Source: Thermoplasmata archaeon (GTDB taxonomy: Archaea > Thermoplasmatota > Thermoplasmata > Lutacidiplasmatales > UBA184). Taken from it: 48,666 nt of DNA. Within the stretch, counting starts at the first letter, position 1; every line of letters starts with the position of its first letter. Below are positions 1 to 48,666 of this stretch, piece by piece. Below the pieces are notes generated by a model that saw only the letters and a program-made list of their open reading frames with translations, ran no database searches and was not told the origin of the DNA. A program made the translations under genes and the position numbers. The stretch lies in NCBI GenBank assembly GCA_030037955.1, contig JASHPT010000161.1, positions 1 through 48,666 on the forward strand. Direction: 5' to 3'.

Positions 1-76
1 CCGCGATCAGTTCGGTGAGCGCCCACGTGGTGCACCCCCCCCGCGGGCTGTCGGTGTCGTCGATGCCGATCCACAT
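1..76 (-). CDS. tiaS: tRNA(Ile2) agmatinylcytidine synthetase TiaS, N-terminus only (runs off window edge)
   Basis: Manual translation from ATG 76: MWIGIDDTDSPRGGCTTWALTELIA; GIDDTD..GxCTT is the TiaS N-terminal signature. Not in ORF track. Confidence 0.8.
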   Translation of the reverse strand, partial: MWIGIDDTDSPRGGCTTWALTELIA

Positions 77-122
77 CGCCCGTCGCCGACCGCCGAGCGC
101 GCGGCGGCGGATGAGCCCGGCG

Positions 123-989
123 CTACGCGACGCCCGCGAGGAGCTTCTGGTAGGCCGCGAGGTTCGACTCGACCGAGATCTCCGAGCGCGCCGGCCCGAC
201 GTTCTCGCCGAGCAGCTTCGCCTCGAGGCCGGCGCGCGCGACCTCCGCCGGCCGGTGGAAGACCCCGATCGGGATCTTGCCCGCCTCGGTCGTCTCGAGG
301 TAGAGGCGGAACATCGATTTGCGGTCGGTCGGGTCGTAGCCGGGGAGCTTCGAGACGTCCACGACCTTCTCCCGCCAGAGCTTGTACGTGTCGTTGTACG
401 TCACGCAGGGCGAGAGATCCTCGACGAACGCGAAGCCGCGTCGTTCGTGATTGAATCGGATCGCCTCCTCGAGCACCGCGGTCATCGTCTTCGGGTCTCC
501 CGAGAAGGTGCGCGCGATGAAGTTCGGCGCGGGGATCGAGAGCGCGCTCAGGATCGCGTCGAACGGCGCCTCGATGTTCCCCTCGAAGCCGATCTGGCTC
601 GTGGGCGACGGCTGGCCCTTCGTCAGGCCGTAGGTCTCGTTGTTCATCACAATGTAAAGGATCGAGGCGTTCTTCTTGAACGCGTGCATGAAGTGCCCCA
701 TCCCGATGGCGTAGCCGTCGCCGTCCCCGCCGGCCGCGAGTACGGTGAGCTGCGGGTTAGCGAGCTTGAGCCCGATGGCCTGGGCGAGGAGTCGTCCGTG
801 CAGCGCGTGCACCCCGTTGATGTCGATGAAGTTGTGAATGCCGCCCGAGCAGCCGATGCCACCCACGAGGACGGCCTCGTGCGGCGGGATCTTGAGGTCG
901 AGCAACGCCTTCTTCGCCGCGGCGAGCACGCCGAAGTCGCCGCAGCCCGGGCACCAGGTATTCGCCGTCGGCTTAGCGCTTTGAACCAT
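123..989 (-). CDS. korB: 2-oxoacid:ferredoxin oxidoreductase beta subunit
   Basis: WCPGCG, GIGCS, HGR, GDGD TPP motif, NN..YGLTKGQ.SPT, SPCVTYN. Confidence 0.93.
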   Translation of the reverse strand: MVQSAKPTANTWCPGCGDFGVLAAAKKALLDLKIPPHEAVLVGGIGCSGGIHNFIDINGVHALHGRLLAQAIGLKLANPQLTVLAAGGDGDGYAIGMGHFMHAFKKNASILYIVMNNETYGLTKGQPSPTSQIGFEGNIEAPFDAILSALSIPAPNFIARTFSGDPKTMTAVLEEAIRFNHERRGFAFVEDLSPCVTYNDTYKLWREKVVDVSKLPGYDPTDRKSMFRLYLETTEAGKIPIGVFHRPAEVARAGLEAKLLGENVGPARSEISVESNLAAYQKLLAGVA

Positions 990-2781
990 GCACCGCCTCC
1001 CGGATCGGCCCCGCGATGTCGGGGGCCCGGAACGAGTACCCGTCGTACTTGAGCACGGACCGCAGTTTCGAGTGATACTGGGGCATCTCTTCGCGGACCA
1101 GCCGGGCCAGCTGCCCCGTGTAGTTGTGCTCGACGATGAACGCGAGGTCGACGGAGTCGAGGAATGGACCGAGCGTCTCCTGCTGGACCGGGAAGAGCGT
1201 GCGCGCCTGGAGATACTTCGTCGCGATGCCCTCGGTGTCGAGGAGGTCCATCGCCTCCAGGATCGGGCCGCTCGTGCTCCCGTATCCGATGAGACCCAGG
1301 CGGGCTTCCTTCCGGCCGAAGTAGTGGGGCCGCGGCAGCTCGTCCCGCGCCCACAGGAGCTTCCCCATCCGTTGCTCCATCATCTTGTGCCGGTTCACGG
1401 GGTTCACGGAGACGTGACCCCACTCGTCGTGCTCGTTCCCCGTGATCTGCGACGTAACGCCCGGGGTTCCGAGCGGCGCGAACGGCGCGGGGGCGTGCGA
1501 GGTGAACGCGTATTGCTTGTAGGCATCGAGCTTGGCCACCTGGTCCGGCGTGAGCACGCTGGGACGCTCGACCTTCACTCGGGACAGGTCGAACGCCGCG
1601 ACCGTTGACGCATTCTGGCAGAGCGCCTGGTCGAGGAGCAGGATGACCGGAAGCCGCCACTTCTCCGCAAGGTTCAGAGCGTCCACGGTCAGATAGAAGC
1701 AGTCCTCCGCCGACCCCGGCGAGAGGATGAACTTCGGGAACTCCCCATGGCCCAGGTGGGCCAGATGCGCCAGGTCGGACTGCTCGTGTCGGGTCGGCTG
1801 ACCGGTGGACGGTCCCACCCGCTGACAGTCCGCGATGAGTACTCCCACCTCGGCCGTTCCGGCATGGCCGATCCCCTCGGTCATGAGCGACAGTCCCGGA
1901 CCGCTGGTGGACGTCATGGCGCGGGCGCCGGTGGTGGCCGCTCCGATGACCATGTTGATCGAGGCGAGTTCGTCCTCGCCTTGCCGAACGACCCCGTGGT
2001 AGTTCGGCAGGTACCGCATCAGGTACTCCATGATCTCCGTGGCCGGTGTGATCGGATAGCCCGCGAAGAACCGGCCGCCCCCGACGACGAACCCTAGGGC
2101 GGTCGCCTGGTTCCCGGTCGTCAGGATCAACCCATGCGCGTCGCCTTCGGGGAGCGTCCACCGATTGACGGCGGACGGGACCTCGAGCGCGACTCGGCGG
2201 CCGATCTCGAGGGCTTTGAGATTCTTGTCCAGGGCCTCGGCGCCCCGACGCTTGAACCGCTCTTCGATCACCTGGCGCGCCACGACGTCATCGAAGCCCA
2301 TCAGGACGGTGATCGCGCCGTACGCAGCCGTGTTCTTGTAGATGGGCTGTCCGAGCTGTCCGCCCGCCAGTGTGGCGAAGGGGAAGCCCAGGGCATTCGG
2401 AAAGTCGGCTTTGAAGGACGTAGAATCGTAGAGGACGAGCGCGTCCGCGTCGAGCTCCGGACGGGCAACGTCGATCGCCTCCTGGTCGAAGGCCAGGAGC
2501 AGGTCCGCCTTCGCTTTGATGGCAGCGCGCGGGTCGCGACAGGCCCGCACGTTCGCGTCGGCGTGACCCCCTCGAATGCGGGAGAGGGTATTCCGTGAGG
2601 TGTAGACGTAGAGTCCACGCTTCCGGAAGTACCGGCCGAGCAGGTCGACCACCGTCAGGGTTCCGTCGCCGCCCTGGCCCCCGACAATGACCGAAACGTC
2701 CGCGAGCTCCTTGGGCGGGCGCCGTTGAGCGCTCTCGCTTTCGGTGGGCTGAGCAGGGACTTGAGAGGCTGAAGTTGACAT
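973..2781 (-). CDS. korA: 2-oxoacid:ferredoxin oxidoreductase alpha subunit (gamma-alpha fusion)
   Basis: N-terminal GGQGGDG gamma domain, YPITP, EDE, TSGPG, QRVGPSTG; start taken as ATG 2781 (alternative 2793). Confidence 0.92.
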   Translation of the reverse strand: MSTSASQVPAQPTESESAQRRPPKELADVSVIVGGQGGDGTLTVVDLLGRYFRKRGLYVYTSRNTLSRIRGGHADANVRACRDPRAAIKAKADLLLAFDQEAIDVARPELDADALVLYDSTSFKADFPNALGFPFATLAGGQLGQPIYKNTAAYGAITVLMGFDDVVARQVIEERFKRRGAEALDKNLKALEIGRRVALEVPSAVNRWTLPEGDAHGLILTTGNQATALGFVVGGGRFFAGYPITPATEIMEYLMRYLPNYHGVVRQGEDELASINMVIGAATTGARAMTSTSGPGLSLMTEGIGHAGTAEVGVLIADCQRVGPSTGQPTRHEQSDLAHLAHLGHGEFPKFILSPGSAEDCFYLTVDALNLAEKWRLPVILLLDQALCQNASTVAAFDLSRVKVERPSVLTPDQVAKLDAYKQYAFTSHAPAPFAPLGTPGVTSQITGNEHDEWGHVSVNPVNRHKMMEQRMGKLLWARDELPRPHYFGRKEARLGLIGYGSTSGPILEAMDLLDTEGIATKYLQARTLFPVQQETLGPFLDSVDLAFIVEHNYTGQLARLVREEMPQYHSKLRSVLKYDGYSFRAPDIAGPIREAVHGSKR

Positions 2782-2839
2782 CGCAGATACCAATCCGATG
2801 CGCTACGCAGCTACTGACATCGATTCGAGGGAGCGCTCG

Positions 2840-2847
2840 TATTTAAC
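2840..2847 (-). promoter_or_regulatory. Putative TATA box for korAB (TTAAATA on minus strand)
   Basis: AT-rich box in GC-rich intergenic DNA upstream of korA. Confidence 0.45.
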
Positions 2848-2917
2848 GGTGGTCTAACTCTCTGGCCGCCGATAGCGAAACTCGTACGATTTGACGCTCT
2901 GCCGGCGCGTCCCACGG

Positions 2918-2935
2918 TCGTACGCTAACGTACGA
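2918..2935. promoter_or_regulatory. Palindrome TCGTACG-N4-CGTACGA, candidate operator
   Basis: Perfect inverted repeat just upstream of BRE/TATA-like GAAAGGTTATGT (2949-2960); extra TCGTACGA at 2882-2889. Confidence 0.35.
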
Positions 2936-2985
2936 ACACGCTTCTCGCGAAAGGTTATGTCGCATCGGCCGCTCGCTGAGTGCCG

Positions 2986-4233
2986 ATGGCTGACGAGGGC
3001 CTCGTCGAGAACTTTCACTCCGGTACCCGCTCCGAGCGACACATCCCCGACCCGATCGTCTTCTGGGATGAGACCCTGCGCGACGGAGAACAGACCCCGG
3101 GCGTGCACTTCACGCCCGACGAGAAGCTACGGCTCGCCAGCATCATGTCGGAGATGGGCATCTCTGTCATCAACGCGGGCATCCCGGTCGTATCCGCCGA
3201 GGAAGCCGAAGCGGTCCACCTCGTCGCCCACGCTGGGCTCAAGGCGAAGATCCTCGCCGCGGCCCGAACGGTCCCGGCCGATGTGGACGCCGTGGTCCGA
3301 TCGGGGGCGACGCACATCGCCATCTTCGTGGCGGCGAGCAACGTGCACCTGCGGTACAAGCTCAAGATGACACAGGACGACGTGCTCCGCGCGGCAACGA
3401 GCTGCGTCCGCCAGGCCAAGGAGGCGGGGCTTCACGTGGCCTTCGTCACCGAGGACACGGTGCGCGCCCCGTTCGACTTCGTGGAGCGGCTCTACCGGGC
3501 GGTGAAGGAGGTCGGGGCCGATCGTCTCGTGATCTCGGACACGGTCGGCATCATGACCCCGCTGACGTTCCGGTGGTATCTCCGGGAGTTCCACCGGAGG
3601 GTCGCGCCGACGGATTGGTCCGTCCATTGTCACAACGACTTCGGACTCGCCACCGCGAACGCGCTCACCGCGCTGGAGGAGGGCGTCACGAGCCCGCACG
3701 TCTGCGTGAACGGGCTCGGAGAGCGCGCGGGCAACACCTCGCTGGAAGAGCTGGTGCTCTGCCTCGAGAAGCTCTACGGGGTCCGGACCGGCCTCGACCT
3801 GTCCAGGCTCTACGAGCTCTCGCGGCTCGTCGAGGAGATCTCCGGGGTCCCGGTGTCGGCCACGAAGGCGGTCGTCGGCTACAATGCCTTCTCGCACGAG
3901 GCGGGGATCCATACCCACGGCATCCTGGCTCACACGCTGACCTACGAGCCCGTGCAGCCCGAGGTCGTGGGACGGCAGCGACGCATGATCCTGGGGAAGC
4001 ACACCGGAAAGTCCGCGCTGGTCGAGAAGCTCAAGGAGCGGGGGATGGCCCTCCCCGACCCGGTGCTCGTCGACCTGCTTCAGCGACTCAAGGCGAGCGC
4101 AGAGAAACGGTCCAAGTCGGAGCTCGAGGCGTTCTTGCAGGAGTACCGGACCCTGTTCGAGCAGCCCGGCATCTCCGACGCGGACTTTTGGAAACTGGTG
4201 GACGAGATGGGGCTGGGGGCGAAGGCAGCATGA
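2986..4233 (+). CDS. DRE-TIM acetyl-CoA condensing synthase (homocitrate/isopropylmalate/citramalate/Re-citrate synthase family), no C-terminal regulatory domain
   Basis: DETLRDGEQTPG, HCHNDFGLA, NGLGERAGN, AFSHEAGIH, LGKHTG; about 415 aa; alternative GTG start 2980. Confidence 0.88.
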   Translation: MADEGLVENFHSGTRSERHIPDPIVFWDETLRDGEQTPGVHFTPDEKLRLASIMSEMGISVINAGIPVVSAEEAEAVHLVAHAGLKAKILAAARTVPADVDAVVRSGATHIAIFVAASNVHLRYKLKMTQDDVLRAATSCVRQAKEAGLHVAFVTEDTVRAPFDFVERLYRAVKEVGADRLVISDTVGIMTPLTFRWYLREFHRRVAPTDWSVHCHNDFGLATANALTALEEGVTSPHVCVNGLGERAGNTSLEELVLCLEKLYGVRTGLDLSRLYELSRLVEEISGVPVSATKAVVGYNAFSHEAGIHTHGILAHTLTYEPVQPEVVGRQRRMILGKHTGKSALVEKLKERGMALPDPVLVDLLQRLKASAEKRSKSELEAFLQEYRTLFEQPGISDADFWKLVDEMGLGAKAA

Positions 4234-5516
4234 CGGGGAATGGGACGGGTGCGGGCCAGACGCTGGCGGAACGGATCCTTGCTCGGGCCGGCGGCCTCGA
4301 GCAGGTCACGCCGGGGCAGATCATCGACGGTCGGGTCGACCTCGCGATGATGCACGAGCAGGGAGCTCAGACCGTCCAGCCGTTCCACGACATGGGCGCC
4401 TCCCGGGTCTGGGACCCGGATCGGGTCGTCATCGCCATCGACCACTGGGTCCCCGCATCGACCGAGGGGGCGGCGGTCCTGCACCGGATCCTTCGCCAGT
4501 TCGCCAAAGAGCAGGGTCTCCCCCACTTCTACGACGTCGGTAATCACGGGATCTGTCACCAGATCCTCGCCGAGCATGGCTGGGTGGTCCCCGGCGACCT
4601 CGCGGTGGGAACGGATTCGCACACCAACATGCTGGGGGCAATGGGCGCGGTGGCGGCCGGCATCGGGCCGACCGAGATGGCCGCCGTCCTGGCGCTGGGC
4701 AAGCTGTGGCTCAAGGTCCCTCCGACGATCCACGTCAGGGTCCGGGGCTCGCTGAGGAAGGGCGTCTATGCGAAGGACCTCATCCTGCGGATCCTGGGCG
4801 AGATCAAGACCACCGGTGCCACCTACAAAGCGGTCGAATTCTCGGGACCGACCATCGAGCGGATGTCGATGTCCGAGCGCTTCACGCTCTGCAACATGAC
4901 GACCGAAATGGGCGCCAAGTGCGGGATGATCGCCCCCGACGCCACGACCTACACCTTCCTCGAGAAGATCGCGAAGCATCCGATGCATCCCCTCGCCCCC
5001 GACGCGGACGCCCACTACGAGCGGGTGGTGGACATCGACGTCGACGCGCTGGGACCGATGGTCGCCTGTCCGTACTCGCCGGACAACGTCCGACCCCTCG
5101 AAGAGGTCCTTCCGAAGCACGTCAAGGTCGACCAGGTATTCCTCGGCTCCTGCACGAATGCCCGCATCGATGACCTCCGCGAGGGGGCCCGGATCCTGAA
5201 GGGGCACAAGGTGGCCGCCGGCGTCCGCTTCATCGTGTCTCCGGCGTCCACCTCGATCTACAAGCAGGCGCTCGACGAGGGACTCATCGAGACCTTCACC
5301 GAGGCCGGGGGCGTCTTCACCAATTCGAGCTGCTCCGCCTGCTTCGGCGGCAACATGGGCATCCTGGCCCCCGGCGAGGTCTGTGCCTCCTCCTCCAACC
5401 GGAACTTCCCGGGACGCATGGGCGCCAAGAACGCGGAGATCTACCTGCTCTCGCCGGCGGCGACGGTCGCCGCCGCGATCCGAGGCGAGCTCGCCGACCC
5501 GCGCGAGTTCCTGTAG
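4230..5516 (+). CDS. leuC: 3-isopropylmalate dehydratase/homoaconitase large subunit
   Basis: DH, GICHQ, DSHT, GSCTN, CSACFG, NRNFPGRMG; ATG 4230 overlaps upstream stop (ATGA). Substrate uncertain. Confidence 0.9.
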   Translation: MTGNGTGAGQTLAERILARAGGLEQVTPGQIIDGRVDLAMMHEQGAQTVQPFHDMGASRVWDPDRVVIAIDHWVPASTEGAAVLHRILRQFAKEQGLPHFYDVGNHGICHQILAEHGWVVPGDLAVGTDSHTNMLGAMGAVAAGIGPTEMAAVLALGKLWLKVPPTIHVRVRGSLRKGVYAKDLILRILGEIKTTGATYKAVEFSGPTIERMSMSERFTLCNMTTEMGAKCGMIAPDATTYTFLEKIAKHPMHPLAPDADAHYERVVDIDVDALGPMVACPYSPDNVRPLEEVLPKHVKVDQVFLGSCTNARIDDLREGARILKGHKVAAGVRFIVSPASTSIYKQALDEGLIETFTEAGGVFTNSSCSACFGGNMGILAPGEVCASSSNRNFPGRMGAKNAEIYLLSPAATVAAAIRGELADPREFL

Positions 5517-5525
5517 GAGCTGCGA

Positions 5526-6047
5526 GTGCGCGACCTCATCGAGGGCCGGGTCTGGACGCTGGGAGACGACGTCGACACCGACCAGATCATCAGCGGAAAG
5601 TACCTCACCGTGATCGACCCGAACGAGCTCAAGAAGCACGTGTTCGAGATCGCGCTGCCCGAGTTCGCCGCGAACGCGCAGGCCGGCGACATCGTGATCG
5701 CCGGGGTGAACCTGGGATGCGGGTCGAGCCGGGAACACGCCCCCCAGGCGTTGAAGGCCATCGGGGTCGGGGCGGTGGTGGCGGACAGTTTCGCGCGGAT
5801 CTTCTTCCGCAACGCGATCAACGTCGGCATCCCGACGATCGAGGCGCCCGGCGTCCGGGCACTGTTCGAGGCGGGCGACGGGGCCCGGATCGAGATGGGC
5901 GCCGGCCGCGTCACCAACGTCCGCACGGGAGCGTCGGTAGGGTTTCCGCCGCTTCCATCGCATCTGCTCGAGCTCCTCGAGGCCGGGGGCCTCGTGGAGA
6001 AGGTGAAACGCGAACTGCAGGCCGGGCGAGCGGACACGGCCCGATGA
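5526..6047 (+). CDS. leuD: 3-isopropylmalate dehydratase/homoaconitase small subunit
   Basis: DDVDTDQII, GCGSSREHA, SFARIFFRNAINVG. Confidence 0.9.
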   Translation: MRDLIEGRVWTLGDDVDTDQIISGKYLTVIDPNELKKHVFEIALPEFAANAQAGDIVIAGVNLGCGSSREHAPQALKAIGVGAVVADSFARIFFRNAINVGIPTIEAPGVRALFEAGDGARIEMGAGRVTNVRTGASVGFPPLPSHLLELLEAGGLVEKVKRELQAGRADTAR

Positions 6048-7180
6048 AGGACGCCGGCTACCGGATCGCGGTGTTGCCCGGCGACGGCACCGGGCCCGAG
6101 GTGATCCGGGCCGGCCGACAAGTGCTGGATGCGCTCGCCGAGGGAGCTGCGGCTCCCTGGTCGGTCGAGGAGTACGAGGCGGGCGCCACCTACTATCGGG
6201 ACCACGGGCACGAGTGGTCCCCGGGGTCGGAGGCAGCGGCACGGTCGGCCGACGCGATCCTGCTCGGAGCCGTCGGCTGGCCGGGGGTATCGCTGCCGAA
6301 CGGCGATATTGCCGGCGCCGGCCTCATCTTCGGTCTCCGGTTTGGGCTCGACCTCTTCGCCAACGTCCGTCCCTGTCGCCTGTATCCCGGAGTCCGGCAT
6401 CGCGTGAGTGGGGAATGGAAGCAGATCTGGACGCCGGACAACGTCGATTTTGTGATCATCCGCGAGAACACCGAAGGTCTCTACACACCGATCCGGGGGG
6501 CGCTCAGTCGGGGGGGCGAAACGGAGGTCGCGGTCGACACCCGCGTCATCACCCGGAAGGGTGCGGAACGGGTCATCCGGTACGCCTTCGAGCTCGCGAA
6601 GCACCGGGGACGCGGCGCCCCCGAGGACCATCGGTCGCGCGTTACCTGCGTCGACAAGGCGAACGTGCTGCGAGGATGCCAGTTCTTCCGTGAGGTCTTC
6701 GAGGAGGTGGGGGCCGGCTACTCCGGGATCGACCGGGAGTATGCCTACGTCGATGCGTTCACCCAGTGGATGGTGCGGAATCCCGAGCACTACGACGTGG
6801 TCGTGACGACGAACATGTTCGGCGATATCGTGACAGATCTCGCGGCGGTGCTGCAGGGAGGCATGGGCTTCGCCGCCGGAGGCAACATCGGCGCGCAGCA
6901 CGCGATGTTCGAGCCGGTGCACGGCTCCTCCCCGAAGCATGCCGGCAAGAACGAGATCAACCCGTTCGCCACCTTCGCCGCCATCGAGATGATGTTGCGG
7001 TGGCTGGGGGACCGGCGAGCGGACGTTCGGATGACCGAGCAAGCCGATCGCCTCGAGCGGGCCATCGTCTCCGTCCTCGGAACCGGCACCGCGCGGACCT
7101 ACGACCAGGGAGGGACCGTGAGCACGACCGGCGCCGGTGACCTCGTGGCCGAGGCGATCCGGTCGGGGGCCCGGCGATGA
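6044..7180 (+). CDS. leuB: Isocitrate/isopropylmalate dehydrogenase family (beta-decarboxylating dehydrogenase)
   Basis: [43 protein letters not shown]; ATGA overlap with leuD. Substrate uncertain. Confidence 0.85.
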
Positions 7181-8358
7181 GCGGCCCGCGGGAAGTGGCG
7201 GTCGTGGGCGGGGGTCTGACCCCCTTCGGCGTGCGAGGAGTGACCTGGGCGGAGCTCGCCCAGGAGGCCGGCGAAGTGCTTTTCCGGACGGTACCGAACC
7301 TCCGGGCCGCTGACGTGGACAGCCTGTTCGTCGGGGCGGCGGAACCGGAGCGCTTCGCCTTCCAGTCCCACGTGGCTCCTCTGGTCGCCGAGCAGATGGG
7401 CCTCGCTCCGCATCGGATCGTCCAGCGGACGGAGCTCGCCTGTGCCTCCGGGCAGTCGGCCATTCGGAGCGCCTATGCCGCCATCCGCGCCGGCCTCTCG
7501 GACATCGCGGTCGCCGTCGGGGTCGAGAAAATGAACATCCCGGACATGGCGGAGGCGAACTCGGCGATGGCCTGTGTCCTGGACCGCCCCTGGGATGCGG
7601 CGCACGGACTGACGGCCCCACCGTTCTTCGCCATGGTCGCGCAGCGGCACATGCTCGAGCACGGGACGACGGACGAGCAGCTCGCGGCCGTGTCGCAGAA
7701 GAACCACCGGTTTGCCAACGCAAACCCGGTCGCCCAGTTCTACGAGAAGAAGTTCGACCGGGAGAAGCTGCTCCGCCTGCCTCTGGTCGCACCGCCGCTG
7801 CGACTCGGCGACTGCTCCTCGATGACCGACGGAGCCGGGGCCGTGGTGCTTGCCGCCGAGGACCGGGTCTCCGAATTTACCGACACGCCCGCCTGGATCC
7901 GCGGCTCGGGCCAGTACTCGGACTTCCACAACCTCGCCAACATGGGGTCCCTGACGCAGTGGAGCGGCCTCGTTCGGGCCTCGCGGGAGGCGCTCCGGTC
8001 CGCGAGGATCGGCCCGGGCGACCTCGACTTCGCCGAGCTCCACGACTGCTTCACGATCTCCGAGATCATCGAGTACGAGGCGATCGGGTTCTGTGGGCCG
8101 GGCGAGGGCGGATCCTTCGTCGCCGACGGCCGGTCGGACCTCGGCGGCGATGTCGTGGTCAACCCCCGCGGAGGCCTGCTCGGCTGCGGACATCCTCTCG
8201 GGGCGACCGGCATCGCCCAGGCGGTGGAGGTCGTCGATCAGTTTGCGCATCGGGTCGACCCGGCGCGGCAGGTCCCCGACCCGGAGTGGGCCATGGTCCA
8301 CAACCTGAGCGGGAGCGCCAACGTCCACTCGGTCATGGTGTACGAGCGAGGGGGCTGA
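7177..8358 (+). CDS. Thiolase (acetyl-CoA C-acyltransferase, SCP2/archaeal type)
   Basis: CASG catalytic Cys, GVEKM, ELHDCF, GHPLGATG; ATGA overlap with dehydrogenase. Confidence 0.9.
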   Translation: MSGPREVAVVGGGLTPFGVRGVTWAELAQEAGEVLFRTVPNLRAADVDSLFVGAAEPERFAFQSHVAPLVAEQMGLAPHRIVQRTELACASGQSAIRSAYAAIRAGLSDIAVAVGVEKMNIPDMAEANSAMACVLDRPWDAAHGLTAPPFFAMVAQRHMLEHGTTDEQLAAVSQKNHRFANANPVAQFYEKKFDREKLLRLPLVAPPLRLGDCSSMTDGAGAVVLAAEDRVSEFTDTPAWIRGSGQYSDFHNLANMGSLTQWSGLVRASREALRSARIGPGDLDFAELHDCFTISEIIEYEAIGFCGPGEGGSFVADGRSDLGGDVVVNPRGGLLGCGHPLGATGIAQAVEVVDQFAHRVDPARQVPDPEWAMVHNLSGSANVHSVMVYERGG

Positions 8359-8362
8359 CGCC

Positions 8363-8902
8363 GTGCCCACCGCCGTGGTCGAGGTCGCTCCGCGGAAGCG
8401 TTCGAAGGCGCGCAAGGCCAAGCTCCTACCTCCCGAACCCGCCCGGGAGGTCCCCGGGCCTGGGGAACGGCCGGCTCGACTGCCGTACCTCCTCGACCTG
8501 TACCCCGCCGAGTCGGCGGCACAAACCCGCCTGGCTCCCTTCTTCGAGGGGCTCCGGGAGGGCCGGTTCCTCTCGACCCACTGTCGGAAGGATGGGCGGG
8601 TGCTCTGGCCGCCCCGGATCGTCTGTCCGGTCTGTCACACGTCCGATCTCACCTGGGTCGACCTCCCGCAGACCGGACGCATCTACGCGTTCAGCGCGAT
8701 TCTCGCGGGGGCGCCGAGCGGACTTGAGGAGGAGCTCCCCCGGGTGGTGGGACTGGTCGAGCTCGATGGCTCGCCCCTGCGAATCTTCGGTCGGATCGTT
8801 GGCGTCGAGTGGCCGGAATGTCGCATCGGGATGCGCGTCCGAGTCGAGCCGTTTTCGTTGCCCGACGGCCGCGCCTACTATGCCTTCCGGGTGGTCCGGT
8901 AG
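8363..8902 (+). CDS. DUF35 Zn-ribbon/OB-fold protein (thiolase partner)
   Basis: FFEGLREG, CRKD..PPRIVCPVC ribbon, GRIYAFS, VGLVEL, GMRV; directly follows thiolase. Confidence 0.88.
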   Translation: MPTAVVEVAPRKRSKARKAKLLPPEPAREVPGPGERPARLPYLLDLYPAESAAQTRLAPFFEGLREGRFLSTHCRKDGRVLWPPRIVCPVCHTSDLTWVDLPQTGRIYAFSAILAGAPSGLEEELPRVVGLVELDGSPLRIFGRIVGVEWPECRIGMRVRVEPFSLPDGRAYYAFRVVR

Positions 8903-8944
8903 TCTCGGCCGGGTTCCGGGGGCTCCACCGGCGATAAAAATTCC

Positions 8945-8958
8945 CAAAGGATTTATAC
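8945..8958 (+). promoter_or_regulatory. BRE/TATA box (CAAAGG-ATTTATAC) upstream of aglB
   Basis: TTTATA box with purine-rich element upstream, about 50 nt before ATG 9005. Confidence 0.6.
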
Positions 8959-9004
8959 CGGTCCCCGTCTGCGCGGCCCGCCGGTTCGGGAGACCCGGCC
9001 GAGG

Positions 9005-12000
9005 ATGGATTCGGAATCAGGCAGTTGGTGGAGCCGTTACGGCTGGACCACCACCCTGCTGCTGTCCGCATTCGCGATCGCCTTCCTCGTTCGGACGATT
9101 TTCACGCTCAGCGTCTTCGAGCAATATGGCTGGCTGTACGTCTACGGAGGCGGCTCGGACTCGTACTACCACTGGCGGGTCACGGAGTTCATCCTGACCA
9201 ATCACCGGAACCTGATCCACGACCCGCTGCTCAAGTACCCCCTCGGCGCGCTCAACCCGCGCGAACCGCTGTTCGACTGGATGAACGCGATCCTCGGGCT
9301 CCTGCTGGCGCCGATCTTCGGGGGCAGTGCGACGAATGCCGCCGCCTTCGCGCTCAACATCGATTCGCCGCTCTGGTCGGCGCTGACCGTCTTTCCGATC
9401 TACCTGATCGGGAAGGAGATCAGCTCGAAGCGGATGGGCCTGGTCGCGGCGCTGCTCTATCCGTGGGTCGTCGGGAGCATCCAGGCTGCCGACCTCGGCT
9501 ACGCGAACTACCTGACCTTCTACACGTTCTTCATCCTGATCTACTTCTACGCCTATCTTCGGACGGCGAAGGCCGTCAGCTCCAAGACCTACATCCAGAG
9601 CTTTCGGCATCCCCGGGAGGTCCTCGTCGGTCTCCGCGAGATGGTCCGTCAGGAGCGGCGGGCGGTCAAGTGGGCGGTCTTCTCCGGGGTGTCGCTGGGA
9701 GCGCTCGCGCTGGCCTGGCAGGGATACCCGCTGGCCGTGGCCATCGTGATCATCTCGCTCGCCGTCATCATGGTGGTCGAGCGGATCCGTCGGATCGACT
9801 CGGTCAATCTCTACGTCGTCACCTGGATCGCCGGGCTCATCGGCTTTCCCATGGCGGTGCCCTATTACCTGGGCCAGGGGCTCTTCGCCACCTGGTTCGA
9901 CCTTCCCCTGCTGATCTACTTCGGCGCCCTGATCGTCCTGCTCCCATTCGTCATTCTGCGGCAGTACCCCTGGGTCGTTACCGTCCCGGTGCTGGCCGGC
10001 GTGGTCGGAGTCGGCTTCGGGGCCCTCGCCGTCCTGGCGCCGTCTTCGTTCCAGACGCTCATCACGGGACAGGGCTACTTTGCCAAGACCCTGATCTACT
10101 CGACCGTTGCCGAGGCGCAGGCACCCTCGTTCGATGCGCTGGTCGTCTCCTACGGGATCCTGACCTTCTTCCTCGCCTTCGTCGGGCTCGCGCTGTTCGT
10201 ACTGAACCTCGCTCGGAAGAGGTTCCGTCGGGAACACGCCCTGTTCGTCGTCTTCGCCATCGTCACCATCTACCTTCCGATCTCGGCGGCGAAGTTCTTC
10301 TACGTCAGTTCCCCGACGTTCGCCCTCCTCCCCGCCGAGGCGCTCCTGATCATCCTGGACGTCGCGGGCTACTCCACCCTGCGTCGGTCGACCGAGTCGC
10401 TGGCCGGAAGTCGGGGGACCTTCACCGCCCTCCGGCGGTCGTTCAAGGCGCGGCACGTCCTCGTCCTCCTCCTGATCACGGCCCTCGTGGTGCCGAACAT
10501 CTGGTACTCGATCGACGCGGGCATCCCGTACAACACCAAGTCGGGCTACAGCACACAGGTCTTCGACAGCCTGCCCTCGTTCCTGCAGACCAACGCGAGC
10601 AACGCCTCGAGCTTCTACCTCGGCGCCTCCGGGATCGACCTCGACACGCCGAATCAGTACGACGAGGCGGGCTACAATTGGCTCGCCACCCAGGATACGA
10701 ACCTCGCCTACTCGTCGCGTCCCGCCTTCGTCAGTTGGTGGGACTACGGGTTCCAGGCCATCGCCGAGGGCCAGCATCCCTCCGTCGCGGACAACTTCCA
10801 GAACGGCATCCCCGCCGCCGGGAACTTCTTGCTCGCGCAGAACGAGTCCCTGGCGATCGGCGTGCTCGCGACGACCTTGCTGGCGGCCGAGCAGCAGGCG
10901 ACCAACCTGCCGTACCTGCCCCCGGCACTCAACACCCTCCTGGCGTCGGACGGTGTCAACCTCGCCGAGCTGCACACGCTCCTCGCGAACACCTCCGCCG
11001 ACGTGACCCTCGTCGTGAACCACCCCGACCGGTATCTGGCCGTGGATCCCTCGACGATCACTCCGACGAACGCCATGTTCGATGCCGTGAGCTGGTTCCT
11101 CGCGAACACGCTCACGGAGAACGGCGTGGCCACCGTCTACGACGACATCCAGTCGTACACCGGGTGGACGATCCGGTACGCGATGGTGGACGACCGGCTC
11201 TTTCCCTTCACGGGGACGAACACGGGGATCTTCTACGCGCCGGCCGAACTGACCGGCCGCGTCATCGGGGAGGACGGGGCCCCCACGACGTACTACACGA
11301 TCGAGGCCGAGGGGTCGGACGGCAACGTCTACCCGCTCAACGAGGTGCCCTCCGGCGTCAGCATCGTGAACTACGTCCTGAATCAGCTGGCACCGTTCTA
11401 CAACTCGATGATCTACCGGATCTACATGGGCTACAACGGGACGGACATCGGCCTCAGTCCGGGGATCCCCGGCCTCGAGGGCTCGCTCACGAGCTACACG
11501 CCGGAGCCCGGCTGGATGCTCCAGCACTTCGAGGTAACCTACCGCACGGCCTACTATTCCCCCACCGCGACGACCTCCTCCACGGACTGTGACATTGCGA
11601 CCAACTATCCCCAGGCCGAGGCGCTGGCCGCGAAGACCAACGGCACGGCCAACCTCGGGTCGGACTGCTACTTCAACGGCGGGGAGGCCATCCTGGAGTA
11701 CTACCCTGGCCAGCCGCTGTCGGGGACGATCACGCTCCCGAACGGCTCACCGATCGCGGGTGCCCGGGTCACCGTCTACGACAGCTGGGGGATCCCCCAC
11801 CAGACGGTCCTCACCTCCGCCGACGGTTCCTATTCCGTGATCCTGCCGCCCGGCAACGACACGCTGAACGTCACGAGCGGGAACCTGCAGGGCCTGGGCC
11901 AGAACGGCACCGAGCTCCTCGAGTCGATCCACCTGTACGTGGCTCCGGCGCTGGGCTTCAGCCTCACCGCCGTCCCGATCTCGCAGAACATCGTGCTCCA

Positions 12001-15000
12001 GCCGGGGTCCGTCGACGGCTTCGTCTACTGGAACTCCACCGGCAACCAGACCTACGAGTCCTCCGTGGACCCTCCGGCGGTCGGGGCGAGCGTCACCCTC
12101 AGCAGCGCCGGGGTCCAGAACTACACGGCGACCACGGATTCGGCGGGCAGCTTCCACCTCACGAACGTGGCGCCCGGGGTGTACAACTACAGCGTTCGGG
12201 CGGCCGGTGTGACCTTCTCGGCGGGCCAGGTGGCCGTGCCCGCGGGCGGCATGGCCAACGCCACCGCGGGCCTCGTTCCCTCCCAGCTCAAGGGAACGGT
12301 GACGCTGCCCTCCGGCTCTCTGGTGTCGGGCGCTACGGTCACGGTCTGGAACGCGACCGGCTTCTCCGAGAGCACGGTCACGAATGCCTCCGGTGGCTAC
12401 GTGTTCTCGAACCTGGTACCCGGAAACTTCAGTGTCCGGGCCGTGAGCGGCTCGACCCTCGCGAGCAATGCCTCCGCCGCCGAGCTCAACTCCACCACCA
12501 ACCGCACCCTGACGCTCGGGCTCACGCTGGTACCGGTCGTTCCGATCAGCTTCCAGGTCCAGGTCAGCGGGACCCCGGTGCCGGGCTTCACCGTTCGGCT
12601 GACGCCGATCCGGTCGACCGTCGGCTCCGCCTCGACCCAGTCTCCCCGGCCCTCCGCCGCCCTGGTCTTCACCAGCGACGCCACGGGAACCGTCCACGCC
12701 ACCGTTCCGGCCGGGAACTACTCGATCTACGGCTACGGGCCGGTCGGCTCGACGTTCGTCACCGGCTTTGAGAGCGCCTATCTCCCCAGTTCGACCACGA
12801 CCATCACGGTCGCCCCCCTCAAGCTGTCCACGCCGGTTCTCCTGACGGGCCAGTCGTCCCTGCCCTCCGGGATCCTGAGCAGTGAGGTCAGCGCGACGCA
12901 GATCTCGCTCTACGACAAGTCCGGCAATGAGCTCACCTTCTTCGCCAACAGTTCCGGGTCCTGGTCGGTCTATGCGCCGGCCGGCAACTACAGTGTGCAG
13001 GCGCTCGCGACCGAGGTCTCCCCCTCGGTGGGCAACTTCTCCGCCGTGGCGTACTTAGATCTCGTCCGGACCACGTCCATTTCGCTCCCGCTCACCTCCG
13101 GGTTCAACTTCGCCACGACCCTCGGCGCTCTGGTGCCGGGCGGGACCTTCTATCCGGTCCAGGCCGGCGAGGTCCACCTGACCGTGAACCCGGCCGGGGC
13201 CACGCTCAGCACGCTCACGGCCTCCAACGGTGGAGTCAGCTTCCTCGTACCCACGGCGACGTCCTCGACGACGTACTGCCTGTCCGCGTCGGCGACCGGG
13301 TTCGGCAGCTACCAGACCTGTAGCCTCTCGGCCGGCTCGCTCACGAGCCTCACCCGGATCGTGGTCCCGCTGCTCAACGTGACGCTGCAGGTCTCCGTCA
13401 CCGGGCTTCCCTCCGGCGGAACGCTGCGGCTCAACGCGACCGCGATGGGGGTGCCGGCGCAGAGCCGGTCGGTCACCGGCGGGTCGTCATTCTCCGTCTC
13501 GCTCGCTCCCGGTCCGTACCAGATCACCGCCTGGGCGCCGCCGACATCCGGGACCGGCGTGCTCCAGCCTCCCGAGTCAATCAACGTGACGCTCCCGGTC
13601 GGCATCAGTCCGACCAACCTCACGGTCCAGCTCTACCGGCAGGTCACCGCGACCGGCACCCTGTCGCTCCCGTCGGGCGTGAGCTCGTCGGACGTGCAGG
13701 TACGGATCTATGGCCTACCGTTCAACTTCACCGTCACGGGAAAGACGTACCTCTCGGGCTTCCGGATCGCGCCGGGCACCTACTCCGCCTACGCCTCTGC
13801 GTCCGTGAGCGGAGTCAACTACACCTCGCTCGCGATCGTCACGGTGAACGCCACCGGCACCACGACGCCGACGTTGACGCTCAGCACCGGCGTCCCGGTC
13901 GTCGCCAGGTTGGTCGGCCCGAGCGGAGGGACGCTGGTGCTGTCCGTGCCCGTCTACTGGTCGGGTCCCGGAGGGACCCAGCTGTACTCGCTGTCCACGA
14001 ACGGGACGGTGAGCCTTACGCTCCCCGGCCCGGCGACGTATACACCCTCGGTCAACGTCACCGTAGCCGTCACCGTCGGCGGCGTGCTCCGCTACGCCAC
14101 CTACGCCGTCGTCGCGGGCACGACCTGTTCGGTCGGCACGAGCGCATCGACCTGCTCGATCCCCCTGACCGTCGTCTATCACCCGGCGGGGATCAGCGGC
14201 CAGATGTACTGGAACGGGGGGCCGCTCACGATCTCGGGGACGGTGCGTCTGATGGGCCCGTACCCGTCGACCAATACGACCTCGGTCACGACGACGAACG
14301 GGGCCTTCTCGCTCGCCGTCCTCCCGGGGGTCTACACCCTCTACGCGACCGCGGGCTCCGGCTCGGGGGTGTTCGCCGCCCTCCTGCAGGTCACGGTCCC
14401 GTTCCCGTCGACCACCGTCAACGTCACGCTGTCTCCGGCGTGGACCGACCTGCTCACGCTGGTAGCGCCTTCGGGCGTATCGTCGCTGGCGACGGGGAAT
14501 GTCACGTGGACCAGCTCCACCGGCGTGTCGTGGACGTCCACCGGGGTCGCGCTCGGCACGCAGTCGGCCTGGGTCCTTCCGCTCGGCACCTGGACCGTCG
14601 TCGGGAACGGGACGGCGGTCATCGTGGGTCAGTCGGTCCCGACGACCGCCTCCGGCACCGTGACGCTCCTCCTCGGGAACCAGGCCACCAGTCTCACGCT
14701 CGTGCCCTCCTACACGCGCTCGGTCGTCATCACGACGCTGCCGCCGACCTCGGCGACCGTGCCGGCCGGCGGGAGTGCGACCTTCTCGTTCACGGTGACG
14801 AACACCGGTAACACGCCGGTGACCATCCGGCTCTACGGTGACCCGTCGAGCTGGAACTTCACGTTCAGTCCCACGACGGTGACCCTCGGGGTCGGACCCG
14901 GCAATTCCACGGCCGGCGGAACCGTCGTGGTCCGGGTGCCCTACGGGGCGACCACCAACCACGCACCGGTGGCCCTGGGTGCCATGCTGTCCGCGAGCCC

Positions 15001-15568
15001 GAACACCGTCATCGGCTCCTCGTCCCCGTCCCCGACGGTCAACGTCATCCCGGTCCCGGGCATCTCGATCACCCCGAACCCCTCGGGGGCGTCGGTCGGC
15101 CCGATGACCGCCACGGTGCAGTTCTCGGTCGAGAACACGGGGAACACACCCTACCAGGCCGCCGTGACCGTCGCCGATCAGGTCCAGCTCGAGCAACTCG
15201 GCTGGACGGTGAGCCTCCTCCAGGGGTCGTCGGCCGCCGCATCGACCGTGAGCATCGGCCCCGGCCAGACCCTCGTCTTCTCGGTCGTGCTGACGACGTC
15301 CGGGTACGCCCAGCCCCCGGGCACGATCGCCGTCCAGGCCCAGGCCGTGAACACGACCGGGAACGCCATCGCCTCGGCGGAGATCTCGGTACCCACCGGC
15401 GTCGTGAGCGCTCCGAACGGGATCACCGTATCCGGGCCGCACGTCGGGACTCCCCCGGTGCTGCCGGACTGGGCCTGGACCGTGATCGCGATCCTGCCGG
15501 CCATCGCCTTCCTGGCGATCCTCCTGACGGTGCGATGGTGGCGGACCCGGCGGTGGGTCCGCAGGTAG
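9005..15568 (+). CDS. aglB: STT3-family oligosaccharyltransferase AglB fused to multiple carboxypeptidase-regulatory-like/Ig-like domains and a C-terminal membrane anchor
   Basis: Multi-TM N-terminus, SDSYYH, TVAE, SWWDYG, DNFQ; then Ser/Thr-rich beta repeats (G.V...G..V.GATV, PG.Y), final TM and basic tail. Confidence 0.88.
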   Translation: MDSESGSWWSRYGWTTTLLLSAFAIAFLVRTIFTLSVFEQYGWLYVYGGGSDSYYHWRVTEFILTNHRNLIHDPLLKYPLGALNPREPLFDWMNAILGLLLAPIFGGSATNAAAFALNIDSPLWSALTVFPIYLIGKEISSKRMGLVAALLYPWVVGSIQAADLGYANYLTFYTFFILIYFYAYLRTAKAVSSKTYIQSFRHPREVLVGLREMVRQERRAVKWAVFSGVSLGALALAWQGYPLAVAIVIISLAVIMVVERIRRIDSVNLYVVTWIAGLIGFPMAVPYYLGQGLFATWFDLPLLIYFGALIVLLPFVILRQYPWVVTVPVLAGVVGVGFGALAVLAPSSFQTLITGQGYFAKTLIYSTVAEAQAPSFDALVVSYGILTFFLAFVGLALFVLNLARKRFRREHALFVVFAIVTIYLPISAAKFFYVSSPTFALLPAEALLIILDVAGYSTLRRSTESLAGSRGTFTALRRSFKARHVLVLLLITALVVPNIWYSIDAGIPYNTKSGYSTQVFDSLPSFLQTNASNASSFYLGASGIDLDTPNQYDEAGYNWLATQDTNLAYSSRPAFVSWWDYGFQAIAEGQHPSVADNFQNGIPAAGNFLLAQNESLAIGVLATTLLAAEQQATNLPYLPPALNTLLASDGVNLAELHTLLANTSADVTLVVNHPDRYLAVDPSTITPTNAMFDAVSWFLANTLTENGVATVYDDIQSYTGWTIRYAMVDDRLFPFTGTNTGIFYAPAELTGRVIGEDGAPTTYYTIEAEGSDGNVYPLNEVPSGVSIVNYVLNQLAPFYNSMIYRIYMGYNGTDIGLSPGIPGLEGSLTSYTPEPGWMLQHFEVTYRTAYYSPTATTSSTDCDIATNYPQAEALAAKTNGTANLGSDCYFNGGEAILEYYPGQPLSGTITLPNGSPIAGARVTVYDSWGIPHQTVLTSADGSYSVILPPGNDTLNVTSGNLQGLGQNGTELLESIHLYVAPALGFSLTAVPISQNIVLQPGSVDGFVYWNSTGNQTYESSVDPPAVGASVTLSSAGVQNYTATTDSAGSFHLTNVAPGVYNYSVRAAGVTFSAGQVAVPAGGMANATAGLVPSQLKGTVTLPSGSLVSGATVTVWNATGFSESTVTNASGGYVFSNLVPGNFSVRAVSGSTLASNASAAELNSTTNRTLTLGLTLVPVVPISFQVQVSGTPVPGFTVRLTPIRSTVGSASTQSPRPSAALVFTSDATGTVHATVPAGNYSIYGYGPVGSTFVTGFESAYLPSSTTTITVAPLKLSTPVLLTGQSSLPSGILSSEVSATQISLYDKSGNELTFFANSSGSWSVYAPAGNYSVQALATEVSPSVGNFSAVAYLDLVRTTSISLPLTSGFNFATTLGALVPGGTFYPVQAGEVHLTVNPAGATLSTLTASNGGVSFLVPTATSSTTYCLSASATGFGSYQTCSLSAGSLTSLTRIVVPLLNVTLQVSVTGLPSGGTLRLNATAMGVPAQSRSVTGGSSFSVSLAPGPYQITAWAPPTSGTGVLQPPESINVTLPVGISPTNLTVQLYRQVTATGTLSLPSGVSSSDVQVRIYGLPFNFTVTGKTYLSGFRIAPGTYSAYASASVSGVNYTSLAIVTVNATGTTTPTLTLSTGVPVVARLVGPSGGTLVLSVPVYWSGPGGTQLYSLSTNGTVSLTLPGPATYTPSVNVTVAVTVGGVLRYATYAVVAGTTCSVGTSASTCSIPLTVVYHPAGISGQMYWNGGPLTISGTVRLMGPYPSTNTTSVTTTNGAFSLAVLPGVYTLYATAGSGSGVFAALLQVTVPFPSTTVNVTLSPAWTDLLTLVAPSGVSSLATGNVTWTSSTGVSWTSTGVALGTQSAWVLPLGTWTVVGNGTAVIVGQSVPTTASGTVTLLLGNQATSLTLVPSYTRSVVITTLPPTSATVPAGGSATFSFTVTNTGNTPVTIRLYGDPSSWNFTFSPTTVTLGVGPGNSTAGGTVVVRVPYGATTNHAPVALGAMLSASPNTVIGSSSPSPTVNVIPVPGISITPNPSGASVGPMTATVQFSVENTGNTPYQAAVTVADQVQLEQLGWTVSLLQGSSAAASTVSIGPGQTLVFSVVLTTSGYAQPPGTIAVQAQAVNTTGNAIASAEISVPTGVVSAPNGITVSGPHVGTPPVLPDWAWTVIAILPAIAFLAILLTVRWWRTRRWVRR

Positions 15569-15574
15569 CCTCGA

Positions 15575-16393
15575 ATGATCGCTCGCTCCGGTCCGGTGCT
15601 CCCCTCGCTCGCGGTCCTGCTCGTGCTGCTGCTGCTCGTCTCCGGGCTCGCGCTCGGCGTGTCGGGCGCGATCCGCCCGGCGAGCACCCCGGCGCTCGTG
15701 GGCACGATCGCGGGGCCGTCGATCGTGGGGGAGTCGTTGACGGCGCAGTACATCGTGAACGGCTCGGGCGGACCGGCCGAGGCCGCGAACGGCACGACGG
15801 TCGGGAACATCACCTTCAACGCGACGCTCTCGGGCAACAACGTCTCGACGGCATCGATCAATCCGTCGACCGGGGTCCTCATCAACGGCAGCGAGATCCT
15901 GCGCTTCACCGCGCCGAGCGTGGTCGAGGTCGTGACGCTCCGCGTGGAGCTCACCTCGAGCTATGCCGGTGCGAACGAGTCGGCGAACTTCACGACGCGC
16001 ATCAGTGTCGTCGCCCCGTACGTGCTCGCCGGCACGCTGTATTCCGGCTCGACGACGGTCCAGGAGTTCAACATGACCGTCACGCTGGACGGGGTGCCGG
16101 TGGGCCAGGTGTCGGTTCCGACGCTCTCCGCCGAGACCTCGCACGCCTTCAGCTTCGATTACGTGACGGCGCACCTGAGCCCGGGATGGCACACGCTCGC
16201 GGTCTCGCTGGCCGATGAGCACGGGTTCGTGACCTTCACGGGCGGCGTTCAGCAGTACGCGGTACGATTCTACATCGCCAGCGCGCCGCCGGACTACACG
16301 CTGGACGTCGCGGTCGGGATCGCCGCCTTCGCCGTGGCCGTCTTTATATGGGGGTCCGTGGTGGGCGCGCGCCGCGGCCGGCGCGCCCGGTAA
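15575..16393 (+). CDS. Secreted Ig-like surface protein with signal peptide and C-terminal TM anchor
   Basis: Hydrophobic N-terminus, N-X-S/T sequons, PGWHTL.V Ig-type motif, C-terminal TM plus RRGRRAR. Confidence 0.75.
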   Translation: MIARSGPVLPSLAVLLVLLLLVSGLALGVSGAIRPASTPALVGTIAGPSIVGESLTAQYIVNGSGGPAEAANGTTVGNITFNATLSGNNVSTASINPSTGVLINGSEILRFTAPSVVEVVTLRVELTSSYAGANESANFTTRISVVAPYVLAGTLYSGSTTVQEFNMTVTLDGVPVGQVSVPTLSAETSHAFSFDYVTAHLSPGWHTLAVSLADEHGFVTFTGGVQQYAVRFYIASAPPDYTLDVAVGIAAFAVAVFIWGSVVGARRGRRAR

Positions 16394-16408
16394 CCGGCCC
16401 TCCTCAGC

Positions 16409-16582
16409 ATGCTCGCGCGTTCGGAACTCCGATGCACCTCGTGCGGCCGCGGGCTCACCGGCCCGGGCGCGACGGCGTTCCTCTGTCCGTCCTGCGGCAC
16501 GGAGACGATCGGCCGGGACGGCCGCTGCCGGGACCAGAGCGTGCCGTACACCTGCAAGAACTGCGGTTTCGTGGGCCCGTAA
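16409..16582 (+). CDS. Small Zn-finger protein (DUF1610/HVO_2753-like)
   Basis: Manual: MLARSELRCTSCGRGLTGPGATAFLCPSCGTETIGRDGRCRDQSVPYTCKNCGFVGP; family usually lies directly upstream of archaeal EF-1beta. Confidence 0.88.
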   Translation: MLARSELRCTSCGRGLTGPGATAFLCPSCGTETIGRDGRCRDQSVPYTCKNCGFVGP

Positions 16583-16596
16583 CGCGGGAGCGGACG

Positions 16597-16863
16597 ATGG
16601 GCGACGTGGTCGTGCTCCTCCGGTTGATGCCGCACGGCGTCGAGACGGACATGAACGCGCTCGCGGCCGGCGTCAAGGGCGCCGTCCCCGAGGGCGTCCG
16701 TCTCCGAGGGATGCAAGTGAAGGACATCGCCTTCGGCCTCAAGGCGCTCCTGGTCGCCGCCGAGATGCCGGACGCCGGGGGCGTCCTGGACCGGCTCGAG
16801 GGAGCCCTCGCCAAGGTCCCGGGCGTCGAATCCGTCGAGGTCATGGAAGAGAGCCTGATCTGA
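16597..16863 (+). CDS. ef1b: Archaeal elongation factor 1-beta
   Basis: MGDVVVLLRLMP, IAFGLKAL, VESVEV; 88 aa from ATG 16597. Confidence 0.93.
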   Translation: MGDVVVLLRLMPHGVETDMNALAAGVKGAVPEGVRLRGMQVKDIAFGLKALLVAAEMPDAGGVLDRLEGALAKVPGVESVEVMEESLI

Positions 16864-16945
16864 ACCGTTCGCCGGGCGCCGCCCGGTCGCTGTCGCTGCG
16901 CACGGCCGAAAACCCTTTTCTCCCGGACCGCTGTCATTCGCTCGC

Positions 16946-17053
16946 GGCCGGGATGGGGTAGTCTGGCCTATCCTGGGGGACTGTGGATCCCTCGACCCGG
17001 GTTCAAATGGGAGCGGGGACACCCCCCGACCCCGGAGAGTCTCGGTCCCGGCC
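16946..17053 (+). tRNA. tRNA-His(GTG) with encoded G-1 and a 32-nt intron in the T-loop (17008-17039)
   Basis: Acceptor GCCGGGA/TCCCGGC, G-1:C73, anticodon arm GGGGA-CTGTGGA-TCCCT, T-stem CCGGG/CTCGG; removing 17008-17039 restores TTCAAAT loop; CCA not encoded. Confidence 0.9.
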
Positions 17054-17911
17054 CTACTTCCGTCGGCGACGCGCCGGGGACGACCGGCTCCGCCGGGGCT
17101 GGGTGAGCCGAGCCAACTCTTCGGGCAGGCCGGCGAGCGTATGGTCGGCCCACGCGGCGCCCCACTGCTGGAGGTCCTTCGGGGCCAGGGACCACCCGGG
17201 CAGGCTCGAGGCCCGTCCGAGGGCGGTGACCCCAGGAACGGACGAGGCCGCCTCCATGTCGAATCGGGAGTCTCCGACCAGGAACACCGGCACCGCCGGG
17301 TACCGACGCCGGTACTCGGCGAGGTGCTCCCGCTTCGTTCCCTGACCGGCGCCGAGCACCGACTCGAACCAGTAGCGGATCCCCTCGCGCTCGAGCAGGA
17401 GGTCCGCGATCTCCTTCTCCGCCCCCGTCGAGATCACGAGCGTCCACTGCTCCTGGGAGAGCCGCTTCAGCAGCCGCGGAATCTCGGGGAACGGGTGGGC
17501 GGTCCCGTAGGCCTCTTTGGCCTTCCGCTGGTGGAAGCGAAGGGCCACCCGATGCCGTTCGCCCGCCGGGACCGTCGGATACAGCTGGGCCAGTTGGGCC
17601 TCGAACGGAAGGCCGGTCGTGGCGAGATAATGGATCCGGGCCTCGTCCGGCGGAGTGCCGAACTCCTTGGACATGACGTCCGCGGCGACCTCGCTGATGT
17701 GGTTCAGGTCATCCAGAATGGTCCCGTCCAGGTCGAAGACGACCACGCCGCGCGGCACGCGGCGCGGCTCCGGCGGCGGCTCCTCCGGCAAGGGGGAGGG
17801 CTCTGGGGTATCGAGGGACTTGGTCGCGAGGACGGGCAAGGGAATCTGGGGCGCTTCCTCGTCGGTGGCTTCCTCGTCCTCCGTCGGCGGCGCGTGGTGG
17901 CCCGGGCTCAC
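17054..17911 (-). CDS. HAD-superfamily hydrolase (phosphatase) with acidic/Pro-rich N-terminal extension
   Basis: FDLDGT motif I, ST motif II, K, VGDSRFD motif IV; GTG 17911 about 25 nt downstream of TTTATC box. Confidence 0.82.
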   Translation of the reverse strand: MSPGHHAPPTEDEEATDEEAPQIPLPVLATKSLDTPEPSPLPEEPPPEPRRVPRGVVVFDLDGTILDDLNHISEVAADVMSKEFGTPPDEARIHYLATTGLPFEAQLAQLYPTVPAGERHRVALRFHQRKAKEAYGTAHPFPEIPRLLKRLSQEQWTLVISTGAEKEIADLLLEREGIRYWFESVLGAGQGTKREHLAEYRRRYPAVPVFLVGDSRFDMEAASSVPGVTALGRASSLPGWSLAPKDLQQWGAAWADHTLAGLPEELARLTQPRRSRSSPARRRRK

Positions 17912-18040
17912 GTCGCGGCCGACGCAACCGGGCAGATAAAGCACCCCGCGCCGGCGGCGCGGGCACGCGCTATATGGCCCGGGACGCTCCGGTCGAGGGC
18001 AGAGTCTCCGCCGCCATAGGCGGTCCTGCCCGGAAGTTCG

Positions 18041-19378
18041 ATGCATCCGAGCGATCAAATCCGGGGCCGCCGGTCGCAGCTGCTCTCGGGCCGCCGCATC
18101 ATCGTGGGCGTCTCCGGCTCGATCGCGGCGATCGAGGTGCCGCGCATCGTGCGGGAGCTGATCCGCCACGGCGCCGAGGTCCGCGTCGTCATGTCGCCGG
18201 AGGCCGCCCGCCTCGTGACGCCCGAGAGCCTCCGGTTTGCGAGCGGGCACCCGCCGATCACGGAGCTCTCGGGCGACGTGGAGCACGTAACCTGGATCGG
18301 ATCGGGAGAGGAGCGGGCCGACCTGTTGCTGATCGCGCCGGCGACCGCCAACACGATCTCGAAGATCGCTGCCGGGATCGACGACACTCCCGTGACCTCG
18401 TTCGCGTCCGTCGCGCTGGGAGCGCACGTGCCGATCCTGCTCGCGCCGGCGATGCACGCCCACATGGGCGAAAATCCGGCAGTCCAGGCCAGCCTCCGGC
18501 AGCTCCGGGCCTGGGGCGTGGAGGTCGTCGAACCCCGTCGGGAGGAGAACGAGGAGAAGGTCGCCTCCCCGGAGGAGGTCGCGGCGGCGGTGCTCCACCG
18601 GCTGGGCCGCGGCCCGTGGGCCGGTCGTCGAGTGCTGGTCATTGGAGGAGCCTCCCATGAGCCGATCGACGATGTGCGCTCGGTGACCAACGAGAGCAGC
18701 GGTGAGACGGCCACGGCTCTCGCGACGCAGGCACACTTTCGAGGGGCTGAGGTGGCTCTGTGGATGGGGTCCGCCTCCGTGCCCCTCCCCTCGTTCCTCC
18801 CGATCCATCGATGGAGCTCGGTCGAGGACCTCCGGGCGCTCGTCCGGGAGAATGCCGCGACCCTCCGGACCGCGGAGGCGGTCTGGATCCCGGCCGCCCT
18901 CGCCGACTACACGGTCGCCGCCCAGCCCGAGAAGATCGACTCCCGGACGCATCCCAAGCTCACCCTCGCGCTCGGCCCGGCCCCCAAGATCCTCCCCGAG
19001 ATCCGCGCGAAGGTCCCGCCGCCGGGACTGGTCGTAGGATTCAAGCTCGTCAGCCGCCGGAGCCCGGAGGAGCTCAAGGAACAGGCCCAGCGGCTGCTGA
19101 CGGAGGCCGGCCTCGATGCCGTGGTCGGCAACGACCGGGCCGTCATGGGGTCGCCGACGGCCGAAGTGCTGCTGCTCCGTCGGGACGGCCGCAGCCACTG
19201 GATCCGCGGGCCCAAGTCGGACGTCGCCGGTCGGTTGCTCGATGAGCTCGGCCGGGACCTCGCGTTCCGGTCGAAGCTTGTCGCCGCTACGGGATCGTCA
19301 GGCCGAAAGCCCCGGTCACCCCACCGATCACGAACTGCACGGCGATCGCGGCGAGCAACAGGCCCATCACCCGGCTGA
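18041..19378 (+). CDS. coaBC: Bifunctional phosphopantothenoylcysteine decarboxylase/ligase
   Basis: GVSGSIAA, APATANTISK, PAMH, EPIDDVRSVTNESSG, AALADY, VGFK. Confidence 0.92.
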   Translation: MHPSDQIRGRRSQLLSGRRIIVGVSGSIAAIEVPRIVRELIRHGAEVRVVMSPEAARLVTPESLRFASGHPPITELSGDVEHVTWIGSGEERADLLLIAPATANTISKIAAGIDDTPVTSFASVALGAHVPILLAPAMHAHMGENPAVQASLRQLRAWGVEVVEPRREENEEKVASPEEVAAAVLHRLGRGPWAGRRVLVIGGASHEPIDDVRSVTNESSGETATALATQAHFRGAEVALWMGSASVPLPSFLPIHRWSSVEDLRALVRENAATLRTAEAVWIPAALADYTVAAQPEKIDSRTHPKLTLALGPAPKILPEIRAKVPPPGLVVGFKLVSRRSPEELKEQAQRLLTEAGLDAVVGNDRAVMGSPTAEVLLLRRDGRSHWIRGPKSDVAGRLLDELGRDLAFRSKLVAATGSSGRKPRSPHRSRTARRSRRATGPSPG

Positions 19379-19931
19379 TCGCGATCAGCCCGACCCGGCC
19401 GACCCGCTCGAGGATCTGCACCCCGAGTCGGAGCACGACGAAGCTGACGATCATCGTGAGAACGATGGCCACGTACAGCCCGATCGTCGATACGAGGTCG
19501 CCGGACGCGGTCTCGGCGTAGATGACCACGGAGGAGATCGCCCCGGGTCCGGCGAGCAGCGGCATCCCGAGCGGAACGATGCCGACCTCCTCCCGGCGGG
19601 CGAGCAGTTCGTCCCGGTCCATCGGGCTGAGCTTGGTCCGGGGCGTATCCCCGAAGAGCATGTCAAAAGCGATGGCGAAGAGGAGGAGGCCGCCGGCGAT
19701 CTCGAACGCGTAGACGGTGATCCGCAACAGCAGGAACAGGTAGCGGCCCAGCACAGCGAAGGCGAGCAGCAGGACGGTGGCGAAGATCGTGGACCGTCGG
19801 ATCACGTAGCGTCGGTCCTCGCTCGTGAACCCTTGCGTCAAGGCCACGAAGAAGGGGAGCATCCCGATCGGGTCGACGATGACAAAGAGCGTCGCGAAGA
19901 CGAGGAGCGCAAGAAAAAGGTCCGACGCCAA
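19287..19931 (-). CDS. marC: MarC-family membrane protein
   Basis: LFVIVDPIG, FEIAGGLLLF, VPLGMPLLAGPG, RVMGLLLAAIAVQF; TTG start inferred. Confidence 0.85.
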   Translation of the reverse strand: MASDLFLALLVFATLFVIVDPIGMLPFFVALTQGFTSEDRRYVIRRSTIFATVLLLAFAVLGRYLFLLLRITVYAFEIAGGLLLFAIAFDMLFGDTPRTKLSPMDRDELLARREEVGIVPLGMPLLAGPGAISSVVIYAETASGDLVSTIGLYVAIVLTMIVSFVVLRLGVQILERVGRVGLIAISRVMGLLLAAIAVQFVIGGVTGAFGLTIP

Positions 19932-19961
19932 CGGCGGCTCCCTCTCGCGGACCCCCGGTGG

Positions 19962-19970
19962 GATAAATAA
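19962..19970. promoter_or_regulatory. AT box GATAAATAA between divergent marC and sucC, candidate shared TATA
   Basis: Only AT-rich element, about 30-35 nt from both starts. Confidence 0.45.
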
Positions 19971-20003
19971 GGGGCCCGGCTCGGGCGCGCCCGAGGGACG
20001 GGA

Positions 20004-21155
20004 GTGGTCAAGCTCGCCGAGTGGCGCGGGAAGGAGGTCTTTCGCCGGTACGGAATCCCGATCCCCACGGGCCGAGTGATCCGGAGCGCCGCCGAAGCCG
20101 CCGAGGTCGTGCGTTCCGGGGCGGTGCCGCTCCCTGTCGTGGTCAAGGCTCAGGTTCTCGCGGGGGGCCGCGGGAAGGGCGGCGCGGTGCGGTTCGCCAC
20201 GACGGTCGAGGAGCTTCAGAGCGTGGTCTTGGCGATGCTCGGCATGGACTTCAAGGGGGAGACCGTCAAGGAACTGCTCCTCGAGCCGAAGGTTGCTGTC
20301 GGCCGGGAACTCTACCTCTCGATCGCCCTGGACCGCAGCGCGAGGGTCCCGCTGCTCATCGCCAGCGGAACGGGCGGCGTCGAGATCGAGTCGCTGTCCG
20401 ACGACCAGCTGGTGCGCGTTCCGGTGCACCCGTTTGTCGGCCTCGCCGCCTACGAGAAGCTGCGCGTTGCGGAGGCGTTCAGCCTCGCCCCGCCCGCCTC
20501 CAAAGAGCTCGGAGGGCTCCTGGATTCTCTGTGGCGCGCGTTCCAGGGCGAGGACGCCGAGCTCGTGGAGATCAATCCTCTCGCGGTCGTCGAGGGCCAC
20601 CTGGTCGCCCTCGATGCGAAGGTGATCATCGAGGACGACGCCGGCTTCCGGCACCCTCAGTATGCGGAGATCCGCGATGACCGGACGCCGCTCGAGGAGA
20701 TCGCTCGCGAAAAGGAGATCGCCTTCGTTCAGCTCGACGGGGATATCGGCGTCATCGCGAACGGCGCCGGGCTCACCATGGCGACGCTCGATGTGCTCGC
20801 GCAGTTCGGTGGGAGGCCCGGAGTGTTTCTGGACCTCGGAGGGACGGATGACCCGAACAAGGTCACTGAGGCATTCCTGCTGATGGCGAAGGCACGTCCA
20901 TCGGTGGTCTTCCTGAACATCTTCGGGGGCGTCACCCGGTGCGATACCGTGGCGAAGGGTCTCGTCGCGGCGATGACCCAGGTGCCGGACTCGGATCGGT
21001 TCCCGCTCGTCGCCCGGATCCGGGGGAACAACGAGGACCTGGGCCGACAAATCCTCGAGTCGGCCGGGATTACCGCACTCTCGGACCTCCAGGCTTCGGC
21101 CCAGGCCGTGGTCGAGGCCGAGAAGCTCCGCAAGGGGTCGGGAGGCTCCCCGTGA
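20004..21155 (+). CDS. sucC: Succinyl-CoA synthetase beta subunit
   Basis: KAQVLAGGRGKGG, ELYL, EINPL, LDAK, NGAGLTMAT, FLDLGG, NIFGG. Confidence 0.93.
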   Translation: MVKLAEWRGKEVFRRYGIPIPTGRVIRSAAEAAEVVRSGAVPLPVVVKAQVLAGGRGKGGAVRFATTVEELQSVVLAMLGMDFKGETVKELLLEPKVAVGRELYLSIALDRSARVPLLIASGTGGVEIESLSDDQLVRVPVHPFVGLAAYEKLRVAEAFSLAPPASKELGGLLDSLWRAFQGEDAELVEINPLAVVEGHLVALDAKVIIEDDAGFRHPQYAEIRDDRTPLEEIAREKEIAFVQLDGDIGVIANGAGLTMATLDVLAQFGGRPGVFLDLGGTDDPNKVTEAFLLMAKARPSVVFLNIFGGVTRCDTVAKGLVAAMTQVPDSDRFPLVARIRGNNEDLGRQILESAGITALSDLQASAQAVVEAEKLRKGSGGSP

Positions 21156-22036
21156 GCGTCCTCGTCGACTCCGACACCCGGGTGGTGGTCCAAGGCATTA
21201 CCGGCCACCAGGGGACGGTCCATACCGTCCAGATGAAACTCTTCGGTACCCAGGTCGTCGCCGGCGTGACGCCCGGCAAAGGAGGGGCGCAGGTCGAGGG
21301 CGTCCCCGTCTTCAATTCCGTAGCGGAGGCGGTCGCACGGACCGGCGCAAACGTCTCGGTGATTTTCGTCCCGGCGCCTTTCGCTCGCGACGCCTTCATC
21401 GAGGCGACGGACGCCGGGATCCACCTGGCCGTCATCGTCACCGAACACATTCCATTCCATGACATGCTCACGATGTACCAGTACGGGCGTCTCCGGGGGA
21501 CCCGCATCATCGGCCCCAACTGCCCCGGGATCGGTGCCCCCGGCAAGGCGAAGGTCGGTATCATCCCGAACGTGGTGTTCCGGCCCGGTCGCGTCGGGGT
21601 GATCTCCCGGAGCGGCACGCTCACCTACGAGATCGTGAACGGGATCAAGGAGGTGGGCCTCGGACAAAGCACCTGCATCGGACTCGGAGGCGACCCCGTC
21701 GTCGGGACCAGCTTTGTCGACGCGCTTCCGTGGTTCGAGCAGGACTCCGAGACCGACCTCGTCGTGCTGGTCGGCGAGATCGGTGGCACTGCGGAGGAGG
21801 AAGCCGCGGAGTACATCCACCAGCACCTCACGAAGCCGGTGGTCGCCTACATCGCCGGTCGGTCGGCGCCGGAAGGAAAGCGGATGGGCCACGCCGGGGC
21901 GATCATCGCCCGGGGCCGCGGCACGGCGGCCAGCAAACGGAGCGCCCTGCAGCAGGCCGGGGCGACGGTCGCAGACTTCCCCTACGACGTTCCCGCGCTC
22001 GTGGCCCAGCGCCTGCGGGAGGCCGGCCGCCGGTGA
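21152..22036 (+). CDS. sucD: Succinyl-CoA synthetase alpha subunit
   Basis: [36 protein letters not shown] phospho-His; GTGA overlap with sucC. Confidence 0.94.
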
Positions 22037-22236
22037 CGCCGTCCGGCGAAGATGTCCCGTGCACCATTCCGGGCTGTGGGGAGCTGGCGGTGCGGTCCCT
22101 GGCCCGGTCGGAGGTTCGGAAGGCCTTCCCAGAGCTCTCGGAGGAGGGCCGTCGGGCGCCGCTCTGCAAACTCCACTACAAGCAGTGGAAGAAGGCCACC
22201 CGGGAGTCCCGGGAGCTTGAGCGACTCGCGTGGTGA
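22033..22236 (+). CDS. Small archaeal Cys/His protein (putative Zn finger), 67 aa
   Basis: [43 protein letters not shown]; GTGA coupling to sucD stop. Confidence 0.75.
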   Translation: MTPSGEDVPCTIPGCGELAVRSLARSEVRKAFPELSEEGRRAPLCKLHYKQWKKATRESRELERLAW

Positions 22237-22268
22237 TCCCGGGCGGAGCCTGGGGGCCCCCTCGGCCC

Positions 22269-22376
22269 CTACTGCTTACGCATCTTCTGGGCGCGCTTGC
22301 GCCGGCGCATCCGCTTCTTGCGCCACTTCCAGCGCATGTGGCCACGCTTTTTCCAGACCCGGGAACTCCGTTTCAT
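22269..22376 (-). CDS. rpl41e: Ribosomal protein eL41 (eS32)-like, 35 aa
   Basis: Manual: MKRSSRVWKKRGHMRWKWRKKRMRRRKRAQKMRKQ; MRWKWRKKRMRR core; TTATAAA box about 40 nt upstream. Confidence 0.85.
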   Translation of the reverse strand: MKRSSRVWKKRGHMRWKWRKKRMRRRKRAQKMRKQ

Positions 22377-22515
22377 CCAGTTCGCGCTCGAGGACGAGGC
22401 GGGGTATTCCCTTCCGTTTATAACCGCTCCGAGGTGGAAACCTCGGGCGGCGAGGTGGGACGCGGGCGTCGGCCCGCGACCCCCGGATTAAGTACGCTCC
22501 TCCGGTGACCGACCC

Positions 22516-22953
22516 ATGGTCGACGACGAGACCCTGTCGATGAACGTCCTCCAGTTCGCCGGCAAGAGCTTCGACTACGACACGACGGTGGTCGTGGGGG
22601 ACCTCGAGTACGCCATCTTCGCCCGGACGGAGACCGAGACGGAGGCCAAGCTGAGGCCGGAGCTCGTGCGGATGCGGGTCGTGGTCCCCCGGGAGTGGGT
22701 GCACTACGAGGAGGCCTCCGACACCCTGACCCTCGGGGCGCCGGGCGGGACCGCCGGTCCGGCTCGGCGGCGGGCCGCGGGGGCCACGATGCTCGAGCCC
22801 GAGGAGTTCCGGGACCAGGGCATCGACTGGCACCGGCTCTCGCTCGCCGACGGTCACCGGCTCTACCTGCCCAAGGGAGAGGAGGGGCGTCTCCTGGGGC
22901 ACGAGGGTCGTCGGGTGCTCGGGGTTCCGTCCGCGGCGGAACGCGGGACCTAG
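22516..22953 (+). CDS. Hypothetical protein (145 aa)
   Basis: Coding-like codon usage, TTAAGTA box about 25 nt upstream, fills gap before top6A. Confidence 0.6.
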   Translation: MVDDETLSMNVLQFAGKSFDYDTTVVVGDLEYAIFARTETETEAKLRPELVRMRVVVPREWVHYEEASDTLTLGAPGGTAGPARRRAAGATMLEPEEFRDQGIDWHRLSLADGHRLYLPKGEEGRLLGHEGRRVLGVPSAAERGT

Positions 22954-24083
22954 ATGACGCTCATCTCCCCGAGCTTCTCGGGAAGATAGGTCTCCGTCAC
23001 GTAGTTGAGCCCGTACTTCGCGAGCGACTGCTGCTCCGCCTTCTTGCCGTTCTTGAGCATCAGGTCGATCTCGCTCCGCCAATCGGCGGTGCCGAATCGG
23101 GGGTCGGTCTGCAGTGCGTGGAGGGCCCGGGTGTCCTGGTCGGTGAGCGTGTCGGAGGGCAGTTCGTAGTTCTCGATGTCCGAGGCGGTGACGCCGAGGA
23201 ACTCGGCGCCGGGGGTGGCCAGATAGTGCGAGATGTGCGCCGTCTTGATGGCCCCGTAGGCGACCGAGGCAAAGATCCGGAACGACCACGGATCGCCGTC
23301 GGTGAAGACGACGACCGGCAGCTTGAGCTCCTCGTTGAGCCGCTTGAGGAAGCGTCGCGTCGACCGGGCCGGCTGGCCCTTGAGGTGGACGAGCAGGGCG
23401 TCCTGCGCCTCGTCGAAGCCGTTCTCCGCGAGACGGTCGACCATGCCCCCGCACTCGATGGCGAGGACGAACTTCGCGTTCGTGGAGCGGAACTTGACCT
23501 TCTCCTTCTCGACGTTGAACGGCAGCGCGTAGCCGCCGTCACCGACGTCGTCCCGGCAGTTGATCTTCTTCACGATCCCCTTCCGATTGGTCTCCTCGAT
23601 CGTGAGGTCGCCGATGACCGAGGCACCGTTCTCCTCGGGGTGGAGGCGGAAGTCCTCCCGCAGGCGGGTGCAGAGCACCTCCAGGTCCTCGATGAGCAGG
23701 TTCGACTCATCCTCGCTGTGGAACTTTGCGTCCTTCCACTGCTCGGAGATGTAGTAGAGCTCCCGGAGCGTGGAGGTCTTCTGGTCCCGGGCCATTTCGT
23801 GGATGAAATCGACCAGGTAGAACGTGCGGAGCAGCATCAGTGCCCCGTCGAGCTTGCGAGCCGAGCGCGTCCCCGTGCCCCGGCCGAGGCGCCAGACCCC
23901 GTCCTTGAGCTGGAACTGGATGTTCTGCTTCGTCCGGAGCGGGAGTCGCATCCGCGGCACTTCGCCCTTCGTGAGCTGGGCATAGATCTGCCCCGCTAGG
24001 TCGAAGGTCGGCGCGAGCGCGTCGAGGCGCACCTCGGGCTCGTCAGTCGTCTTCTTCGAGCTCGGCGGTCTTTTCGGCGCCAT
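22950..24083 (-). CDS. top6A: DNA topoisomerase VI subunit A
   Basis: STLRELYY catalytic Tyr, [31 protein letters not shown]. Confidence 0.95.
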
Positions 24084-26070
24084 CGTAGTCCACCTCCTCC
24101 TCTTCGGCGGACGGCCCGCCGGCCACCGAGGCGACCTCCGCCGCCTCCGCGGCCTCGATCACCTGGCGGGGCAGCCGAACGTCCCAGTCTCCGGGCAGCG
24201 CATCGGCCCCGAGCAGCCGGGACTCGTCCACTCCCGCGATGTACCAATCGAAGTCCGCCGCGTCGCACTCGGTCTTCGGCGGCCAGTGCAGCTCGAGCTG
24301 CGTCTGCCCGTTCGGAGCGAGCTTGGGCAGGGTCCACCAGGCCCGGCCCAGCGACGGGTCCGAGCCGTCGAGGGCCGGTGTCGCGACGAGCGTACCGACC
24401 AGCTCCGGCGGCATCTCGACGAACAGCTCGAGGACCCGGGCCCGGGGCGTGTAGTTCGTGACGGTGATCGTGAGACCCGCTCCGTTCTCGGGCGTCTGCG
24501 TCTCGAGCGTGACAACGTTCATGATCTCGGTGATGACCGGCGCGAGGTCGGGGACCGGCTTCCCCACGAGATGGCTCGCCTTCTCGGCGATCTGGGGAAG
24601 GATCCGACGGATGATCGTGAACTTCTCCGAGGCGTACTGCCGTCGGACCTGGCGCGAAATATGGGCCTTGAGATGTCGGGCCGTCGCCTGGAGCGCCAGC
24701 TGGAGCTCCTTGAGCACCTCCGGGTCCTCGGCGACCGCCTCCTTGGACTCGCTCGTGAACGGGATGCGTGTGGAGGCAACGTGGACCAGCACGATGCAGG
24801 GTCCGGTCGGGAGTCCTTGCCCGCCGCGCTGTTCGAGCCCGTAGCGACGCCAGTCGACCGACTCCACGGCGGCGGTGATGGCACAGGCTCCCTGCTGGAA
24901 GAGCAGGGGTACACGGTTCGCGAATCGGAGCAACTGGATCGGCTGGTCGGGTGGAAGCGATCCTCCGTAGACCAGTCCCACTTCCACGAGGAACGGCGAC
25001 CCTCCGCGGATCTTGGGCGGGCGGCTCACCGGCGGTGCGTAGAAGTCGGGCCGCAGCTCCCCGAGGACGTTCCGCAAGCCCCGCTTGATCAGGATCGACC
25101 CGATCGGAGACAGCGAGTCGGCCGACGGGGGGAGGAGCGAGACCGAGCGCAGGGCGGACAGCAGCCGTTCGAGGCCCGGCCCCTGGACGGAGGAAGGCTC
25201 CTCCTTTCCGGACAAGGCCGCCTGCGCGAGGATCTCCTTGAGGGCACGCGGGGTGACGCCGGCCAGCCGTTTCGGCAGGGCCTCGGCGAGCGACCTTTCC
25301 TTGGACTGCTTCAGGACGGCTGCCAGCTCACCCAGCTCGAGCCCGTACGGATGCGGGAGCACTTCCTTCGAGACCGCCGGAACCTCCGTGGAGGCCCGTT
25401 CGAAGGTGATGCGGGTGCCGTCCGGCTCGACCAGCACCAGCCGGGCATGCGGGTTGACGATGGCCGTGCCCCGCAGGTACTCGAGCGGCGACTGCCGCCC
25501 GCGTACATACTTGGCCTTGAGGACCAGCTCGACTCGCGTCCCGTGCGGACGGTCCCAGAGGTCGAGCTTCTCGCTCACGACCTTCGGCAGATTCCGTTGG
25601 CTATCGACCAGAATCTCGAGCAGATGCGCAGCCTCCTCCTCTTCCACCTTCGAGGTGACCCGGGCCGGCCGTGCGGTCGTAAGACCGGCGTAGAGGACCG
25701 CCGCGGAGATGCCGATCCCCTGCTGCCCCCGGGACTGTCGGTGGGCGTGGAACCGGGACCCGTAGAGCAGCCGGCCGAAGACGTTCGGCAGCTCCCGCCG
25801 AAGGATCCCGGGCCCGTTGTCGGAGACCGCGACCCGATAGCGGTCCGGCCCCGAGTCGTCCTTCGAGATCTCGACCGTTACGTCCGGCAGCACGCCGGCC
25901 TCCTCGGCCGCGTCGAGCGCGTTGTCCACCGCCTCTTTGACCGTCGTGAGCAGGGCCCGCTGGGGGTTGTCGAACCCGAGGATCTGGCGGTTCCGCTCGA
26001 AGAACTCCGCGACGGAGATCTCCCGTTGCTTCGCCGCCAGTTGCTCCGCCAGCGTCGCGGACCGAGGCAT
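24043..26070 (-). CDS. top6B: DNA topoisomerase VI subunit B
   Basis: [46 protein letters not shown]. Confidence 0.95.
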
Positions 26071-26117
26071 TGGCCGGCGTCGGTACCTGCCGGGCTATAA
26101 CGGATAGGTTTGAGTTG

Positions 26118-26948
26118 TCACACCGGTGGAAGCTGGGTCGCCGGTCCGGGCGATGCGGCTTTCGCCACATCCCGAAGCACGGGTCGGAACGGACGCCATC
26201 GGGGCACGTCGTCGAGGTCGATCTCGACCCGGTCGAGACGCTCCTCGGGGGTTCCCTCCGGCACCGGGAACGACTCCCCGCTCAGCAGCTCGCCGCGGGA
26301 GTCCCATGCCCCGGAACCGCCCCCGAAGACGATCCCATCCTCGACGCCGACCCGGTTGACGTAGACCACCGGGCATGCGTTCTCCACGGCTCGTGCCGGA
26401 AGGACCTTGTCGAACAGGCCCTTCGAGGTCACCGGCGCCGCCGAGAGGACGACGAGGAGGACGGCGGCCTGCAGAGCCAGCTCGCGGGACACCTCAGGGA
26501 AATAGGCGTCGTAGCAGATCTGCACGCCCAGCCGATGGGTGCCCAGGAGCATCGGAGCGCTACTCGCCGCGGGAGTGTAGATGGAGGCCTCTTCGAACGG
26601 GCCGAAGTTCGGTAGGTATCGCTTGACCTGCACCTGCACGGAGCCGTCGGGTGCCGCGAGAAGCCCCGCGTTGTGCACCTCGCCGGGCCGCTCGGTCGAC
26701 CTCCAGGGGAGGCCAACGACGACGCCCGCCTTCCGGTCCGAGGCGAGGTGCTGGAGCCGGCGGACGTCCGGGTCTTCTCGGAAGAACGCCTCCCGATGCA
26801 CCCGGTCCCCGGGGGCGTAGCCGAGCAGGTAGAGCTCCGGCAGCACGTAGAGGTCGGCCTCGACCGCGCCGACGACCCTCTCGAGGCGTCGTAGATTCGC
26901 CTCCCGGTCGCCCCGGCGGGGGGCGAGCTGGGCCAGAAGCACCCGCAT
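26118..26948 (-). CDS. Carbon-nitrogen hydrolase (nitrilase superfamily)
   Basis: Glu-Lys-Cys triad LPE, KRYLP, ICYD; NRVG; ATG 26948 in TGATG overlap. Confidence 0.9.
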   Translation of the reverse strand: MRVLLAQLAPRRGDREANLRRLERVVGAVEADLYVLPELYLLGYAPGDRVHREAFFREDPDVRRLQHLASDRKAGVVVGLPWRSTERPGEVHNAGLLAAPDGSVQVQVKRYLPNFGPFEEASIYTPAASSAPMLLGTHRLGVQICYDAYFPEVSRELALQAAVLLVVLSAAPVTSKGLFDKVLPARAVENACPVVYVNRVGVEDGIVFGGGSGAWDSRGELLSGESFPVPEGTPEERLDRVEIDLDDVPRWRPFRPVLRDVAKAASPGPATQLPPV

Positions 26949-27412
26949 CAGTAGAAGTGATGCCGGACCGCGATGAGGTAGATGAAGACCACGAGGACGA
27001 TCACGAAGAGATACGTGATCGAATCGGTGAAGAAGAGGTAGGCAAGCCCGAGGAACAGGAAGCCCACCGTCAGGTAGAACGCCCAGAGCTCCTGGTGCCA
27101 GAGCGCCGAGGAGAGGATGGCGATGACCGCGCCCAGGATGACCAGGACCGTCGCCCCGAGCGGGTTTCCGACATGCAGGATGACCAGCGAGGACGGCAGG
27201 ACGACGCTGCCGTAGTACGTGAGGACGAACAGGATGCCCGAGACGATGAGGAGCACGCCCACCGCGGCCGTGACGATCGCGAGGAGCGCGACCCCGACCG
27301 GCAGGCTCGGAGGCGGCAGCTGCCGCTCCCACACGGGCGGCAGGTGCTGGACGGTCGGCGGACCGTCGTCCTCATCCCCGGCCGATGCGGGCTGCGCGAG
27401 CTGACGGGCCAT
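26948..27412 (-). CDS. Small membrane protein (3-4 TM)
   Basis: Hydrophobic helices; coupled to nitrilase start. Confidence 0.75.
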   Translation of the reverse strand: MARQLAQPASAGDEDDGPPTVQHLPPVWERQLPPPSLPVGVALLAIVTAAVGVLLIVSGILFVLTYYGSVVLPSSLVILHVGNPLGATVLVILGAVIAILSSALWHQELWAFYLTVGFLFLGLAYLFFTDSITYLFVIVLVVFIYLIAVRHHFY

Positions 27413-27486
27413 CGAGTCCCCCGACCCCGGGATCGTCGGGCCAAGGGCGGACGACCTGTCAAGTAGGTTTCGCTCGAATGGCGCGG

Positions 27487-28542
27487 TCAGTATCGTCGGG
27501 TGGCGGCGGCGTTCGCGAGGCGCTCCAGGAGCGAGCGGTACGGCCCGGGCGGCAAGGGGTCGAGCGCGTGGATCGCCGCCGCGGCCCAGTGACGTCCCTC
27601 GGCCTCTACGAGGCGGGGCGCCGGCGTCAGGTCGGTGAGCGTTCGGAGGCGCGCGAGCTCGCGCGGCCGCTTCTCCCGGCGGGCGAACAGGCGCTCGTAC
27701 TCGGCCTTCGTCCGGCCCTCGAGATGCTGGTAGGCCTCGAGCGACAGGAGGGTCGGATTCCCCTCGCGGAAGTCCGCGTAGAGCGGCTTGCCGAGGAGGT
27801 CCGGTTCCCCGTAGGCGTCGAGGAGGTCGTCGCGGAGCTGGAACGCGATGCCGACGGCCCGGCCGTAGGCGGCGAGGGCTTCGACCACGGAGGCCGTGGA
27901 CCCCGCGACATCGCCGACGCTCGCGAGCGCGGCGGAGACGATGGTCGCCGTCTTGCGGGTCACGATCCTGAGATACTGGTCCCGGCTGACGGTGAGGTCG
28001 AACCGGCCGGCCTCTTGCAGCATCTCACCCTCGGCCAGGTTCGCGCAGGCCTCGCCGCAGCGGAGGATGATGGCCTGGGGGTACTCGCCGGCCAGCTCGA
28101 AGGCGCGAACATACAGGTAGTCCCCGGCGACGATCGCGGTCGGAAGGCCGAAGGCGCGCAGGACGGAGGGCCGTCCACGACGCTGGTCGGCGTGGTCGAT
28201 GACATCATCATGGATGAGCGAGGCCGTGTGGATGAGCTGGAAGGCGGCCGCCAGCGCGTGGATCGGTTTGGCCGTCGAGGCGCCGAGCGCCCGGTGCGCC
28301 GCGGCCATGAGCAGGGGCCGCAGTCGCTTCCCGCCGGTCGTGCACGCGTAGAGAACGGCCTCGGTGAGCGGAGGAAAGTCGGAGGGGAGGGCGCTCTTCA
28401 GCCGGTCCTCGATCCCGCTCAGGTCCTCGGCGAGCTCCGGCAGGAGTCCCCCGAGCTCGAAGAACGCCTCCGGGCCGAAGGCGCGGCTGACCAGGACCTC
28501 GAGGGGGACCTCGGACGTCGTGACGTCCGCGGGGCTCGTCAC
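27487..28542 (-). CDS. Polyprenyl diphosphate synthase, probably long-chain
   Basis: GKRLRP, HTASLIHDDVID (FARM), RRG, AGD, KT, FQLRDDLLD (SARM). Confidence 0.92.
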   Translation of the reverse strand: MTSPADVTTSEVPLEVLVSRAFGPEAFFELGGLLPELAEDLSGIEDRLKSALPSDFPPLTEAVLYACTTGGKRLRPLLMAAAHRALGASTAKPIHALAAAFQLIHTASLIHDDVIDHADQRRGRPSVLRAFGLPTAIVAGDYLYVRAFELAGEYPQAIILRCGEACANLAEGEMLQEAGRFDLTVSRDQYLRIVTRKTATIVSAALASVGDVAGSTASVVEALAAYGRAVGIAFQLRDDLLDAYGEPDLLGKPLYADFREGNPTLLSLEAYQHLEGRTKAEYERLFARREKRPRELARLRTLTDLTPAPRLVEAEGRHWAAAAIHALDPLPPGPYRSLLERLANAAATRRY

Positions 28543-29642
28543 GCGCCGACACCCCCGAGCCGCTCCGGCCAGCGAAGCCGCATCATCGAGTCGAGACCCT
28601 GTCCCCCGATATATCTCATCCCCGCGGCCACGAGCAGGTCGCTCGGCAGGAGCCGGTCGGCGAGCCGCTTGATGCGATAGCCTCGTTCGAGCGGGGCGGC
28701 GAGGTGCTCCCGCCAGCGTCGGTCGTAGTCCGACAGCGGCGTGCCGTTCCGAACGTGGGCGGCGGCGGCGACCCCGGCGTCACGGCCCGAGAGCACCGCC
28801 GTCGGAATGCCGCCGCCGTTCGTTGCCATCACCAGGTTCGCCGCATCGCCGGCAAAGAGCGCCCGCCCTCGGACGGCACTCGCGGGCGGGGGTCCCAGCG
28901 GAACCCACCACCGGGTGCGTTCCGCCACCGGGCCCCAGGCCTCCCGGCCCACGAATTCTTCGAGCAGCGCGTCCAGATGCTGTCCCGGCGGGAGCTGCGA
29001 GACCCCGAGGCCCACGTTCGCGTCATGGGCCCGCGGGAATCGCCACGCATACCCGCCGGGCGCGAGCCGTCCGAAGTAGAGCTCGATCTCGGGCCGGCCC
29101 TCGTCGGCGACGGAGGCGGTGATCATCCGGAACATCTCCCGGGGCGGGTGGAACCCCACGCTGTGGCCCACGGTGGACAGCGGACCGTCGGCGCCGATGA
29201 CGACGGCGGCCTGCACCGGTTCCCGTCCGGCCATCTCCACGCGATCGTCCCGCACCCGAGTAACTCCACACGGGAACCGCAGCTCCGCGCCTTCCCCCTC
29301 GGCGGCGAGGGCGAGGCGCTTGTCGTAGGCCCGACGGGAGACCACGAAGCCATGGAGCGGGAAGCGGTACTCGTGCCCGAGCGGAGAGATGCAGACCATC
29401 TTCCGCGTCTCCTGGAGCACGGTCTCGGCGGGAATGTCGAAGGCCTCCTCGATCACGTCGCGGCACGGGAACAGGTCGGCGAGCTCGTCCGGCGCCGGCA
29501 GGAACTCGCCGCACTGCACGGGATGCCCGAGCTCGGGACGCTGGTCGACGAGCAGGGTTCGGGCACCGCCGCGGGCCGCGAAGCGGGCGGCGGTCGCGCC
29601 GGCGGGACCCGCGCCGACCACGACCACGTCAAACCGTTCCAC
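28539..29642 (-). CDS. Geranylgeranyl reductase-family flavoprotein
   Basis: VGAGPAG, CGE, GADG, PGGYAWRFP, GDAA..GGGI. Confidence 0.88.
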   Translation of the reverse strand: MERFDVVVVGAGPAGATAARFAARGGARTLLVDQRPELGHPVQCGEFLPAPDELADLFPCRDVIEEAFDIPAETVLQETRKMVCISPLGHEYRFPLHGFVVSRRAYDKRLALAAEGEGAELRFPCGVTRVRDDRVEMAGREPVQAAVVIGADGPLSTVGHSVGFHPPREMFRMITASVADEGRPEIELYFGRLAPGGYAWRFPRAHDANVGLGVSQLPPGQHLDALLEEFVGREAWGPVAERTRWWVPLGPPPASAVRGRALFAGDAANLVMATNGGGIPTAVLSGRDAGVAAAAHVRNGTPLSDYDRRWREHLAAPLERGYRIKRLADRLLPSDLLVAAGMRYIGGQGLDSMMRLRWPERLGGVGA

Positions 29643-29660
29643 GGTCCCGTCCCGGCGCGC

Positions 29661-31289
29661 TCAGAGCGCCTGCAGAAGATGGTTCGCCGCGTTCTGGAAG
29701 GTCGACAACACGACCTGGGGATAGACTCCGAAGGCAAAGATCGCCACGACGGCGATCCCGATCGCGATGGCCCGGCCGTAGCCGATCCCGCCGAGGGCGA
29801 GGAGCGGCGGCTCGGAGCCGCCGAGCACGGCCCCCGACGGCAGGGCGGCACTTCGCGGCTCCGGCCGTTCCATGTACATCACCCGGAGGACGCGGGCGTA
29901 GTAGAAGACCGAGAGCGCGCTGTTGAGCAGGCCGGCGACGGCGAGCCAGACGAACCAGCCCTGGGCCTGGACGGCGGCCGAGAAGAGGACGAATTTCGAC
30001 ACGAAGCCGACGGTGAGGGGAACGCCCGCGAGGGAGAGCAGCATGACGGCGAACGAGAGACCCAGGTAGGGATACCGGAGGCCCACGCCCTTCCAGTCCT
30101 CGATCTTGCTCCCGATGCCGAGGCCGGCGACGGCGCCGACGACGAGGAAGGCCCCCGCCTTCATGAACACGTGGGCGAAGATCTGGAGCAGCGCTCCCGC
30201 GATCGCCGGAGAGGTCGCGACGGCGAGGCCGATCAGCATGTAGCCGGCCTGCGAGATGCTCGAGTAGGCGAGCATCCGCTTCATCTCCGATTGCTGCAGC
30301 GCCAGGACGTTCCCGACCGTCATCGTGACGATGGCCATGACGCCGAAGATCACCTGCAGCGGCACGCCGAAGTCCGGGTGGAGCGTGACGCACAGTCCCA
30401 CGGGGCAGGCGGGCGGGGCCGTGGCCAGACGGCCCGCAAAGAGGATCGGGACCAGGAAGACGAGGAAGTAGCCGAAGAGTCCGACCTTCTTCGAGCCGCC
30501 GGCGAGGAATGCCGAGACGTCCGACGGTGCCCCGTCGTAGACGTCGACGGCCCAGGCCTGGAAGGGCACGGCCGTGACCTTGAAGCCGATCCCCACGATG
30601 AGGAACGCGTAGCCGAGCAAGGCGATCGACGTCGCGCCGTCGAGGGGCGGGTGCCCGAGGTAGACGACCGTCGTTCCGAGGGCGTAGAGACTGGTGGTCC
30701 CGTAGGCGGCGTAGAGCAGCGACGCTCCGAAGAACGAGAGCGCGGCCGAGAGCGCGCCGATGATGTAGAACTTCATCGCCGCTTCGAGCCCGCGCGGGTC
30801 GCGTCGGGTGTATCCGACCAGCAGGTACGTCGAGATCCCGGTGATCTCGATCGACAGGAGGAGGAAGATGAGGTCCGCCGAGAGGGCGGCCAGGGTCATC
30901 CCGAGCGTGGCGAAGAGCAGCAGACCGAAGAAGATCGCCGCGCCCTTCTCTTTGGTCGGTCGGGACAGGGAGGAGAGCGAGACGAGCAGGGCCGACGTGA
31001 GAAAGATCGCCTGGAAGACCAGGCCGAAGCTGGTCACGGCGACCAGAGAGCCCCCGAGCTGGCTCCAGGGCGCGTCGACGACGTTGGCGGGCACCGTCGC
31101 GAAGGCGGCCAGGGGGGCGAAGCGCAGGTCGGCGAGTACGGCGAGGAGGGCGAGGACGATCCCCCCGGTGGCGAGTCCGCCGAAGACCTCCAGCCATCGG
31201 AACCCGACCGAGTCGAGGAGGAAGATCAGGAGGGCTGCGCCGAGGAGGAACAGCTCCGGCACGAAAACGGTCCACGGGATTGCCGTCAT
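29661..31289 (-). CDS. nuoN: Complex I subunit N
   Basis: EAAMKFYIIG, FKVTAVPFQAW..DVYDGAP, KRMLAYSSI, GVPLTVGF.SK. Confidence 0.92.
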   Translation of the reverse strand: MTAIPWTVFVPELFLLGAALLIFLLDSVGFRWLEVFGGLATGGIVLALLAVLADLRFAPLAAFATVPANVVDAPWSQLGGSLVAVTSFGLVFQAIFLTSALLVSLSSLSRPTKEKGAAIFFGLLLFATLGMTLAALSADLIFLLLSIEITGISTYLLVGYTRRDPRGLEAAMKFYIIGALSAALSFFGASLLYAAYGTTSLYALGTTVVYLGHPPLDGATSIALLGYAFLIVGIGFKVTAVPFQAWAVDVYDGAPSDVSAFLAGGSKKVGLFGYFLVFLVPILFAGRLATAPPACPVGLCVTLHPDFGVPLQVIFGVMAIVTMTVGNVLALQQSEMKRMLAYSSISQAGYMLIGLAVATSPAIAGALLQIFAHVFMKAGAFLVVGAVAGLGIGSKIEDWKGVGLRYPYLGLSFAVMLLSLAGVPLTVGFVSKFVLFSAAVQAQGWFVWLAVAGLLNSALSVFYYARVLRVMYMERPEPRSAALPSGAVLGGSEPPLLALGGIGYGRAIAIGIAVVAIFAFGVYPQVVLSTFQNAANHLLQAL

Positions 31290-31302
31290 CGAGGGACCCC
31301 CG

Positions 31303-32766
31303 TCACGGTAACCCCGCCACGGGCGAGAGCGTGATCCAGTGGACCAGCAGGTTCGGAAGGATCCCGTAGACCACCGTCAGGATGACGAGGACGCCCATCG
31401 CGACGGCCTCGGCGTAGGGAAGGTCGTGGGCGTCGGCGGGGATCCCTTTCGGCGGGCCGAAGAGCAGCCGCTGCATCATCCAGATGTAGAACGCGGCGGT
31501 CACCACGAGGGTGAAGAGCGGGATCAGCACCCAGTAGCCGAGCTTGTCCCAGGTCGCGAGGAGCGCCGTGAACTCTGCCGGGAAGCTGATCAGCGCCGGC
31601 AGGCCGAGCGACGCGAGGGCGCCGGCCATCGTCATGGTCGAGAGCGTCGGGGCGGTCGGCGTGATGCCGTTGACCGACGCCAGGTCCCGGCTGCCGAAGG
31701 TATGGTGGACGCTGCCCGAGACCATGAACAGCAGGGCGCTCACGATCCCGTGGGCGAACATCAGGAGGACGGCGGCGAGGAGTCCGAGGGACGTGTCGAG
31801 GGCGATCGCCAGCAGGACGATGCCCATGTGGTTGATCGAGGAGTAGGCGACCAGCCGCTTGAGGTCCCGCTGGGCGAGCGAGACCCCGGCGCCCCAGACG
31901 ATGGACGCGAAGGCGACCGCATAGAGCACCGGCGCCGCGTGCGCGATCCCGTTCGGCAGGATCTCGAGCCCCCAGCGGATGAGCCCGTAGGCCCCGAGCT
32001 TGAGCAGGAGGCCGGCGAGCAGCACGGATCCTCCGGTCGGCGCCTCCACGTGGGCGTCCGGTAGCCAGGTGTGGAACGGAACGATCGGGAACTTGACGCC
32101 GAAGCCGAAGAAGAGCGACAGGAACAGGATGACCTGCGTCGGCACCGCGAGCGTGGCGGCGGAGCCCTGGAGGCCGGCAAAGTCGAGGGACGGGCTGTGG
32201 GAATAGAAGGCGGTGACCAGCAAGGCCACCAGCATCGTGACCGATGCGACGTGGGTGTAGATGAAGAACTTGAGCGCGGCGTAGCGCCGGCGCGGCCCGC
32301 CCCAGTACCCGATGAGGAAGAACATCGGGACCAGGACGACCTCCCAGAACACGAAGAACAGGAGCACGTCCAGCGCGACGAAGACGCCGAAGCAGCCGAG
32401 ACAGGTGAGGAGCACCAGCCCGAACCAGGCCCCGGGCTGCCGGGTCTCATTCCAGGAGTACGCGACGGTAACGGCCTGGAGGATCCCGGTCAGCAGGATC
32501 AGGATCAGCGAGATTCCGTCGATGCCGACCGTGTAGTTCACGTGAAGCCACGCGACGTGGATCCAGGCGTAGGTCTCGGACTCCGCGAAGTGCGTCGGCC
32601 CGACGCCGATCCCGGGCCAACTGAACATCAGGAACATCGCGGCGATCTCGGCCAGGAAGACCCCCGAGACCGCGGCGGCCACGTACTTCGCCCGGGGCCC
32701 GGCGAAGAAGGTGGCGACCGTCCCGATCAGGAGCGTCGCCAGCGTGAGGCTCAGGATCGGCAGCAC
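31303..32766 (-). CDS. nuoM: Complex I subunit M
   Basis: GIDGIS, FFVFWE, PFHTWLPDAHVEAP, LKLGAYG, AYSSINHMG. Confidence 0.93.
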   Translation of the reverse strand: MLPILSLTLATLLIGTVATFFAGPRAKYVAAAVSGVFLAEIAAMFLMFSWPGIGVGPTHFAESETYAWIHVAWLHVNYTVGIDGISLILILLTGILQAVTVAYSWNETRQPGAWFGLVLLTCLGCFGVFVALDVLLFFVFWEVVLVPMFFLIGYWGGPRRRYAALKFFIYTHVASVTMLVALLVTAFYSHSPSLDFAGLQGSAATLAVPTQVILFLSLFFGFGVKFPIVPFHTWLPDAHVEAPTGGSVLLAGLLLKLGAYGLIRWGLEILPNGIAHAAPVLYAVAFASIVWGAGVSLAQRDLKRLVAYSSINHMGIVLLAIALDTSLGLLAAVLLMFAHGIVSALLFMVSGSVHHTFGSRDLASVNGITPTAPTLSTMTMAGALASLGLPALISFPAEFTALLATWDKLGYWVLIPLFTLVVTAAFYIWMMQRLLFGPPKGIPADAHDLPYAEAVAMGVLVILTVVYGILPNLLVHWITLSPVAGLP

Positions 32767-32769
32767 GGG

Positions 32770-34779
32770 CTAGCCCCCTCCGAGCGCCGGGAAGGCCGGG
32801 ACGACCAGGTAGAGGAAGACGAGGAAGATCGCAAGGCCGACGACCACGTAGGCGGCGTAGTCGAGCACGACCCCGGACTGCACCCGACGCGCCCGCGTAG
32901 AGAGCTCCGAGAACATCCGTTCGAACCCGTGCACCGTGCCGTCGATGATGTACTCGTCCACGAAGGCGAGGAATCGGGACACGGTGTAGACGACCCGGAG
33001 GCCGAACCAGTCGACCCCCGCCTTGACGTAGTAGCGCTCGAGCAGCAGCCGGCGGATCGGCTGCACTGCCGAGCTCTCGGCGAGGGTGAAGACGCGTCCA
33101 TTGCCCCAGAGCACGTAGGCCGTGAGGATACCGGTCAGTCCCAGGCCGACCGAGAGGCCCGAGAGCAGGAGCGAGGTCGTCGTGTAGGTGGGTGGAACTC
33201 CCGGGGTCGGCAGGAAGCCCGCGCCGGCCCGGAAGAGCCCGCCGAACTGCGGGACGAAGGCCAGGAGACCGGCGACGATGGCGAGGCCGGACAGGATCAC
33301 GATCGGCACGGTCATCGTCCACGGAGCCTCGTGGGCGTGCGGGAGGGTCGGGTCGCGCGGGTGGTCCCCGGAAAAGGCGAGGAACCAGGCCCGGAAGATG
33401 TAGTAGGCCGTCATGAAGACGGTCGCGTAGGCCAGGATCAGGAACGGCCAGTAGGCCGGATGGCTCTGGGCCGCCTGGTAGACGCTGCCGAGGACATCGT
33501 CCTTGCTGAAGAACCCGGCGAACGGGGGAATCCCCGAGAGCGAGAGCGCACCGATCAGGAAGCCGATGGACGTGATCCGCATCGACTTGCGGAGCCCGCC
33601 CATCTTGAACAGGTCCTGCGTCTCGACGGCGTGGATGACCGCGCCGGCGGCCAGGAACAGGAGGGCCTTGAAGAACGCGTGGGTGAACAGATGGTAGAGG
33701 CCCACCATCGTGAACCCGGCTCCGACGGCGAGGACCATGTAGCCGAGCTGGGACACCGTGGAGTAGGCGATGACCCGCTTGATGTCCCGGTGCACGAGCG
33801 CCATGGACGCCGCCCAGAACGTGGTGAACCCGCCGATCGCGACGATGAGGAGCTGGTCGGTGGCGGTGAACCCGATGAACACCGACACCACGGCGAGCAG
33901 GTAGACGCCGGCGGCGACCATCGTGGCGGCGTGGATCAGGGCACTGACGGTGGTCGGACCCTCCATGGCATCCGGCAGCCACACATCGAGCGGGAACTGG
34001 GCCGATTTCCCCGCGGCGCCGCCCAGCATCATGAGCCCGGCCACGGTGAACAGCGTCGCGTTGGAGACCGGGACCCCCGCGAGGAAGGGGGCGCCGTGGG
34101 AAACGAACAGGAACCCGGAGGCCGCCCATCCGGCGCCGGGACCGGCGGTCGCGAACAGGTCGAAGTAGATGAAGATCCCGAGCAGGAACAGGACGTCCCC
34201 GATCCGGGTGACGAGGAAAGCCTCCTTCGCCGCGCTGGCCGCCGACGGCTTCGCGTAGTAGAACCCGATGAGGAAGTACGAGCAGACGCCGACGAGTTCC
34301 CAGAAGAGGAAGAACTGGAGCAGGTTGTCGGCCAGGACCAGGCCGAGCATCGAGGCCAGGAAGAGCGAGAGCTCGGCGTAGTACCGGGGCAGGCCCTGGT
34401 CCCGATGCATGTAGCCGATCGAGAACAGCATGACCAGGAATCCGACGACCGTCACGACGATCAGCATGATCGCCGAGAGCGGGTCGACGAGCGTTCCCAT
34501 GACGAGCGAGAATCCATGCGGGAACGCGCCGGTGCCGTTCCCCGGGAGCGTCAACCAGGCAACGCTCCGGTCGGAGTACGTGCCGGGGGAGAGCATCTCG
34601 CCGACGGCGATGAGCACACCCAGCACCATGGCGACGAACGCGCCGCCGACCGCGACCCAGCCCCCCCATTCGAGCCGCTGCATCCGGCGGCCGAACAGGC
34701 CGATGATCACGAAGGCCAGCGTCGGCGCGAGCGGGACGAGGAACGCCCAGGGAAAGAGTGCCGAGAGTGTTCCGGACAT
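32770..34779 (-). CDS. nuoL: Complex I subunit L
   Basis: WELVG, GKSAQFPL..WLPDAMEGPT, HAATMV, HAFFKALLFL. Confidence 0.94.
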   Translation of the reverse strand: MSGTLSALFPWAFLVPLAPTLAFVIIGLFGRRMQRLEWGGWVAVGGAFVAMVLGVLIAVGEMLSPGTYSDRSVAWLTLPGNGTGAFPHGFSLVMGTLVDPLSAIMLIVVTVVGFLVMLFSIGYMHRDQGLPRYYAELSLFLASMLGLVLADNLLQFFLFWELVGVCSYFLIGFYYAKPSAASAAKEAFLVTRIGDVLFLLGIFIYFDLFATAGPGAGWAASGFLFVSHGAPFLAGVPVSNATLFTVAGLMMLGGAAGKSAQFPLDVWLPDAMEGPTTVSALIHAATMVAAGVYLLAVVSVFIGFTATDQLLIVAIGGFTTFWAASMALVHRDIKRVIAYSTVSQLGYMVLAVGAGFTMVGLYHLFTHAFFKALLFLAAGAVIHAVETQDLFKMGGLRKSMRITSIGFLIGALSLSGIPPFAGFFSKDDVLGSVYQAAQSHPAYWPFLILAYATVFMTAYYIFRAWFLAFSGDHPRDPTLPHAHEAPWTMTVPIVILSGLAIVAGLLAFVPQFGGLFRAGAGFLPTPGVPPTYTTTSLLLSGLSVGLGLTGILTAYVLWGNGRVFTLAESSAVQPIRRLLLERYYVKAGVDWFGLRVVYTVSRFLAFVDEYIIDGTVHGFERMFSELSTRARRVQSGVVLDYAAYVVVGLAIFLVFLYLVVPAFPALGGG

Positions 34780-34788
34780 CGTCGGACC

Positions 34789-35112
34789 TCAGAGCTTCAG
34801 CACGGTGGCTTCCGCGACATTGATCGAGCCCCGCAGACGGTTCAGCGCCAGCACGATGGCCAGTCCGACCGCGACCTCCGTGGCCGCGAGGCCGACCAGC
34901 ACGACCGCGATCGACGGGCCCTCCAGGCCGTATCCCGGCGTTCCGCCCCAGTAGGCGCCGAAGACGACGAAGTTCAGGATCGCCGCGTTCATCGCGACCT
35001 CGATCGCGATCAGCAGGAGGATGAAGTTCCGACGCGTCAGGATGCCGAAGATCCCGATGCCGAGCAGCACCGCCGAGAGTCCGAGGAAGGCGGCGAGGGG
35101 CAGGTCGGTCAC
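34789..35112 (-). CDS. nuoK: Complex I subunit K
   Basis: GIFGILTRRN, IEVAMNA, AATEVAVGLA; GTG 35112 overlaps nuoJ stop. Confidence 0.9.
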   Translation of the reverse strand: MTDLPLAAFLGLSAVLLGIGIFGILTRRNFILLLIAIEVAMNAAILNFVVFGAYWGGTPGYGLEGPSIAVVLVGLAATEVAVGLAIVLALNRLRGSINVAEATVLKL

Positions 35113-35597
35113 TCCCGGCCCTCGCGGACAAGGTAGATCGCGCCGGCGAGCGCCGGGAGCATGACGAGCCCGAGCAGCAGCAGCCACGCGCCGTAGGTCC
35201 CGAAGAGGGCGGCGGACAGCGCGTCGACGCTGTAGCCGTGGACCTGCGTCGTGCTGGACGGGATGGTGGAGGCCGCCGTCGCGAGCACGACCACGATCAG
35301 CAGGGCCAAGGCAACCGGTGCCGGCCCGAGGCCCGTGGCCGCCTCCCGGGCAAAGATGCGCTTTCGCGTGACCATGACGCCGAAGAGCAGCAGGATCGTG
35401 ACCGCTCCCGCGTAGACGCCGAGCTGCAGCACCCCGAGGAACGGCGCCGAGACGAGGAAGTAGAAGCCGGCGAGCGACACGAAGAAGAGCGCGACCCAGA
35501 CGATGGTGTGGACGAGCTCCCGCACCAGCAGCGCGGCGAGCGCGGTGACGACGGCCGTGACCGCCAGCACGAGAAATGCCAGCAGGTCGAGGATCAC
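35109..35597 (-). CDS. nuoJ: Complex I subunit J
   Basis: APFLGVLQLGVYAGAVTILLLF; GTG 35597 overlaps nuoI stop. Confidence 0.88.
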   Translation of the reverse strand: MILDLLAFLVLAVTAVVTALAALLVRELVHTIVWVALFFVSLAGFYFLVSAPFLGVLQLGVYAGAVTILLLFGVMVTRKRIFAREAATGLGPAPVALALLIVVVLATAASTIPSSTTQVHGYSVDALSAALFGTYGAWLLLLGLVMLPALAGAIYLVREGRE

Positions 35598-36373
35598 TGG
35601 CGCGTCCCCCAGAACAGACAGTCCTTGGGACAGACGCTGATGCACGTGCCGCAGCGCACGCAGTCGGAATCGTTGATGACCGGCTCCTTCCAGATCCGCT
35701 TCGGGAGCTTCTCCCCCGGCTTGGCCGTGGGCTTCGCGATGTCGAGCATCGTGATGCACTGGGTCGGGCAGTCCCGCGAGCAGGCGTTACATCCGATGCA
35801 GATCGGGGGGTCCAGGAGGATCTGGTCCTCGTTGGCCGGGCGTTCCACCCGGATGGGATTCATCGGCAGCTTCGACTTGTAGACCTCGAACATCCGCGCC
35901 GGGGAGTAGACCATCTCCTCCCGCTTGTGGACGGAGAGCTCGTAGCGGGTCGTCATCGACAGGCAGCCCTCCGGACAGGCGTCCGAGCAGAAGCCGCAGA
36001 ACGAGCACTTGCCGTAGTCGATCTGGGGACACTTCTTCGGATGCTTCGGGTCCCCGCCCGGGACGGTGACCATCTCGATGCAGACGTCCGGGCAACTGAA
36101 CGCGCAGAGGTTGCAGGAGATGCAGGTGTTGATGTTGAGCGCGTGCACGCCGCGGTAGTTGTCCCAGATCTCGCCGACGCCGATGGGCTTGCCGGAGGCG
36201 ACCGCAACCTCGCCTCGGAACTTGGGGTCCTCGAGCCGCTCGAACGGATAGACCACCGTTGACGGACGCCAGAGGCTCTTCACGAACTGTTTCGCCGCCG
36301 TCGCGAGCGGTCGGGTGACCCAGAGGAACGGCTTCTCCTCCCTCCCGGGGGACTCCTCGGGGGTCGCGCTCAC
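35594..36373 (-). CDS. nuoI: Complex I subunit I with an extra C-terminal 2x[4Fe-4S] domain
   Basis: T..YP, YRG.H, four CxxCxxCxxxCP motifs. Confidence 0.9.
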   Translation of the reverse strand: MSATPEESPGREEKPFLWVTRPLATAAKQFVKSLWRPSTVVYPFERLEDPKFRGEVAVASGKPIGVGEIWDNYRGVHALNINTCISCNLCAFSCPDVCIEMVTVPGGDPKHPKKCPQIDYGKCSFCGFCSDACPEGCLSMTTRYELSVHKREEMVYSPARMFEVYKSKLPMNPIRVERPANEDQILLDPPICIGCNACSRDCPTQCITMLDIAKPTAKPGEKLPKRIWKEPVINDSDCVRCGTCISVCPKDCLFWGTRQ

Positions 36374-36377
36374 CGGG

Positions 36378-37508
36378 TCAGCCCCCCATGGACGGGACGC
36401 ATCCGATCAACGGGAGGCAGTGCGAGAGCACGACCAGGGCAGCCAGCAGCACGCTCAGGAGGGCGAGCGGTACCATCCGCATCCAGCCGAGACGTAGCAG
36501 CTGGTCCGTGCGGATCCGCGGAAGCGAGGCGCGCACCCAGACGAAGAGGCCGAAGACGAGGTACGTCTTGACCATGAACCAGACGATGCCGGCGAGCGGG
36601 AAGCTGGTGAGCGCCGCGGGGACATAGGACGGCAGCGTCCAGCCTCCGAGGAACAGGAGGACCACGAGGATGCTGCCGACCAGCGCGCGCAGGTAATCGG
36701 CGAGCATGAAGAACGCGAACAGCATCCCGCCGTACTCGGTGTTCCATCCCTCGACCAGCTCGGCCTCGGCTTCGGGCAGGTCGAACGGGATCCGTTCCAT
36801 CTCGGCGAGCATCCCGGTCAGGAAGACGATGAGCGCCAGGAAGAGCGGGGCCCAGAACCAGTAGTTCCGCTGCTCGAGCACGATCGTGTTGAGGTCGAAG
36901 GTGCCGGCCAGCACGACCACGGCGACGACCGCCAGCAGGATCGGCACCTCGTAGGCGATCATCTGGGCGGCGGAGCGCATCCCGCCGATGAGCGAGTACT
37001 TGTTGTTGCTCGCCCAGGCGCCCAGGAAGATGAAGAGCGGCGCGAAGGAGAAGATCACCAGCGCCAGGAGCAGGGTCAAGGGAAGAGAGCCGCCGTTCCA
37101 GCCGGTCGAGATCGGGAGCAGGCCGAAGATCACGAGGGACGTCACCATGTAGGCGGTCGGGGAGAGCCAGAAGCCGAGCGGGTCGGCCTGTCCCGGTCGG
37201 ACCGTGTCCTTGCGGAAGAGCTTGAGGCCGTCGGCGAAGTTCTGGAGCAGCCCGGCGTAGCCGACGTGCATCGCCCCGCGTCGGTCCATGAACCGGCCGA
37301 GGAGCTTCCGCTCGTACCAGATCAGCAGGATCGTGTTGAGCATGCTCGCGAGGAGGAGGATCGCCGCGAAGATCACGGCGGCCAACGCCGTCACGACGGT
37401 ACCGGAGATGAGCCACCCGTGGATCGGCGCCGGGAAGAGATGGGCGAGCGCGCCCAGGAGGACGGACGAGAGCGTGTACGCGACCGAATAGAGGCTGACG
37501 TTCGACAT
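36378..37508 (-). CDS. nuoH: Complex I subunit H
   Basis: ERK, GLLQNFADGLK, NNKYSLIGG, RIPFDLPEAEAEL, RIRTDQL. Confidence 0.94.
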   Translation of the reverse strand: MSNVSLYSVAYTLSSVLLGALAHLFPAPIHGWLISGTVVTALAAVIFAAILLLASMLNTILLIWYERKLLGRFMDRRGAMHVGYAGLLQNFADGLKLFRKDTVRPGQADPLGFWLSPTAYMVTSLVIFGLLPISTGWNGGSLPLTLLLALVIFSFAPLFIFLGAWASNNKYSLIGGMRSAAQMIAYEVPILLAVVAVVVLAGTFDLNTIVLEQRNYWFWAPLFLALIVFLTGMLAEMERIPFDLPEAEAELVEGWNTEYGGMLFAFFMLADYLRALVGSILVVLLFLGGWTLPSYVPAALTSFPLAGIVWFMVKTYLVFGLFVWVRASLPRIRTDQLLRLGWMRMVPLALLSVLLAALVVLSHCLPLIGCVPSMGG

Positions 37509-37513
37509 CGACG

Positions 37514-38659
37514 CTAGCGGTCACACTCCCCGACGCAGACGTCGACGCTCCCCATGATCGGCGGGATGTCGGCGACCCGGTACCCCGGAAGATACCGCTT
37601 GGCCGCCCAGATGTTGATCAGGACGGGCGAGCGGAACTTCACCCGGTACGGGTGCTCGCCCCCGTCGTTGACCACGTACGCCCCGGCTTCTCCATGCGGC
37701 TCCTCGATCATCGAGAGGCCGACGCCGGTGGGGTAGTTTCGCTTCAGGAGATACGATTCGTTCCCCATCGGGGCGTAGGGAGCCCCGAGCCAGCGCGGGA
37801 GGTGGTCGGCCATGACCGGGCCGGGATGGTCGTCGAGCCAGTCGAGGCACTGGCGGACGATGCGAACCGACTGCCGCATCTCCTCCATCCGTACGAGGTA
37901 GCGGCCGGTCACGTCCGCGGTCGTCGCGGTCGCGACGTCGAACTGAACCTGGTCGTAGACCGAGTAGGGGCGGTCCTTCCGCAGGTCCCGCCGGGAGCCG
38001 GCGGACCGGAGCATCGGCCCCGTCACGCCGTACGCGACCGCCTCCGGCTCCAGGAGCACCCCGAGGCCGTCGCAGCGCTCGTGGAAGATCGTCGACGACA
38101 GGCAGAGCTGGTCGTACTCCACGAACCGGTCCATCAACCAATCGACGACCTGACGACACCGCTGGGTGAACCCGAGCGGGAGGTCGCTTCGGACCCCCCC
38201 GACCCGCATGTACTCGTAGGTCAGCCGGCCGCCGGTGTAGCTCTGGAACAGGTCCAGGATCAGGTCCCGGTCCCGCATGCCGTACAGGAACGGGGTCATC
38301 AGGCCCAGGTCTTGCACGAAGGCGGAGTACCACATGAGGTGACTCGCGATGCGCTGGAGCTCCGCCGACATCACGCGGATGTATTCCGCCCGCTCGGGCG
38401 GTGTCACGTGGAGCGCCTGCTCGGCCGCCACGATGAACAGGTGCTCCCAGGAGAGTCCCGCCACGTAGCAGGTCCGGTCCATGAGCGTGATGATCTCGTT
38501 GTAGTGCCGGTCCTCGGAGATCTTCTCGATGCCCCGGTGCAGGTAGCCCATCTCCGGCTCGACGTCCTTGATGATCTCCCCCTCGATCCGGACCCGCAGG
38601 TTCCAGAGGCCATGTGTCATGGGGTGCTGGGGCCCCATGTTCACCCACATCTCAGTCAC
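37514..38659 (-). CDS. nuoD: Complex I subunit D
   Basis: NMGPQHPMTHG, GYLHRGIEK, ELQRIASH, GVTGPMLR, GECDR; no NiFe CxxC pairs. Confidence 0.93.
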   Translation of the reverse strand: MTEMWVNMGPQHPMTHGLWNLRVRIEGEIIKDVEPEMGYLHRGIEKISEDRHYNEIITLMDRTCYVAGLSWEHLFIVAAEQALHVTPPERAEYIRVMSAELQRIASHLMWYSAFVQDLGLMTPFLYGMRDRDLILDLFQSYTGGRLTYEYMRVGGVRSDLPLGFTQRCRQVVDWLMDRFVEYDQLCLSSTIFHERCDGLGVLLEPEAVAYGVTGPMLRSAGSRRDLRKDRPYSVYDQVQFDVATATTADVTGRYLVRMEEMRQSVRIVRQCLDWLDDHPGPVMADHLPRWLGAPYAPMGNESYLLKRNYPTGVGLSMIEEPHGEAGAYVVNDGGEHPYRVKFRSPVLINIWAAKRYLPGYRVADIPPIMGSVDVCVGECDR

Positions 38660-39128
38660 TGCGAACCTTCACCTCCAGGTCCTCCGGCTCGTGGATCTTG
38701 AACGACCGGAGCAGCGGGTGGTAGGCGTAGCCCTCGGGCATGAAGATCCGCCGGAGGTCGGGATGGCCCTCGAACTTCACGCCCACGAGGTCCCAGGCCT
38801 CGCGTTCGTGGGCATTGGCCGACGGCCAGATCGGTACCGCGCTCGCGATGACCGGGGACTCTGCCGGAAGGTCGGTCGACAGGATCAGATACCGGCGGTC
38901 GGCGTCCGACCAGAGCACGTAGAAGACCTCTCGGTGGTCGATCCAGTCCGTGGCGCCGACCATCGTGAGGTGGGTGAAGTGGAAGTCGTCGCGCAGCGAC
39001 CGGAACAGGTCGGATGCCACGGTCGCGTCGAACCGAACCCGGCCGTTCGTCCCGGGGAACGTGTCGACGCCGAGAATCTTCCCCGGAAACCGGGCGGAGA
39101 GCCCGGCGGACAGTTGTTCCTGGTCCAT
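38652..39128 (-). CDS. nuoC: Complex I subunit C
   Basis: ERE.WDL.G..F.GHPDLRRI, HPL. Confidence 0.92.
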   Translation of the reverse strand: MDQEQLSAGLSARFPGKILGVDTFPGTNGRVRFDATVASDLFRSLRDDFHFTHLTMVGATDWIDHREVFYVLWSDADRRYLILSTDLPAESPVIASAVPIWPSANAHEREAWDLVGVKFEGHPDLRRIFMPEGYAYHPLLRSFKIHEPEDLEVKVRSD

Positions 39129-39170
39129 GGTCTCCTCCCGTCCCCCTCGGTGCGTCCGTGCCCCGGGAAG

Positions 39171-39797
39171 CTACTCTCCCCGCTCCTTGATCAGTTGCTC
39201 CAGGCGGAGGATCCCGTCCAGCATGTTCTCGGGACGCGGCGGGCAGCCGGCGATGTAGACGTCGACCGGGATCAGCTTATCCACACCCGGTACGACCGAA
39301 TAGGCGGTCCGGAACGGGCCGCCGCCGGTCGCACAGTTCCCCATCGCGATCGCCCACTTCGGCTCGGGCATCTGCTCGTACAGGGCGATGAGCTTGTGAG
39401 CGACCTTCCAGGTCACAGTCCCGTTGACGATGAGCAGATCGCACTGACGGGGAGACGACCGGGGCACGACCCCGAACCGCTCCGCATCCCACCGGGCGCC
39501 GAAGGCAGCGGCGAACTCGATCGCACAGCACGCGAGACCCCAGTGGAGGGGGAAGAGGGAGTTCCGGCCCGCCCAGTTGAAGACCGGGCGGATGAGCTTC
39601 CCTTGCGCCTGCTCCTTGAGCAGGGAGCTGAGCGCTTCCTTGGCCGCCGGGATGAACTCGCGGGCCCGGAGAGTCTCGATCTCGACGAACGGGACCCCCG
39701 GCTGGCCGACAACGGCGAGCGGGAGGTCGCCGGCCGGGGTGCTGTCGGGCGTAGTTCGCGGCAGCGGTTTGGACGTCTCGGGCGCCTGGCCACTCAT
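39171..39797 (-). CDS. nuoB: Complex I subunit B
   Basis: GLACCAIE, SPRQ, GNCA, PVDVYIAGCPP. Confidence 0.94.
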   Translation of the reverse strand: MSGQAPETSKPLPRTTPDSTPAGDLPLAVVGQPGVPFVEIETLRAREFIPAAKEALSSLLKEQAQGKLIRPVFNWAGRNSLFPLHWGLACCAIEFAAAFGARWDAERFGVVPRSSPRQCDLLIVNGTVTWKVAHKLIALYEQMPEPKWAIAMGNCATGGGPFRTAYSVVPGVDKLIPVDVYIAGCPPRPENMLDGILRLEQLIKERGE

Positions 39798-40159
39798 ACG
39801 ACCATCCTCCGTTCGCCGACGAGAGCGTAGTAGATACCGACGATGGCGAGGGCGGTGAACCCGAAGGCGATGAAGGTGGGCAGCCAGGCATCGTTCACGC
39901 GGCGGTAGCTTACCCCCCAGAGAGCGAGGATGAAGCCGATGACATCGACCGCGACGAAGACGATGGCGAAGGTGTAGTGCTGTGTCGGAAAGTCGATCTG
40001 GGTCTCGCCTTCCGGCTCCTGTCCGGACTCGTAGGTCAGCGATTGCAGGTACGCCCTACGCCGTCGAGCCCCCAGCGCCCGGTTTCCCAGGATCGACCCG
40101 ACGCCGAAGACGCAGGCCACGGCGGCGAACACCAGAAATGTGGTCACCCCGGCCGCCAT
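39794..40159 (-). CDS. nuoA: Complex I subunit A
   Basis: Three TM, YESG loop, AIVFVAVDV; first gene of operon. Confidence 0.88.
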   Translation of the reverse strand: MAAGVTTFLVFAAVACVFGVGSILGNRALGARRRRAYLQSLTYESGQEPEGETQIDFPTQHYTFAIVFVAVDVIGFILALWGVSYRRVNDAWLPTFIAFGFTALAIVGIYYALVGERRMVV

Positions 40160-40212
40160 TTTTCGACCCGCCTCCGGCTCGGATGCTGGTTCTTCGATTC
40201 GGACCTTCTGAC

Positions 40213-40221
40213 TTTATTTAA
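40213..40221. promoter_or_regulatory. TTTATTTAA box between divergent nuoA and acylphosphatase
   Basis: Reads as TATA-like on both strands (TTTATTTA / TTAAATAAA). Confidence 0.55.
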
Positions 40222-40241
40222 GGTCCGGGGGGTGCGGCGGC

Positions 40242-40517
40242 GTGGCAAGCGTTCGCATACGTCTCCGGGTGGTGGGGGACGTGCAGGGCGTGGGCTTCCG
40301 GCTGTTCGTACGAAACCGGTCCGAGCCCCTCGGGGTCGGCGGGTTCGTCCAGAACCGGCCCGATGGCAGCGTTCTCGCGGAACTGGAGGGCGACCCCGCG
40401 AGCGTACAGGAGCTCGAACGAGTGATCCGCGAGGAGCACCCGCATGCCCGCGTCCACCGGGTCGACCGGGAGGAGATTCCCGCGGTCGGGTCCGTGCCCC
40501 CGGTGCAGATTCGGTAG
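40242..40517 (+). CDS. acyP: Acylphosphatase
   Basis: GDVQGVGFR, GFVQNRPDGSV. Confidence 0.92.
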   Translation: MASVRIRLRVVGDVQGVGFRLFVRNRSEPLGVGGFVQNRPDGSVLAELEGDPASVQELERVIREEHPHARVHRVDREEIPAVGSVPPVQIR

Positions 40518-40534
40518 ACCCTCCGGGGCCCGAC

Positions 40535-41344
40535 CTACCCTTCCGGCGGTGGAAACTCCGGCTTTCGCTTCTCGCCGAACGCCTGGATCCCCTCGGCAAT
40601 CTCGGGGCCGGCGGCCACTTCGGTGGCGTATCTCCGCTCGAGGGCGAGTTGGGCCTCGAGGCTGGAACCGTAGGCGGTGACCATCAAGTGCTTGAGCGCG
40701 GCATAGGCTCGAGTCGGACCGGCGGCCAGTTCCGCTGCCCTCTCCCAGGCGCGGGCCTCCAGCTCCTCGGGGGCGACCACTTGATGGATCAGGCCGAGCG
40801 ACAGCGCACGGTCGGCAGTGACGCGGCTGTTCGAAAAGAAGAGCTCCTGGGCTAGCCCGATTCCCACGTAGTGCGGGAGCAGGAACGTGAGGCCCCCGTC
40901 CGGGACGGCCCCGAGAGCCCCGAACGCAGGGACGAGGGTCGCGTTCGTGGAGGCGATCCGCCAGTCGCACGCCAAGGCGAGCGACAGTCCGCCGCCGGCT
41001 GCAACGCCCGGCAAGGCCGCAACCACCGGCTTCTTCATCCCGAGCAGTTCCCGGATCGTGAACTCGAGTTCCCCGGTGAGCTCGTAGAAGAGCCGGGCCA
41101 GGCTGCCCGAGTCCAGATGGGCTCGCATCGAGGACACGTCGCCCCCGGCCGAGAACGCCTTGCCCTCCCCGGTCAGGATGACCGCTCGGACGGCCGGGTC
41201 GTGGGCGGCGGTCTGGAGGGCTCCCCGGAGCGCTCGCACCGAGTCGGGGTCCAGTGCGTTGAGCCTGCTCGGCCGGGACAGTCGAACACGGGCCACGGCG
41301 TCGCGACGGTCGACCTGGATGGTCGATGGGGCAGGGCCTTCCAT
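40535..41344 (-). CDS. Enoyl-CoA hydratase/isomerase (crotonase, PaaG-like)
   Basis: FSAGGD, GVAAGGGLSLALACD, PDGG, EGIQAFGEKRKPEF. Confidence 0.9.
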   Translation of the reverse strand: MEGPAPSTIQVDRRDAVARVRLSRPSRLNALDPDSVRALRGALQTAAHDPAVRAVILTGEGKAFSAGGDVSSMRAHLDSGSLARLFYELTGELEFTIRELLGMKKPVVAALPGVAAGGGLSLALACDWRIASTNATLVPAFGALGAVPDGGLTFLLPHYVGIGLAQELFFSNSRVTADRALSLGLIHQVVAPEELEARAWERAAELAAGPTRAYAALKHLMVTAYGSSLEAQLALERRYATEVAAGPEIAEGIQAFGEKRKPEFPPPEG

Positions 41345-41395
41345 GGCGGCTCCAGCGCCGCCCGGGCCTTTACGCTACCCCCGACGGTCCGTTCG

Positions 41396-41959
41396 TCAGG
41401 GCCGGGAACCCGCCCGGCGGAAGTCCACCGGTCCCCCGACTTCGAAGATCATCCATCCGATGGTCACGCCGAAGGCCACATGGTCGAGGAGCCCGAAGCC
41501 CAGAGGCTGCAGGAACGAGGCGAACGTCGGATGGTCGAGCGAATAGATGACCGGGATGTAGAAGACTGCCCAGACCACGATGCCGAGCAGGGCGCCATCG
41601 ACGACCGCCCAGCCCCGGGTCGTAAAGGAAGGCCAGGTGAGGGTTCGGTGGGAAAACACTCCCAGCGTCGCCACGAACACAAGGGCAGCCACCAGCGGGA
41701 TCAGCAGGTCCACGAGGAGGCCGACAAGAAGCCCGGAGGTCCCCCGGACTCCGAGCACGTCACCCGTACCTTCGTACGGCCCGAGAACCCCGTAGCCGTG
41801 CAGTACCGAGTTGGCGGACGAGAAGAGCAGGACGACGAGCCATGCCGCCACCCCCGCGAAGACGGCTCCGACCCAGTGACGAAACCGGACGGCACGTGCC
41901 GCGGACCGATCCGGGGCGGCTCGATTTATAGCGGTCGGGGAGTCGTCGGACAGTGTCAC
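41396..41959 (-). CDS. Hypothetical membrane protein (about 4 TM)
   Basis: Hydrophobic helices, G..LG.VVW and DHVAFG; start uncertain. Confidence 0.65.
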   Translation of the reverse strand: MTLSDDSPTAINRAAPDRSAARAVRFRHWVGAVFAGVAAWLVVLLFSSANSVLHGYGVLGPYEGTGDVLGVRGTSGLLVGLLVDLLIPLVAALVFVATLGVFSHRTLTWPSFTTRGWAVVDGALLGIVVWAVFYIPVIYSLDHPTFASFLQPLGFGLLDHVAFGVTIGWMIFEVGGPVDFRRAGSRP

Positions 41960-43230
41960 AAACGGCCCCTCTCCACGGTGCGCGCGAACAGCTCACGTGG
42001 GGACCCGTGGCCCTGGCGATCGCGGTGGCCGCTCTCGTGACACTCTCGGGACTCATCGTGCTGTACCGACCGGGGATGGTCCCGCTGCCGTTGTCCCCGA
42101 GCGCCGCATGCACGAGTCGCATCACGGTCGAGGACAGTACTCCGCTGTTGGGGACTGCGTTCTCGGCCGGGGCCATCTGGGGGAGCGGAGGGAACAATTC
42201 CTCCGTTCTGCTCGGCGGAACACGAGCCTACGTCCAATCCACGGACTTCAACGTTCCAGCGCTGAGCGAGGTGACCGGCTCGGTGTCCCAGGCGGTGGGA
42301 CAGAACCTCTCCTCGCTGATCGCACCGTACTTCGTGGACGGTGGCGTGTATTCCGAGACCTGGAACGGAAGCGCGTGGCTGCTGGGCGGCCAGGCGGACT
42401 TCAACGGGACGCCGGTGCCGGCTCTCGTCAGCTGGTCGGACGGAACGATCACGAACCTCACCGGCCAGATCGCCTCCGACTTCGTTCAGTCGGCTCCGAG
42501 CCAGCCGTGGCCGGACTGGGGCGTATGGGAAACGGACTGGAACGGCTCGGCCTGGCTCGTCGCGGGCAACGGGAGCCGGGGTGCGGTCCTTCTCTCCATC
42601 GAGGGGGACGAGATCACCGACCTCAGCCCGGCCCTCGCCCCGTCGGCCCAGCAGGGGTACATCACGATGCTCGCATGGAACGGCACCGGCTGGATCGTCG
42701 GCGGGTACCAGGTCCTCGAGAGCTACGCCGACGGTCGGTTCGCCAACCTGCTGCCCGCCTCTCCCTTCTCCGGCAGCGGTGCCTTTGGTGCGGACTGGAA
42801 CGGGACCAGCTGGCTCATCGGCGGGGGGTCGCCCACGGCACTCGCCGTCCTCACCGGGGACCGGCTCACGGACGGACCCGCGATGCCGGCCTCGTTCCGG
42901 AACGCGTGGATCAACGACATCGTCGATGTCCCGTCCGACGAGTGGGCCTCCGGTTGCTCCGGCTGGATGATCGCCGGCCTGGGTCTCGTGGCGCCGGCGC
43001 ATTATTCCGCGGCGCTGGCCGTCTGGATGCCGACCCTCGCTCCTGGGGTCGTCGACCTGACGGCCTTGCTCCCCGCGAGCTTCGCGGGCGGCGAGGTCGA
43101 GGACGAGACCTGGGCACCGAATCTCGGCACCGGGGTCCTGCTGTTGTCGGGTCAGGGGCATCTCAACCTCGACACCGGGTTCTCGACCGGCGCGCTCGCA
43201 ACCCTGGACCTGGATGGCACCGGGAGCTAG
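41953..43230 (+). CDS. Membrane-anchored/secreted WNG(S/T)xW-repeat protein, probable beta-propeller
   Basis: N-terminal TM; WNGSAWLLGG, WNGSAWLVAG, WNGTGWIVGG, WNGTSWLIGG; TTTATA at 41925-41930. Confidence 0.78.
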   Translation: MSQTAPLHGAREQLTWGPVALAIAVAALVTLSGLIVLYRPGMVPLPLSPSAACTSRITVEDSTPLLGTAFSAGAIWGSGGNNSSVLLGGTRAYVQSTDFNVPALSEVTGSVSQAVGQNLSSLIAPYFVDGGVYSETWNGSAWLLGGQADFNGTPVPALVSWSDGTITNLTGQIASDFVQSAPSQPWPDWGVWETDWNGSAWLVAGNGSRGAVLLSIEGDEITDLSPALAPSAQQGYITMLAWNGTGWIVGGYQVLESYADGRFANLLPASPFSGSGAFGADWNGTSWLIGGGSPTALAVLTGDRLTDGPAMPASFRNAWINDIVDVPSDEWASGCSGWMIAGLGLVAPAHYSAALAVWMPTLAPGVVDLTALLPASFAGGEVEDETWAPNLGTGVLLLSGQGHLNLDTGFSTGALATLDLDGTGS

Positions 43231-43245
43231 TACGCCGAACATCCC

Positions 43246-44436
43246 CTAGGCACTGCTCGGTAGCACGGTGACAAGGGCCAGGGCACCAACCCCGAACCCC
43301 GTGTCGTTGTTGTAGTCGCCTTCTCCCACGACCAGGAAGCTGTCCGCCCCGAAGGCCGGGACCTCGCATCCCGATTGGAGGTCACCGCCCGTGAACGCCG
43401 ACGGCAGCTCCGGTGTCACGTCGACCGTTGTCGAGGACGAGCCCTCTCCGTTCCAGAAGACCAGCTCCGGGGCGAAGGCGCCCGCGGACGAGGTTCCGGT
43501 GCCACCGATCAGCCAGCCCTGGGCGATCCGGCTGACGAAGGTGACGGACTGGTCGAAGTGGTCTCCCAGCGGTGGCACTGCGTGGACCGTGTCTCCGTCG
43601 ACCAGGACGAGACGGCCGGCACCACCCCCCGCGAGCCATTCCGACCCATCCCAGCCCGCGGCATAGACGCCGGCACCCGCGTAGGGCGACTGGCTCCAGA
43701 GGTCCGTGAAGGTGTTCCCCTGGAGCAGTCCAAAGACGCCCTCCCCCCCGACGAGCCACTCCTGACCGTTCCAATCGAGCGTCTGGATGTAGTTCCACGG
43801 GTCCCAGCCACGAATCTCGGAGGTCAGGTTGGTCACCCGAGTTCCGTGGAGCGAGATCAACACGGGCCCCTGCGTGGAATTCCCTCCGAAGAGCCAGGAG
43901 GTGCCGTTCCAGCCCATCGCAAAGACCCCGCCTCCGTTGAACGCGCCTCCGAGCAGGTCGGTCTCGTTGACGAATCCTCCCGACTGCAGCCGTACCAGGG
44001 CCCCGAAATTGTTGGAACCGCCGCCCCAGCCGGCCTGCCCTCCGATCAGCCAAGCCGTACCGTTCCAGCCCATGGCGTACACACCTCCCTCCCAGAACTC
44101 GGTGTTCACGGCCGGCGTCAGATTGGTTACGGACGGTGAGGAGGCCGGGCCTTCCAGCGAGGCGAGTCCGGGCAGGGTGAACTCGGGCACCTTGACGTAG
44201 ACCCCGATTCCCCCCAGCAACGTTTCCGTCCCGTTCGAGGCGGCCCCGAGGATCACCCCGGGATCATAGACGGGGCCGAGAGCCGCCGATTCGTTGTAGA
44301 CGGCGAACCCGGGGGCTAGCGGCACCTTCGACGGCACCGGGACGACAAGGACCTGCGACGCCACGAGGAGCACGATCGCGACGCCAACGCCGACGAGGAT
44401 GGCGGCGGCTGAGGCTCTGGGCGAGGCTGCCGTCAT
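43246..44436 (-). CDS. Paralogous membrane-anchored/secreted WNG-repeat protein
   Basis: ATG 44436 in ATGA overlap; TM; WNGTAWLIGG, WNGTSWLFGG, WNGQEWLVGG, WDGSEWLAGG. Confidence 0.78.
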   Translation of the reverse strand: MTAASPRASAAAILVGVGVAIVLLVASQVLVVPVPSKVPLAPGFAVYNESAALGPVYDPGVILGAASNGTETLLGGIGVYVKVPEFTLPGLASLEGPASSPSVTNLTPAVNTEFWEGGVYAMGWNGTAWLIGGQAGWGGGSNNFGALVRLQSGGFVNETDLLGGAFNGGGVFAMGWNGTSWLFGGNSTQGPVLISLHGTRVTNLTSEIRGWDPWNYIQTLDWNGQEWLVGGEGVFGLLQGNTFTDLWSQSPYAGAGVYAAGWDGSEWLAGGGAGRLVLVDGDTVHAVPPLGDHFDQSVTFVSRIAQGWLIGGTGTSSAGAFAPELVFWNGEGSSSTTVDVTPELPSAFTGGDLQSGCEVPAFGADSFLVVGEGDYNNDTGFGVGALALVTVLPSSA

Positions 44437-45446
44437 CCGCCGACTCCTGCCGACGCGGCAGCCACGGCAGGTTCTCTCTCCTCGATCGTCATCGCCCGTG
44501 GGCCAGTCTCGGCGCTTGCAGCATCCAGGATACCCGCTCGAAACTGCAAGAGGAAACCGCAGCCGGGACACCGGTGGTTCCAGTCCGACTCGAGGTCGAC
44601 CGGGCCGGCCCGGCTCCCGCAGTCGGGGCACGCGATCGCGGTCGCCAGATCCTCGACCGGCGGCGCCGACCCCTGCGGTCCGAAGGCCCGTGCGAGCTGA
44701 AACCGGCTCGGAAAGACTCCACCGAGCCGGCCGCCGTAGGTTTCAGCGAAGGTCTGGAACACGGGGGCCGGCAGCCATTTGAACGGCCGATAGTCCTCGA
44801 GCCCCGTCGGGAACTCGCGGACGGCCCGGAAGCCGGCCGCTTCGAGCGTGCGGGCGAACCGGGCTCGGGTCGGGGCCCATGCGGGGAAGGAGCTGGGCCG
44901 GACCTCCACGAGGTCCGCCCGACTGAACGTAGTCGAGGAGCCGCTCGTCGATTGGCTCGCGAGACCCATTCGCACATCGGATACCAAGGTCCCGATCGAC
45001 GGCCTTGGTTCGTACGACACCACGAGACATCCCCCCGGGACCAGTACCCGCCGGAGCTCCTGGAGCGCGGCGACCGGGTACTCGAGAAAGTTGTAGACCC
45101 GTACCATGGCGGCGGCGGTGAAGGTGGAGTCGGCAAAGGGGAGCCGGTAGACGTTCGCGACGGACCGAAACGCGGCGGGCCGGTCGAAGGAACGGTGGTC
45201 GAGCCGCTCCACGAACGCGCGTGTGACGTCGGCGGCCACGAACTCGTGGGCCGCGGCCCGGAGGGTCGGCGTGAGTCGACCTCCGCCGGAGCCGACTTCG
45301 AGCATCCGGCTAGTATCAACGCCTTGGAGAGCCGCCTCGAGAACTCCGGCTTCGACCTGAGTCGTTTTCGCCCGGTGGCGCCACAGCCGCTCGAAGTCAA
45401 GCCGAGAAAAGTCGGGCGGTGAGGCTGCTTTTCGTCTATGCTCCAT
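44433..45446 (-). CDS. Class I SAM-dependent methyltransferase with C-terminal Zn ribbon
   Basis: LEVGSGGGR, LPFADSTF, RVLVPGG; CPDC...CPGC. Confidence 0.85.
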   Translation of the reverse strand: MEHRRKAASPPDFSRLDFERLWRHRAKTTQVEAGVLEAALQGVDTSRMLEVGSGGGRLTPTLRAAAHEFVAADVTRAFVERLDHRSFDRPAAFRSVANVYRLPFADSTFTAAAMVRVYNFLEYPVAALQELRRVLVPGGCLVVSYEPRPSIGTLVSDVRMGLASQSTSGSSTTFSRADLVEVRPSSFPAWAPTRARFARTLEAAGFRAVREFPTGLEDYRPFKWLPAPVFQTFAETYGGRLGGVFPSRFQLARAFGPQGSAPPVEDLATAIACPDCGSRAGPVDLESDWNHRCPGCGFLLQFRAGILDAASAETGPRAMTIEEREPAVAAASAGVGG

Positions 45447-45495
45447 CTCGGCTTTCTCCTAGCCCGGGCTGCAGGCCATCGGGGTCGATCGTAGG

Positions 45496-46335
45496 GTGCC
45501 GTATCCGTCGGTCGCGCCAGCCGCCTCCTCGATGCCGTCGCATTCCCGTGAGCGCGACGACGCTGACCCCGAGGAGGCCGCTGGGAGGAACACCGCGGTG
45601 GGGCCCGCAGGCACGCCGAACTCGGCTGGAGACGCTGAGGTCCACGCCCGGTTCGAGAGCGACCTGGTCCTCCGCCTGCTGTCCGGTAGAACCTATCGGC
45701 GCATTCTCGACGGGGGAACCGGCGCAGGCCGTCTCCTGCCGGTGCTGACCCGCCTCGCCGAACAGTGCTACGCCGTGGACCTCGAGCGCGTTCTGCTCCG
45801 ACGGGCCGCGTCGAGAGTCACACGCGACTCGTCCCCTCACCTGGTCGGTGCCGACGTCCAGCGACTTCCCTTCCGGGCCTCGGTCTTCGATGCGGCCCTC
45901 CTCATTCGGGTGTATCACCGACTGCCGGATCCGGTGCGGGCGCTCGCCGAAATGGCGCGCGTCCTTCGGCCCGGGGGTGTGCTGGTCCTCTCGGTCCATC
46001 CGCGTCCGTCCCTGCGAACGCTCTACCACGATGTGACGCCCTCCGTTGGGACCCGCGGGTCGTCGACGGCCGCCCGGGCTTCTGCGGTACGAGTCGGCCC
46101 GGACTCCTCGCCGGGCTGGGTCGAGGCCTTGTCGACAACCGAGGCACGCCTGCGGGGGGCCGGCTTCCACGTGACCCTGCGCTGCGCGACGGGCTTCGAC
46201 GAGCTTCCGGTGCTCCGAGCGTTGCCCGAGAGCGTCTGGATCCGGGTCGCGGGCTCGGGGCTCACGCCCCCGCTCTCGCCGTGCGTGTTTCTGGTCTCCG
46301 AGCGGTTGCCAGGGCCGGAAGAGCATCGACTGTGA
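45496..46335 (+). CDS. Class I SAM-dependent methyltransferase
   Basis: LDGGTGAGR, ADVQRLPF, RVLRPGG; start uncertain. Confidence 0.82.
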   Translation: MPYPSVAPAASSMPSHSRERDDADPEEAAGRNTAVGPAGTPNSAGDAEVHARFESDLVLRLLSGRTYRRILDGGTGAGRLLPVLTRLAEQCYAVDLERVLLRRAASRVTRDSSPHLVGADVQRLPFRASVFDAALLIRVYHRLPDPVRALAEMARVLRPGGVLVLSVHPRPSLRTLYHDVTPSVGTRGSSTAARASAVRVGPDSSPGWVEALSTTEARLRGAGFHVTLRCATGFDELPVLRALPESVWIRVAGSGLTPPLSPCVFLVSERLPGPEEHRL

Positions 46336-47132
46336 GCTTGTCCGAGCCCCTGGCCCCCGTGGACGTCCTGGTCGCCTCGTACAACTCCGGAACGACGATT
46401 CGCGAAACCCTCGCGTCCGTCCGCCGGTGCGTTCCGGTGCACTGCCTGATCGTCGTGGACCGGCAGAGTACCGATGGAACGGTGGAGGTGGCCCGAGAGT
46501 TCGGGGCCCAGATCCTCTCGGACCGGGCAGGACTCGGGTATGCCCGAAACGCGGCCCTGCAGGCGGCGGACACCGATCCCGTTCTCTTCGTCGACAGCGA
46601 TGTGACCATCGAGCGTCCCGACTTCTACGCCCTCGCTCTCCGAGAATACGCGCACGCCGGCACAGCCGCGGTCGTGGGGATGTCGGTCGGACACCCCTAC
46701 CGGTACGGCCTGCCGCTCGGCCTCACGCTGGTCGGAAGACACTGGAGTCTCGCGGCTCGGATACCGGATCAGGTCCAGTCTCGGGAGACGTACTTTCTCC
46801 AGCGGGCGGCTCGGCAGCAGGGGAAGCACGTGCGATACGTGGAGAACTCCATGATCCACTACGGGACCTATCGCCGCGTAGGCCACTGGCCCGAGTTCCA
46901 GGGAGCGTGGGTGCGCTCGACCTCGGGCTGGAGCCTGCGGGAACTCGCGTATTCGGCCGAGGTGGTCCTCCTCATGCACATGAACAGCGGCCGGCCGCGC
47001 AACGTACTCTACTCGCCGATCTTCTACGGCAAGCTGCTCCGCGGCTTCCTGCACCCGGACCGATGGGCGCGCCTGGAGCGGCGCTCCGACGGTATCACGG
47101 GGTCGGCGCATGCGGGACCTCCTCGTCCCTGA
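46332..47132 (+). CDS. Glycosyltransferase family 2
   Basis: VLVASYNS, VVD..STDGT, GLGYARN, FVDSD DxD; GTGA overlap. Confidence 0.87.
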   Translation: MSLSEPLAPVDVLVASYNSGTTIRETLASVRRCVPVHCLIVVDRQSTDGTVEVAREFGAQILSDRAGLGYARNAALQAADTDPVLFVDSDVTIERPDFYALALREYAHAGTAAVVGMSVGHPYRYGLPLGLTLVGRHWSLAARIPDQVQSRETYFLQRAARQQGKHVRYVENSMIHYGTYRRVGHWPEFQGAWVRSTSGWSLRELAYSAEVVLLMHMNSGRPRNVLYSPIFYGKLLRGFLHPDRWARLERRSDGITGSAHAGPPRP

Positions 47133-47400
47133 GGGCACGAACGATCCGGGGAATGTCGTAGTCCAGCGTCTCGACGACCGTGTCCCCGACGGGCCGGGTT
47201 CGGGCGACGATCCCGGCGGCGCTTGCGATGAAGAGGAACGACCTCCGCTTGGTATCGATCCCGAGGCAGAGACCGTGATTGGAGAGCAGGTACTTGATGG
47301 GCAGCCGCTCGGAATACACGCGAAGCGCGGTGCGGGCCCACCGGAAACTCGAAGTCGCTCGGGCTCCGGGCCGCAGGGGTCCCGACGCGGGGGAGTTCAC
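47095..47400 (-). CDS. Hypothetical protein (about 101 aa)
   Basis: GTG 47400 overlaps upstream stop; ordered core IKYLLSNHGLCLGIDT..RPVGD..ETLDYDI. Confidence 0.6.
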   Translation of the reverse strand: MNSPASGPLRPGARATSSFRWARTALRVYSERLPIKYLLSNHGLCLGIDTKRRSFLFIASAAGIVARTRPVGDTVVETLDYDIPRIVRALRDEEVPHAPTP

Positions 47401-48557
47401 GGCAGCCTCCCGTAGGTGACGAGGAAGTGATCGCCGAGGCGATTGAACGGCCACCAGCGACCGGCGGCGGCGTCCCAGGCCGCGAGCCGGTCGAAGTGCT
47501 GCGCGAAGTGGTCGGCGTATCGGACGAGGTCGGAGGGCGGCAAGAACACGGGAACCCCCTCGACGCGTTCCCGGTGGAAGTACGGGAGAAACAGCCGGTC
47601 GAAGTCGGACACCGAGTGCGCGTAGACGTCGATGCAGAACCGGGACGCACCGACCAGGACCGGGTTTCGTCGTCGGCCGAAGGCCCGGCGGGTCTGCAAC
47701 GAGAGGGCGTACCCGCCGAGCTCGAAGAGGCACCACCGGTTGTAGATCCCCGCCAGGAAGGGAGCCGAGGGACGCAACAGGGCGGCGAGGGCGGACGGAA
47801 TGCCGGACAGGTCCGGCTCACAGTTCAGCGCCCCGAAGGTGGAGTACGCCCCATCGAACGCCGAGGGTCCCGTCTCGGCGAGCAGGCCGCGCAGGTCCTT
47901 CGCAGCCAGCGTTCGAGTCGAGAGTCGCTCCGCGAGGCCCGCCCGTGCGGCCTTCTCCCGGACGGTGGCTAGCATCCCGCCCGAAATGTCCACGGCCAGC
48001 ACCTCGTGTCCCCGCTCCAGCATCGGGAGCGTTTCCATTCCCGACCCGCAGCCGATCTCGAGCAGGCGATGCGAGTCCTTGAATCGTTGCCCGAGGATGG
48101 CCAGGGACCGATCCCGCAGGAGTCGGTTCATCCGGTTCCCGGTGATGTGCCGGTCGTAGTCGGCGGCGACGTTGTCAAACTCCGCGCGTAACCAGTCGTA
48201 GTAGGCCGTGGAGTCGAGCGAGCGTTCCGTTCCCGCCGGTCCCGGCAGGACTCGCAGGACGCGGGCCGGCCGGTCGTACCACTGAGCGAACCGCTCCACG
48301 CCATACTTGGCACGGAACAGTTCGAGCACCCGCCGCCGCTCTTCCGACGACGTCACCAGCGTGGGTACACCGTCCACGGTCCGTCCCCCCACCCTCAGCC
48401 GGGCCCGGCCCGACCGGAGGACGTCCACCGGCCACTGCGCCGCCCGGCTCCGCGCAACGAGGTACACCGCGCCCTCCCCCTCGGCGAACCCGAGGGGCAC
48501 GACCGCCCGGCCGGTGAGGAGCTCCAGCGACTGCGTGCCGGGCCCCTCCCCCTTCAC
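47397..48557 (-). CDS. Fusion: deazaflavin/flavin-dependent nitroreductase-like split-barrel domain plus class I methyltransferase
   Basis: N-terminal TGR..VPL..YLV..W..KYG; C-terminal FD.VA.DYD, LLEIGCGSG, VDIS..ML, FGALNC. Confidence 0.8.
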   Translation of the reverse strand: MKGEGPGTQSLELLTGRAVVPLGFAEGEGAVYLVARSRAAQWPVDVLRSGRARLRVGGRTVDGVPTLVTSSEERRRVLELFRAKYGVERFAQWYDRPARVLRVLPGPAGTERSLDSTAYYDWLRAEFDNVAADYDRHITGNRMNRLLRDRSLAILGQRFKDSHRLLEIGCGSGMETLPMLERGHEVLAVDISGGMLATVREKAARAGLAERLSTRTLAAKDLRGLLAETGPSAFDGAYSTFGALNCEPDLSGIPSALAALLRPSAPFLAGIYNRWCLFELGGYALSLQTRRAFGRRRNPVLVGASRFCIDVYAHSVSDFDRLFLPYFHRERVEGVPVFLPPSDLVRYADHFAQHFDRLAAWDAAAGRWWPFNRLGDHFLVTYGRLP

Positions 48558-48666
48558 GCCGGGCTCCCGGCTCGTGCGAGCCTACCGCATGTCGTCCGGG
48601 GTACCGCCCTCCGAGGCGGCGACGGACCCGTCGTTGACCTAACGGATTTTGCGGACGCACCAAAAA

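Follow-up and report, generated by a model that had tools for sequence, protein, structure and literature searches.

A tRNA-His gene interrupted in the T-loop

Direct reading of the window (the whole stretch of DNA analysed, 48,666 nucleotides) places a tRNA-His(GUG) gene at positions 16946–17053 of the forward strand, with an encoded G-1 and C73. The gene is 108 nt long and is split by 32 nt (17008–17039) at T-loop positions 59/60. It is identified as tRNA-His by its GUG anticodon and by the extra G-1 facing C73, and it also has a D-arm and a 4-nt variable region. The features of the locus, read directly from the sequence unless another basis is given, are:

16909..16920, forward strand: promoter-like A/T box AAAACCCTTTTC, 26–37 nt upstream of G-1
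16946..17007, forward strand: 5' exon, G-1 and positions 1–59 (direct reading; ARAGORN cloverleaf once the insert is removed; near-invariant in the aligned relatives)
16946, forward strand: G-1, opposite C73 at 17053
16947–16953 with 17046–17052, forward strand: acceptor stem, 7 bp
16983–16985, forward strand: anticodon GTG, within the loop CUGUGGA of the anticodon stem-loop
16997..17001, pairing with 17041–17045, forward strand: 5' strand of the T-stem (49–53), which is the outer helix h; all 5 pairs in 63/63 distinct sequences
17002–17007, 17008–17039 and 17040, forward strand: T-loop TTCAAA, then the insert, then T60
17008..17039, forward strand: intron, 32 nt; its removal gives a canonical 76-nt tRNA-His; 29–33 nt in relatives
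17040..17053, forward strand: 3' exon, with T60, the 3' strands of the T-stem and acceptor stem, and C73; CCA is not encoded (direct reading; ARAGORN)

At the unmodified locus ARAGORN called zero tRNAs and no Rfam match reached the gathering score; a search of the whole genome with the Rfam tRNA model at E<=1 gave 41 matches, none of them on the contig that carries the tRNA-His. When positions 17008–17039 were deleted in silico, ARAGORN drew a regular 76-nt tRNA-His(gtg). Together with the direct reading and the relatives described below, this bears out the sequence-only reading of a tRNA-His with a bulge-helix-bulge (BHB) intron at 59/60, in its coordinates as well as in its insert. That reading had also expected standard scans to miss the gene, which is true of ARAGORN and Rfam and probably not of tRNAscan-SE -A: in the described Lutacidiplasmatales type genome this program gave tRNAs for all 20 amino acids (PMC9287336, whose available text mentions no introns), so that intron-aware software probably already calls the tRNA-His. 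A second ARAGORN match in the window, a 'tRNA-Pro(cgg)' at 41335–41423, was discarded as a false call: its stems are poor, and it lacks both a T-loop motif and an Rfam match.

The contig with the tRNA-His gene (C157) belongs to an assembly of 1.88 Mb with 68% G+C, in 168 contigs and 89.6% complete; its size and G+C content fit the order Lutacidiplasmatales, described with about 69% G+C and about 2.1 Mb (PMC9287336). Searches of this assembly with ARAGORN, Rfam and BLAST found no second tRNA-His, a check that had been proposed with the initial reading. The anticodons of the 41 Rfam matches are all non-His, a BLAST search of the genome with this gene gave one match, and the sole other His call by ARAGORN in the genome, a 91-nt 'His(atg)', reads like coding sequence. 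Given the completeness of 89.6%, a second copy could lie on unassembled DNA.

The bulge-helix-bulge motif of the intron

The T-arm and the intron together can be drawn as a BHB motif, in which positions 54–57 of the T-loop supply one strand of the central helix. Its elements, in addition to the T-stem listed above, are:

17002..17005, pairing with 17034–17037 (GGAG), forward strand: central helix H, 5' strand, T-loop positions 54–57 (TTCA); U54.G, U55-A, C56-G and an A57.G mismatch
17034..17037, forward strand: central helix H, 3' strand GGAG, intron bases 27–30; the repeat GAGAG also permits a shifted register in the window sequence
17006..17008, forward strand: 5' bulge, A58, A59 and the first intron base T; AA plus any base in 63/63; predicted cut after 17007
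17038..17040, forward strand: 3' bulge, A, G and T60; first base A in 61/63, third always T60; predicted cut after 17039
17009–17011 with 17031–17033, forward strand: inner helix h', GGG:CCC; double changes at 8/10 h' pairs (GGG:CCC plus hairpin) among 63 sequences
17014–17018 with 17024–17028, forward strand: inner hairpin CGGGG/CCCCG with a 5-nt loop, preceded by a 2x2 internal loop; part of h' (17009..17033)

The two 3-nt bulges lie on opposite strands, four positions apart, and the 3' bulge opens with A in 61/63, matching A58 at the start of the 5' bulge. The motif has both flanking helices, with h (the T-stem) 100% paired and h' 90.9% paired over the 63 sequences, and ARAGORN called a canonical tRNA-His only once the predicted intron had been removed. 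The motif is a near-canonical hBHBh' whose central helix ends in one A57.G mismatch. In the relaxed motifs HBh', hBH and BHL one bulge or helix is missing or replaced by a loop (PMC3239211, PMC5829648). Here both bulges and both helices are in place, so that the term 'relaxed' used in the sequence-only reading does not apply: the sole defect is A57.G, and 24/63 relatives have A-U at that position, which makes them strict hBHBh'. The number of standard pairs in the central helix is four in 24/63 sequences, three in 38/63 (the window sequence has three) and two in 1/63, distributed over the four positions as follows (counts out of 63):

Position 54: U.G 56, U-A 6, unpaired 1
Position 55: U-A 59, U.G 4
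Position 56: C-G 63
Position 57: A-U 24, unpaired 39 (A.G 36, A.A 3)

In BHB motifs cleavage occurs after the second bulge base, and the cuts are thus predicted at 59/60, after A59 (17007) and after the last intron base (17039). Since 17008 and 17040 are both T, the window sequence alone is ambiguous between 59/60 and 60/61; the geometry of the bulges and the relatives with A, G or C as first intron base fix the cut at 59/60.

Conservation and covariation within the family

BLAST of window positions 16940–17060 against 100 genomes of the same family, from 7 genera, gave a match spanning the exons and the insert in 97. Of the other three, G003 and G028 gave only weak partial matches to another tRNA, and in G036 the match is cut by a contig end. 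Three unpublished genomes, G058, G046 and G029, are part of the family counts; without them 97/100 becomes 94/97. The insert-bearing gene was also present in 20/20 further family genomes reached by the order-level search. From 70 copies fetched, one of them unpublished and left out, 69 remained, all with an identical layout; 66 could be parsed and gave 63 distinct introns of 29–33 nt.

The family alignment revealed near-invariant exons and a variable intron with compensating changes. In the 63 distinct sequences of T-arm plus intron, 91.9% of the cells predicted to pair do so, compared with 83.7 +/- 0.5% in shuffles, and 93 cells are changed on both sides against 28.8 +/- 5.1 in shuffled data (0/500 shuffles reach 93). 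When the partner column was slid by 1–3 positions, the number of such double-change cells dropped to 10–24. RNAalifold, with no structure supplied, returned the T-stem and the inner helix with a symmetric 7x7 unpaired stretch between them, which is the BHB register. Upstream of the gene, a box of the form AAA-N(2-3)-CTTTT(C) occurs at equal distance in all 29 family loci inspected. Its location is that of archaeal TATA/BRE elements, and the box would fit an archaeal promoter.

Judged from these comparisons of sequence, the tRNA-His intron is old and under selection. The data leave hardly any credence for a disrupted pseudogene in which the insert is debris and His is decoded by an unassembled tRNA. 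A genome 89.6% complete in 168 contigs would accommodate such a tRNA, and spliced RNA was not seen in the RNA-library contigs described below; against this, the exons stay near-invariant whereas the insert varies and its changes compensate one another, 97/100 relatives (many of them more than 95% complete) retain that insert, the genome has yielded no other tRNA-His, and the upstream box is conserved. We consider the pseudogene reading close to refuted.

Folding energies and the alternative register

The minimum-energy fold of the window sequence is a register shifted by 2 (-25.1 kcal/mol versus -19.7 kcal/mol for the BHB), a shift that the tail GGAGAG permits, and the folding z-scores are weak (-1.73 for T-arm plus intron and -0.90 for the whole precursor). 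The BHB register is the minimum-energy fold in 2/63 relatives. Thermodynamic folding was dropped as a proof of the motif on account of the shifted fold and the weak z-scores. Since folding of single sequences misses the BHB, the case for the motif is made by comparison and not by energy.

A precursor that takes the shifted register (U54.G32, U55-A31, C56-G30 and a 1-nt bulge) and matures by a route other than BHB cleavage would agree with these energies: that register is both the minimum-energy and the centroid structure of the window sequence, 5.4 kcal/mol better than the BHB. However, it pairs the last intron base with U54, and this base is C in 35/63 relatives; the other T-loop introns of the genome, with their GGAA-AC or CGAA-AC ends, cannot adopt this register; and sliding the partners by +2 lowers the paired cells from 91.9% to 50.1%. 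These comparisons make processing from the shifted register very unlikely and favour the BHB.

Distribution in the order and the class

In the sister family f3, represented by a single genome of low G+C, the 59/60 site holds a 19-nt intron whose TTCA:TGAA helix is perfect. The four genomes of family f2, in the same order, keep the T-loop uninterrupted; their tRNA-His is split at the canonical position 37/38, by an intron of about 20 nt. One order thus holds a tRNA-His intron at 59/60 in two families and at 37/38 in one, a compact case for the study of intron gain, loss and relocation.

We also surveyed the tRNA-His of 40 genomes from 25 further families of the class. The T-loop 59/60 intron was present in 10 genomes of four families (f11 1/1, f16 4/4, f22 2/2 and f24 3/3), where the introns end in TGAA, GGAA or TGGA plus a two-base bulge, and the tRNA-His was uninterrupted in 30 genomes of 21 families. 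The counts for order and class, two of the three order families plus four further class families, indicate that the 59/60 site in tRNA-His is used in at least six families. The shared site may reflect either descent with losses or repeated gain.

RNA libraries and the processing of the precursor

Six public RNA runs contained 0.07 of the sampled words. Among the contigs of four RNA runs, X15, X16 and X20 each gave one contig of a relative's unspliced gene and one run gave nothing. These contigs come from three metatranscriptomes of three studies, are about 90% alike to the tRNA-His gene and have the intron in place; none of them joins the exons across the intron, and contigs cannot show absence. 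Such libraries can hold DNA and rarely capture mature tRNA; the RNA contigs weigh neither way on splicing.

A mature tRNA that retains the insert in an enlarged T-arm would agree with the finding of unspliced forms only in the RNA-library contigs. The contact between T-loop and D-loop shapes every tRNA. In the precursor fold the conserved T-loop positions 54–57 are paired, so this contact could not form without splicing; in addition, the T-loop of tRNA-His reads TTCAAAT or TTCAATT, with no interruption, in f2 and 21 further families. The probability that we leave to retention of the insert is practically negligible.

Taken together, the gene is with high probability a working tRNA-His(GUG) with a protein-spliced archaeal intron at 59/60. 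In the precursor, T-loop positions 54–57 would pair with bases close to the intron's 3' end, and T-stem, helix, bulges and intron hairpin would form the hBHBh'. A homodimeric alpha'2 EndA would then cleave the two bulges, one after A59 and the other at the end of the intron, and RtcB would ligate the exons; the T-loop would form and be modified only after ligation. For this sequence of events we infer transcription of the gene, the exact cut sites and the acceptance by alpha'2 of a motif at this place.

Other introns in the same genome

A genome-wide scan for tRNAs regained by a BHB-shaped deletion, together with inspection of truncated Rfam matches, revealed 11 other tRNA genes with a 59/60 intron, which brings the genome to at least 12 T-loop introns. 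The 11 siblings, by contig and position, are:

C35:2051-2080, Glu(CUC) 59/60 intron
C96:19677-19710, Ala(GGC) 59/60 intron
C96:26301-26335, Arg(UCU) 59/60 intron
C97:26632-26664, Ser(GGA) 59/60 intron
C99:3929-3962, Gln(CUG) 59/60 intron
C102:21661-21692, Arg(UCG) 59/60 intron
C126:5580-5608, Gly(UCC) 59/60 intron
C132:372-404, Ser(CGA) 59/60 intron
C158:1110-1142, Asn(GUU) 59/60 intron
C5:3539-3568, Ser(GCU) 59/60 intron
C26:540-577, Lys(UUU) 59/60 intron

In all 11, [CGT]G[AG][AG] and a two-base bulge precede T60. The intron base opposite position 57 follows the T-loop: siblings with TTCG have C opposite G57, and those with TTCA have mostly G opposite A57. The same genome has canonical introns in its tRNAs for Met, Tyr, Glu(UUC) and Leu(UAA), as well as D-loop introns in the tRNA-Lys(UUU) on C26 and in an initiator-like tRNA-Met on C18. 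The D-loop introns form 4/4 central and 4/4 inner pairs and 1–2 of 4 outer pairs. Genes for tRNA-Asp and tRNA-Trp did not turn up in this genome.

ARAGORN and Rfam miss the only tRNA-His found in this genome and miss or mis-draw these eleven further tRNAs. As a result, tRNA counts and completeness checks for this lineage, which is abundant in soil and peat, are biased when made without an intron-aware archaeal mode.

The splicing endonuclease and ligase

Both splicing enzymes are encoded in the genome: EndA by a single locus on contig C162, a 354-aa frame with PF01974 twice and PF02778 twice, and RtcB on contig C133 (567.7 bits). The named relatives of the EndA are 'Thermoplasmata archaeon' MAGs, one of them labelled Candidatus Lutacidiplasmatales. 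The protein aligns end to end with the A. fulgidus EndA (1r0v; residues 27–334 versus 20–292, E 3.5e-28), and its catalytic unit is colinear with the M. jannaschii EndA (query 3–157 versus chain 5–159), the sole gap being 2 residues between the catalytic Tyr and His. In the second unit, which bears the catalytic Tyr/His/Lys, the FRAY...H..YLV...VRK motifs line up with their counterparts in the solved enzymes; the structural unit retains a full second PF01974 domain (51.5 bits).

Archaeal EndA types with broad specificity are the (alpha-beta)2 form with CSL/L1, the epsilon2 form with ASL/L2 and the L3-bearing alpha4 form, specificity being tied to the loops L1–L3 (PMC5829648). The CSL site, located from PMC3241643 and PMC5829648, is colinear with that of the A. 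fulgidus EndA (YGSRIGHRLELSL versus YGSEKGDLVTLSL). Its turn, SRIGH, has the same length as A. fulgidus 174–178 (EKGDL), and a turn of this length is found at the site in 81 EndA sequences of the family, in which two Arg are conserved in 73/81 and 81/81; Lys or Arg at the CSL site also occurs in intron-free families. Compared with the A. fulgidus and M. jannaschii enzymes, the protein has neither a CSL-site insert with a conserved Lys nor a C-terminal L3 insert. A cross-family comparison, in which 14 of 15 other Thermoplasmata genomes were aligned, found no EndA signature tied to T-loop introns, the CSL-site turn being equally long whether or not a family has the tRNA-His intron. As far as its sequence allows a classification, the only EndA of the genome is a euryarchaeal-type two-unit alpha'2, a predicted homodimer, without a CSL-type insert. 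This runs counter to the broad-specificity enzyme to which the initial reading had linked introns at such positions.

It is possible, if rather doubtful, that the intron is real and that this alpha'2 EndA has gained tolerance for off-position or imperfect motifs without the known CSL, ASL or L3 loops. The genome has 12 T-loop introns and D-loop introns nearly without an outer helix, many of the T-loop motifs share the A57.G mismatch, and a D-loop BHB intron proved a poor substrate for the A. fulgidus alpha'2 in vitro (PMC3241643); the full second PF01974 domain in the structural unit points in the same direction. Such a gain is not apparent in the protein itself, whose catalytic unit is colinear with the M. 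jannaschii EndA but for the 2-residue gap, which is colinear with the A. fulgidus EndA at the CSL site, and whose CSL-site length does not differ between families with and without the tRNA-His intron (14 genomes). Moreover, the tRNA-His motif is a full hBHBh', for which relaxed recognition is unneeded. The proposal in the sequence-only reading that this lineage splices relaxed motifs accordingly divides in two. With a complete hBHBh' and an EndA that is not of the broad type, the tRNA-His alone does not show relaxed-motif splicing; the D-loop introns without an outer helix do point that way. The wider intron set of the genome may or may not require relaxed specificity.

Comparison with known archaeal tRNA introns

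Euryarchaeota with alpha4 or alpha2 EndA are described as having strict BHB motifs, single introns and the canonical position 37/38 only (PMC4090602, PMC4033280), and in vitro there was hardly any cleavage of a D-loop BHB intron by the A. fulgidus EndA (PMC3241643). Position 59/60 is among the published non-canonical intron positions (PMC4090602). Our search of article texts found no paper describing T-loop introns in Thermoplasmata, though supplementary tables on tRNAscan-SE 2.0 (Table S7) and on Lutacidiplasmatales may list some, and the word 'intron' does not occur in the available text on Lutacidiplasmatales (PMC9287336). The type of intron and its site are known; they occur here in a lineage and with an enzyme type where the literature does not expect them.

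We tentatively suggest, as a possibility short of an even chance, that a whole branch of the Thermoplasmata, made up of Lutacidiplasmatales-like soil archaea and four or more other families of the class, splices many off-position introns with a plain two-unit alpha'2 EndA that lacks every known specificity loop; each genome would hold about a dozen 59/60 introns as well as D-loop introns that have no outer helix. In that case the rule that subunit type and loop inserts set the substrate range, with Euryarchaeota restricted to canonical introns, would be wrong or incomplete, and the T-loop site would be a favoured landing place, at which the invariant TTCRA gives half a splicing motif in every tRNA. 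A euryarchaeal-type alpha'2 that must serve about a dozen T-loop introns kept across many species offers a natural test of the substrate limits of this enzyme.

The closest published parallel at this site is ARMAN-2 (Ca. Micrarchaeum acidiphilum), with 59/60 introns in pre-tRNA-Pro(GGG), a strict hBHBh', and in pre-tRNA-Cys(GCA), an hBH (PMC3239211). The two cases share the T-loop site, the protein-spliced BHB type and the short intron. In ARMAN-2, however, other tRNAs of another lineage are interrupted and the EndA is a three-unit epsilon2 form with a specificity loop, whereas the enzyme here is an alpha'2 without such an insert. Thermoproteales and other Crenarchaeota likewise have off-position BHB introns, many per genome and with several tRNAs interrupted at one position, but their EndA is an (alpha-beta)2 form with a CSL loop. 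The likeness among crenarchaeal intron sequences suggests recent transposition (Fujishima 2010, cited in PMC4033280). In contrast to these similar introns, 0/66 pairs of the 12 T-loop intron cores in the present genome are alike at p<=0.01 versus shuffles, and recent transposition between tRNAs was rejected on this basis.

In enzyme type and hBHBh' geometry, the tRNA-His intron resembles the canonical 37/38 introns cut by the A. fulgidus alpha'2 (PDB 1r0v/2gjw), with which it shares two 3-nt bulges, 4 positions apart and each starting with A. It differs from them in that the outer helix is the T-stem and not the anticodon stem, and in that the central helix is built from universally conserved T-loop bases, with one A.G mismatch in the window.

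Introns in other tRNA genes of the source genome

Besides tRNA-His, eleven tRNA genes of the genome from which the window was taken carry a bulge-helix-bulge (BHB) intron of 29-38 nt at the T-loop site 59/60, and most of these intron-split tRNAs were undetected or shortened by ARAGORN and Rfam.

BHB introns at T-loop site 59/60 (C-numbers are contigs of the source genome)
C5:3539-3568, tRNA-Ser-GCU
C26:540-577, tRNA-Lys-UUU
C35:2051-2080, tRNA-Glu-CUC
C96:19677-19710, tRNA-Ala-GGC
C96:26301-26335, tRNA-Arg-UCU
C97:26632-26664, tRNA-Ser-GGA
C99:3929-3962, tRNA-Gln-CUG
C102:21661-21692, tRNA-Arg-UCG
C126:5580-5608, tRNA-Gly-UCC
C132:372-404, tRNA-Ser-CGA
C158:1110-1142, tRNA-Asn-GUU

Introns were also found in the D-loop of two tRNA genes of this genome, both with complete central and inner helices and an outer helix that is nearly absent.

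C26:~600-640, minus strand, D-loop intron of tRNA-Lys(UUU)
C18:~2420-2450, minus strand, D-loop intron of an initiator-like tRNA-Met

In addition, tRNA-Arg(GCG) seems to carry an intron in the D-arm (C1:~4420-4460, minus strand), with borders that are approximate.

The splicing endonuclease

The splicing endonuclease EndA of this genome is of the alpha'2 type.

C162:293-1357, minus strand, alpha'2 EndA gene

Its first, structural unit retains the PF01974 domain in full (51.5 bits), whereas the EndA proteins of two other Thermoplasmata families are shorter (303 and 311 aa) and have deletions in the PF01974 region of the structural unit.

tRNA-His in the sister family

In four genomes of a sister family in the same order, the T-loop of tRNA-His is uninterrupted, and the gene is split instead at the canonical site 37/38, by an intron roughly 20 nt long. 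Three of these four copies are misnamed by ARAGORN, as tRNA-Pro or, with the intron option on, as tRNA-Tyr.

Surroundings of tRNA-His and other features of the window

An A/T box lies upstream of tRNA-His, in a genomic background of 68% G+C.

16909-16920, AAAACCCTTTTC, 26-37 nt upstream of tRNA-His

The box is conserved at an equal distance from the tRNA in 29 of the 29 loci compared from relatives of the same family, and it is likely a promoter element.

The 89-nt tRNA-Pro(cgg) called by ARAGORN at 41335-41423 on the minus strand is probably a false call within coding sequence; its acceptor stem is mismatched, its D-stem has 3 bp, it lacks the TTC T-loop motif and it has no Rfam match.

Two open frames precede tRNA-His.

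9005-15568, plus strand, frame of 2187 aa
16348-16863, plus strand, frame ending just 5' of tRNA-His

The longer one combines a hydrophobic, multi-pass N-terminal part with a long Ser/Thr/Val-rich remainder and a hydrophobic stretch at the C-terminal end, and by eye we take it to resemble an archaeal oligosaccharyltransferase with a fused surface domain. The last ~90 codons of the shorter frame (…DIAFGLKALLVAAEMPD…VESVEVMEESLI) may encode elongation factor 1-beta, by their look, and the frame probably begins downstream of the start listed for it.
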